Positions 1-64,000 of a stretch of 64,000 bases of DNA are shown one piece after another. Source of the stretch: Eledone cirrhosa (Eukaryota); assembly GCA_964016885.1 (NCBI GenBank), contig OZ024752.1, positions 13,640,001 to 13,704,000 of the forward strand, written 5' to 3'. The notes beneath the pieces are model-generated. The model did not search any database. It had not been told where the DNA came from and saw nothing but the letters and a program-made list of their open reading frames with translations. The translations under genes and the position numbers were made by a program. Each line of letters begins with the position of its first letter. Position 1 is the first letter of the stretch.

Positions 1-69
1 TCCTTTTCTGCTACACACTAGAATGCTATGTTTGAGCAAATACAAATTTTGTTTATTTTTATTTTCACT

Positions 70-233
70 TTATGAAGAGTGTTTTGTATAAATGGAACTT
101 GGCCGATGTCGATACTATGGACAGAAATACATGGAGAGCGGCTGTGAGACATTGCCTGGTGTTGCCTCCCTTGGAGTCTTGGACAACCGCAGCACCCTAA
201 AGACCAAAACTGGATATGGATGGATGGATGGAT
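70..233 (+). mobile_element. 3' end of RTE-like LINE with (GGAT)n tail
   Basis: The + frame reads ...DTMDRNTWRAAVRHCLVLPP..., resembling the DRxxWR C-terminus of RTE ORF2, and is followed by ggatggatggat. Confidence 0.6.
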
Positions 234-256
234 TATATCTGTATGCATTCTTACAT

Positions 257-1200
257 TAACCCTTTAACATTTAAACTGGCCATATCTGGCCAGAATTCTC
301 TCACCTCTTTCTGTTCAAACCGGTTGTAACTGGCGGCTCATACTGATGTGAAGGTATTGCTCTCAAAATAAATAATAAAATCATCAAAATCTTAGAGATT
401 CAATATTACTGCGAAAATACAATAGTAAATATGGAGGGCAATATTGGTACTTTATTTTACCAACCCTGTATTGATGAAAGACAAAGATAACCTCGGCGGG
501 ATTTGAAATCAGAATATATAGGGCCGTAACTTAATGTCGTGAAGCATGGTGTCTGATGCTCTACCGATTACTGTCAATCCACCGCCCTCATAATGTGAAT
601 ATCATGAGATTTTAGTTGCTTAACAACAAATAATATAACAATACTTAAAGTTACTGATATTTTAATATCCCACTCTAAAAGTCCTTAATATACTGACCCG
701 ATTATATTGAAAATTAGTTGTAATATCTAGGTACACTAGTTATTAGGAATATGGTCATGAAAGGGTTAACCCTTTAGCATTTAAACTGGCTGTATCTGGC
801 CAGAATACTCTCATCTCTTTCAGTTAAAACTGGCTGTAACCGTCCACTCATACCTAAGTTAACCATTTAGCATTTACATTACTCTACATATACTATTGTA
901 TTTTCGAGGAAAATACTTTATTTCATATAATTATCTCAGATAATATCGAATCTACGAGATTTTGATATTATTTATTTTGAGAACAATACCTTAACATAAG
1001 TATGAGCAGCCAGTTATGGCAGTTAAGAGCTGAGAGAAATCTGGCTGGATACAGCTAATGGGTTAAGGTATTGTTCTCAATACAAATAACATCAAAATCT
1101 CATAAATTCAATATTATGTGAGATAATTATGTGAGGTAAAGTGTTTACTGTGAAAATATAATAGTAGATATAGAGTAATGTAAATACTAAAGAGTTGAAT
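257..1200. mobile_element. cluster of degenerate/nested piggyBac-like MITE copies (TTAA-CCCTTTAGCATTTA ends)
   Basis: ttaaccctttaacattt at ~257, gggttaaccctttagcattt at ~763 and ttaaccatttagcattt at ~859. Internal sequence matches the complete copy at 45156-45375. Confidence 0.65.
445..590 (-). mobile_element. tRNA-derived SINE family A (diverged), inserted in MITE
   Basis: Reverse complement matches the family head and the cctcggcgggatttgaa B-box region seen at 59578-59761. Confidence 0.75.
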
Positions 1201-2004
1201 ACTTATTTTACAGGGAAGTAGTTCTTCAATCCAGCTATTCCATTATTTTACCACCATATTTCTAACATTTCTCTCAAACAAAAATGCTGAAATAAACTTT
1301 ATAAATATTATTTAATTCAAAAAATCATTTAAGTTTAAGTTTTTATTCATCTATTTACTGTCCATTCAAGTAATTCTGATATTAATATGTGAATCAGCTG
1401 TATATAAGCAGTTTAAAAGATTATCAAACATTTTGATAATCTTTTAATCTTTTGTATGAAACAGGGGTTAAGCTGAAACAACTTTTTGTTGGACTCAGTA
1501 AGAAAAACAAGGTTAAGATTATTTAAATACATATTTAATACAATGTTTATAAAGGGACATGGCATTGGGGGTTTTATTTGGGAGAATGGCTAAAATAAGA
1601 TTACAATATTTTACATTTACCTTGTGAAAATATTGTTCCCCTAAGGAGTTCTACATAGCCAGGTTTATCCTAATACTAGTTCGTCTTTTATACACACACC
1701 CACACACACACACAGTATGCATACTGACAAGCTAATCAATGCCCTCTTATTTGTTGCCTGTAGGGAAAGGACTAGGAAGATATAGCTTTTGTTAATCCTT
1801 TTTAGCACATACCCATAATTATTGATCATTTACATATGTGGCTGCCATCTGGAACAGGAATTATGACTGGTAAAGTTGATAATGAAGATGCCTGAGTACC
1901 GCCATTTTTGTCCAGTTGGGTCACCTATTGTCTTAACAGGTGCAGAGACAACAGGTGATCCCCTATATAGTCATTCCTCAAATGGAACTTAAAAGTTAGA
2001 TGAA

Positions 2005-2330
2005 CTTTTTAGCATTCACATAACTCTATATTTACTATTTTATTTTCGCAGTAAAAGCTTTATCTTACATAATACCAAATCTATGAGATTTTGATATTAT
2101 TTATTTTGAGAACAATACATTAACATCAGTATGAGTGGCCAGTTATGGCTGGTTTGAACTGAAAGAGGTTAGGGAATTTTGGAGCTTTACCAAAATTGAT
2201 AGTTGGTAATCTATAATCGATTGCTTAGATCAATTTTCACTCTGGTTCTAGGGACTATGAAATGGCGGCCGTAAGAAAATAACAAATTTTCCATCTTAAA
2301 GATGCCGCCGGTTTAAATGCTAAAGGGTTA
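2005..2330. mobile_element. piggyBac-like MITE copy with internal insertion
   Basis: Ends taaatgctaaagggttaa, and the body matches 45156-45375. Confidence 0.65.
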
Positions 2331-2574
2331 AATCTTACTCTTAGAGGAAAGTGCAAGTCTTCAATTTTTTTTAAAACTCGTCCAACATATAATCTTGCCA
2401 TGAAATAAAGGAAAAAAACCTGTTTATACTCAGATAAAAAATGACTGTGGAAAATATATAGGAAATGGCAATCATAGCAAGAACAAATATTGACAAGTAA
2501 AACCCTTGCTAGCAGGATGGGCATATGTTAAAAAAGGTGATGAAGATAAAGATAGAACTGAATATTTTTTTCTT

Positions 2575-2905
2575 AAAGAGGTCCACTTGATAAAGTGCGT
2601 AACTTGGAGATCAGAGAGATACAGGTAGGGCCACTACATCTTAAAATTGAGAGATCACAGTTCCGATGCTACGGGTATGTGGTTAGAATGTTTCAGAAAT
2701 GAATCGCTGGATAAGATTTCATGGGCAAAATCAACCGGCAGGAGACCCTGGGGCAGACACCGAGCAAGATGTTTGAATAATATCCATGAACTTGGTTGGT
2801 CTCACTTGTGGATCCAGCTGGATCAGTTGGAGACGGTTGCTTCTGAGAGGACCCGCTGGATGGAGTGTTTGAGGACTCTGTCCCCACGACCCTCTCAGGA
2901 ATAAA
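2575..2905 (+). mobile_element. RTE-clade LINE 3' fragment (family R1)
   Basis: Frameshifted IERSQFRCYGYVVRM...GRRPWGRHRAR...ERTRWMECL. Similar to 10240-10780, 35600-36110 and 45380-45890. Confidence 0.8.
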
Positions 2906-3189
2906 TGGTTAAGAGAGTGGGACTGGCTTTGTGCAGTGCCTTTGCTCACTATAAAAGCTTCACGGCACAGGCATTGCTTTATATCTGGAGACCTCTCTGC
3001 ACTTGTAATCACATGGTGCCATGGGCCCAGCACTATGTGTCAATAATTGTCACAAGTGTAGTGTTTGTACCAGAGTTTTCAAGTTGCTGGCTGGACTAAA
3101 AAGTCACACTCGTTCAGCGCATCGGTAGGGGTTCTCCTACATGGATATAAAGTAGTGGCCGTACTCGAAAACGAGTTGGCAGCCACCAT
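2906..3189 (+). mobile_element. non-autonomous RTE-derived element, 3' part
   Basis: Near-identical to 31088-31371. The last ~180 bp match the 3' end of the RTE at 21660-21841, and a TA/TATG tail follows. Confidence 0.85.
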
Positions 3190-3303
3190 ATATATATGTA
3201 TGTATATATATATGTATATATGTATGTATATATATATATGTATATATATATATGTATATATATATATGTATATATATATATGTATGTATATATGTATATA
3301 TGT

Positions 3304-3750
3304 GTCAGGTCACCAGTTGGTGCTACTGGTAACATGTATCCCAGTAAAACCTGTCTCATGGTCGGGTCGTTGGCGACTAAACTGGCAACCCCACCAAGGT
3401 TTCTTGGTGAGGAGGGTGACTTTGGACATCCTGCAGGACTAAAAAAAAACCTGTCAAAGGGCAAAGGAGCTCTTAAGTGTCAATGGCCATCCAAAATCAC
3501 CGGGAGAGATGACCCCTTAGCCTTTATCAAGGCAGAATTCTAGGAGAAGGAAAACTCTGATATAACACCTGCAACCCTGATGGTATCCAATGATGTTGAC
3601 TTGTTCTTCTTTTTGGTAAATATGATCTTGGTTAAGAGAGTGGGACTGGCTTTGTGCAGTGCCTTTGCTTACTATAAAAGCTTCACGGCACAGGCATTGC
3701 TTTATATCTGGAGTATCTGGCCGTACTCGAAAACGAGTTGGCAGCCACCA
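3304..3750 (+). mobile_element. non-autonomous RTE-derived element with internal deletion
   Basis: Starts gtcaggtcacc and ends gagttggcagccacca. Flanked by TA/TATG microsatellites. Confidence 0.85.
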
Positions 3751-4178
<428 letters not shown>

Positions 4179-4266
4179 GCAGAAGGTAAACACAAATAAC
4201 AATGAAAACGCCATAGTACACAGAAGAAATATATTAGTTTTCCGCTTGATATAGTAGGAAAAGGGA

Positions 4267-4300
4267 CTTAATGTTTTGGACGTTAGTCCTTCATCAGACG
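4267..4300 (-). ncRNA. degenerate minimal hammerhead motif (family H1)
   Basis: Reverse complement CTGATGA-aggac-taac-gtcc-AAAA, where GAAA is mutated. Same family as 31889, 43917 and 50546. Confidence 0.5.
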
Positions 4301-4796
4301 ATAGAATGAGAAATTAAAGAAAAAGGAAGACTGGGGAGACCGTGTAGTGATAAATATATACGAGGTGGTATCAAAATATGTCTGGACTAGTTCTGTAGTG
4401 TGACAATAGATGACAACACACTTTTGTGCGTGCAACGAAAGCTAGCTGTGCCAGTCATGCGTCACTGTGCCGTGAAACATCGTTATGTTCACTTCCCAAG
4501 TTGTGAAATTTATGTGTTCCTCATCATATACTGTAGTTTGCGATTTTGTTATGGATAGTAATTTGGAATGAAGAGCCAACGTGAAATTTTGCGTCCAACT
4601 TGCTTCGGCAAGCATACGGTAACGAGGCAGTAGTAGACAGGGTCGAAGAGCCCTCCTCTGCCCGACCGAAGAAGGCACGACAGAGCCACAGCTCAATGAA
4701 GAACATGCTCATGGTTTTTTTTCGACATCCGCAGTATTAGGAATAATAAAAAAGAAGGGGAAACTAAAGGAAAAAAAGAATAGGGAAATATATAAG

Positions 4797-4935
4797 AAAA
4801 AAAGGAGAGAAAAAAAGAAAAAAAGAAAAAAAGAAAAAAGAAAAAAAGAAAAAAAGAAAAAAAGAAAAAAAGAAAAAAAGAAAAAAAGAAAAAAAGAAAA
4901 AAAGAAAAAAAGAAAAAAAGAAAAAGAAAAAAAGA
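4797..4935. repeat. (A6-7G)n polypurine tandem repeat
   Basis: Directly visible. Confidence 0.9.
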
Positions 4936-5399
4936 ACGGGAAGTGGAGGGTGATGGCAAGAGCTCTGGCGTCACAGAAGAGAGGGGAGGGGTGAGGGGGT
5001 GAGGGGCTTTGGGCCTCGGGAAAAAGGCAGAAGGGCTGTGCTCCGCTGACAAGTCAGCAAAAGTATTCCCCCGGACGATGGCCAGGGACACCCACTACAA
5101 CAGCTACCCAACATCGCGGGGCTCCCTTCTCAGGTTGTCAACGCTCCGATCTTGCAGAAGAGCTCGGCAGTACGGGGTCCAACTAAAGAATTCTACCCCT
5201 TCCTCCAGGGCCAGATCATCAATCGAGAGTTCTATTGCAACGTTTAGTGGCATTTCAGGAAGGACGTTCGACAAAAGTGACCCGATCTGTGGGGCGCGAA
5301 TAATTAGATTCGTCACAACAACGCACCCTGTCACCGAACTCTCCTCACTCGTGAGTTTCTCGCCCCAAACAATATTGTATCGCTTCCGGTCCCGTGCTA

Positions 5400-5850
5400 A
5401 TCGCCAAGTTTAGCACCCGTGGACTTCATCTCTTTTTCAAGCTGTAAATTCAACTCAAAAGTTGCCGTTTTAACACTGTTGCTGAGATCCAGAACGAGTC
5501 GCAGAAGATCCTCGACTCGCTTACGGAAAACAACTTCCAAAAGTGGCAGAAACGCAGGGAACGATGTATTGCTGCGCTAGGTGATTATTTCGAAGAAGAT
5601 GATGTTAAAACTCACCATATTTTCTGGTGTCGAAGACGCTACTTTTTCCATAAAATAAGTCTAAAAATTCTACCATGTACCCTGGAGGCCGAAGGTTGTT
5701 TATTATTTTTTCTCAAATTTTTGTTGTCAAAATTAGGGTGCGTCCTCGAGGACGAAGCGTCTTCTGTGCCTGGAAATACGGAAGGTAAATATATTAGTTA
5801 TGTTTAAAACATAACTAGTCCGGGAACTTTTTGATTCCACTTCGTATATA
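5400..5850 (+). mobile_element. mariner transposase C-terminal remnant and right TIR, interrupted by a MITE
   Basis: Translates with frameshifts as PSLAPVDF...FNTVAEIQNESQKILDSLTENNFQKWQKRRERCIAALGDYFEED, typical of mariner SPDLAPxDF...W..C....GxYFE. gaactttttgattccacttcgta at ~5825-5848 resembles a mariner TIR. Confidence 0.8.
5615..5781. mobile_element. Tc2/pogo-like MITE (CCGTATTT TIR)
   Basis: Inverted homolog of the complete copy at 63464-63645. Confidence 0.75.
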
Positions 5851-6833
5851 TAAGGGAAAAAAAAGAGGAAAAATACAAAAGCGTGAGAAAAGACACACAC
5901 ACCATGAGGCGTTGAGGTTTTCCTCAAATAAATTTTGAGGTCATTCAACATGTAGCATCGCCACGGGTGACAGAGAGGCTAAAACGCTGGAATAAACAAA
6001 TCCTGCCCCCGAAAAAAAAAAAACATTTGTCATAGCAGAATGAAAAAAAAAAAAGAAATTGTTCTCAACTTACCTAGTAAACACAAATAAATAAATAAGG
6101 GAATAAGTGTTGGTGTTCTCTCTTTCACTCACTGCCTCTGTCCCTCTCGCTCTCCCCATCTCTCACTACTAAAAGCAAATGGGGGCTCACGCGCTGGATG
6201 CCTCGCGGCCCTGGCGGACAGAATAGGTGGTTGTGGTAGGTAGGTGGACAGTAAAACATTCCTGTTTAAATCAACAATTATCTTTATCTGAAACATCAAT
6301 AAATTCCACGAAAAGAATATTTGTCCTTATTTTATTTTTATTTACTTTTATTATTTTTTTTGTATTTAATGACCCTTCAGGTAGCTCTAACAGAGTTGAC
6401 CTTCGTCCACGGGTCAGCAGCGGTCTTTAATCATTAATAAAAAAGGGCTTCACATAATTATAGCTAGAGTGTGAGTGATAGCTACATTCAATGTTACCTT
6501 TTGAAGCGTGTCTAATATAATTGTGCTGTTCATGTGTACACAGGGAAGGTATCATAACCCTTTACATTTTCTGTTTAAGGTCCGACATTATGGGAATAAA
6601 ATTAGAGCTTGAAATTCTTTTGCGGTCATGTCCTTAGGGTGCAGCCCCAACACCGCCGCACCCTAAGCATAGAGCCTACCATCCCCCCTCTTCTCCCCCC
6701 TCCATTCTTCCGTTATCCTAGAACTCTTGCGCTTCCCTTTATTTTCCGTTTTTAAATATCTGTAGTGTTGTTGTTATTTGAAATAAATCTGTTTACGATT
6801 TTTTTGGTTTTGATTAATGAAACATAATTCATA

Positions 6834-6965
6834 ATGCTTTGCAGCAGAGAGTTACGGCCCTTTACGGTCTGAGTTCAAATCCCGCCGAGGTTAACTTTGC
6901 CTTTCATCCTTACGGGATAAAGTACCAGTGTTCCACTGGGTAATTGCTGGCCTTGTGCCAAAACA
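6834..6965 (+). mobile_element. SINE family A, 5'-truncated
   Basis: gagttcaaatcccgccgagg...ctttcatccttacgg...aagtaccag. Confidence 0.85.
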
Positions 6966-7454
6966 ATTTTAATAATAACTAATATAATATAAAATATAAA
7001 ACTAATATGACATAAAAATAATATAAAAATCAGCTCAAAAATATTCATACAACTTCTAGCGCAACCATATTTTAGGTCCACGGGCCGGCCACCCCGCAAC
7101 CCCGGTGGAAAGAATAGAGAAGGCGTTTTCCCGGAGGATGGTAAGGGAAGTTTAAATTTCTATTTCGGTGAAGTTCAGGGAGATACGATGAACTAATAGA
7201 GCTGTGTGTCCGTCCGTCAGTCCGTGCATTACCACATCCACGAAACTCAGGCTCGCAACAGAAACAAATCTCAACCAACTGCGCGCGTACAGACACACAC
7301 GCGCGCGCACGAACACACACACACACACACATACACACACCTAAACAAAAAATTGTATGTATATATATCCGTCGATCGACTTTCGTCAAATCGGACCGAG
7401 GAAACACTGTTTCCATTGGACTTTCCAATTGCTAATACTATCGATCGATCGCAA

Positions 7455-7586
7455 CTCCAGGTAGAAGGAGCAACGTGAAATAAAGTGTGTTGCTCAAGGA
7501 CATAACGCATAACCCGGTCTGGGAATCGAACAGACAACCTCACAATTGCGAATCCAGTTCTCTAACCACTCAGCCACACGCCTTCA
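7455..7586 (-). mobile_element. tRNA-derived SINE family B (CORE-like), 5' part
   Basis: Reverse complement gtgaaggcgtgtggctgagtggttagag...gttcgattcc...gtccttgagcaacacactttatttcacgttgctcc, with A and B boxes visible. Confidence 0.8.
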
Positions 7587-8267
7587 CAAAATGTATGTAT
7601 ATAGCCATATATCATTAGAGAAACAGAGTATTTGTACATATATATATATAAAAATCATTTAATATTTAGGAAGCCGTATCTACATTAAGGTGGAAAAGTT
7701 ATTTTCCTTAAGACCGTTACTTCTCGGAACATGTATTTTGTATTTAAATAGGAACTTATAACATTAGTTCTGCGTCATCTAGAGCTATACCAAAATCGAT
7801 AGTTGGTAATCGATAATTGATTGCTTAGATCGATTTTCACTCCGGTTCTATGGACTCTGAAGTATATACTGTTTCCTACATATTTTATGCTTTATATATA
7901 TATAAGTTAGTTTACCATACGGTTGTTTCTCCTTTTCCTTTTCCGTATAACCGTTTTCAGTCCGAGCTGAAATTCCGTAATGTGAAACAATTGTTCTCGG
8001 TATGGTGAACTAACTATCGTGTTACTACTGCTACCAAACTCGTCCCATGGACTAAGTGCTCTACTACTACCGATATTACCCTCCAGTGTTCTACCTTCAC
8101 ACACGTCTCCAGCACCGGTCAGCAGATTCTTTTCATCACGTGGAAGTTTGGCTTTTAGTATATATATAAAATACTGTTTCCCTAATGATCTATGGTTATA
8201 TACAATATATATTAAATTATTTTTTTAATTTGAATTATTGATGTTCTGGACAAACATCTTTAAATTA

Positions 8268-8324
<57 letters not shown>

Positions 8325-8339
8325 TTTATCCCGGGTTCA

Positions 8340-8385
<46 letters not shown>

Positions 8386-8821
8386 TGGTAAACGGAATAG
8401 AAAATGCTGACAAATTGTTCACAGTTGAAAAATGGTTTAATTAGGAATAAAAGAGTATTAGTGATTGTATGGGTTAGTATTCAGTTGTGGTTTTAAGTTT
8501 TTAAGTTTTTACCGGTTGCGCATTTCTAAATGCTTTTCAAAAATAATTTTGAGACAGAGTGTCCGTGCTGTTTGCTCAAAATCGATAGTTGGTAATCGGT
8601 AATTGATTGCTTAGATCGATTTTCACTCAGGTTCTATGGACTCTGAAGTATATACTGTTATATATAGTGTGTGTGTGTCTGTGTGTGTATATTAAGCAAT
8701 CAGAAATCCGATGAGCTTTTGATTCTAGAGCCGGGGCCGATCGATAGATATCGAACCTTGAGCTGATCAAACGCGAAACGCGCGTCACACCTGAATAAAC
8801 TTTTGCTTCGCGAGATAGATT

Positions 8822-8988
8822 TACGCCCCTTTACGCTCTGAGTTGAGTTCAAATCCCGCCGAGATTAGCTTTGTCTTTCATCCTTACGGGTTCGATAAAA
8901 TAAAGTAGCAGTAACGTACTGGCGTCGATTAAATCCACTTCTCCCCTCTCCATAAATTGATGGCCTTGTGCCTAAATAAGAAACCGTT
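8822..8988 (+). mobile_element. SINE family A fragment
   Basis: B box gagttcaaatcc, body, and ggccttgtgcctaaataagaaacc tail. Confidence 0.8.
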
Positions 8989-9984
8989 ATTACTATATAT
9001 ATATATATGTGTGTGTGTGTATGTGTGTGTGTGTTTGTGCGTGTGTACGCACGCATTGACAGAAACATAGAAATACCAAGAGTGGGTTGGTATGGCAGAG
9101 AGGCGAGGGACCATGTCAGGTACATTATTTTGAAGTGGCTATGGAGGTCCATAGGTAGAAAGGTGAGCGCTATATTCTTTTGATTTTACTGAATAGCTTC
9201 CCAACTCGGTCAGTATAAATAAATAAATTTGTACAAAAGAATAAACTGTGTATTTTGAGTTCAATCAAAAGAAAAAAAAAAATCTTTGATGTTTTACTAA
9301 TTTCGTGGCTTCTCAGAATAATTACCATACAAACGCATGCGTGTGCATACACTTCTCCCTCTCTCCCTTACTATTTTTTCCTTTTTCTCTCTTCCTATTA
9401 TTATTTTCAATAAAAGAAACCTTTTTACAGTAACATAGTACATCTAAAGACTGTAGTATACTGCATGGTGGTATTTCTTGTTGGTAGAAACACAATCACT
9501 TAAATTTCTTTGTGTTACTAATGTTGCGTTTTGATATTTACATACATGATTTAGGAATGCAGGGCGGGGGCTGGTTTAGCGGGGGTTATAAGTGTAGGTT
9601 TACGGTGTTTTCTGAGAGTTTTGTTTACGAGTTAGGGCAATGAACGATTGCCCCGCTGCCAACCCAACCCAGTTCAACCACAGCTGCTGTGGTAGTGATT
9701 CCACCACCTGTTGGGGTTAGTTCATGTTGGAAAAGAGAGGATGTTACTCATCAGAGGTGGGAAAGCATTGATGACAGAAAAGAAGCTGGGAGTCGAGCAT
9801 TTATGTAGATCTAGGTGCCGAAATAATTTGGGGAATGTATCTTGGTTATCGAACTACAGAGGGAAGTCTGACATTGACCAAGCATTGACATTTCCCGAAC
9901 ATTAGGTTTTCAAAACGTCGCATTGACGAAAAGAATCTATGTGAGGAACTGACTCTAACCATTTAATAAGTATTAAAAAAGAAG

Positions 9985-10780
9985 AAAAAAATACGATCGC
10001 GAATACAAGCGGTCGAAATGGGGTTCCTCCAAAGGGTCTTTGGAGTAACGTTACACAATAAAGTGCGTAACACATTCACACAAACACACACATTGTATGA
10101 CGGACGGATGGACAGAAGTTGCTCAAATTTATATACATGTGAATGGAGTTCCACTGAAGCAGGTAGAGAAGTTCAAGTGTCTCGGGGCCGTGTTCATGAG
10201 TGAAGGAAGGCAGAGGTTGAATTAAGTGCAGGGATTGCAAAAGCTGATGCAGTACTGCGCCAGCTTCAGCATTCAGTAATTAGAAGGGAGGTAGGTGTAA
10301 AAGCCAAACTCACTGTCTTCTTGGTATTCCTGCCAACCCTTACCGAGGGTCATGAATCTTGGGTAATGACCGAAAGAATACAATTGCAAATACAAGCAGC
10401 CGAAATGGGATTCCTACGAAGGGTCTTTGGAGTAACGTTACTCGATAAAGGGCATAGCTGAGAGACCAGAGAGTTATTCCTAGTAGAGCCGCTACTTCTC
10501 CCGATTGAGAGATCACAGCTCCGATACTAAGGACATGTGGTTAGAACGTCTCAGGAAAGAATCGCTGGACGGTTTTTACGGGCAAAACCAACCGGCAGGA
10601 GACCCAGGGGTAGACCCCGAGCAAGATAGTTGGATAACATCCATGAGCTTGGCTGGTCTCGCTGGGGGATCTAGTAGGATCAGTTAGAGACGGTTGCTAT
10701 TGACAGGGCCTGCTGGAAGGAGTGTTTGTAGACTCTGCCCAAGGGACCCTCTTTGGAATAAGTGGGCGAATAAGAGAAAA
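9985..10780 (+). mobile_element. RTE-clade LINE fragments (family R1)
   Basis: ESWVMTERIQLQIQAAEMGFLRRVFGVTLLDK...IERSQLRY is readable, with a partial duplicate at 9985-10070. Confidence 0.8.
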
Positions 10781-11060
10781 GTAAAAAGTGAAATCCAATA
10801 TTTCGAGTAGAACATGTTATCGGAGACAGATGGGGCTTTACGAGAGTTTGATGGTGAATAGCTTGGGAGTGGTGAGAGTGAGAAAACAATTACGACACAA
10901 CAGTGAGGAATACGGTGGCAGAATGGAGGGATCTCATGGGGAATAAAGATCAATTGGAGACGGTTGCTTCAGACAAGACCCGCTTGAAGGAGTGATCGAG
11001 GCCTCTGCCCCCACGACCCTTTCAGGAATATGTGGGCGAAGAAGAAGGATTAAAATAATA

Positions 11061-11407
11061 ATTGTTTCTACTTTAGGCACAAGGCCAGCAATTACCCAGT
11101 GCATTACTGGTACTTTATTTTATCGACCCCGTAAGGATGAAAGGCAAAGTCAACCTCGGCGGGATTCAAACTCAGACCGTAAAGGGACGTAACTATGCTG
11201 GAAAGAATGGCGTCCGGCCCTCTACCGATACTGCCAATCCACCGCCAGGATTAAAATAATAATAATAATAATAATGGTCTCTTATATAGGCACAAGGCCA
11301 GCAATTTGTGGAGAGGGGGGAAAGTCGATTAGATCGACCCCAATGTGTGACTGGTACTTTATTTTATCGACCCCGTAAGGATGAAAGGCAAAGCTAGCCT
11401 CGGCGGG

Positions 11408-11448
<41 letters not shown>

Positions 11449-11608
11449 TGTTTCTACTTTCGGCACAAGGCCAGTAATTATCCCAGTGTATTACTGGTAC
11501 TTTATTTGATCGACCCCGTAAGGATGAAAGGCAAAGTTAACCTTGGCGGGATGTAAGGGACGTAACTATGCTGTAAAGCATGGTGTCCGGTCCTCTACCG
11601 ATACTGCT
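11061..11608 (-). mobile_element. three tandem SINE family A copies separated by (TAA)n
   Basis: Copies at ~11061-11247, 11275-11408 and 11447-11608, each abutting (AAT)n. Confidence 0.9.
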
Positions 11609-12245
11609 AAAATAATAATAATAATAATTTCATTTATTGGCCAGAAGGGCCAACATGTAGGGGTCAATACAATAGACGGGGACAGTGGGGGTTTTACATA
11701 AAAGTCGAGTAAAAAATAGGAAACAATAATAATTCTAATGAGAGAAGAAAATCAACTTTCATCATAAGTCTATTCAGAAAATTTCTCATCAGCTCGAACA
11801 AATCTCAGAAAATTCTCACAAAGTCAACGTTAGCAACAGAGTTTCTGATGAAAATATTTAACACCTGTTACTAAAATGGTAATCTATATAATTTGGTAGA
11901 ACTGTGGAGAATATCTAGTGAGTTAGTACTGAATGAACCGACACGAATATGTCCTCATTTCAATATAATTGTTGAAGTACGACTTATTTCCGGTAAATTT
12001 AACACCTCATTGTTCACATAACATGTCACCTGAACCTTCTCATTGCTTAAACTTCTCACGCTCCCTCCCCCTTTTTATCTCTCTCGTTCCCCTACCCCCT
12101 CTCTCAAGCCCACTCCCTCCTCTCTCTCTTTCTCTCTCTCTCTATATATATATATACATGTATATATATATATATATGTGTATATATATATATATTTTTT
12201 TTTTCGGTCATATCGATTATTTCGTTTCAGTATCATTATATATAT

Positions 12246-12430
12246 CGGTGGATTGGCAGTATCGGTAGAGGGTCGGACGCCATGCTTTGCAGCAATGAAT
12301 TACGGCCCTTTATGGTCTGAGTTCAAATCCCGCCGAGGTTAACTTTGCTTTTCATCCGTACGGTGTCGATAAAATAAAGTACCAGTAATGTACTGCGATA
12401 ATTGTCGGCCTTGTGCCAAAAAGTAGAAAT
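12246..12430 (+). mobile_element. SINE family A, full length
   Basis: A box tggcagtatcggtag and B box gagttcaaatcc. Confidence 0.9.
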
Positions 12431-12433
12431 AAT

Positions 12434-14062
<1,629 letters not shown>

Positions 14063-14064
14063 AG

Positions 14065-14463
14065 AATAAACGTGCTGCAGAGGTGCAAATGGGTTACCTA
14101 TGAATAAAGTGGTCCTTCATCAGTGATCTTCCAACCATCATCGGTATTTCTTCGCTTTAAAGACCATATACCTCCGGTTGGTGCGAGCAACGGCTAAAGA
14201 AAGTCGTTGGGACATGTAAATAAAGGGAACAGCGAGAGTGTAAACAAACAAAGATGGTGAAGCAACGAAAAGTGAGGAAGAGCGAGTCAAGTCCAAACAT
14301 TTCCATGAATATAAGTTCGGTGAAATCGTGAACGAGAGAGAATAAAGACCATCAAACCTGGTTGAAATGTGAGCAAGGAAGGAATTTCGCACAGGTCTAA
14401 CGGGAGGAAGAAGGGGTCTAGTCTGTGAATTCGGTAGACGAGAGAGAGAAAAATGCCGACCGG
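14065..14463 (-). mobile_element. (TA)n-flanked non-coding element (family P) carrying permuted hammerhead-like motif at 14117-14181
   Basis: Reverse-complement homolog of 36870-37270. See findings. Confidence 0.7.
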
Positions 14464-15094
<631 letters not shown>

Positions 15095-16885
15095 ACGTAT
15101 AGGAAAAAGTATGACCCCGACGGCAGAGCTCAAGCCGATTCGACGGCTATTTCTGGACTAAATTAGAATTTTTAGCCTGGTGAATAAATAGCCGAACTTG
15201 TCAAGGGGGTACTTCCTTATATGGGAAGATTGTAGTTGTCAAGAGGATTGGTTAAAAGATGATTTGTTGTAAACGCAAATAAGTCTACCATGGCATTTGG
15301 TCGGAGGTAGGGGTGGCTGAACTTGCATGTAGAACAATAGGGGAGTGAGTGGTGCCGGTCAAGCGTTGAAAAGTGATATGTATACAGCAGATTCTAAGGA
15401 TAGAGTATGAAATGGAAAGGGAGGTTATAGAATAGGTAAATCGAATGAGAGTAGGAGACAATAAAATAGAAATTGAGTAGTACCAGAACTGATACAAAAT
15501 TAAAGGGGTTTAACACATCTGCTATAAGTAGTTAGTAAAACGTATTCGGCCAATTCTATCTTAAAGTTACAGGGGTGGGGGAACTGATGCTACAGAGGCC
15601 CGATGGGCTGCATCGGGGTAGGCGAAAGGGGAAAAGCAGACGAGGAAGAAAATAGGGGTGGAAGGAAGTGATAGGATGAGACAGGGGGAAGAAGACAAAG
15701 AGGAAAAGAAAAGAAAAGAGATACATCTACTTAAGTAAGCTGGGGTTTCCCTAACTTATTTGGCAAGTGAGGGGGGGGATATCAGCCCTTGTCTACCCAC
15801 CCTGGTCGTTATGAAGTTTGAGGGCGAGGTACGTCCTACGCAATCTGTGTTTGCATGCGGTTACCAGTTCGTCTTTCTTGTTTAGGAGTTGGTCTTTCGA
15901 AAAATCATTTGTAATGTTTCCCCCGAGCATAAGTTACACGGACGGCGTCCTCCCTAGACATAAGTGGAGAGCCAACCAGGAGGTGTAACTGCCCTGACAG
16001 ATCTACGTGCCCCATCAACAACAAATGCCGAGAACGTAACGTGAGCTACCAGTGCAACGTGAGGACGGAAACCTCCAATCAAGCTTATATAGGATTAACC
16101 GCGCGTGACTTCAAGACCCGGCTCTACCAACACCGATATACTTTCCGAAACCCGGTCCAGCGACACGCCACTACACTTTCGGGCCACATCTGGGACCTCC
16201 AAGATAATATTCAGTAAGCTCCTACATTCTCACTTGGAGCTTACTGTCCAGAGCTAACTCTTACACGGGAGGACGCCGTCCGTGTAACTTATGCTCGGAG
16301 GAAACATTACAAATGCTGTTTTCGAAGGACCAACTCCTAAACAAGAAAGACGAACTGGTAACCGCATGCAAACACAGATTGTGTAGGACTTACCTCGCCC
16401 TCAAACTCCATAATGACCCGGGTGGGTAGACAAGCGCTGATACCCCCCCCCCCCTACTTGCCGAATAAGTTAGGGGAAACTCCAGCTTACTTAAGTAGAT
16501 GTATCTCTTTTCTTTTCTTCTTTGTCTTCTTCTTCCCCCGTCTCATCCTATCACTTCCTTCCACCCCCTATTTTCTTCCTCGTCTGCTTTTCCCCTTTCG
16601 CCTACCCCGATGCAGCCCATCGGGCCTCTGTAGCATCAGTTCCCCCACCCCTGTAATTTTAAGATAGAATTGGCCGAATACGTTTTACTAACTACTTATA
16701 GCAGATGTGTTAAACCCCTTTAATTTTGTATCAGTTCTGGTACTTCTCAATTTCTATTTTATTGTCTCCTACTCTCATTCGATTTACCTATTCTATAACC
16801 TCCCTCCTCCACTTCATACTCTATCCTTAGAATCTGCTGTATACATATCACTTTTCAACGCTTGACCGGCTCCACTCACTCACTA
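15095..16885 (+). mobile_element. Penelope-like element 3' fragment (GIY-YIG endonuclease) with inverted pseudo-LTR
   Basis: ~15981-16410 translates RCNCPDRSTCPINNKCRERNVSYQCNV...YIGLTARDFKTRLYQH...HIWDL / CNLCSEE...LLNKKDELVTACKH. 15344-15953 is the reverse complement of 16267-16880. Confidence 0.9.
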
Positions 16886-16907
16886 TGTATATATATATAT
16901 GTATGTA

Positions 16908-17032
<125 letters not shown>

Positions 17033-17072
17033 GAATGAATATATATATATCATATATATATCATATATTTAT

Positions 17073-17396
17073 GTCAGGTCACCAGTTGTTGCTACTGGTA
17101 ACATGTATTCCAGTACAACCTCTCCCATGGTCGGGTCGTTGGCGACTAAACTGGCAACCCAACCAAGGTTTCTTGGTGAGGAGGGTGACTTTGGACATCA
17201 TACAGGACTAAAAACAAAACCTGTCAAAGGGCAAATGAGCTCTTAAGAGTCAATGGCCATCCAAAATCACCGGGAGAGATGACCCCTTAGCCTTTGTCAA
17301 GGCAGAATTCTAGGAGAAGGAAAACTCTGATATAACACCTGCAACCCTGATGGTATCCAATGATGTTGACTTGTTCTTCTTTTTGGTAAATATCAT
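17073..17396 (+). mobile_element. non-autonomous RTE-derived element, 5' part
   Basis: Matches 3304-3625 and ends in an A-run. Confidence 0.85.
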
Positions 17397-17905
17397 AAAA
17401 AAAAAAATATAAGACAAAGCAAAGCGTGGATGCATCTAAGCGCAAGCAGTGCAAAATGAGGTGTACAGGCAGATCAAGAGAGTTTGCAAGCATGAGTCTG
17501 TGAAAAGAATTGTTGGTTAACAGTAATGCAGCCTTATATGTATGACAGTTCATATGAGTGATGGTGTACTCCAAGTATAACTCCATATATATATATATAT
17601 GGAGTTCCGTAAGTACTATCGATAACTCACTATATCGATATATCATGATTATTCAGGCTTCTGAAACGATCGTAAAACAATGAACTAAATCAGACCTTCT
17701 CTTTTCATTGTTCAACACACACACACACACACCCACACATATATATATGTATATACGTAAGTTCTGGATTCAATCGGGGGTAACCACAGCTAGTAAGGTA
17801 CTCAATACCTGAGTAGAGTGTAAACAACATGTTTATTATAGAAATGGTTTCTACAGGACTAGAACTGTTTCACTCAAAAGAAATACGCAGTAAAGAAGTC
17901 ATCAG

Positions 17906-17954
17906 GGCTTTCCTGATGATTTCTTTTGAATGAAACAGTTCTAGTCCCGTAGAA

Positions 17955-17957
<3 letters not shown>
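17906..17957 (+). ncRNA. type I hammerhead-like motif (family H2)
   Basis: ggctttc-CTGATGA-tttcttttgaat-GAAA-cagttcta-GTC-ccgta-gaagcc. The outer stem covaries with the copy at 41851 (gattc/gaatc), and an inverted partial copy lies immediately upstream. Confidence 0.6.
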
Positions 17958-17998
<41 letters not shown>

Positions 17999-18238
17999 TA
18001 TATAATAAAGAATCAGGACAACGACTGCTAGCTCTCTCATACACACACACATATATATATAGTAATAATAATAAATGTGAAGACTAAAATCCAAAGAGGG
18101 CTCGATAAGGATAAATATATATCAAATATATAAGAACCCTAGAGCAAATATCTATTAAAATAACAGATAAAGTTTAAGCAATGAATCACTGCTTTCACCC
18201 TTAACGGGATCTTCTGCTTAAACTTTATCTGTTATATA

Positions 18239-18317
<79 letters not shown>

Positions 18318-18575
18318 ATACAAATAGTTAGCACCCCGAACGTTTAATTAGGAATATACTCAGGTATTTCCTAATGTTTGTTGAGTGAGCTGGAATTTGA
18401 CCGGAGTATCGCTTTTAGCTTTCTCCGACTATATATATATATATATAATAAAGATGAAACAAAAGATGGTTATAAGAGTTCCATGCCCCAGTTCTACCCA
18501 TTGTCGAGTGTTACTTTTCTGATATATGCATCGTTTTATTGTTCTATATTACTCACCTTATCTCACTCTCTCTCA

Positions 18576-18679
<104 letters not shown>

Positions 18680-19155
18680 TAAGAGCTCAGCAAATGTACC
18701 AAATGGCCAGCCTTTTAGCTAGCTTGCACTAATACCTTCTAACATTTTACACCCACTTCTGAGAAAATATTACAAAGTGAATAGAAACATGAAAACATGC
18801 AGACGAACACAAAGCTACTCATAAAGATTACATAACACAATGACATGCACCCTAACACACAGAGGAACAACATTGCTGCCTCAACAACGGTAGTGAGGTC
18901 AACACACACTATATTATATTCTTAGATACCTATGTTATTTCTGTAATGTAGGGAATTAATAGAAAACATTTAAACCTGCAACGTACGTACGTACGTACGT
19001 GTGTATGTATGTATGTATGTATGTATGTATGTATGTATGTATGTATGTATGTATGTATGTATGTATGTATGTATGTATGTATGTATGTATGTATGTATGT
19101 ATGTATGTATGTACGTACGTACGTATGTGTGTATGTATGTATGTATGTATCTTAT

Positions 19156-19695
19156 GTCAGGCCGTTCTCGAATGTTACTGGTAACATGTAACCTAGTACA
19201 ACCTGTCTCATGGTCGGGTCGTGGGCGACTAAACCGGCAACCTCACTAAGCTAGCTTGGTGAGGAGGGTGACATTTGGACATTCTGCGGGATGAAATACA
19301 AAACCCGGCAAAGGGCAAAGGAACTCAGTAGAGTCAACGACCATCCAAGTAGTTTTTTTTTGTTTTTGTTTTCTTTTAACCTGGGAGTGAAAGGTCCCCT
19401 AGTTATTATGACAATACCTTTCTAGGAGAGGGAAACTAAAAAAAAAAAAAAGCTGCGGCTTCGGAAGCATCCGATGATGTTGACCAGTTCTTCTTTTCGG
19501 GTAGTGTTTTCGATGCTCAAAGAGTGGGATTGGTCGAGTGCAAGGCCTTTCCCTACTTAAAAAACCTTCAAAGCACTGGCATTGCTTGTTCTGGATATGT
19601 TACAGGTTCGTGTGGCTAGCCGTAGCCTAAAAGTGCACCATTTTCTGTAACCTGACAAACGATTGCAACACTCTTAGCAGAGTTTGCAGCCATCA
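19156..19695 (+). mobile_element. non-autonomous RTE-derived element, diverged subfamily
   Basis: gtcagg...ctggtaacatgtaacc...gcagccatca, between (TATG)n arrays. Confidence 0.8.
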
Positions 19696-19697
19696 TG

Positions 19698-19729
<32 letters not shown>

Positions 19730-19755
19730 TGTATGTATGTATGTATGTATGTATG

Positions 19756-20304
19756 TTTTCTCTTTCTCTTAATTTCGAGTATATTTTTTTGACCGCCCAC
19801 CTTCCTGGTGGCAAGGTTGTAAAAGAAAAGAAATTGTCATCCCTTGAATCGCAAGAATGTTTTGCAAATTGTGAAGGTGTCAGCTATCGCAGCCATTTGT
19901 AAACTATGAATTAGGGAGCTGCGCTCTTTGTCCGCAAATCCAAGTTCAGTCATACTTTGGTCCAAGCGGGTTGGTATATAACCCGTAGCTCCAATAATGA
20001 TGGGTATGAAGCTAAAGGTGTATCTTGGATACTGGATTTGTAAACTCCTCATCAATGGTCCGTAGATGTCCTCCTTCTCCTGTATTTTTCTGACAACGTT
20101 TACATCAAGTGGGCAGCTGATCTCCACAACAGAACACGTTTTCAATGTGTGGTCCCAAACTACAATATCAGGCCGGTTGTGCTTTAATTTGGTGGCAGTT
20201 TTTATTTTCAGGTTCCACCAGTATTCCTTATTGCCATCTGTCTCAATATATTCTTCCTCGTTTGTTGTTAATTTTGTTTTCCGAAGTGCGTTCCAGATGG
20301 TTCT
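19756..20304 (-). mobile_element. R4/Dong-clade LINE 3' fragment (restriction-like endonuclease)
   Basis: ORF 19837-20412 contains HNRPDIVVWD...VVEISCPLD...KEDIY...IPIIIGATG (PD..E..K). Flanked by (TATG)n. Confidence 0.88.
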
Positions 20305-20471
20305 ATGTATGTATGTATGTATGTATGTATGTATGTATGTATGTATGTATGTATGTATGTATGTATGTATGTATGTATGTATGTATGTATGTATCTGTAT
20401 TTCTGTATGCATGTATGTATGTATCTCTATTTCCGTATGTATATATGTATGTCAGGTCGCTATTCAGTGCT

Positions 20472-21841
20472 ACTTTTTCAGGCTTATGGTAAGTCCCAAT
20501 GCAGTACACGCATTATGGTACATATGTTCGCTATCGATCAACTGTAAAGCTGTTTAATATCAGGAGGTTCAATGCTAAGTCAAAGGTTCACTTGTCACTA
20601 ATCAGGGATTTGCTTTATGCAGATGACTGTGACCTGGTAGCGCACACGGAGATTGATATGCAGCATCTCATGGATGCATTTTCTAACGCGTGTACTGCAT
20701 TGGGACTTACCTGAAAAAGACAGTAGCCATGTACCACGTGGGAAGCGATGTTGTGAGCCCAACATCTTGGTTTATGGTGAAAGGTTAAGGGTCGTTGGCA
20801 GTTTTGTATATCTTGGAAGCACTCTGAGTATGTCCTGCGATCTTGATGGGGAAATATCAAACAGGATACAGAAAGCCAGTGATGCTTTTGGAAAACTGAA
20901 CAAGCGTCTCTGGTCTCAACACGGAATTTCAGTAAAGACAAAGCTCAAAGTGTATCATGAGTGTGTGCTCGCGGCACTTCTTTATGCTTGTGAGACGTGG
21001 GTGGTCTACTGTAGACAGATGAAACTACTTGAGAGGTTCCATCAGTACTGCTTACGTCGGATACTCGGCATAACTTGGCAAATGTTTGTCAGTGACGTCG
21101 AGTTTCTGGACAGAAGTGGCTGTGATAGTGTCGAGTCCTTGATTTTGAAACATCAGCTGCGCTGGACAGGCCATCTTGTAAGAATGAATGAGAAGCGAAT
21201 GCCGATGCAGCTGCTTTATGGCGAGCTCCAAATGGGAAAAAGGAACGCGAGCAAACCCAAGATGAGTTTTAAGGACTGCATCAAGGGGGCACTCAAGAAA
21301 AGTAACACCACTTGTAAGCACTGGGAAGCATGCGCTAGCGACCGATCGCATTGGAGGAAAGCAGTGACTAGTGGCAAGAGTCTATTTGAGGAAACTAGAA
21401 GAAGGCACGCGACACTAAAAAGAGATGTCTGGAAAGGAATCCATGTTGGCCTTCCCGAAGGCACTGACAGACGGCCTGACCTGACATGTGAGACCTGTAA
21501 TAGGGTTTGTCTGAGCATGGCAGGTCTAAAGAGTCACCTGAGAATGCACAAGAACAGGGAATCAGGCATCTGTGGAGCTATAAGTGTTCATTAGACGACG
21601 ACATGTGATGTTTGTGGAAGGCTATGCAGGTCGAGTAGTGATCTCACACGACACTTTGGGTCACATGGTGCCATGGACCCAGCACTAGGTGTCAATAATT
21701 GTCACAAGTGTAGTGTTTGTACCAGAGTTTTCAAGTCGCTGGCTGGACTAAAAAGTCACACTCGTTCAGCGCATCGGTAGGGGTTCTCCTACATGGATAT
21801 AAAGAAGTGGCCGTACTCGAAAACGAGTTGGCAGCCACCAT
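20472..21841 (+). mobile_element. 5'-truncated RTE-clade LINE (RT plus three C2H2 zinc fingers), frameshifted
   Basis: LLYADDCDL, FVYLGSTL, LLYACETW, QLRWTGHLVRM. Zinc fingers CETCNRVCLSMAGLKSHLRMH, CDVCGRLC...RHFGSH and [22 protein letters not shown]. (TATG)n tail. Confidence 0.92.
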
Positions 21842-21850
21842 GTGTGTATG

Positions 21851-21880
<30 letters not shown>

Positions 21881-21881
<1 letters not shown>

Positions 21882-23062
21882 TCTCTTTCTCTTAATTTCG
21901 AGTATATTTTTTTGACCGCCCACCTTCCTGGTGGCAAGGTTGTAAAAGAAAAGATATTGTCATCCCTTGAATCGCAAGAATGTTTTGCAAATTTTGAAGG
22001 TGTCAGCTATCGCAGCCATTTGTAGTCTATGAATTAGGGAGCTGCGCTCTTTGTCCGCAAATCCAAGTTCAGTCATACTTTGGTCCAAACGGATTGGTAT
22101 ATAACCCGTAGCTCCAATAATGATGGGTATGAAGCTAAAGGTGTATCTTGGATACTGGATTTGTAAACTCCTCATCAATGGTCCGTAGATGTCCTCTTTC
22201 TGTATTTTTCTGACACCGTTTACATCAAGTGGGCAGCTGATCTCCACAACACAAAACGTTTTCAATATTAGGCCGGTTGTGCTTTAATTTGGTGGCAGTT
22301 TTTATTTTCAGGTTCCACCAGTATTCCTTAGTGCCATCTGTCTCAATATATTCTTCCTCGTTTGTTGTTAATTTTGTTTTCCGAAGTGCGTTCCAGATGG
22401 TTCTAGCTATCCCATCGTATCTCATGGGGAGGTAGTAGCGAGATGACATTTTCATGCTGATAAATCTGGGCAAGATGGTTGCCAACCTTTTTCCTTTGTT
22501 GAAGGTGTTGCTTCAGTGTTACTATCCGGGTCTCATATGATGTTAATATGGATTTTAGACCCCGGCCACCTTCCTTGCGTTAGAAGTATAGCCTATCCAC
22601 ATCACCATTGATGTTAAAGTTCCCAGTAACACAGAGAAGTTTGCGAGTTCTAACATCCATCTCACTTAGTTCTTGCAATGACCAGTTCAGCAGGCCAAAT
22701 GTTGGCGTTAGAATTGGCACAGCATAAGTATTGTGGGCAATGTATTTGTTGTACGTTGACAATTCTGATGACCATATTTTCTTTACTCTTCTGATGTATT
22801 CAGTTCTGGTTCTCTCCTTATTTATGGGTCCATAATATCTGACATTCTCATCCTGTCCAAGATATCTGTAGTTGTCACCTGACTGTAGAGGTTGTATTGT
22901 CAGGCCGTTCATCTCTAGATTTCTAGAGGAGGGCACAGCTCTTCCACGTTTTACTGCCAAATATGCACACTTGGACTCACCAAATTTCATTTTGATGTCT
23001 GTTGAAAATTGTGTAATGAGGTCCAATTGTTTCTTGACGTCATTGATATTTGGCCCATACAA
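21881..23062 (-). mobile_element. R4/Dong-clade LINE fragment (RT thumb + RLE, internally deleted)
   Basis: IKMKFGESKCAYL, YRYLGQ and AVPILTPTFGLLNWS. The 3' ~520 bp are nearly identical to 19756-20304. Flanked by (TATG)n. Confidence 0.88.
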
Positions 23063-23183
23063 TGTATGTATGTATGTATGTATGTATGTATGTATGTATG
23101 TATGTATGTATGTATGTATGTATGTATCTGTATTTCTGTATGCATGTATGTATGTATTTGTATTTCTGTATGTATATATGTAT

Positions 23184-23710
23184 GTCAGGTCGCTATTCAG
23201 CGCTGCTGGTAACATGTAACCCAGTACAACCTGTACAAACCGGCAACCCAACCAAGCTTTCTTGGTGAGGAGGTAGATTTTGGACACCCTACGGAATGAA
23301 AAACTACACCCGACAAAGGGCGGAGGAACTCAGGAGAGTCAACGGTCATCCAATAAAGTTGTTTTTTTTTGTGGAGCGAGAGACTCTTAGACTTCATTAA
23401 GACATTACTCTAGTAGAAGGTCACTCTCATATAAAACCTGCGACTTCATTTGCATCCAATGATGTAGACCAGTTCTACGTTTTGGGTAAAAGCATTCGAT
23501 GTTCGGAGAGTGGGATTGGCTCCGTTCAATGCCTTTCCTCACTTAAAAAAAAGCTTCAAGCACAGGTACCCCTTGACATGTGACATTGTTTGCGATGCAT
23601 GTCATGGCTGGCAATAGTTGAGTCCCTAACAGGACTCAAGAGTCTTATCAGTGATGCTCATGCTTAAGTATCAAGCGATGTCATTACTTGAAATCAAGTT
23701 GCAGCCATCA
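23184..23710 (+). mobile_element. non-autonomous RTE-derived element, diverged
   Basis: Same head and gttgcagccatca(tgta)n end as the other copies. Confidence 0.8.
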
Positions 23711-23837
23711 TGTATGTATGTATCGGTTTGTCTCTATCTATCTTTCTGTGCTTAGGCCATTGTGATCGTCTTCCCCTCTTGTCATCCCACCTACTAACTA
23801 GAGAAATCATTGAATATTCTTCCTAAAGTCTAAAGTC

Positions 23838-24107
23838 TGTCTCGAGTCCCGAGGCTCATCAGTTCGATGCTTATCCCGGTTTCCGTGGCCTAAAGCGACT
23901 GAGAGTACAAGACATCCCCACAGGGAAGGACACCAGTCCATTGTAGGGTTGAATCCCCAGCTATTGTTGGTACTAATCTTCAGCTGAGTGTACTGGAGCA
24001 ACGTGGAAATAAGTGTTTTGATCAAAAACAAAACTCGGCCCAGGAACCCGACCTACGACATTATGATCGTAAGTCCGAGCCCTTTACCACTAGGTCACAC
24101 GTCTCCA
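23838..24107 (-). mobile_element. SINE family B-related element
   Basis: cagctgagtgtactggagcaacgtggaaataagtg core plus tRNA-like head on the minus strand. Confidence 0.7.
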
Positions 24108-24272
24108 TTAATATACTTAAACAATTATAATTTTCTTTCATGCACCGACCAGTGCCGCCTGGAAGCCCTTCAGATTTCCGGACCCGGGTCCCCACAAAAA
24201 TACATAATTGTTCAGTGACTCACTCTTAAAGATATATATATATATATATATAAATTTTTTGCTCTGAATATA

Positions 24273-24490
24273 ATGGTTTCTTATATAGGCACAAGGCCAG
24301 CAATTTAGGGGGAGGGAACAGTTGATTAAATAGACCCCAGTGCGTGACTGGTACTTTATTTTATCTACCCCGTAAGGATGAAAGGCAAAGTTAACTTCGG
24401 CAGGATTTGAACTCAGATCATAAAGGGGCGTAACTCTGTGCTGCAAAGCATGGCGTCCGACCCTCTACCGATACTGCCAATCCACCACCC
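24273..24490 (-). mobile_element. SINE family A, full length
   Basis: Head, body and tail all present. Confidence 0.9.
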
Positions 24491-24571
24491 TTACATGGCT
24501 GAACATAATAAATGTAATCTGAGTTTTTCGAATATTAATAATAATATTCGATTCGTTGGCAGGTGAACAGT

Positions 24572-24621
24572 GAACTGTACTGATGAAGGATGATACCCAG
24601 AAAGATTAGTGTCTGCAGCTC
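24572..24621 (+). ncRNA. type I hammerhead-like motif
   Basis: ctgta-CTGATGA-aggatgataccca-GAAA-gattagt-GTC-tgcag. It lies between inverted repeats ~24519-24561 and ~24703-24745. Stems II and III are weak. Confidence 0.5.
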
Positions 24622-24776
24622 TGTTTACATGCTAACACAAGAGCAAGAATGAGGGGTTCATTCTACTGATATGTCTTTAAAAATGAGGCTTGTTTGCATA
24701 ATTGCAAACGAATTGAATATTATTATTAATATTCGAAAAACTCAGTGTATATATATATATATATAAATATATATAT

Positions 24777-25286
24777 ATGATGCGTATGAAGGATGACAGC
24801 TGCATAAAAAGGTGCAGAGCACTAGAAGTCGATGGAAACCGCGGAGTGGGGAGACCCAAGATGACCTGGGATGAGGTGATAAAAGCCGACTTTACCCAAT
24901 TACACCTCTCAAAGGCGATGACATACGACCGTGACCTCTGGCGTCACGCAGTAATACAGAGTACCCGACCTCCGATGGGTACAAGCTGAAGCATATAGAC
25001 AATATGCCCCCACACCCCTCACCGCAAGGTGGTCGTGGAGGTGCCACGGCAAAAAAACACCCAGCCGACACTGTAAAGTGGACGTGTAGGCGCTACGAAA
25101 AAGCACCCACCACTCACTGTAAATGACGTTGGTGTTAGGAAGGACATCCAGCTGTAGAAATCAGTTCCTGTATGAGCAAGGCATGGTCAGCCGACCAGAC
25201 ACTGCCCACAACAGGACAACCCGTCTAACCCATGCTAGCGTGGAAGAACGGACGTAAAACGGTGATGATGATGATGATGATGATGA

Positions 25287-25290
<4 letters not shown>
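24777..25290 (+). mobile_element. RTE-clade LINE 3' end / SINE-like tail with (GAT)n
   Basis: MRMKDDSCIKRC...GRPKMTWDEVIKAD...DRDLWR. The 3' tail cccatgctagcgtggaag...gatgatgat is shared with 54705-54860. Confidence 0.8.
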
Positions 25291-25362
<72 letters not shown>

Positions 25363-25700
25363 CCTGTTGACGAAGTGGCAGTCTTGTTCGATCATTACAC
25401 CAAAAGCTTAATATGGAAGCAGGCAGTATAATTGATTTAAGTGTCGCAGAAACCCTTTACTGGATTATATCATCAATTCCAGGGGTCCAGGTAAATATTC
25501 TTTTGTTTGACCTGTTTGGCTTGCTTCGTTTTTTTTGCTTAGGTGGCTGATGGCTTCTTGATCGCCATTCTCGGTTTGTTTGGACTTTATAACCTATGCT
25601 TATTGCTCTGGTCTTTTTTTAGTCCATGGAGCGCTTGCCGCATAACTCGGATATTGCGTTTCGCTTTGTTTTCGACCACTGCCGAAATTCGATCTCGCTG

Positions 25701-25782
<82 letters not shown>

Positions 25783-25786
<4 letters not shown>

Positions 25787-26520
25787 AATCTTAGACGGGA
25801 ATAAAAATAGAGAGGCAGTACAAATATGAGTTTATTAGGTTCACGCTTATGAGAGGGGGGGGGGGGGCGTTTCGGGCATAAGCCCTTCATCAGGAGAAAA
25901 GTGGGTAGGAAGAGAGTAGAGTGTTCCGAGGGTGTGTGGGGGAAAGACATTTAGAAAGGGGGGGGGGGAGAAAAGGGGGGAAAAACGATTTTAGAAGTAC
26001 AAATGAAAATAAAAATAAACATAAATATAAACAAGTGGTGGAAGGGTGTGAGGCGTGTAGGTGTGGTGGTGGGTGGAGTTGGGAGAAGGAAGCGGGGGTC
26101 CGAGCGGGGACGGCTGAAGGTCGTGTTTGTGTATGTGTGTAGGTGTACGTGAGTGTGTGTGTGCGCGTGTGTATGTGAATGTGAGAGTTGGGGGAAGAAA
26201 GAGGTGCCATGTTCAGGAAAAAGGGGAACCGGTGTGTGTATGTGTGTGGATGTAGAAGGGTCAGAAGGGTGGGGGAGGGAGGCATGTGGATTCCGCAGGC
26301 TGATTGTGTTTGTTCGTGCGTTTGTTCGAAGGCTAAAGGAATAGGGGTGGGGAATTCAGGCCGGGGGATGTGTGGGTCTGTAGAGTGAAGATGGTGTGTT
26401 GTTCGACCATGAGGCGGGTGGTGGGTGTTCCATGGCTTTGGAGCAGGCCACAGACTGTGAGGTGGTGGGCGGAATGTCCAGAGGAGCCAAAGTGGCGGGC
26501 GATGGTGGAACTCCCGCCAT
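25783..26520 (-). mobile_element. Penelope-like element 3' end (GIY-YIG C-terminus + pLTR with hammerhead core at 25867-25897)
   Basis: ARHFGSSGHS...VCGLL...EQHTIFTLQTHTSPGLN. Reverse complement CTGATGA-agggc-ttat-gccc-GAAAc. TA-flanked. Confidence 0.8.
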
Positions 26521-27014
26521 ATATATATAGGTTAACTACTCTGTGTACAATTTTAATATTATGCTGTAACATTAAAAGGACGCGTATCGCCTTCAGCAGA
26601 CCCCGAAGTGCCGCCCCCATAAAAGTGTCACCCGGGGCGGAACCGCCCTCCCTCTCTAGCTTCGATATTGGCAACGACTACTCTTGACTGGCTTGAAACA
26701 GTTTTATAAATTGTAGCCTCTTCGCTGTTGTACTGTTCAGGGCATTGGTTCACTACCTGCGTGACAGAACCCTCGTGTTGTGAACGGTTAGCTGATGATC
26801 GGAAATGTTTGGTTGTTTTATCTCGCTTTCCATATATTGGGAGTGGGGGTGGTGGAGGAAAAATGGTAGGTAATTGAGAAGGTCGTTGGTGGTCGTTGGT
26901 TTCATAATCTTTGAGATGTGTGTGATAAACTCGTAATTGTTAAGCAAAGTCAAACCTATTACTCTTGTTGGGAATGAAACACACTGTAGAGTGTTTCGAA
27001 GATAAAAAAATAAC

Positions 27015-27079
<65 letters not shown>

Positions 27080-27168
27080 GAAAATGAACGAACAAAACAC
27101 AGGAGGCATACATGTATATATATATATATATAAAACAACAATCAAAGATTGTTTTAGAACATTTAATC

Positions 27169-27213
27169 ACTTACGATCGTTTCATCCTACCACAAGGCGG
27201 TGATCATCGGAGT
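27169..27213 (-). ncRNA. hammerhead-like motif, CCGATGA core variant
   Basis: Reverse complement act-CCGATGA-tcaccgccttgtggtaggat-GAAA-cgatcg-TA-agt. Confidence 0.5.
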
Positions 27214-28064
27214 ATATAGTAAAGGTTAAAACACAAATGTAATGTAAGAAGTTTGTCATAAGATCATTTTGAGGATACATAATATGGAAAGTAAGCATAA
27301 ATATTAACATTCATATAAGAGAAGATAGCAAAGGTAGAAGAAGCATATGAAAATATGAGCATATAAACGCAAAAAATGAAATTAGGAGCAGCTAAACTCA
27401 TTAAAATGTTTAAAACATGTTAGTAGAGAGAAAAATGCTGCTATAAAGAAGTTAAGTATAGTGCAAGACATATATTATTATTAGTAAATAAACATATATC
27501 ATAAGCAAAACAAAAGTTCATAAAGTTAGTAAGAGCAGGTGTGCAGATTCAATATAAATTTAAGAATATAAAAATACATATCCAAAACATATTTTTATAA
27601 AAAGTTCGACTACGTCTTTCAGTCATAAAGATAAACTATTATTTTTCAAATGTAATAATGTCAGCTGAGTGTAGTCAGCAAAATAAACATCAAATATAGG
27701 ATAAAATATTATTATTATTAATAAAAAAAAAAGGAAATATAATCAGCAAAGTAAAATCCAGTATAATATAAGTGCTATCATCGTAAAAAAGCACCACATA
27801 TTTTAATAGGAGGTAGAAAGTCTTATATAGTAAGCATAAATAATTCCATCTTAACATAGAGTATATATATATATATGTAGATAAATCTACAAAAATATAC
27901 GGTAGTGTCCAATCCGTATGAAGAACTCAATGTAATCCAAATATCATGAAAAGAGAAGATGCATTCAAACATTTTCGATAAAAATCATAGGAAAACAGAG
28001 TCAAGATAAATTAATAAAAACAATGAAAAAAAAACAAAGAACAAGTTCCTTATATTTAAAAAAA

Positions 28065-28200
28065 TCATCATTTTACGATCGTTTCAGGGATGTATATGTG
28101 TATTGGTAGGTATATCATATAGATCTATGTAAAAATATTACAAATTATCAGAGGAAATATACATACCTCCACATATACATGCCGTCCTCAGAAATGATGA
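28065..28200 (-). ncRNA. type I hammerhead with extended stem II
   Basis: Reverse complement tcatcattt-CTGAGGA-(c gg c atgtatatgtg...cacatatacat c cc t)-GAAA-cgatcg-TA-aaatgatga, with a perfect 9-bp stem I. Confidence 0.7.
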
Positions 28201-28424
28201 GATGTGTTTATTGGAAAAAACAAACAAAGATTTAATATAAAAGGTCTGTTTGAGAACAGGTTTTGAATTGACCAATAGAAAAGTAGTTAGAGGTCAAGTT
28301 GATAGAATAGCAGTAGTAGAAATTTAATTTAGGGGTAGAGGAGTGCAGACTTATGTTTTGAATGAAAAGAATACTTTGGGGATGAAAAGAGGTCAAGCCA
28401 AGAAGATAGTGAAGGGTACACGAA

Positions 28425-28755
28425 AATTTGATGTTATTAAAGAATAATGTTAAAAACGAAGGAAAATAAAATTTTAGGGTAAATGTATTAGTGAGAAATA
28501 CCAATCTTATTTAAACCACAAGGAATCTAGATCTATAACAAGAAATTAAATTAATTTATAGGTATACTTATAGGGATAAAGTTATATTAATTCATGTGAA
28601 TGGGATAAATAAGAATTAGATGTTATTAAAGAGTGTTGTTAAAAACGAAGGAAAGTAAAATTTTGGGATAAGGGTAGTAGTGAGAAATACCAATCTTATT
28701 TAAACTACAAGGAATCTAGATACATACCAGGAAATTAAATTATAGGTATACTTTT
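28425..28755. repeat. two-copy tandem duplication (~190 bp)
   Basis: gatgttattaaaga...gtgagaaataccaatcttatttaaac...tttataggtatact is repeated. Confidence 0.8.
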
Positions 28756-28999
28756 AGGTATTCATTTTAGGAAAAGAGAGCTGAAAGAGGGAAATAAAAT
28801 TATGAAGTTCTCTGTAATAAAATATTAATTATAGGTTAACTAAATTAAAAAAAACCAATTATAATAATTTGTAAAATATAAGAGTAAGGTGTATATTAAT
28901 TAGGTTTATAATATGTGCATCTTTTGTAATGGAATATGATCTTTTGATGCTTTCATGTTTCAAGACGAATTTGATCATCCAATTATTATTATTATTATT

Positions 29000-29840
29000 G
29001 TTCTTTGAGTCTCAGTCATTGATGTTAGTTAACTGGAAAGTTTGTTGAAATGAATATCAAGCCACTAATTGCAGCCTCAGCTATTCAGGACGTATCGGAG
29101 GGTTCTTGCTGTTCCCAGCAAGCATGCCTTTTGAAGCGTTCCAAAAAGCGTGAAGAGGCCAATTTTCTTTAACCATCCCTGGAAACTTTTTGAGATAGTA
29201 CCTAGTGCGCCTATGACAATCGGGACCACTTTGACTTCGAAGCAGTTCCAAATCGTTTTTACCTCCCACTTTAAATCCTGGGATCGGTTAATTTTCTCCC
29301 TCTCCTTCTCTTGCACTCTCGTGTCGAATGGGTTAGGCCACATCCACAATCAGGCACGATCTATTTTCTTTGTCCACAACCACCAGGTCAGGTCTATTGT
29401 GGTCCAGTTTCTTGTCCGTCTGTATCCTAAAATCCCACAGCATCTTCACCTGATCATTTTCTATCACCGACTCTGGCTTATGCTCACACCACTTCTCAGA
29501 ATGTGGTAAATTATTTACTTTGCACAGGTGCCAGTGGATCACCCTGCCCATCACATCATGTCTCCAGGCTTTATAGTGGGTCTGGGCTAGGTGTTTACAC
29601 TCGGATACAATGTGAGCCACAGTCTCCTCTCTCTCTCCACAGATCCTGCACAGTGAGCTAGCCTCCTCCTTGTAGATATGGTGTTTCAACCACTTCGTTT
29701 TGAGGGCCTGCTCTTGCGCAGCCATTAGCATTCCTTCTGTAGCCTTTTTAATGTCTTCTCTTTTCAACCAGTTCCATGTCTGTGGATCTCTGAATTCAGT
29801 TTTCTCAAAGAAGGTACTATGAAGGGATTTTTCCTGAAGG

Positions 29841-29842
<2 letters not shown>
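29000..29842 (-). mobile_element. R4/Dong-clade LINE 3' fragment in (TAA)n
   Basis: CCHC knuckle CRICGEREETVAHIVSEC, RHD, HNRPDLVVVD...IVDVA and VVPIVIGALG. (ATT)n on both sides. Confidence 0.9.
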
Positions 29843-29886
<44 letters not shown>

Positions 29887-29951
29887 AAGAAATCATTATT
29901 ATATATATATATAATATTGTTTCACCTTAGCGGATCCTCAGCCCGCCATTA

Positions 29952-29989
29952 CGAGCCGAGGATCCGCTAAGGTGAAACAATTGTTCTCG
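29952..29989 (+). ncRNA. minimal hammerhead-like motif within short palindrome
   Basis: cgag-CCGAGGA-tccgctaaggt-GAAA-caattg-TT-ctcg. The opposite arm reads CTGAGGA on the minus strand, and a degenerate homolog lies at ~7963-7999. Confidence 0.5.
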
Positions 29990-30033
29990 GTATGGTGAAC
30001 TAACTGTTGTGTAACCACTCCCCCCCCTCTCTC

Positions 30034-30107
<74 letters not shown>

Positions 30108-30205
30108 AGTGGTTATATATATATGTGTATGTATGCATATATGTGTATATATGTGTATGTATGTATATATATGTATGTATATGTATGTATGTATGTATAT
30201 GTATG

Positions 30206-30239
<34 letters not shown>

Positions 30240-30673
30240 TGTATGTATGTATGTATGTATGTATATGTATGTATATGTATGTATATGTATGTATATGTAT
30301 GTATATATGTATGTATATGTATGTATATATATATATGTATGTATATATATATGTATGTATATATATATATGTATGTATATATAGATATAATTTACCGAGA
30401 ATCGCATTTCGACGGGTAGAAATTAGCGAAACGCAACTTCTATATTGTGCAGACAAGTGTTCCATGCAAATGAAGAGGATAGCAGAGCTATAAACATAAG
30501 TTAAAATGGTCATACACTCTGAGACGATGGTTAAGAAGCCATAGCCACCATAGCCAAAAAAGCGAACAAGCTAAACGGGTCAAACAAAATGAGATATGAT
30601 TGAAATAGTTACCCGAACCCTCGGGGAAGATATAATACTCCGAAATTTGGGTTTCTGCAACACCTAAATCAAT

Positions 30674-30860
30674 AATTGTTTCTACTTTAGGCACAAGGCC
30701 AGCAATTACCCAGTACATTACTGGTACTTTATTTTATCGACCCCGTAAGGATGAAAGGCAAAGTCAACCTCGGCGGGATTTGAACGCAGATCGTAAAGGG
30801 ACGTAACTATGCTGGAAAGCATGGCGTCCGACCCTCTACCGATACTGCCAATCCACCGCC
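30674..30860 (-). mobile_element. SINE family A, full length, with target-site duplication
   Basis: aacacctaaatcaataat occurs on both sides (~30659 and ~30864). Confidence 0.92.
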
Positions 30861-30964
30861 TATAACACCTAAATCAATAATACTGTTTGCTTATAAAAAT
30901 AAAAATAAGCTTGTATGTATATATATATATGTATGTATATATATATGTATGTATATATAGTGTT

Positions 30965-31371
30965 GGGAGAGATGACCCCTTAGCCTTAGTCAAGGCAGAA
31001 TTCTAGAAGGAAAACTCTGATATAACACCTGCAACCCTGATGGTATCCAATGATGTTGACTTGTTCTTCTTTTTGGTAAATATCATCTTGGTTAAGAGAG
31101 TGGGACTGGCTTTGTGCAGTGCCTTTGCTCACTATAAAAGCTTCACGGCACAGGCATTGCTTTATATCTGGAGACCTCTCTGCACTTGTCGTCACATGGT
31201 ACCATGGGCCCAGCACTATGTGTCAATAATTGTCACAAGTGTAGTGTTTGTACCAGAGTTTTCAAGTCGCTGGCTGGACTAAAAAGTCACACTCGTTCAG
31301 CGCATCGGTAGGGGTTCTCCTACATGGATATAAAGTAGCGGCCGTACTCGCAAACGAGTTGGCAGCCACCA
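30965..31371 (+). mobile_element. non-autonomous RTE-derived element, 5'-truncated
   Basis: Matches 3502-3712 and 2906-3189, followed by a microsatellite tail. Confidence 0.85.
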
Positions 31372-31385
31372 TGTATATATATATG

Positions 31386-31462
<77 letters not shown>

Positions 31463-31888
31463 ATATATGTGTGTATGTATATATATATATATATATATAT
31501 GTATATTTATTAATATTGTTATACTTGGGGGAGGGTCATATTTGTGTAATATTGCCAGAATTAATAACAGAATAATAAATAACTGATTAATAAATATTTG
31601 CCCTAGGGTTCTTATATATTTGATATACATTTATCCTTATCGAGCCCTCTTTGGATTTTAGTCTTCACATTATATATATATATATATATATAATGAAGGA
31701 AATGTGGTAAGGAACCAGGTGGACCATAACGCATCAAAGTACTCAATACTTAGGGTAGTAGAGTGGGTAATAGGAATATATATATATATATATATATGTA
31801 TCTAAAAGGTAAACAGAAATGTCAACAGAATCGGTACAGTATATGGAAGGTATACATTAGGTTAACGCTTGATATAGCAGGAAGAGGG

Positions 31889-31924
31889 TCTTAACGTTTC
31901 GGAAGCTAGTCCTTCATCAGAAGA
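31889..31924 (-). ncRNA. minimal type I hammerhead (family H1) in PLE-like pLTR
   Basis: Reverse complement tctt-CTGATGA-aggac-tagc-ttcc-GAAA-cgtt-aaga. Confidence 0.65.
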
Positions 31925-32266
31925 CAGAATGAGAATTAAAATAGATTAAGGGACGGGCGGGATGGAATTGGAAAAAATGTCTTTAGATAATATGAGGTTT
32001 CATATTAAGGTCTTTATTGATTAAACATACTTACGACCTTTTCACAGTTGGGTGGCTCAGGATCTTTGTAAATGCTGTAGACATGACTCCAGTCTGTAAA
32101 TTTAAAGTTACTTGCACTCAATGTTAAACCAGCACACACACATAAAAACCCACCTACATACGGCCCTCAACAAAATATTTTTGTATACAATTTACACACA
32201 GACATTCCTACACAGACAATATCTCTCTCTATCTCTTTTTATAACTTTCTTTATGTATATATTGCT

Positions 32267-32306
<40 letters not shown>

Positions 32307-32654
32307 ACACAAACAATCACATCTACGTACACACACACGCACACACACACGCACACACACACACATCCACACATTCCAACAGACTCAAATACACAACAAA
32401 CACACACAGATGCACACACACACACACACAGAGATCCACACACACACATATCCACACATGCTAACACACACACACACTCACACCCCCATATCCACCCCCA
32501 CCCACCGCCTTACCACCCCTCCCCTCCCCACCACCGTACCAACTCCATCACCCCCCCCCCCCACCACTTAGCCCCCTACCCCCCACTACACAAATCAAAT
32601 AGTCTCTATTTTGGAAGCATATTTCTACTTTAAATGTGGCTTTGTAAAGATAAT

Positions 32655-32842
32655 TATTTCTACTTTAGGCACAAGGCCGGCAATTATCCCAGTGCATTAC
32701 TGGTACTTTATTTTATCGACCCCGTAAGGATGAAAGGCAAAGTCAACCTCGGCGGGATTTGAACTCAGATCATAAAGGGCCGTAACTCCATACTGCAAAG
32801 CATGGCGTCCGACCCTCTATCGAAACTGCCAATCTACCGCCC
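32655..32842 (-). mobile_element. SINE family A, full length
   Basis: Family match. Confidence 0.9.
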
Positions 32843-32897
32843 TTTGTAAGAATAGAAAGATGAAAGGTAGAAATTAATATATAAACCAGACAGGCTT

Positions 32898-33928
32898 ACA
32901 CACACACACACCCACTCACACACACACATATACACATATACATGCACACACACATACACATATATACAGATACACATACATACACTTACACACAAACACA
33001 CACATACACACATATACATGCACACACACATACACACATATACATATACACACACATACACACATTTACACACAAATACACACATATACATGCACACACA
33101 TACTTACACACATATACACATACACATACACACACACAAACACACACATATACATGCACACACACATATACACATACACACACATGCACACATTTACACA
33201 CATACACACATATACATGCACACACATACACACATATACACACAGACTTACACACGCACACACGAACACACATACACACATATACATGCACACACACACA
33301 TACACACATGTACAGCTACACATACACACACTTACACACACAAACACACACATGCACACACATATACAAATACACACATATACACACATTTACACACAAA
33401 CACACACATACACACATATACATGCATACACATACTTACACACATATACACTTACACACACACACACATACATACACACATATACATGCACACACACATA
33501 CACACATATACATACACACACATACATACATATACATGCACACACACATAAACACATACACATACACACATACACATATTTACACACAAACACACACATA
33601 CACACATATACATGCACACACACATACACACATATACACATTTACACACACAAACACACACATACACACATATACACACACACAGACACACACATACACA
33701 GATATACATGCACACACACATAAACACATATACACACGCATACACAAAGATGCACACACACACACACACAGAAAGATGCACACACACAGGACACACACAT
33801 GCATGCACAAAGGTGCACACACACACAGCAAGATGCACACACACACAGCAAGATGCACACACACACACACATGCATACACAAAGGTGCACACACACATAC
33901 ACAAAGATGCACACACACACACAAATAT

Positions 33929-33982
<54 letters not shown>
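32898..33982. repeat. complex (CA)n/(CATA)n microsatellite
   Basis: Directly visible. Confidence 0.95.
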
Positions 33983-33986
<4 letters not shown>

Positions 33987-34134
33987 GCAGTCTGTTATAC
34001 TATAAGTGTTGATAAGGTACAAATACAGTTTCTGTCGTTAGTAATATGTAAATAGCGGTAAACGTCACCGCAACACTGAACAGTGCAACAAGAATTCAAT
34101 ATCTTAACACTGTTTGTATAAACTACACAAGCTT

Positions 34135-34136
34135 AC

Positions 34137-34167
<31 letters not shown>

Positions 34168-34439
34168 CATAGACACACAAACGTATATATATATTTTTTT
34201 CTCCATATTTTATTATATATATATATATATATATATACATATATAGATATATATACATATATACACACATATATATAAATATACACATACACACACATAT
34301 ACACATATACATACATATATATATATACACACACATATATATATATATATACACATACAAACACATATATACAGATATATACACACATACACCCATATAT
34401 AAATAAAAACACATACACACACAAATATATATATATATG

Positions 34440-34473
<34 letters not shown>

Positions 34474-34646
34474 CATACATACATATAAAAATATAAATGT
34501 ATATATATATATATAATATATATATTTGTGTATAATACATATCTACATATAATACATAGCCCCACACATATATACACGCATACATTCACACACATATATG
34601 TGTGCATGTATATATGCATGTATGTGTGTGTTTGTATGCATGCATG

Positions 34647-34704
<58 letters not shown>

Positions 34705-34767
34705 CATGTATATGTCTCTATATATGTGTGTGTGTATGCATTATATGTTTATATATGTATTATGAGA

Positions 34768-34805
<38 letters not shown>

Positions 34806-34822
34806 ATATATATATATGTGTG

Positions 34823-34853
<31 letters not shown>
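34135..34853. repeat. complex TA/CA/TG microsatellite
   Basis: Directly visible. Confidence 0.9.
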
Positions 34854-34854
34854 G

Positions 34855-34958
34855 GAGGGTGTCCCCCACAAAATGTAGACACACTTTGATTACCTGTATA
34901 GGCGATATTTATTCGAATATTGTTGAAGTGTGTATACATATTTTTGGGACACTCTGTA
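34855..34958. mobile_element. short Tc1/mariner-like MITE
   Basis: agggtgtcccccacaaaatgtagacacactt ... aagtgtgtatacatatttttgggacactctgta. A homolog lies at ~52334-52413. Confidence 0.6.
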
Positions 34959-35599
34959 TGCCTATATGTATGTTTATATACAAACATCTTTCTGTTAACA
35001 TAAACCGTTCAAAAGGCATTAGATGACATAGCGTTGTTTGCTGTCAACCTGGTCAAAACAACTCCATAAACCGACAAGAATCTCTTTCATATGTTATTAC
35101 TAAAGAATGTCTTAGAACTCTTGAAGTACGACCTAGGTCCAAAACGGTGGCTATTGAGATAAAGCTATAAATAAACACCGACGAAGATAACCGCTCACAG
35201 AGCTGGGTACCTATCACTCAGTCACAGAGGCTTATATCAACATTCTGGTAAAGACAAGAACGCTTAGAGTGTTTTTATAATCGTTGTTTTTGTCCATGTA
35301 TTTGAGGTTGTTAATTCAAGCAGGCGTATGTTACATAGTATTCAATAGATGTTTTTATCTTATTACCACTTTGAACTGAATAAAGCATCAAAAGAGATCA
35401 TGCGATCTCTTTTTAATTCTTAACACCCTGTACTGCACGAAACCACATTAGCTAGATATTCTTGAAAAGTACAAAACAGTATTATCACGGTATTCCATTA
35501 AAAATTACTAGCAAAATACCCGCCCTTCTGTTATTGGTATTATACACAAATATATATATGCATATAGATATGATATGTATATTGAAAAGTAAATTGGTA

Positions 35600-36110
35600 A
35601 TAACTTCTTCTTCGCCCACTTATTTCTGAGAGGGTCGTGGGGGCAGAGTCCTTCTCAAACAGTCCTCTCAGCGAGTATGTCAGTAGCAAACATCTCCAAC
35701 TGATCCAGCTGGATCCCAAAGCGTGACCAGCCAAGCTCATGGATGTTATCCAATTATTTTCCTCAGGGTCTACCTCTGTGTCTTTTACCGGTTAGTTTTT
35801 GCCTGTAAAACCTGTCCAGCGATTCTTTCCTGAGACATTCTAACCACATGTCCATCGTATCGGAGCTGTGATCTCTCAATCCAGAGAAGTAGCGGCTCTA
35901 CCTGGAGCGACTTTCTTATCTCCCAGCTATGCATTTTATCCAGTAACGTTACTCCAAAGACCCTTCGTAGGAACCCCATTTCGGCTGCTTGTATTTGCAA
36001 TTGTATTCTTTCAGTCATTACTCAAGATTTATGACCCTCGGTAAGGGTTGGCAGAAATACCAGGAAGACAGCGAGTTTGGCTTTTACACCTACCTCCTAG
36101 CTCTACTCTT
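35600..36110 (-). mobile_element. RTE-clade LINE 3' fragment (family R1)
   Basis: ORF 35785-36018 MTERIQLQIQAAEMGFLRRVFGVTLLDK...IERSQLRYDGHVVRM, with a (GAA)n-like tail. Confidence 0.88.
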
Positions 36111-36561
36111 GAAACATAAAGAAAATTTAAAATATATTTTTATAGAATTTTGTAGAAGTTCTATAAGTGGTTCTGGTAATGTTTCATGAAAGCTTTGTTT
36201 GGTTCTCTTTTAAAAGCAATTGACATCTCAAATAGCAAACTCTCTTAAATATTGCTTTTGTTATATTGCAATTGGGAGTGTTTTACAACTGGATTAAAAG
36301 AAATGCTTTGCATAGAAGAATTTATAGATTTTTGTTGTATAAATGGATATCAACAAGAATTAGAAGCATTATACGAAATAGCATTGTCACTCGCCCCTAC
36401 CCCCTCCTATACTTCTGTAACCCTAAAACCCATGCCCTTCATTTCATTTTCCATTTTTTAATATCTGTAGTGCTGATGTTGTTTGAAATAGATTTGTTTA
36501 AGCGTTTTTAAATATTTTTAATAATAAAACATTAATTATATTGATTAATGTTTACTCAGTA

Positions 36562-36624
<63 letters not shown>

Positions 36625-36869
36625 AACGAGTAGGAGTCCAGAATTAGCCGTCGAAACGGCTTGAGCTCAGCCGTCGGGGTCCTACTCGTTCCTATTACCC
36701 ACTCTACTACCCTAAGTATTGAGTACTTTGGTGCGTTATGGTCCATCTGGTTCCTTACCACATTTCCTTCGTTGAGGAATCTAGAAGCAGTTTAGGTATG
36801 ATACATCTTATTACTAATTATATCTAAATGTTTCTTCTCTCTTCATAATGTACTATATATATATATCTC

Positions 36870-37270
36870 TCTCTCTCGTCTGCGACTTCACAGAACTTAT
36901 GTTTACCGAATTCGCAGACCAGACCCCTTCTTCCTCCCGTTAGACCTGTGCGAAATTCCTTCCTTGCTCACATTTCAACCAGGTTTGATGGTCTTTATTC
37001 TCTCGTTCACGATTCAAACCGATTTTATATTCATAGAAATCTGGGACTTGTTTCCTTCTTCCTCACTTTCTGCTGCTTAAACCATTTTGTTTGTTTACCC
37101 TAGTGTCCCCTTTATTTACGTGTCCCAACGACTTTTTTTTTTAGCCGTTGCTCGCACCAACCTGAGGTATATGGCCTTTAATGCGACGAAATGCCTACGA
37201 CGGTTGGAAGGCCACTGATGAGGACAAACTTTTTCATATGTAACCCATTTGCAGCGCCGCAGCTCCATTA
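36870..37270 (+). mobile_element. family P element with permuted hammerhead-like motif at 37157-37221
   Basis: Homolog of 14065-14463 and microsatellite-flanked. Confidence 0.7.
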
Positions 37271-37275
37271 TTATC

Positions 37276-37309
<34 letters not shown>

Positions 37310-37458
37310 TGTGTGTGTTGTGTGTGTGTTTGTGAAACTGTTTATAGAGAAAAGGTGAAACTGGAAATAGCACGCAAAATATATTTAAGGATCTGTTTTC
37401 TTTTTTTTCCTTTCTTTGATTCTTCAGACTGATATTATTGAAAAAAAAATGGCATTAT

Positions 37459-37502
<44 letters not shown>

Positions 37503-37670
37503 GTAAGAAACACAGTAAACCGTGTGTCTAAAATTACAAGGGTTGAAAAACCACATTTGTTTGAAATATTTAACCAAGAAGCAGACAGAATGATAAAATA
37601 TACAAACGAGGTGACAAATTCATCTTTCTGTGTGAACGTTGGCAAATAGTGTTTGTGGCATTTAATCAGA

Positions 37671-37752
37671 ATCTCTCGCTGATGAAGCCCAGAATTATCT
37701 GTTACAAACACACTCAGGGCGAAACAGATTAGGGATAATCTGTCCGAGAGAT
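37671..37752 (+). ncRNA. type I hammerhead ribozyme, canonical
   Basis: atctctcg-CTGATGA-a-gccc...gggc-GAA-acagatta-ggga-taatctgt-C-cgagagat, giving an 8-bp stem I, 4-bp stem II, 8-bp stem III and GUC site. Confidence 0.88.
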
Positions 37753-37988
37753 ATAATGGTCATTGAGGCGGTTTGTATATTTTATCATTCTGTCTGCTTC
37801 TTGGTAAAATATTTCAAACAAATGTGGTTTTTCAACCCTTGTAATTTTAGACACACGGTTTACTGTGTTTCTTACTATATATTATATTCAGCTCAGTATT
37901 TATACTTGGAGCTTAATAGTTGCAGGGTTCCAATTGAGTGTTAACTCTAATTTTCATATATATATATATATTTCAATTATGAAATGTG

Positions 37989-37989
<1 letters not shown>

Positions 37990-38039
<50 letters not shown>

Positions 38040-38120
38040 GTGTATGTATATATATGTATGTATATGTATATATATGTATATGTGTATATATATATATTTA
38101 TACATATATATATACATGTA

Positions 38121-38155
<35 letters not shown>

Positions 38156-38242
38156 ACATGTATACCGTATATATATGTATACATGTATACATGTATACAT
38201 GTATATATGTGTGTGTGTGTATGTGTATATATATATACACAC

Positions 38243-38302
<60 letters not shown>

Positions 38303-38493
38303 ATGTGTATATATGTGTATGGGTGTGTATGTATATGTGTATATATATATATATATATGTGTGTATGTGCTTGTATATGTATGTGCATGTGTAGGTATAT
38401 GTATGTATATATATATATATGTATATGTATATATATGTGTGTATATATATATGTGTATATATATATAAATATGTATGTATATATATATATGTG

Positions 38494-38538
<45 letters not shown>

Positions 38539-38627
38539 GTATATATATGTATGTATATATATGCGTATGTGTGTATATATGTGTATGTGTGTGTGTATAT
38601 ATGTGTGTATATATGTGTATGTGCATA

Positions 38628-38658
<31 letters not shown>

Positions 38659-38764
38659 TTGTGTATGTATATGTATGTATAATGTATATATGTATATATA
38701 TATATATATGTATATGTATGTGTATATGTATGTATATATATATATGTGTGTATATATATGTATA

Positions 38765-38765
<1 letters not shown>
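37990..38765. repeat. TA/TG microsatellite
   Basis: Directly visible. Confidence 0.95.
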
Positions 38766-39691
<926 letters not shown>

Positions 39692-39829
39692 TAAGGTTTG
39701 TTGGTTCACCACTGGATAGAACTGGTCATTCCGTATGGTCAATCCTGGTGTAATATTGTGAAGAGTACTCAACGCAGTGCAGTTCACCCATCTTCGTTTG
39801 TGTAGTTGGTGGTGCGAATACGGAGTTAA

Positions 39830-40067
39830 TTATAAATGAAATAACAGGAGGCTGGACTGGTGTAAATCCTTGAAAGGTTTATTATACTATGATCATTTCA
39901 ATGACCGGGTTCCATATCAATCCGATGATATCATCAGGTATTGGAATAGGTATTCCAATACCTGATGATATCACCAGATTCATATGGAACCCGGTCATTG
40001 AAATGATCATAGTATAATAAACCTTTCAAGGATTTACACCAGTCCAGCCTCCTGTTATTTCATTTAT
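39830..40067. repeat. near-perfect ~240-bp palindrome
   Basis: tataaatgaaataacaggaggctggactgg... pairs with ...ccagtccagcctcctgttatttcatttata, centred at ~39951. Confidence 0.9.
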
Positions 40068-40086
40068 ATATATATATATATGTATA

Positions 40087-40117
<31 letters not shown>

Positions 40118-40130
40118 GTATGTATATGTG

Positions 40131-40190
<60 letters not shown>

Positions 40191-40194
40191 CACA

Positions 40195-40247
<53 letters not shown>

Positions 40248-41383
40248 TAAGGGTTGACGGACCCAGCATATTTATCAATGCCAGGACCGGTTGTATCTCA
40301 GCGCACTCAATGGGCAATGTAAGATACATTACCAGAGTATACACATAGTTATTTGCCTCAACACAACACACGTAAATCGGGTGCCTATAAGGTTTCCGGA
40401 CTCGAGTTTCTGCCGCACTAATGCAGCAGTAAGGTGCACTGCACCATCTGTCTGCATATATTATGCAACAATGCACAATCGGCTTATGTTGCTTCATCAG
40501 CGGCTATCGCCTAATCAATAACCAATCGATCGACATAATCCAAACACCGGCCCGAGCCGGTCATGACTGTTTGTGACAACCGACACGGTGAAGCGATTAA
40601 CTGGCAACCGATAGGACTCAATCTCACAACTAGCCACTGATTTATAAATTTTACGTGGGGACGGGAAGCTAAAAAGAATCAATATTTTCGTTCCTGTCAG
40701 AAGCCCTCAGCCAACGTGTCTCACACACAAATTATCAAGGGGTGAAAAGATGGCTATTAGAAATAGCAGTTCACATTGATATAAAATAGAATGGTAACAT
40801 TCGGTTCATGTCTCCAAGCCCCATGGCTAGAGGAGAGCGATGGTAACAATGGTAGTGCCAAGAACCTTTAACGGACATTAAATGCGATCATCCATTATAT
40901 ACCAATATAGTAGCGAGCTGAAATGAGTCAGCCACGTGCGTAGATAACCAGTCTAATTCACAACTTAAAAGAGTGAGAACCAAAATTAGTAGCAGGAAAA
41001 AGAGTCGCTATCAAAACAAAAACACAATAAAAAGTGAAAAATTGTTTAACTTACTCTCAATATTCTGCTCGTTGGGAGATAATAATAATAAGGGTTGACG
41101 GACCCAGCATATTTATCAATGCCAGGACCGGTTGTATCTCAGTGCACTTAATGGGCAATGTAAGATACATTACCAGAGTATACACAAAGTTATTTGTCTC
41201 AACACAACACACGTAAATCGGGTGCCTATAAGGTTCCCGGACACGAGTTTCTGCAGCAGTAAGGTGCACTGCACCATCTGTCTGCATATATTATGCAACA
41301 ATGCACAATCGGCTTATGCTGCTTCATCAGCGGGTATCGCCTATTCAAAAACCAATCGATCGACATAATCCAAACACCGGCCC
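40248..41383 (-). mobile_element. retrozyme/PLE-like unit: two ~300-bp direct repeats each with a hammerhead
   Basis: Repeats 40248-40553 and 41089-41383. Reverse complement cccg-CTGATGA-a-gcagca...tgctgc-a-GAAA-ctcgtg-TC-cggg (41236-41334), with a homolog at 40396-40503. Confidence 0.75.
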
Positions 41384-41850
41384 ATATAAATATATATGTG
41401 TGTGTGTGTGTGTATGTGAATGTGTCTGTTGATATCTGGAATATAGCTTAAGAGAAATATGACAATAATGATATGATAGGCACCCAATATTTTGAACTGG
41501 TTTATAGAATTCTCTTGGCCTTTGTGACTCTAAGTAGAGCTTTAAAAATTAGCTTTTAAAGAATTTCCCTTTTCTTTAAATCCATCAACCATGACCGAGC
41601 CCCAACCATATTATAGACACCTGAAATATAAGCATTGTTGGCTAAAGAGAAACTTAAAAAACCCCACTCTGAATTTGTTTATAGAATTCTTTCTGCCTTT
41701 GTCACTCTAAATATAAATTATAGCCGTAAAGATTTAGCTTTTAATGAATTCCCTTTTCTTTCAACCAATGACCTTCACCCATCCCGCTCCCCACCCTCTC
41801 CTACCACCTGAAAATATATAAATACCGCAACATTTATTTTTGGAAAGCCA

Positions 41851-41899
41851 GATTCCTGATGATTTCTAAAGAATGAAACAGTTTTAGTCCTGTAGAATC
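41851..41899 (+). ncRNA. type I hammerhead-like motif (family H2)
   Basis: gattc-CTGATGA-tttctaaagaat-GAAA-cagtttta-GTC-ctgta-gaatc. Confidence 0.55.
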
Positions 41900-42255
41900 G
41901 TATCTATATTAAAACTATATATATATATATATATCATAATTATACCGCTCCGCTATAATTATAATATATATAGAGGGAACGGTAGCACCAAACGGGAGAT
42001 ATGTACACAGATAGAGAGAAAATGAACGCCGTGTGTTTTAGAGAAAGAAGGAGATAGACAGAAAGTTATGACGTCACCCTTATCTATCTCTCTATATATA
42101 TAAAGAAGGGGGGGGGGCAAGCGAGAGATATGTACGTAGAAAGAGAGAGAGAAGGAAATGCTATGTTTTCGAGGTGACAGAAAGAGCTAGATAGACAGAA
42201 AGTTATGACGTCACCCTCATATAGAAAGGGGGAGCGTCAAACGAAAGAGATGTAC

Positions 42256-42289
<34 letters not shown>

Positions 42290-42297
<8 letters not shown>

Positions 42298-42717
42298 TGA
42301 ACGCCATTTGTTTAGAGAGAGAAAAAGAACGCCATTTATTTAGAGAGAGAAAAAGAAGGCCATTTGTTTAGAGAGAGAAAAAGAACGCCATTTGTTTAGA
42401 GAGAGAGAAAGAACACCATTTGTTTAGAGAGAGAAAAAGAAGGCCATTTGTTTAGAGAGAGAAAAAGAAGGCCATTTGTTTAGAGAGAGAAAAAGAAGGC
42501 CATTTGTTTAGAGAGAGAGAAAGAACACCATTTGTTTAGAGAGAGAAAAAGAAGGCCATTTGTTTAGAGAGAGGAAAATGAAAGCAATTTGTTTAGAGAG
42601 AGAAAAAGAACGCCATTTGTTTAGAGAGAGGAAAAGGAACGCCATTTGTTTAGAGAGAGGAAAAGGAACGCCATTTGTTTAGAGAGAGGAAAAGGAACGC
42701 CATTTGTTTAGAGAGAG
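42290..42717. repeat. ~29-bp minisatellite (gaacgccatttgtttagagagagaaaaa), about 14-15 copies
   Basis: Directly visible head-to-tail repeats without spacers. Confidence 0.92.
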
Positions 42718-43118
42718 TGTATGTGTGAGAGAAAGGGCGAGGAGGCGACGTTGCTCTCTTCTAGTAACTGTAAAACTTCAAGGGCAATGTAGTTTTTATG
42801 AGCGACAATACCGCAATAACATGTTAACATTTCAGAATGGTTTTAAGTATCAGAAAATAAAGAAATAATAGCTGAAAATATAAGGAATTAAATATCTTTC
42901 CTATTTTTAATTCAATATCTCTCTTTTCTGACATTTTCTTATTTTTTTGCTATTTTTATTGAGCTTGGCCAAAGCTATTCAAAGAACAACTCTTATGAAA
43001 ATCAGAAAATGTTATCTACTATATAATAATATACACGGTTAGAACACAGCCGATCTCTTCTAGAGAATGAGAAAGAAAGAGGTAGGGAGAGAGCGAGAGA
43101 GAGGGTGATATATATATA

Positions 43119-43291
43119 CAGTGAAATTCCGTTATAACGAAATTTACGGGGTATAAAAAAATTCGTTGTAACAAAAGATTCTTTATAACTAGATGGACCG
43201 AAACATATCGAGCGTGTAGCCTGGGATAGAAAAAATTTCGTTATACTGAAAAATTCGTTATAATGGTATTCGTTATAACGGAATTTTACCT
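43119..43291. mobile_element. Tigger/pogo-like MITE
   Basis: TA-cagtgaaattccgttataacgaa ... ttcgttataacggaattttacc-TA. Confidence 0.75.
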
Positions 43292-43465
43292 ATATATATA
43301 TATATAAATATATATATATATAGTAATAATAATAAATGTGAAGACTAAAATCCAAAGAGAGCTCGATAAGGAAAATATATATCAAATATATAAGAACCCT
43401 AGAGCAAATATTTCAAAAGATACCGTTAAGGTGAAAGCAGCGATTCTTAAACTTTAATCTGTTAA

Positions 43466-43507
<42 letters not shown>

Positions 43508-43748
43508 AGTGTAACTTGGAGTTACTGTAGGTTCACCCGGGTGAGCACTCGATGTTTAGGTTCACTTCTGTGTCGAGGTGTAGATAGAGAGTGTATTATA
43601 TTGAAAAGATAACAAGGAATCCGTCGAGCTGCGGATTATAGAGTCGGGTAAGATCGATACAGATCGAACCTTGAGCTGATCAGTGGCGAAACGCGCGTCA
43701 ACTACCAATAAATGTAATGAAGGAGTAATCAATCGTCCTTGTTATCTT

Positions 43749-43780
<32 letters not shown>

Positions 43781-43916
43781 TAGCTCTACAAGGTAAACTG
43801 TAGAGAATGAGCCCCGCGATTCAACCCGTCAACATGAATGGACCTGTTATTTTTATCTAAAGACATTTTTTCCAATTCCAACCCCGTCTCCTCAAGCTAT
43901 CGTATTCCTCATTCTT

Positions 43917-43952
43917 TCTTCTGATAAAGGACTAGCGTCCGAAACGTTAAGA
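43917..43952 (+). ncRNA. minimal hammerhead (family H1), CTGATAA variant
   Basis: tctt-CTGATAA-aggac-tagc-gtcc-GAAA-cgtt-aaga. Confidence 0.55.
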
Positions 43953-44033
43953 CCCTCTTCCTGCTATATCAAGCGTTAACCTAATATATCCCTTCCATAT
44001 ACTGTACTGATTGTGTTGTTATTCCTGTTTACC

Positions 44034-44097
<64 letters not shown>

Positions 44098-44211
44098 ACA
44101 CACCAACACACACACACACACAATAATATATATAAAGTTTTGGTACCCTTGAAATATATATAATAGAATAAATATGGTTTTATAAATATAGTTATTGAAT
44201 ATACGTATATG

Positions 44212-44271
<60 letters not shown>

Positions 44272-44539
44272 GGGGGGAATAGACCCCAGTACAGTACTTG
44301 CTGTTTTTATCGAACTCCAAAGGATGAGAAGCAAATTTAGCTTTAATGAAGCTCTCTCAGGATAACCACACTCAGTCATACATTTCTTCTAATTGTTATT
44401 TCCACATAAAACAGAATACAAAACGTCAATAATTTATTTCATTTAGTATTTTGAGATTGATCCTGATTGCTTTTTAAGGCCAATTACATCTGACGCATAA
44501 AAATGTCTGATGACCCAGTGAGAAACAGGCGAAATAAAA

Positions 44540-44684
44540 ACAATTCGAACCATCCGAAAATTAAAAAAAAGCCCAGCTGAGGGCACAAATAAATTGGTAT
44601 GGCCGTCGCTGGTGCCCACCCCCACTGCAGGGACCCCGGGACGATTGCCTCCTTTGCCCCACCCCCCCATTAAATCCAGCCCTG
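44540..44684. mobile_element. terminal fragment of hAT-like non-autonomous DNA element
   Basis: Ends cccattaaatccagccctg. A homolog at ~50005-50098 ends cccattaaattcggccctg. Confidence 0.5.
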
Positions 44685-45155
44685 CGTAGCTCAAAGATTT
44701 TATATAGCAAATCCATTGATATTGCTTGTAAAACTCATATTTGTGATACATGACTTATTCATATATATTTGTGATCAGCTTGGATCGATGTTAGTTTGTG
44801 CTTTTGTTAACCAAATTTATTTATTCTCCCTTCCCATACAAACAGTGTTACTGAAGTGGTGTCGTTTGATGTAGTTTGTGAATTGTTTGAAGCTGTACAG
44901 TTTATTATTCTAAATTTTCTGGTAGCATAAATCACGGAGAGGCTAAAACCTTTCGTGATGAAAATAAACGAGCGAACGAAAATATTTATGTGTGTATTTA
45001 ATGTTCAGCTCCAACAGCTAGATGTTAAGTTATTGCGTAGTTCCAGAAAATGTGGATTTTCAAATATCAAGCTATATACAAGGAGTCCGAAAACTGCCTG
45101 TACCACGTATATTTGATATTTTCATGGATTTGAGAAGAACCTATCCTTATCTTAA

Positions 45156-45375
45156 CCCTTTAGTATTTACATTACTCCATATATACTATTGTATTTCGCG
45201 GTAAAGGCTTTATCTCACATAATTATCTCTCATAATAATAAATCTATGAAATGTTGATATTATTTATTTTGAGAACAATACCTTAACATCAATATGAGTG
45301 GCCATTTACAGCCGGTTTAAACAGAAAAAGGTGAGAGAATTCTGGCCGGAAACAGTCGGTTTAAATGCTAAAGGG
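45156..45375. mobile_element. complete 220-bp piggyBac-like MITE with TTAA TSD
   Basis: TTAA-CCCTTTAGTATTTA ... TAAATGCTAAAGGG-TTAA. Confidence 0.85.
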
Positions 45376-45379
45376 TTAA

Positions 45380-45890
45380 AGTGAGACCAGCCAAGCTCAT
45401 GGATGTTATCCAACCATCTTGCTCGGTGTCTACCCCCGGGACTCTGCCGCTTAGTTTTGCCAGTAAAATCTGTCCAGCGAGTCTTTCTTCAGACATTCGA
45501 ACCACCTTCCCTTTAGTATCGGAGCTGTGATCTCTCAATCCGGAGAATTAGCGGCTCTACCTGGAGTAACTCTCTGATCTCCGAGCTATGCACTCTATCG
45601 AGTAACGTTACTTTAAAGACCCTTCGTAAGCACCCCATTTCAGCCACTTGTATTCGTGTTCGTACTCTTTCGGTCATTACCCAAGATTCACGACCCTCAG
45701 TAAGGGATGGCACGAATATTGAATTGAAGAGAGCGTATTTTGGCTTTTAGGCTTATCTATCTTCTTCTGATTACCAAATGTTGAAGCTGGCGCATTACTG
45801 CACCAGTTCCTGCAATATCTTTCTACTTAATGCATCCCCTACCTTCTATCAGTCATAAACATGGCCTCGAGATACTTGGACTTTTCTATC
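45380..45890 (-). mobile_element. RTE-clade LINE fragment (family R1)
   Basis: ORF 45513-45713 ESWVMTERVRTRIQVAEMGCLRRV...IERSQLRY, with KYLE upstream. Confidence 0.85.
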
Positions 45891-46299
45891 TACTTCATTC
45901 TATTTCTAATTAATTAAATTAATGTTTATTCCGGGTATTGTCCCAGCCTTTCTTGACCAGAATAAGTTAATCATTTAAATAATGACTCTCTTTCATCGCA
46001 CGGTGTGAAATTTTAATTAATTAACATTTCCTAGCTCGGTTCACTACATCAATTATATTCGCGTTTACTTTACTAGCAATCATATGAGCTTGACAAGCAA
46101 CAGGTAAACCATGACAGCTGAAGGTTTTCAACAGTCGCAGGCTCATGAATAAGTTAAGATGTTATTGTGAACTGTAAGGTGATATGGGGTATGACTAGCA
46201 AGGGTTAGAAGACACAAGAAACAAGATGTATTAACCGAAATACTGATTGGGTATAATTTTAACAATGAAACTTTACGATTCGTGAAATCCACACAAAGC

Positions 46300-46610
46300 A
46301 TAGACAATGATCTTAATGGACCCCCATCTGTTTCGACGATGAGTGTACCTGTTGTTGGAATAACGTAACAGCCTGCTCGAAAAATCCTCGTTCATGAGGT
46401 AAACATTCCACAGACTCGAGTACAGATTTTTCAGACATTCAATATGACAAGGCTATCCTTTTGAATTATAGGCACGACCCATTTTTACCAGCTGAGTGGA
46501 TAGGAACAACGTGAAATTAATTATCTTGCTTAAGGATACAATGTCTTACTGACAACGGAACGCATGTCCTTGATATCGTGAGTCGAACTCCCTAAGATCC
46601 GTCTTTCACA
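46300..46610 (-). mobile_element. SINE family B, diverged
   Basis: cagctgagtggataggaacaacgtgaaatt core. Confidence 0.6.
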
Positions 46611-47649
46611 TAATGTGTGTAAATTTATATATACTTAGTGAAGGCGCATGGGTAATGGTTAGAGCATTGGGCTTCCAGCTGAGAAGTAACATTAATGAAA
46701 CATTGCTCGTTTTTTACACACTTGAAGAAGATACATCAACATAGCAAGACCAAGTTCCGATAGTACTTTAATGTAGGACTCAGCAGCAATAACGACGAAA
46801 GAATTGCAACAGTTGCCGTCTATATTATACATTCTAAAGGACGATTCTACAAAAACCGGTGACATTCCATTGTCGCAGACGCATGTGATACTCCGATAAG
46901 CTCCAACTAAAGGCCGCTGTTTGTAAGTCGTTCCAAGGAGTTTATGTCCTGATTTGCACTGATGGTGGTGGTGGGGTGAGTGGGGGGGGGGGGGGGGGGG
47001 GGGTAAGTTGAGGATAAAGACAGATAGAAATATAGACGTAAAAGTTGCCTACACCCCGGAGTGTATATTTACAAATACTTGTGTAACATCGTTAAGCTAG
47101 CAACACATAAAAGCCAAGCAGCTGGTCAGAGACTACAAACTCTGCAGGTTTCTGATAATGATACGTCTTTCACGCATGTTTCATAAGTAAATACATATGT
47201 ATGCATATACTTGGGTCTTGAAAAATGCCCCCCCCCCCCCCCCCCCCCACACACACGCCTGCTTATTAATATTTCAGATTATTTCCACCCCTCCACTTTT
47301 GATTCAACATCACGCTCTTATTCCACCCCTACTTATTAAATCTTGCTGATCTATCTCCGGCGAAGTTTTGATTTTTAAAAATATACACGGAGACAACCTA
47401 GAAAAAATTACCGAGTTTCCAACACCCCTGCTTATTCCACCCTCAGCTTATTCAAAGGCTCCTGTTATTTGGGATCCGAGAGTAAGTATAAATACACATT
47501 ATTATATGGCCCTTCACTCTTATAAGTATCTCCGCTCTCTGATTAGTTGTAAGTCGTAATAGTTCATGTGAATTAAACACTGGATTTCTTTCTATGGATT
47601 GTTCATTGTTTATAATAAGCCCTCAGCTTTTAACTATACCAGTTATAAT

Positions 47650-47993
47650 AAAGTGTAACAATCCCTGCAGTTACAATTGTCCATGGAACTTGCAACTAGA
47701 AAGTTCCTCTCTGAGGCACAAGTCCGGACAAGGTTCTTTATGGAAGACCAGCAGTCACCTATGCATACCAGCGCCCTCTCTCCACGCCACCGATGTTGTC
47801 CAAGGGAAAGTCAATGGCCGATAAATCTTGGCACCAGTGACGTCGCAACACATTTCTACAGCTGAGTAAACTGGAACAACGTGAAATAAAGTGTCTTGCT
47901 CAAGGAAACAACGCCTCGCCCAGTCTGGAGATCCTACTCACAACCTTACGATTGCAAGTCCAACGCTTTAACCACTAAGCAGTGCGCCTTCAC
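47650..47993 (-). mobile_element. SINE family B (CORE-like), full length
   Basis: Reverse complement gtgaaggcgcactgcttagtggttaaagcgttggac head and ccttgagcaagacactttatttcacgttg core. cagttataata occurs near both ends (~47640 and ~47993). Confidence 0.8.
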
Positions 47994-48347
47994 AGTTATA
48001 ATATTACAATAGAAATAAGTCAGTGAAAGTTTTATAGGAAATATAAAAATAATTATTGTAGTAAAAGAAAACAGTAAAAACTTTATTGGTGTAGGTTGTT
48101 ATTTAACGTAACCTTTCAGAAAATGCGACTAACGCCAATAAACAAGCATATAAAAGTTAAAATACAGGAACTAACTGGGATAAAAGGTGCTCATCCATGC
48201 ATGGGATATGGGATATGTATTGTTCAGTATCAAAATAGCAATAGCTCTTTAACAAGCTGTACGTAGCTAGCACATGATAGGTATTTTTCACTTTCCCAGC
48301 CTCAGATCAAATAATTACTTATCAAATATGAGTTAGAAGAAGAATTA

Positions 48348-48369
48348 TCTATATATATAAAACTGAGGA

Positions 48370-48427
<58 letters not shown>

Positions 48428-48473
48428 CGTGCGTGTGCGTGCGTGTGCGGGCGTGCGTGCGTGCGTGCGTGCG

Positions 48474-48521
<48 letters not shown>

Positions 48522-49113
48522 AGTTTGAATCCTTAAAACTCGAGAAGTACCCAACCGATTTTTTTCAAACTTTACATGAGTATTACTTATGTTTCAGGGA
48601 GTGTAACGGACATAAATTCAACTTTTTGATCCCCTAGGGCCCGCATTAGGTGAAAAACTCCGTATTTTTCAGCCTTTTAGGGGTTTCTTGAGGCGTTACA
48701 TCAGACTGATTTCCTTGAAATTGTAACTATGTATTAGTCAGTCTCTTCTTCATACCGTGAGCAAAGAAAATCCAACTTTTTTTACGGCCTAGGGCCCGCA
48801 TTAGATGAAAAACTTCATTTTTTCAGCTTTTTACGGCTTTTTTGAGGCGTTACGTCTAGCCGATTTTCCCGAAATTTCAAGGCATATTATGCACATAAAA
48901 TATTCACTTCCTCCAACCCCTAGGGCCCGCATTAGGTGAAAACCTGCATTTTTCCTGCTTCATCGAGGAAAATCTTAAAGATTATCCAGCCATCAGAGTA
49001 TTCGGTTTATTTTCTTTACATATTGTCCAGGCATGCAGTTTTCCACGATTAGGTCTGTTGGCGGCCCACGTTCAAAATACCTTATCCCGTGCAACGCCGG
49101 GTACCACTGCTAG
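48348..49113 (+). mobile_element. non-autonomous Helitron
   Basis: A|TCTATATATATAAAA start, subterminal cccg...cggg hairpin and CTAG|T end. Contains internal (GT)n and three ctagggcccgcattag repeats. Confidence 0.85.
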
Positions 49114-49429
49114 TAATATATAAAATCCACTTGAAACTAGGTTAAAACTTGATATTTATTGAGACGGAAGGGATTCGTGTGTCGAAACAAATATTGTTAT
49201 ACTTGGGGAGGTCATATTGTTGTAATAATATTGCCAGAAATAATAACAGAACACACTCACTGTTTGCTTGGTTTTCGCTTCTGTATTTTTTATATCTCCA
49301 CAGTTAATTTACTTGACAATCAATGTTTATCATTGATTGACCAGCGTTTAAAAATACAGATATAAATATATATGTAAAATAAAATAAAGATGGCGTAGAC
49401 ATATAATACAATAGGAGGAAACTTAATAG

Positions 49430-49473
49430 TACCACTGATGATGTTGCAGATGTGCAACGAAAGAACTTTGGTA
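49430..49473 (+). ncRNA. minimal type I hammerhead (family H3)
   Basis: tacca-CTGATGA-t-gttgca-gatg-tgcaac-GAAA-gaactt-tggta. Stem II covaries with the copy at 56185. Confidence 0.65.
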
Positions 49474-49630
49474 GACTATATATATGTATTTATATCTGTA
49501 TTTTATAAAGAAAATAATAAAGGGAAACCTTACAGAGAAAATCCTATGGAATACAAATCGTGGAGTGCTTCACGTCTATTTACGAAAAAGTTAACAGATA
49601 CTTGATCAGCCAACATTCATCAACTGAATA

Positions 49631-49754
<124 letters not shown>

Positions 49755-49893
49755 TAGTTTTGCGAGGTTTTTGATATGAAATCGTGTGTCGAAACAAATA
49801 TTGTTATACTTGGGGAAAACCAACCAAACAGTGAGTGTGTTCTGTTATTAATTCTGGCAATATTATTACACAAATATGACCCTCCCCAAGTAT

Positions 49894-49944
<51 letters not shown>

Positions 49945-50151
49945 TACCATTTTTTAATTTTGTCGTGATAACATTATACATAGTTATTAAATTCACAACT
50001 TTAAACCAACCGAAAACTAAAAAAGCCAGCTGAGGGCACCAATATATTGCTATGTCCGTCGCTGGTGCCCCACCCCCTCCCCATTAAATTCGGCCCTGAG
50101 AACATGGGTATTTATATACTTTTATACACACCAAAACTATACCATACAATG

Positions 50152-50186
<35 letters not shown>

Positions 50187-50371
50187 CGAAGTTTGGTAAG
50201 AAACCAGATGGACTATAACGCACCAGAGTACTCGATACTTAGGGTAGTAGAGTGGGTAATAGGAAAAGAATCAGGACCCCGACGGCTGTCGAAACGTCCG
50301 GGCTCACCCGTCGGGGTCCTGATTCTTTTCCGATATATATATATATTTGTTTATAAAACTGATATATATTA

Positions 50372-50436
50372 TATTTTATCTGATGAAAGCGCACCATAAT
50401 TTGCTTTGGTGTCCTTGAAATATGTATAATGAAATA
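50372..50436 (+). ncRNA. type I hammerhead (family H4)
   Basis: tattttat-CTGATGA-aag.gcacca...tggtgt.ctt-GAAA-tatgta...atgaaata. Confidence 0.65.
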
Positions 50437-50477
50437 AATATGGTTTTATAAATATAGTTTCCATTTATATAGTTTCC

Positions 50478-50517
<40 letters not shown>

Positions 50518-50545
50518 TTTAACTCTTGATATAGAAGGAAAAGTG

Positions 50546-50581
50546 TCTTAACGTTTCGTACGTTAGTCTTTCATCAGAAGA
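50546..50581 (-). ncRNA. minimal hammerhead (family H1)
   Basis: Reverse complement tctt-CTGATGA-aagac-taac-gtac-GAAA-cgtt-aaga. Confidence 0.55.
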
Positions 50582-51070
50582 TAGAAGAAGAAATAGAAAG
50601 ATAGACGAGAGTGTGAATAGGAAGACAGGGAAACAATTGTTTTGGTAGAGAAATCAGGTAGTAAATGGGCCAGTATAAATATATTTATATAGAAGTGAAA
50701 TTGTGACAATGTAAACAGTAGGTCGAACCTTGCTATAACAATTCTATTATGTTTCTGAGTATAGCTCATAGCTCTGTTTGCATAACTATGCTTGAGTGAT
50801 AGCAAGTTCCGCCCATATTTCGTAGGTTGAACGGATACTGACAAAAGGGGGCATCGAGGTATAAAATTGCTTTAAATGTATTAGTTTGCACAAACCTTCC
50901 CACAATTGTTATAATATAAATTCAAATCAATTTAAAAAAAGAAAAAAAAAAAAAAGAAATACAATTTATATTTTCTAGACAAAACTTGACTCAAGCACTC
51001 AAAAGCACAAATATTTTACACCCTTAATGAAGGGCTCAGACATCACTGTTGTGTCCCGGGTTTATTCTGA

Positions 51071-51333
51071 ACATGGAAGAAACACTAAACAACTGTACGT
51101 TATTGAATGCATGTTCCCAGTTCTCAAACCTTCTAATTTCATGTAAACCTAGAAGTTTAGATAAAATACCGAGGTGTGGTATCTAACGTCTATCTTATGA
51201 CCATCGAAGAGACACTAAAGAGCTCGCTGTTATTGAATTCATGTTCCCATTCCCCAACCCTTCCAATTCTGTTTAAACCTACAACTTTAAACAAAATGCT
51301 GAGGTGTTGGCTTCTAGCGTGTAGCTTATGGAC
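51071..51333. repeat. diverged two-copy tandem repeat (~131 bp)
   Basis: gaaga.acactaaa...gttattgaat.catgttccca...taaaccta occurs twice. Confidence 0.7.
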
Positions 51334-51797
51334 CTTGACTCGTTTAGGTAAAGTGGTTGGCAAGATTTCAAAGCATTCCAGTTATAGTTCAATAACCCAC
51401 AGTAAAGAGAAATCTTTTCTACAGATGCCAATGTACATAAATCAGGTTTACTATCAGAAAACTCTTTTATTTAAGACAAGCAATAAAAACGAATGAACAA
51501 AGAACGAAGCAGTAAAAATATAGTAGTTTCAGTTTAAGCAATCATAAATATAATTAGTATGATCAGACTGAAAGAGAAGGTAATATAATTAAATGGTGAA
51601 TTAAGAACAATGAAATCTAAAAGCAGAGGGGTTTGAAGAAAACAATGATGTTTACGATGAAGAAATGGCACAAGAGTGTGGAGAGGGGTAACACTCAATA
51701 TTTTGATGTCTAATTAGGTTTTCGGGGATCTCATATATCCATATTTCTCTATCTATCTACCCCTCCCCCCGCTCTCTCTCTCACACACACACACACT

Positions 51798-51882
<85 letters not shown>

Positions 51883-52229
51883 TATGAAAACAGGGAGAAA
51901 GAGACGATTATTAGGAAGAAAAATATATTTTTTTCCCTTTTTATTTATTTCTCTCTTTTTTTCTTGGTTAGAAAATGATTAAAACGAAATATTTTATTTT
52001 TGTGAAGTGTTAAGCATAAACATGCTGAAACCGGTCATAGACACTTATTAAATATATAAATAGTTAAATAAATGCCGTTGTTAATTAATAAATAAATCAA
52101 CTTATACCTTAACTCTTCACACAAAGTGAAATATTCCGTTTTAATCATTTTCCAACTCAGAAAAAAGAGAGAAATAAATAAAAAGGGATAAAAAAAAATG
52201 TTCTTCCTAATAATCGTCTCTTTCTCCGT

Positions 52230-52236
<7 letters not shown>
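51883..52236. repeat. TA-flanked foldback element (~135-bp arms)
   Basis: atgaaaac.gggagaaagagacgattattaggaagaa pairs with ttcttcctaataatcgtctctttctccgttttcat. Confidence 0.8.
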
Positions 52237-52270
<34 letters not shown>

Positions 52271-52430
52271 CTAACTCGTGTGCTTCCTCTCCACATTTTA
52301 TTATTATGTGTATATATATATATATACATATATACACGATGTCCCCTTAAAATGTATACACATTTTTATTAGAATGCTATTGAATTGTATATACTTATTT
52401 TGGGACAGCCTATATATATGTATAAATATT

Positions 52431-52935
52431 CTAGGGCGGGTAAAGTTCCCGAGATCCATGGACGAGTTCTCTCCAACGGTCTCTGTCCCACATTATCGCT
52501 GCCATGTCCTGCGTCTCCAACAGACCAGTGTCTCTCCTTAGGGCATCAACATACGTTAACCTTGGTCTTCCACTTCCAGTGTGTCCATGTTGGGGCTCCC
52601 ACAGGAGCACTGAGTGCAATGTCAAAATGTCAACTCTGGATGTCGGTGAGCATGTCCAGCTAACCTCAGTCTCCTCTGTGTCACTTTTCAGCTGACTTTT
52701 GGGAGGCTCCCATACAGCTCTGAGATTTTCAACCTCAGTGTATACTGATTAATGTTCAGAGCCATCCTCAGCATTCTCGTGTAGCACCCATCCACCATCT
52801 GAGTGAGTTTCTTGGTCAGTGTCCAAGTCTCAGACCCGTACAGCAGCACAGACTCCACTACATCAATGAAGAGGCGGATTTTCAGGTCTTCACGAAGGTC
52901 CAACTTCCATACCGATCTCAAGCTGTGGCACGCAT
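52431..52935 (-). mobile_element. RTE-clade LINE 3' fragment
   Basis: VESVLLYGSETWTLTK...YTRMLRMALNI and GRPRLTYVD...DRDRWRELV. Confidence 0.88.
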
Positions 52936-53201
52936 TAAACTACATCCAGTGGCAAGGCCTCAGTTCGGGAGTTCAGGAGCTGTGGGGAATGTGCAGTTAC
53001 CTCTTAGTTGTAATAACTCTCAGGTCTGCTCTGACCCGGAGTAGTAGTATCTGTCAGGGCCCCATTTATGGGTTAAATAACTACCTTATTCAAGTGGCGC
53101 CGGTAAGGTATAGTCAGCCATTGAAAAGAAATATGGAGAGTCGATCTAACAGTACTAGGGTTAGAGCCCCTAGTTACACTGTCAAGGAGCAGTCTGGTCA
53201 T

Positions 53202-53255
<54 letters not shown>

Positions 53256-53256
<1 letters not shown>

Positions 53257-54009
53257 CTATACATATATATAAAACTGTAGTTGTCTGTGTGTGTATGTCC
53301 TAATTTTGGCAAAGTCTATACAAATCCACATTTCTACTCCGATTGACTTCAAACTTGTATTTATATATTCCTTGCGGCCTAAAAGTATTAACTGCAGCTT
53401 TTATTCTTCAATTTTCTGTTGTTAAAGGCGTTTTTTTTTCACTAAAACTTTAAGCCCGTTTTGTCGGAAATTTTGTCTACAATGTTCAAGAGAGACAACT
53501 CTTTAGTATTTTGAAAGAGTTACCTCTCTTTATAGACTATATTATCCCTACTTAAACGTACATCCCTTGATGGTGACCCCAATAGTAACTCCGAAGCGAT
53601 CGGAATCCGATATAACAGTTCGGTCTATATCAGATTGGATAGATTTTTCTAACCTTAAAAGTATCCAACTAAATTCCTTCATGCTCTCCACCACTGCAGT
53701 CCCACATGCTTACTGCTCTGTAACTATTGCTTTCATTGTACCATAGCACAACAAATACATATTCGGTTTGTCGAATGCCTTTTTACTTAACTCTATCGTC
53801 TTGGCTTTCGTGGGTTTAACATTTTACTTTCAGGCACCCAATTAAGTTAAACCCCTGGTAATCTACGAGGAATTTTTTTCATAAGCACAAAATGTAGACA
53901 CCATCACCAGGCTGAGGTATTCTGTACTTCTCTGTACTGTTTCAGAAAGGAGGGATAAACATGCCAATCTATGTTTAGAATCCCGAACAACGCCGGGCCA
54001 TTCTGCTAG
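53256..54009 (+). mobile_element. non-autonomous Helitron
   Basis: TCTATAC..ATAAAACTG start and cccgaacaacgccggg + CTAG|T end. Termini match 48348-49113. Confidence 0.8.
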
Positions 54010-54044
54010 TATATATATATATATATATATATATATTAAGTAGT

Positions 54045-54560
54045 GATTCCTTGAAAGCCTCTTTGAAAGACGCGCTAACATCTCTGCTGATATATGGGAA
54101 AATATTGCTGCTGATCGTAATAAATGGATAAAGACTGTATATGAGGGAAAAGTTGCCTTTGAGGCATCTCGAATCGCATACGAGAAAGTAAAGCGGGATG
54201 TGAGGAAGGGCATTGCTGTTGCACTTCCAGACGGAGAGGGTCCTCCTATGGTGCTGACATGCAGCGTCTGTGCGAGACTCTGCCTAAGCAAAGCTGGACT
54301 CGAAATTCATCTTCGCAGTCATAAAGTAAGACCAGTGGTTGACTACCAGGCTGCTGTTGGAGATGCTACTCATCTTGCTTGCCAAACATGTGGTAGAGAA
54401 TGTAAATCAGCAGGAGGGCTCAAGCGACATGCAAAAGTAACGAACTCCAACCACAGCCGGCTATTCCCAGTAAATGTTTTGGTTGCCAACTCTGTGCAAG
54501 ACATTTTAGATCATTGGCTGGCTAAAAAGCCACATTCAATCGCAGCGCTGTTAGTTGCTA
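54045..54560 (+). mobile_element. RTE-clade LINE C-terminus with C2H2 zinc fingers
   Basis: WENIAADRNKW...CSVCARLCLSKAGLEIHLRSH...CQTCGRECKSAGGLKRH. Homologous to 21300-21700. Confidence 0.8.
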
Positions 54561-54704
54561 TCACGTGTGTGTGTGTGTATAGGTATGTTTGTGTGTGTCG
54601 TGTGTGTGTATATATATATGTATATTATTATTGTTGTTGTTGTCGTTATTATTATTGTTGTTATTATTATTATTATTGTTATTATATATATATATATATG
54701 TAAA

Positions 54705-54860
54705 CGTGGTTGGTGTTAGGAAGGGCATCCAGCCGTAGAAAACCCGCCAGAGAGTCGTATACGAGCAAGACAACCAATCTTGCCTCAAGTGGGAAAATTC
54801 CCGTCCAAACCCATGCTAGCGTGGAAGATGGACGTTAAACGATGATGATGATGATGATGA
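54705..54860 (+). mobile_element. SINE/RTE 3' tail with (GAT)n
   Basis: ggtgttaggaagggcatccagccgtagaaa...cccatgctagcgtggaa. Confidence 0.75.
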
Positions 54861-54947
54861 TATATATATATATATTTTTTTTTTTCTCGTGCAATGGCCA
54901 TACTCGATAACGAGGGGGCAGCCATTATAAATATATATATGAATATA

Positions 54948-55130
54948 GTTTCTGATTTCAGCACAAGGCCAACAGTTTTAAGGGAAGGGAAAGTCGATTA
55001 AATCGATCCCAGTGCATTATTGGTATTTATATTTTATCAACCCGTAAGGATAAAAGGCAAATCTAACCGTTGCAAGATTTTAACTCAGAAGTTAAAGGGC
55101 CGTAACTCTACGCCGCAAAGCAAGGTGTCC

Positions 55131-55131
<1 letters not shown>
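54948..55131 (-). mobile_element. SINE family A, diverged
   Basis: Family match. Confidence 0.75.
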
Positions 55132-55172
<41 letters not shown>

Positions 55173-55326
55173 AGGTTATTAAGTAATTTTGTTGGTTACT
55201 GGAGGTAGTAGCAGCTTCAGTACTCGATGTGTATTAGTAGAGTGAATATATTAAGTGTGATACGACTAGGTTTCATATTGAAATTCGTCATACCGCATTT
55301 ACTATCTATCTATCTATCTCTCTCTA

Positions 55327-55389
<63 letters not shown>

Positions 55390-55727
55390 TATATCATACA
55401 CTTGAAAAGTGAACGAAGAAGAAGAGGGGAGTACGATTATGATATATATTAGTTTTACGCTTGAAAAGGTAGGAAACATGTCTTAGTTTCGGACGCTAGC
55501 TTAGCATTATAAGATAGAAAGACTATAGTAAGAAGAAAAAGTACCTTTGTGCATAGTCAGTCATTATACGGGCACACGCACATACACATATGTATATATA
55601 TGTATATATATAAATATATATATATATGACATATTTTCTTGTATAGCGAACAGTCTCACAGCAGTCAGCCCGATCACAATAGAAACGATCACAAAGACAT
55701 ATACTAATAACACTGTTTGGAATATAA

Positions 55728-55793
<66 letters not shown>

Positions 55794-56184
55794 CTGTGTG
55801 TTTTAATATCAGGCTGTACATGTGTATTTATGAGAGTTTGTGCGGTCAGGTGTGTAAAAGATTTATTGTGTAGAGATAATATGAAAAAAATTATTTATCT
55901 ATGAATAAACAAACGGATACACACATATATAATTAACTGCATATGCATTGAAGTTTATATATAAATATGTATACATATATATATTGTTATATTTGGGGAG
56001 GGTCGTATTGTTATAATATTGCCAAAAATATATAATTATACACACTCACTGTTTGGTTTGGGTTGGTTTTCACTTCCGTATATGTTATATCCATATAGTT
56101 AATTTAGGTGGCAATCAATGTTTATCATTGATTGAACAACAGTGAATAATATAGATATAAATATATATATATATATATAGTCTC

Positions 56185-56224
56185 TCAAAGTTCTTTCATC
56201 ACACACCTGTGACTTCATCAGTGA
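56185..56224 (-). ncRNA. minimal hammerhead (family H3)
   Basis: Reverse complement tca-CTGATGA-a-gtcaca-ggtg-tgtgat-GAAA-gaactt-tga. Confidence 0.6.
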
Positions 56225-56279
56225 TACTATTATCTTTTCTCTTGTTGTATAGTAATGTTTACTTATACTATATTTTATT

Positions 56280-56710
56280 TATACAGGACCAAGCTGCGCC
56301 GACAGTGCTTTATGCGAGCGAAACTTAGAAGAGCACGGCAAAGATAGAGAGACGCCTGAACACTTTCCACCAGCGGTGCCTGCGAATGATGCTTCGTGAC
56401 TCCTGGCATGACCGAGTGCGAAACAAGGAAAACGCTACAGAGGATGGTCGCGGAACGCCGGTGCCGTCTGGATGGCCACATTCTGCGTCTACTCGACGAA
56501 CGACACTCGAAAACAAAGATGAACTTGACTCCACCTGGCGGCAAACGGATGTGGGGTTGCCACAGGATCACCTGGCGACGAACGTTCCAAAAAGACCTGA
56601 TGACAGCCAACATCATTTGGCACGGACGCGAAAAAGCCGCCGTCGATCGTGACCATTGGTGACTACTTACTGCTCGATGCACCGAACGGCCCGGAAGAAC
56701 TGACTCTAAG
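56280..56710 (+). mobile_element. RTE-clade LINE 3' fragment
   Basis: VLYASET...FHQRCLRMML..SWHDRVRN / RLDGHILRL...TWRRTFQKDL...DRDHW. Confidence 0.85.
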
Positions 56711-56811
56711 AATATATATATATATATATATATCATATATTGAGTTATACACTCAAAATAGTCTTTTGCAATTAAATAACTCAAAGAAGGGAATCTTTCC
56801 GAGCCGTGTAA

Positions 56812-57210
56812 TACAAATGAATTAGGAGAGGGATGAACACCGATACAAGTATACACGTGTTAGAATTATAAATGGCCAAGTTAGCTAGGTTGAAAAATAC
56901 TAATTTAAAATAATATGGTTTACCTTTCTCAATTTAAAGTAATAAATCAATAAAAATTACAAACCTATATTCGGCAATCGCCGTTGATACTCGGACAGAT
57001 TCTAAATCTGTTTCGCAACAATTATTAAGTAAAAGTCAGTATCCCTGTGCTCTTCTGCGGGTATCCAGGAAATTCGTACCTATCACAATCGAGACAGGCA
57101 AACCATTTTATTTTAAATTTGTATTTTTCAACCTAGCTAACCTGGTCATTTACAATTCGAACACATGTATTCTTGTATCGGTGATCATCCCTCTCGTATA
57201 TTCATTTGTA
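56812..57210. repeat. foldback element (~90-bp arms)
   Basis: tacaaatgaat...gttagctaggttgaaaaatac pairs with gtatttttcaacctagctaac...attcatttgta. Confidence 0.75.
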
Positions 57211-57395
57211 TATATATATATATATATATATATAACATCTCTGTCTGAAGACCGATCAAGACGTATATCATTATTGTCTGTGATCCAGAAACATTTGGTA
57301 ATGGAGTAGGTATATTTTGTGTTCACTTTCTAATTAAATAGCTCTATTCTATACATAGAGCACTCTTTTTCCTTTGCTTTTCCTTCGGAATTACC

Positions 57396-57467
<72 letters not shown>

Positions 57468-57574
57468 GAATATATATATAGTTCATAAAAGATCGTTTTC
57501 GAACGAGTAAACAGACAAGTATAAGTGAAGAAATTATTACAGCTCAAAATAAGAGATGTATTTCAATAAACTAC

Positions 57575-57782
57575 ACAGCATTGAAACCGGCCATATCCGG
57601 CCAGAATTCCCTCACCTCTTTCTGTCCTAACTGGCTGTCACCAACCACTCATACTGATGTTAAGCTATTGTTCTCAAAATAAATAATATAAAAATCTCAT
57701 AGATTCTAAATTATGTGAGGTAAAACCTTAAATGTAAAAATACAAAATTATATATAGAGTAATGTAAAGGCTAAAGGGTTAA
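57575..57782. mobile_element. piggyBac-like MITE copy, opposite orientation
   Basis: Ends ctaaagggttaa, and the body is the reverse complement of 45156-45375. Confidence 0.7.
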
Positions 57783-58119
57783 ATAAAATTCTTTTTTAGT
57801 TATATGAAATCGTAGTTTGAAGGTGTTTAAGTAAACTCAATATTACAATAATAAATAAGACCCAAACCGTTGATTATATTACATTGTAATATAATTAACC
57901 GTTTTGGTCTTGTTTATTATTATTATATATATAATGTTGAACAAAAGGGCGACGATGGTTGCCGAGCACTGTACGGCGTAATTCGGGCTGTTTGTTTACA
58001 AACAAACCGAACATTATAATAAATGTTCGGTAAACCCATACGTACATATATATATGTGTGTATGTATGTATATATATACATACTACTGTACACATATATG
58101 TATGTACGTATACATACTT

Positions 58120-58153
<34 letters not shown>

Positions 58154-58159
58154 TTTTTT

Positions 58160-58463
58160 TCTCTCTCTGCTCATAGCCCTCGCTCGTGTAGGATCTATTC
58201 TCTAAGCGCTCATATATTCACCTAGCTTATGCTAAACAGAATAATTTTTGAAGCTTGTTTCTGTCCCCTACGGTTAGCTATACTCTTTGTTGTTCTCCTG
58301 TCTCACTCGCTTTACGCGTTTTAATTGTCCTAATAACTTATTTTGGCTATTATTGCACCGACGTGAGATATATGATTTTTAATGCAATGAAATATCTATG
58401 ATCTTCGGCAAATCACTGATGAGGGACTTATTTTATTACATGTTATCCATGTGCTACCTGCAG

Positions 58464-58470
<7 letters not shown>
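58160..58470 (+). mobile_element. family P element with permuted hammerhead-like motif at 58358-58422
   Basis: Homologous to 39250-39545 (tgtctcactcgctttacgcgttt shared) and microsatellite-flanked. Confidence 0.7.
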
Positions 58471-58538
<68 letters not shown>

Positions 58539-58603
58539 CAAAATGAAGACGTTCACATAATCAAAATATATAAATGAAAACGTTCACATAATCAAAGTAT
58601 ATG

Positions 58604-58663
58604 TTTTATATATATTTCGAAGGTACTGTGCTGTTTTTGTCAGTACGTTCTCATCAGATAAAA
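58604..58663 (-). ncRNA. type I hammerhead (family H4)
   Basis: Reverse complement ttttat-CTGATGA-gaa.gtactg...cagtac.ttc-GAAA-tatata-taaaa. Probably belongs to the pLTR of the PLE at 60115-61940. Confidence 0.65.
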
Positions 58664-59577
58664 TACATGAATTGATGTATGACATACCTCAACTGTCTTG
58701 ATAGTTCAATTCCAGTCTTGGTAGTGATTTATTACAACAAATCTCAATATTTATATACCACAAATAATAACATGACAAACTAAATATAATGAAGAAGAGG
58801 ATGTGGAGCGAGATATAAGTATAAAGAGGGGGTGAGTATGAGAAAATATAGAAGAAATAAATAAACACATACGTACATAAATGTTTAAATATTTAAATGT
58901 GCAAATATCCATGTTAGAGAAGAAACGGAAGAGAGGGAGATAGATAGATAGAGAGAGAGAGATAGATAGAAGAGAAGAAGAGATAAAAAGGAGAAGATAT
59001 AAGAAGGAGGGAGAGGGAGATAGAAGTTAGAGGATGGAAGACATAACTGTAAAAAGGAAAGAATGAAAGAAAGAAAGAAGAAAGGGACATGATGAGTTGT
59101 TTTCAAATATTAAGTCAAATAGAAGCGACCAATTAAATACCGTGAAATTTTTAATATCTATTATATTTGGTTATGTTTGAGCAAATTATACTATTATATT
59201 ATATCAAAATTAAACAATATAAAATATTTTCTATAATAATCGGATGCATAGATCAATTAATAAATATATTCAATATTTTGTTACAAAATTCAAAAATCAA
59301 AAACATTCTTACCTATCAAGGAAGTTTACAAACATATTAAATATGTATAGGGATATTTACCACAATTTATTCGCATACCACCAACAGTATATGCATTTTA
59401 TATAATGTTTAGAATTATTATCAGAATTATTCTTTTTACATTATAAACAGTTTAATTCAATAGTTGACAATTACTTATAGGATTAATAAGTAGTTATATT
59501 TACTTTTAAAAGTATTATTATTTCGATTCTAACTATATCATAATATATGTAACAGTATAAATCATGTTAAATATACA

Positions 59578-59761
59578 TTGTGGATTGGCAGTATCGGTAG
59601 AGGGTCGGACGCCATGCTTTCCAGCATAGTTACGTCCCTTTACGATCTGAGTTCAAATCCCGCCGAGGTTGACTTGCCTTTCATCCTTACGGGGCCGATA
59701 AAATAAAGTACCAGTAATGCACTGGGTAATTGCTGGCCTTGTGCCTAAAGTAGAAACAATT
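59578..59761 (+). mobile_element. SINE family A, full length
   Basis: A box tggcagtatcggtag, B box gagttcaaatcc, body cctttcatccttacgggg.cgataaaataaagtaccag. Confidence 0.9.
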
Positions 59762-60114
59762 ATTAATCTATTTGGATAGAACGAGAATTATATATGAAGA
59801 TTGTAAACAAAGGAACGTAATACATACAGAATATCTGATCATTTATATTAGCTAAGTGATTTGAAAGCCAGAAGGTATTTCAAATCGCAAATTCAGAAAA
59901 TTCTAGTTATACAAAAACGATTCTAAAACCAAACTAAGGATATTGAGTCAATCATGAGATTAATTTACTATATAAAAAAAACGATATACAATTTTTTAAG
60001 GTAAGGCAAAACATTATATATATAATAATAATTTCAAGAATTATTAATAATAGTCAATATTTTTTTCCCTTCTTAGTCAGTGTTTTTTTCTGAATATATA
60101 TGATGCTTCAAATG

Positions 60115-61940
60115 TCTTTCCAGATTTATGGAGACAAGCTGCACATAATTCATTCTTCTTATCAATTAAATTATCATAACTAGTAATTATTAATAGAGTT
60201 TGTAAATTGCACAAAGATTGCAGTTTGGTGAGATGGAAGCGTTCTGTTAGGATTCAGAGTTACTAAGCTTACTCCAAGAAATTGAGTATTTAATATTTTT
60301 CTCTTTCAAAGACCATATTATTTATGATAATGAAGTAGAAATTTCTTTTATCTGGATTAGAGAAAGAATGTTTATGATTGGAAAAGCGAAACTTAAAGTT
60401 CGATGAAGTGGCACCTATATAGTTATAAGTATTATTATTATTTGTCTTAATGATACATTTTTATATACTAAATTCTTATCAAGGCAATTATTTTGTAAAG
60501 GGCATTCAGATTTCCTTCTACAGTTACAGTTCAATTCCATGCTATTTCTATAACCTAAACTGTTCGTATTATCATTGTTATTATTTCTAGGTATTCTACT
60601 ATTATTCGTATTTAAACTATTGTTATTGTTATTCACATTAACTACTGTATTATTATTATTATTATTATTATTGTTATTATCACTAATTATATGTTGGTTC
60701 GATTTAAGAATGTTGCTATTAATTTTTGCAACATTTTGAGCAATATTCATAGTTGTTGAGTACGAAAGTTTAACTGTATCTATTGAAGATAGAGTAATAC
60801 TTATGTGATCTAGGGAAACATTTATCTAAGGATTTAAAAAATAAATGTGCTAAATAAATGTGCTAAATAAATGTGCTAAATAAATGTTTTAATAGCTAAA
60901 GATGCTGGTGGGGCATACCAAATTATAGATCTAGTCATAATTTTTTTCCCCGATTTATTCTCCAAGTTGTTATTTTTACAGTCAGCTTTATTTTTATTAT
61001 TATTATTATTATGAATATTGTGTTTATAATTACTATTATTTTTTCTACATATTCAATATTATTTTTATATCCTGCTTTATGTAACGCTTCATTATAATAT
61101 CCAGCTTTACTATTAAAAATGGATCTGTTAGCAGATAGTCTGGTTATTCGTTGTTGGACACTATTGATTATTGCGTTTTTAACACTTTTAGGATGATTAG
61201 AGTAAAAACTAACATAATTTAGGTTTTCATTGGGTTTATGGAAGGGATAATATAGGCCTGAGTTTAAATTAAGGATTACGTCTAAAAACTTAACTATTTT
61301 ATTGCTATTTTCTACCTCTAATTTCAGGTCGTAATTTTTAAAGAATTCTATAATTACTTTTTTTTACTCTATTTAATTCGCTATTATTATGTCTAACTAC
61401 AGTAAATAATATGTTATCTCTATATAAACCACCGGTAATCTCCGGTAGTTTTCTATTTATCATATTAAGGATGAAAATTCCCACAAGATCGGTAACTTGC
61501 GCAGGATCGAACGAGCCCATAGTAATGGCGAAATTCTTCTGCCTATCCGAACGAGTCCAAAAATCATTATTAAAGTCAATCAAGGTTTGCCTTGCCGTTA
61601 AAATAATATTAATCTCATTACTAGATAGATCAGTGTGTTTATATGCATATGAAAGCGCTTTATTCAAAAGGTTAGGAGTTATTGAGGAGTGTGTCCATTT
61701 GAATGAATTTATGATTTTTCTTATTTTCGATGTTATTGAACCAATCGAATACTTCACTAGTGCCCTTCCATAAGTTTAGCCTTGACCTGAAGTTTAACGT
61801 TGGCAAAAGCCTATTTATTATGTTTTTACTAATTATTTCAAGGTCTGACTTCGAAGCTGCGATAAGTCTAACAGGTATGTCCGCTTCGAAATTTCCTTTA
61901 TGGTCTTTAAAATTTATCTGCGGTTGCCTTGGTATGATAG
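60115..61940 (-). mobile_element. degenerate Penelope-like element ORF (RT + GIY-YIG; Neptune-like)
   Basis: [14 protein letters not shown]...SKSDL, ITMGSFD.AQVTDLVG...GLYRDN (YRDD-type), CNCRRKSECPLQNNCLDKNLVYK and YIGATSSNFKFRFSNHKHSF. Multiple frameshifts, and 5'-truncated at a microsatellite. Confidence 0.9.
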
Positions 61941-62029
<89 letters not shown>

Positions 62030-62480
62030 CACACACACACAAACACACATATATACACACACACACACATATATATATATATACACACACACATATATAT
62101 ATATATATACACACATATATATATATATATACACACATATATATATATACACACACATATATATATATACACACACATATATATATACACACATATATAT
62201 ATACACACACATATATATACACACACATATATATATATACACACACACATATATATACACACACACACATATATATACACACACACACATATATATATAC
62301 ACACACACACACACATATATACACACACATATATATATACACACATATATATATATACATACACACACACATATATATATATACATATACACACACACAT
62401 ATATATATATACATATACACACACATATATATATATATATACACACAGACATCTATATATATATATATATATGTATATAT
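61941..62480. repeat. (CA)n and (CA/TA) compound microsatellite
   Basis: Directly visible. Confidence 0.95.
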
Positions 62481-62630
62481 GTAGCGAGAGTATTGCTTAT
62501 TGGTTAGGTTGTTCGCTTCAGGATTATGAGTTCGATTCCCGGACCAGGTGTTTTATGTTCTTGTATAAACACTTAATTTCATGTGGCTCCCGTCCAATCA
62601 GCATGTAAAAATATGTCGCACCTGTAAATG
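62481..62630 (+). mobile_element. SINE family B, highly diverged
   Basis: gagttcgattcccggacc B box followed by a degenerate core. Confidence 0.55.
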
Positions 62631-63463
62631 AAATGATCCGCCTTCTCCCACTTTGTGTCCGGGAGTGTGTATATAAACAATATTTAGTCAGAAAATATAT
62701 GTTTGTGTGTACGTGTGAGTGTATGTATCTTAATCCCTATCGCAGATATCAAATGGGAGAGTCCATTGTCAAGTATATATAGAGTAAGAAGGTTAGAGAG
62801 GGATAGAAAATCAAATTATAGAATTTATATTCCGCCTTTAAGCGAAGTAAATGTATCGCAGTCAGATTTTATTAATAATTGTGAGAATATATACATTTGA
62901 TCCTATAAAGTAGAGAATATCTGAACAGAGTTGACATGTTTCCATGTAGAGTAAGTATTAATATTAAATATTTAATAGAATGTTCTTACAAATTGTCGTT
63001 TCTGAAATGTTCTATGCCAAATCTAAACGGGAAAAGCGATAAAACTTACGTATTTATTTTACAGTTAAACACATCTCTAATATGTAAGAATGCACTTTGT
63101 ATCTCCGCTACCACAGAGACCCTGGAAATGTTGTATTCACTGATGTAATTCTGCTAAATAAGATATACGAACTGTTTAATTTCGTGCAAATATTGCTCAA
63201 AAGAAACCTTCGCCTCCAAACAACTACCGATATACTCTATGATGTCTAAGATTAATTACCAGAATGAAATACCGTTCACTTATTCCATCACCGAAATTTA
63301 TGTACTATATACCCTGCCGTCGGGTCTCGAATAATGTCCCCCTCCCACACCCGCTTAATACATTTTCAGATACCTCCACCCCCTCCTCCACCCGTTTATT
63401 ACATTTTTCTAATCTATCTGCGGCGAAATTTTATTTTAAGTGGTAGCATTCCTACAATAAGTA

Positions 63464-63645
63464 CCGTATTTCCCGGCGCCGAAGACGCTTCGTTGTCGAG
63501 GACTCACCCTAATTTCGACAAAGAAAAATTTGAAAAAAAAAAAAAAAAAATGATAATAAACAACCTTCGGCCTCCAGGACGCATGGTAGATTTTTGAGAA
63601 TTATTTTAGGGAAAAAGGTAGCGTCTTTGACGCCGGGAAATACGG
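63464..63645. mobile_element. complete Tc2/pogo-like MITE with TA TSD
   Basis: TA-CCGTATTTCCCGGCG.C.AAGACGCT ... AGCGTCTT.G.CGCCGGGAAATACGG-TA. Confidence 0.88.
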
Positions 63646-64000
63646 TAATTTTCTTTATAGTAATTTTCTTTATATACACAGCTTCGATCACCAACATCGG
63701 ATTATAACACATATTCTTGCCAGCTCTTGAATAGATCTGAATAATTATTAACCACTATAAGTATTAATGTGGTGTTGTAAATATATGCATATACACCAGG
63801 TCGGAAGCAAACTGTCACTGCCTCCGACTCCCTCGCTCTATCACTATAAGCAGATAGGGGCCCACGCGCTGTTGACCCCCACGCCCTGGTGGACAGAAAA
63901 GACAGGCGTTTTCCCGGAGGATGGTGAGGGAGACGCGCTGGAAGAGCCGTTCCATCTCGAGAGGTTCACACATACGGGTAGCGAACTCTGTGCTGATGGT

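Follow-up and report, generated by a model that had tools for sequence, protein, structure and literature searches.

The whole stretch of DNA analysed (64,000 nucleotides of Eledone cirrhosa, referred to as the window) contains five copies of a repeat termed family P, namely copy A at 14 kb on the minus strand and copies B, C, D and E at 37, 38.9, 39.4 and 58 kb on the plus strand. No sixth copy was detected in the window by blastn, nhmmer or a covariance model. The elements and the RNA motifs that they carry are located as follows.

14061 to 14460, minus strand: repeat element of copy A; the RNA sense is the minus strand, with (TA)n on both sides
14112 to 14213, minus strand: motif of copy A
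about 36864 to 37279, plus strand: element of copy B
37122 to 37225, plus strand: motif of copy B; kink-turn (K-turn) helix 37157 to 37207, core intact, 3b·3n C·U
38860 to 38961, plus strand: motif of copy C; K-turn helix 38892 to 38942, A9 replaced by G
39391 to 39492, plus strand: motif of copy D, 531 nt after C; K-turn helix 39423 to 39473, A9 replaced by G
about 58159 to 58474, plus strand: element of copy E
58327 to 58427, plus strand: motif of copy E; K-turn helix 58358 to 58408, core intact, 3b·3n U·U, 4b:4n C:G

Copy C is the 5'-truncated first unit of a partial tandem with D (period 531 nt), the one tandem pair among the five copies. The 3' ends of the copies lie 97-115 nt past a predicted cut site, and the variable 5' ends 140-671 nt before it, at microsatellites. 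At the gathering score, Rfam gave no match to the motif. Searches with family P patterns yielded no match in prokaryote genomes, six in metagenomes (none with the S block or the stems when inspected by eye) and one in viral contigs, the stems of which were absent on inspection; a repeat scan of the latter gave none. A short conserved, TTCACCNA.CTTAT-like block was also observed in copy A (about 14305-14320, minus strand), approximately 140-150 nt upstream of the cut site, with aligned counterparts in B, the C-D unit and E; in some reads it is doubled about 129 nt apart. This block resembles an snRNA promoter element and may be a promoter or a protein site.

On the minus strand, positions 14131-14181 span exactly from one end to the other of copy A's non-canonical (NC) helix. 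Read from 14181 to 14131, an NC strand is followed by 3n, GA, a stem III strand, a 19-nt insert (H17 to GAA), the other stem III strand, a 3-nt bulge, GA, 3b and the second NC strand.

14176 to 14181, minus strand: NC helix, non-bulged strand; two of the six pairs changed on both sides
14173 to 14175, minus strand: 3n (14175), G2n and A1n; 3n is variable in reads
14137 to 14142, minus strand: bulge L1-L3 (14140-14142), G1b and A2b (14138-14139) and 3b (14137)
14131 to 14136, minus strand: NC helix, bulged strand; no linker before stem I'

A canonical stem, a 3-nt bulge, tandem GA/GA and an NC helix were found in all five copies, confirming the K-turn pattern that the first-pass annotation had described. 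Both GA dinucleotides, the bulge length and the 5-nt spacing of the canonical (C) stem, the conservation of which it had proposed to check, are kept in 5/5 copies, and the bulges have the letters it listed: GAU (A), UAC (B), AAU (C and D) and UAU (E). The 58-kb copy (E) likewise carries CCGACG/CUUCGG as reported. In place of the GGUUGG ascribed to the family, the NC strand of C and D ends in GGUUCG, giving one mismatch. The C helix is identical to stem III, with five of five pairs formed in A, B and E and four of five in C and D, where a C·C mismatch occurs; the NC helix has 6/6 pairs in A and B and 5/6 in C, D and E. The 3b·3n position is U·G in A, C·U in B and U·U in C, D and E, and -1b:-1n is C:G throughout the window copies.

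A descriptor that asked for the S-G-C hammerhead blocks alone, with no K-turn requirement, matched the window five times, and both GA dinucleotides were present in all five matches. The same descriptor found 43 matches in 500 dinucleotide shuffles of the microsatellite-free window, none of which contained both. As the copies are homologous, this result indicates a real motif and is not proof of selection on GA. When alignment columns were compared across A, B, C and E, the GA positions were invariant in 4/4 columns, the core in 11/12, the bulge in 1/3 and 3b/3n in 0/2, while 35 of the 68 other paired and 12 of the 37 unpaired columns were invariant. Hand arithmetic assigns the GA invariance a probability of about 0.01 relative to unpaired and about 0.07 relative to other paired columns, which, with four near-independent copies, is modest and at most suggestive of selection. 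The nested fold of 14131-14181 (stem III plus NC helix) gave z values of -2.9 on the minus and -3.0 on the plus strand; thus, folding energy does not choose the strand.

The motif that hosts the K-turn has the block order S-G-C in all five copies and is a type-SGC, i.e. non-circularly permuted, hammerhead with predicted ribozyme activity. A descriptor for the C-S-G order gave no match in the window. In copy A, the parts of the motif are arranged as follows.

14210 to 14213, minus strand: P1 5' strand GUCC, pairing with 14112-14115
14188 to 14209, minus strand: P2 hairpin of 7 bp with an 8-nt loop, an arm of the four-way junction; three of the seven pairs changed on both sides
14182 to 14186, minus strand: P3 splint strand UCGCA, pairing with 14152-14156; no linker into the NC helix
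14167 to 14172, minus strand: block S, i.e. the stem III strand with U16.1 (also the C helix of the K-turn) and H17
between 14167 and 14166, minus strand: predicted cleavage site (AUA), by analogy to hammerheads
14160 to 14166, minus strand: stem I 5' strand; three of the seven pairs changed on both sides
14157 to 14159, minus strand: UAA, the 3 nt that link stem I with block G; no change among A, B, C and E
14143 to 14156, minus strand: block G, with the P3 3' strand (14152-14156), 11.1 (14151), GAAA (14147-14150) and stem III (14143-14147)
14112 to 14130, minus strand: block C, with stem I' (14124-14130), CUGAUGA (14117-14123), 10.1 (14116) and the P1 3' strand (14112-14115)

The core is intact in A, B and E and carries A9 to G in C and D; the predicted cut falls after AUA or AUC among the copies. 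An ordinary stem II was considered and rejected, as only one pair forms: 10.1-11.1 alone can pair, and does so in four copies (G-C in B, G·U in C-E), with an A·A mismatch in A. In place of stem II, an upstream splint strand pairs with both block flanks and builds a four-way junction (P1, P2, P3), in which P1 joins GUCC to the bases after 10.1 and P3 joins UCGCA to the bases before 11.1 (with C-G changed to U-A in copy E). The end of the NC helix is connected by 0 nt both to P3 and to stem I'. The interaction helix that flanks block C in type-SGC ribozymes is absent from family P, which has P1, P2, P3 and the NC helix instead. Lacking both this helix and an ordinary stem II, family P is a variant that would work like type-SGC and is not a member of HRIMA-1. 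No active hammerhead whose stem II measures 0-1 bp at the core was found described in the parts of the literature considered here. The A9 to G change in C and D and the A·A at 10.1-11.1 in A count against the ribozyme reading.

A 35-pair model, which was drawn from these same sequences, had 90.3% of its cells paired in the five-copy alignment, and 10 of the 35 pairs changed on both sides (three in P2, one in P3, two in the NC helix, one in stem III and three in stem I). None of 500 shuffles reached this value, a statistic that ignores the relatedness of the copies, and controls with slid registers were 25-48% paired. In copy B, a 1-nt deletion after CUGAUGA puts P1 out of register (helix 1 is 75% paired); in its own register P1 forms 4/4 pairs, but its G is shared with 10.1. 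In copy E, the P1/P2 register is tied with a different one, and the aligned register was used for covariation. Nested folding of the whole motif was not significant (z -0.95 to +0.14), with B and E adopting other folds. In A, the 5' strand of stem I could instead pair with the nucleotides that follow CUGAUGA; this alternative fails in C-E and was discarded, whereas stem I covaries.

Variation within the element was followed by mapping four of 15 sequencing runs on 14062-14460 at 80% likeness. X1, X4 and X6 contributed 2213, 52 and 15 contigs, respectively, and X13 contributed 4096 raw DNA reads. Read depth peaked over the motif and over 14314-14411, the latter being a stretch common to A and B. 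The differences evaluated are the 40 best supported of 122; they are unphased and favour relatives of copy A. Position 11.1 changed from A to U (in RNA letters) in 87% of X1 depth and in 777/1197 X13 reads, so that an A10.1-U11.1 pair forms in that subfamily, as compared with G-C in B and G·U in C-E. Within the K-turn, L1 changed from G to A in 75%, and 3b from U to A in 36% (X1) and 534/1159 or 46% (X13). Position 3n changed from G to U in 10% (X1) and 236/959 (X13) and from G to A in 6% and 416/959, respectively; G was retained at about 84% of the X1 depth and in about 32% of the reads of X13. Five changes in P2 occurred at matching frequency (435-444 of 606-625 X13 reads), with pairing kept or repaired. 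Among the same best 40 of 122 read differences, no change affected the GA positions, CUGAUGA, GAAA, P1 or the NC helix. Compensatory changes between subfamilies point to selection during amplification.

As judged from their architecture and insertion pattern, the copies probably derive from the 3' terminus of a Penelope-like retroelement (PLE) of the Naiad type. Naiads insert at (TA)n targets, are 5' truncated and form partial tandems (Craig et al. 2021, PMC8557442), and the copies show a (TA)n target, a fixed 3' end, 5' truncation and a partial tandem. A Naiad reading frame (N-terminal GIY-YIG, C-terminal RT) adjoins none of the copies; hence, the link to Naiads rests on architecture and insertion pattern, and the copies would represent a non-autonomous derivative or a truncated end rather than a full Naiad. 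A broken Penelope-like reading frame was observed at 60100-61940 on the minus strand, with a PLE remnant at 60.4-61.8 kb in which RT is presumably followed by a GIY-YIG-like region. A link of copy E to this remnant was rejected, since the latter lies on the opposite strand and has RT before GIY-YIG. In the sections of PMC8557442 considered here, no canonical hammerhead ribozyme (HHR) is reported for Naiads; eight of them are listed with an 'HHR_half_core' in the 3' UTR, the second core half being 35-50 nt away, and these half cores are given there without a fold. The same source describes cephalopod Naiads as long inactivated.

The 3' ends of 27 of the 54 Naiad consensi in PMC8557442 were parsed by eye, with names taken from the file order. 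The two octopus consensi, Naiad_Obim and Naiad_Ovul, showed P1-P2-P3, the NC helix, U·U, GA/GA and a 3-nt bulge (AAU and AGU, respectively), followed by a stem III in which all 5 bp form, by stem I and, close to the 3' end, by CUGAUGA. In both, the 8-nt P2 loop matches that of C and D, and stems I, III, NC and P3 are written in other letters. That the K-turn is kept in these consensi although the stems were rewritten is the strongest evidence of selection on it, and we regard it as very probable that the K-turn pattern is real and under selection. Four other Naiads, belonging to other phyla, have by eye a splinted S-G-C hammerhead that lacks this K-turn: Naiad_Plae with a plain 3-nt bulge on the same strand, Movir-2 with a 5-nt bulge on the other strand, Bfor with a branch and a stem I of just ~2 bp, and Naiad-4_Dst with an almost straight stem III of ~15 bp and one bulged base. 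A bend or branch at the K-turn site was counted in 4/5 other splinted S-G-C forms, and the straight helix of Naiad-4_Dst indicates that a kink is not universal to this architecture. Ptep has the S-G-C order with a different periphery; the nematode Naiads Parc, Nbra-2, Nbra-3, Hcon and Hpol are of type CSG with an interaction helix; and Smim is a classical type I hammerhead with a long loop. In the stretch viewed, the remaining 14 of the 27 had no parseable hammerhead. Thus, a non-circular order was found in at least 12 of 27 Naiad 3' ends and a K-turn in 2 of 27. The splinted forms differ in detail: positions 10.1 and 11.1 pair with each other in family P, and both pair with the splint in Ovul, Plae and Dst-4; links are 0 nt in family P versus 1-2 nt in the straighter forms. 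Regardless of the bend, Obim/Ovul, Plae, Movir-2, Dst-4 and family P all have an extended stem III of 13-15 bp.

Family P was compared with the related systems. With type-SGC/HRIMA-1 (Eckert et al. 2023, PMC10085705), it shares the S-G-C order, the core, stems I and III, the pseudoknotted core and the short linker from stem I to block G, which is typically 3 nt in type-SGC. HRIMA-1 is metatranscriptomic, has a normal stem II and carries an interaction helix flanking block C, whereas family P is a high-copy animal genomic repeat with a 1-bp stem II and a splint four-way junction, and its stem III runs through the K-turn into a further helix, to which stem I' and P3 are attached without a linker. 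The terms 'kink' and 'k-turn' do not occur in the text or supplement of PMC10085705. With Naiads (PMC8557442), the copies have in common the (TA)n targets, 5' truncation and partial tandems and, by eye, the Obim/Ovul architecture with its K-turn; they differ in that the window copies are without a reading frame and have different stem letters. A C helix, a 3-nt bulge, G·A/A·G pairs, an NC helix and C:G at -1b:-1n are shared with Kt-7 and box C/D K-turns (PMC4382518, PMC5689011, PMC8191799). The location in a terminal repeat of a PLE or its non-autonomous derivative is shared with the minimal type I hammerheads of PLEs and with non-LTR retrozymes (PMC4209133; bioRxiv 10.64898/2026.07.22.740005); these have the C-G-S order, a weak stem III and proposed dimers, in contrast to the S-G-C order, strong stem III and minimal stem II of family P. 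The tandem type I units of non-LTR retrozymes have no counterpart in family P, with its S-G-C order and single tandem pair. The 2026 retrozyme preprint (bioRxiv 10.64898/2026.07.22.740005) searched only for type I hammerheads, as far as its portion considered here describes. Within the CC-licensed PMC/bioRxiv literature, Eckert 2023 was the sole source for a type-SGC hammerhead, and no description was found of an SGC hammerhead in an animal genome, of a splinted stem II or of a natural hammerhead with a K-turn in one arm. In the same literature, the combination of kink-turn and hammerhead stem III returned a synthetic switch and no natural case among the matches listed, and kink-turn with self-cleaving hammerhead and retrotransposon returned nothing. 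Both building blocks, the type-SGC hammerhead and the K-turn, were already known; within that literature, their combination in an animal repeat is new.

We consider it reasonably probable that family P encodes an S-G-C hammerhead in which the K-turn folds the extension of stem III back, so that the core could close within one RNA, which would cut itself ~100-115 nt before the 3' end of the element. In hammerheads, helix III stacks on helix II, and helix I runs parallel to II (PMC4209133). Stem III of family P would stack under stem II and point away from stems I and P3. Given links of zero length and opposed stem directions, a U-turn would be needed, and a K-turn with its published angle of 50 degrees (PMC5689011), placed 5 bp below the core, would supply it. 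Type-SGC ribozymes cleave, and their authors flag the same distance problem (PMC10085705). In a crude model that uses axes only and assumed offsets, the gap between the end of the extended stem III and the end of stem I was 10-21 Å with a folded 50-degree kink, 38-51 Å with an unfolded K-turn or a plain bulge, and 56-65 Å with a straight helix. As 10-21 Å is about the span of a junction, closure in one molecule appears plausible. The suggestion of the first-pass annotation that the kink turns the strand back to stem I' gains support by inference from this modelled difference (10-21 Å versus 38-65 Å), and on balance we favour a monomer-closing role of the K-turn. Cleavage would process read-through or tandem transcripts, by analogy to hammerheads in the pLTRs of other PLEs. 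After the cut, P1, P3, NC and III (20 bp) would hold the pieces paired, so that religation is possible. For one PLE, cleavage was not needed for insertion in vitro (PMC11167929).

Whether the K-turn would fold by itself depends on its letters. The third bulge position, L3, at which U enters the 15.5K pocket, is U in four of the five copies and, by eye, in Obim and Ovul. U·U at 3b·3n is found in C, D and E and, again by eye, in both octopus consensi; 4b:4n is G:C in A-D, C:G in E and A:U in Obim/Ovul (the latter by eye). The label 'box C/D-type' given at first pass fits only in part: U·U is present in three and G:C at 4b:4n in four of the five copies, C:G at -1b:-1n, the ion-folding type, in all five, and 3b and 3n are variable in reads. 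According to published rules, K-turns with 3n = G or 3b = C can fold in Mg2+, which C:G at -1b:-1n favours (PMC4382518, PMC5689011, PMC8191799); U·U is intermediate, and U·U with G:C at 4b:4n very impaired in ion-only folding (PMC5689011); and U:A at -1b:-1n makes a weak folder (PMC8191799). Such K-turns fold upon binding of L7Ae (PMC4382518, PMC5689011), and tertiary contacts alone can drive K-turn folding (PMC4382518). By these rules, Mg2+ alone should suffice for the folding of A (U·G) and B (C·U), and E (U·U, C:G) should be intermediate; C and D (U·U, G:C) are predicted to be box C/D-like, with impaired folding when L7Ae/15.5K is absent, and the octopus consensi (U:A at -1b:-1n, U·U, A:U at 4b:4n) to be weak folders impaired in the same way. 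Subfamilies with U·U would require the tertiary cage or 15.5K/Snu13, and those with 3n = G or 3b = C would require Mg2+ alone. As read from the letters, the element is a standard K-turn, some variants of which are box C/D-like; it is neither a snoRNA nor a conserved box C/D motif. Dependence on a host protein, which the first-pass annotation had raised, is a tentative option that is possibly credible for some subfamilies only.

Other readings of the same pattern were weighed against monomer closure. One of them is a domain-swapped dimer, for example of two pLTRs within a tandem transcript, in which each S-G loop would receive the splint and block C from the partner unit and the K-turn would only tune the geometry. 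Splinted S-G-C Naiads without a K-turn exist, and since forms such as Naiad-4_Dst and Naiad_Plae leave 39-65 Å in the axis model, where they are unable to close as monomers, they must work another way; these straighter forms likely act as dimers, and family P might also do so. The common 13-15 bp of the extended stem III read by eye, the tandem arrangement of C and D, and the proposal that PLE hammerheads act as dimers (PMC4209133) point in the same direction. Against it, three of the five copies are solitary, Naiad_Ovul is annotated 'no pLTR' (PMC8557442), the links of family P are shorter than those of the straighter forms, and the folded K-turn renders monomer closure feasible in the axis model, so that dimerization appears unlikely as the main mode in family P. 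It is also quite unlikely that the K-turn serves mainly as a 15.5K/Snu13 site that gates the ribozyme, with cleavage or RNP stability dependent on the host snoRNP protein. L3 = U with U·U in C, D, E, Obim and Ovul, the very impaired class of C and D (PMC5689011), the U:A at -1b:-1n of the octopus consensi (PMC8191799) and the rescue of such K-turns by L7Ae (PMC4382518, PMC5689011) would be expected of such a site. However, -1b:-1n is C:G in every window copy, A and B belong to ion-folding classes, the reads differ widely at 3b and 3n, conservation is lacking at 4b:4n (G:C, C:G or A:U), and tertiary contacts can suffice for folding (PMC4382518).

Decay of the copies is evident in places, namely A9 to G in C and D, the 11.1 mismatch in A and the deleted base after CUGAUGA in B, and it agrees with the published view of cephalopod Naiads as long inactivated (PMC8557442). 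The copies would then be relics that inherited the pattern from an ancestral Naiad and in which the K-turn is now idle. We regard this as improbable in view of the compensatory changes between subfamilies, which reflect selection during amplification, and of the 2213 X1 contigs and 4096 X13 reads on the stretch with their depth peak over the motif; moreover, it concerns the present copies and not the original selection on the motif. That the motif is akin to a box C/D snoRNA (D' CUGA, C' AUGAUG, guide, CUGA) and resembles a hammerhead by coincidence is scarcely credible. A box C-like AUGAUG occurs in A, C and D and a box D CUGA in B, C and D, and when 36.8-39.7 kb was scanned against Rfam by E-value, almost all of the 77 rows fell on microsatellites, and there were two weak matches to snR66 in C and D (22.2 bits versus a gathering score of 65, E about 3). 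Yet no family matched at gathering, there is no upstream box C, and the snoRNA layout of 5' box C, guide and 3' box D is absent, the order being D-like and then C-like. An exact RUGAUGA was found on the bulged strand of none of the five copies, the would-be guide covaries with stem I, and GAAA, U16.1 and the UH site are conserved in the hammerhead register.

Monomer closure by the K-turn would provide a concrete answer to the geometric puzzle raised for type SGC (PMC10085705), and the K-turn, 3-nt bulge, 5-nt bulge, branch and straight helix of the splinted forms make up a natural test series. If true, non-circular Naiad hammerheads would overturn the notion that Naiads proliferate without hammerheads and would explain the 'half cores'. 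A further, speculative extension, which we hold to be doubtful, is that the cage of octopus-type Naiads closes only when host 15.5K/Snu13 folds the stem III K-turn and that the 'missing' Naiad hammerheads are non-circularly permuted across phyla. If this were the case, nature would have a self-cleaving ribozyme that is switched by a protein, and the processing of retrotransposon RNA would be coupled to a factor of snoRNP assembly. With its K-turn arm and its stem II of only 0-1 bp, this kind of hammerhead would also offer a ready scaffold for L7Ae-controlled RNA switches.

Further hammerhead-like sequences were observed in the window by eye. Minimal type I hammerhead-like repeats, some of them degenerate, are located at 4297, 25893, 31920 and 50577 on the minus strand; they have CUGAUGA, a short stem II, GAAA and a palindromic stem III and are typical of canonical PLEs. 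At 40300-41500 (minus strand), a tandem pair of ~830 nt carries a type I hammerhead-like motif with cores at 40500 and 41330; a long insert lies inside stem II, and the arrangement resembles a PLE pLTR or a retrozyme. Long palindromes or inverted repeats whose arms carry CTGANGA occur at 17850-17960, 39880-40010 and 29900-29990 and are MITE-like. Among the Naiad 3' ends in PMC8557442, those of bivalves carry a conserved motif at the position where other Naiads have permuted hammerheads. The Naiad_Esco 3' end has, by eye, a hammerhead core in the order S-C-G with a possible K-turn-like closure past stem III. A consensus that is probably Naiad_Lpol (the name is uncertain, and it lies outside the 27) has the S-G-C order with long linkers, a stem III of 11 bp and a stem II that is short and direct. 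The bivalve motif resembles a twister ribozyme, which suggests that ribozyme classes may be interchangeable.
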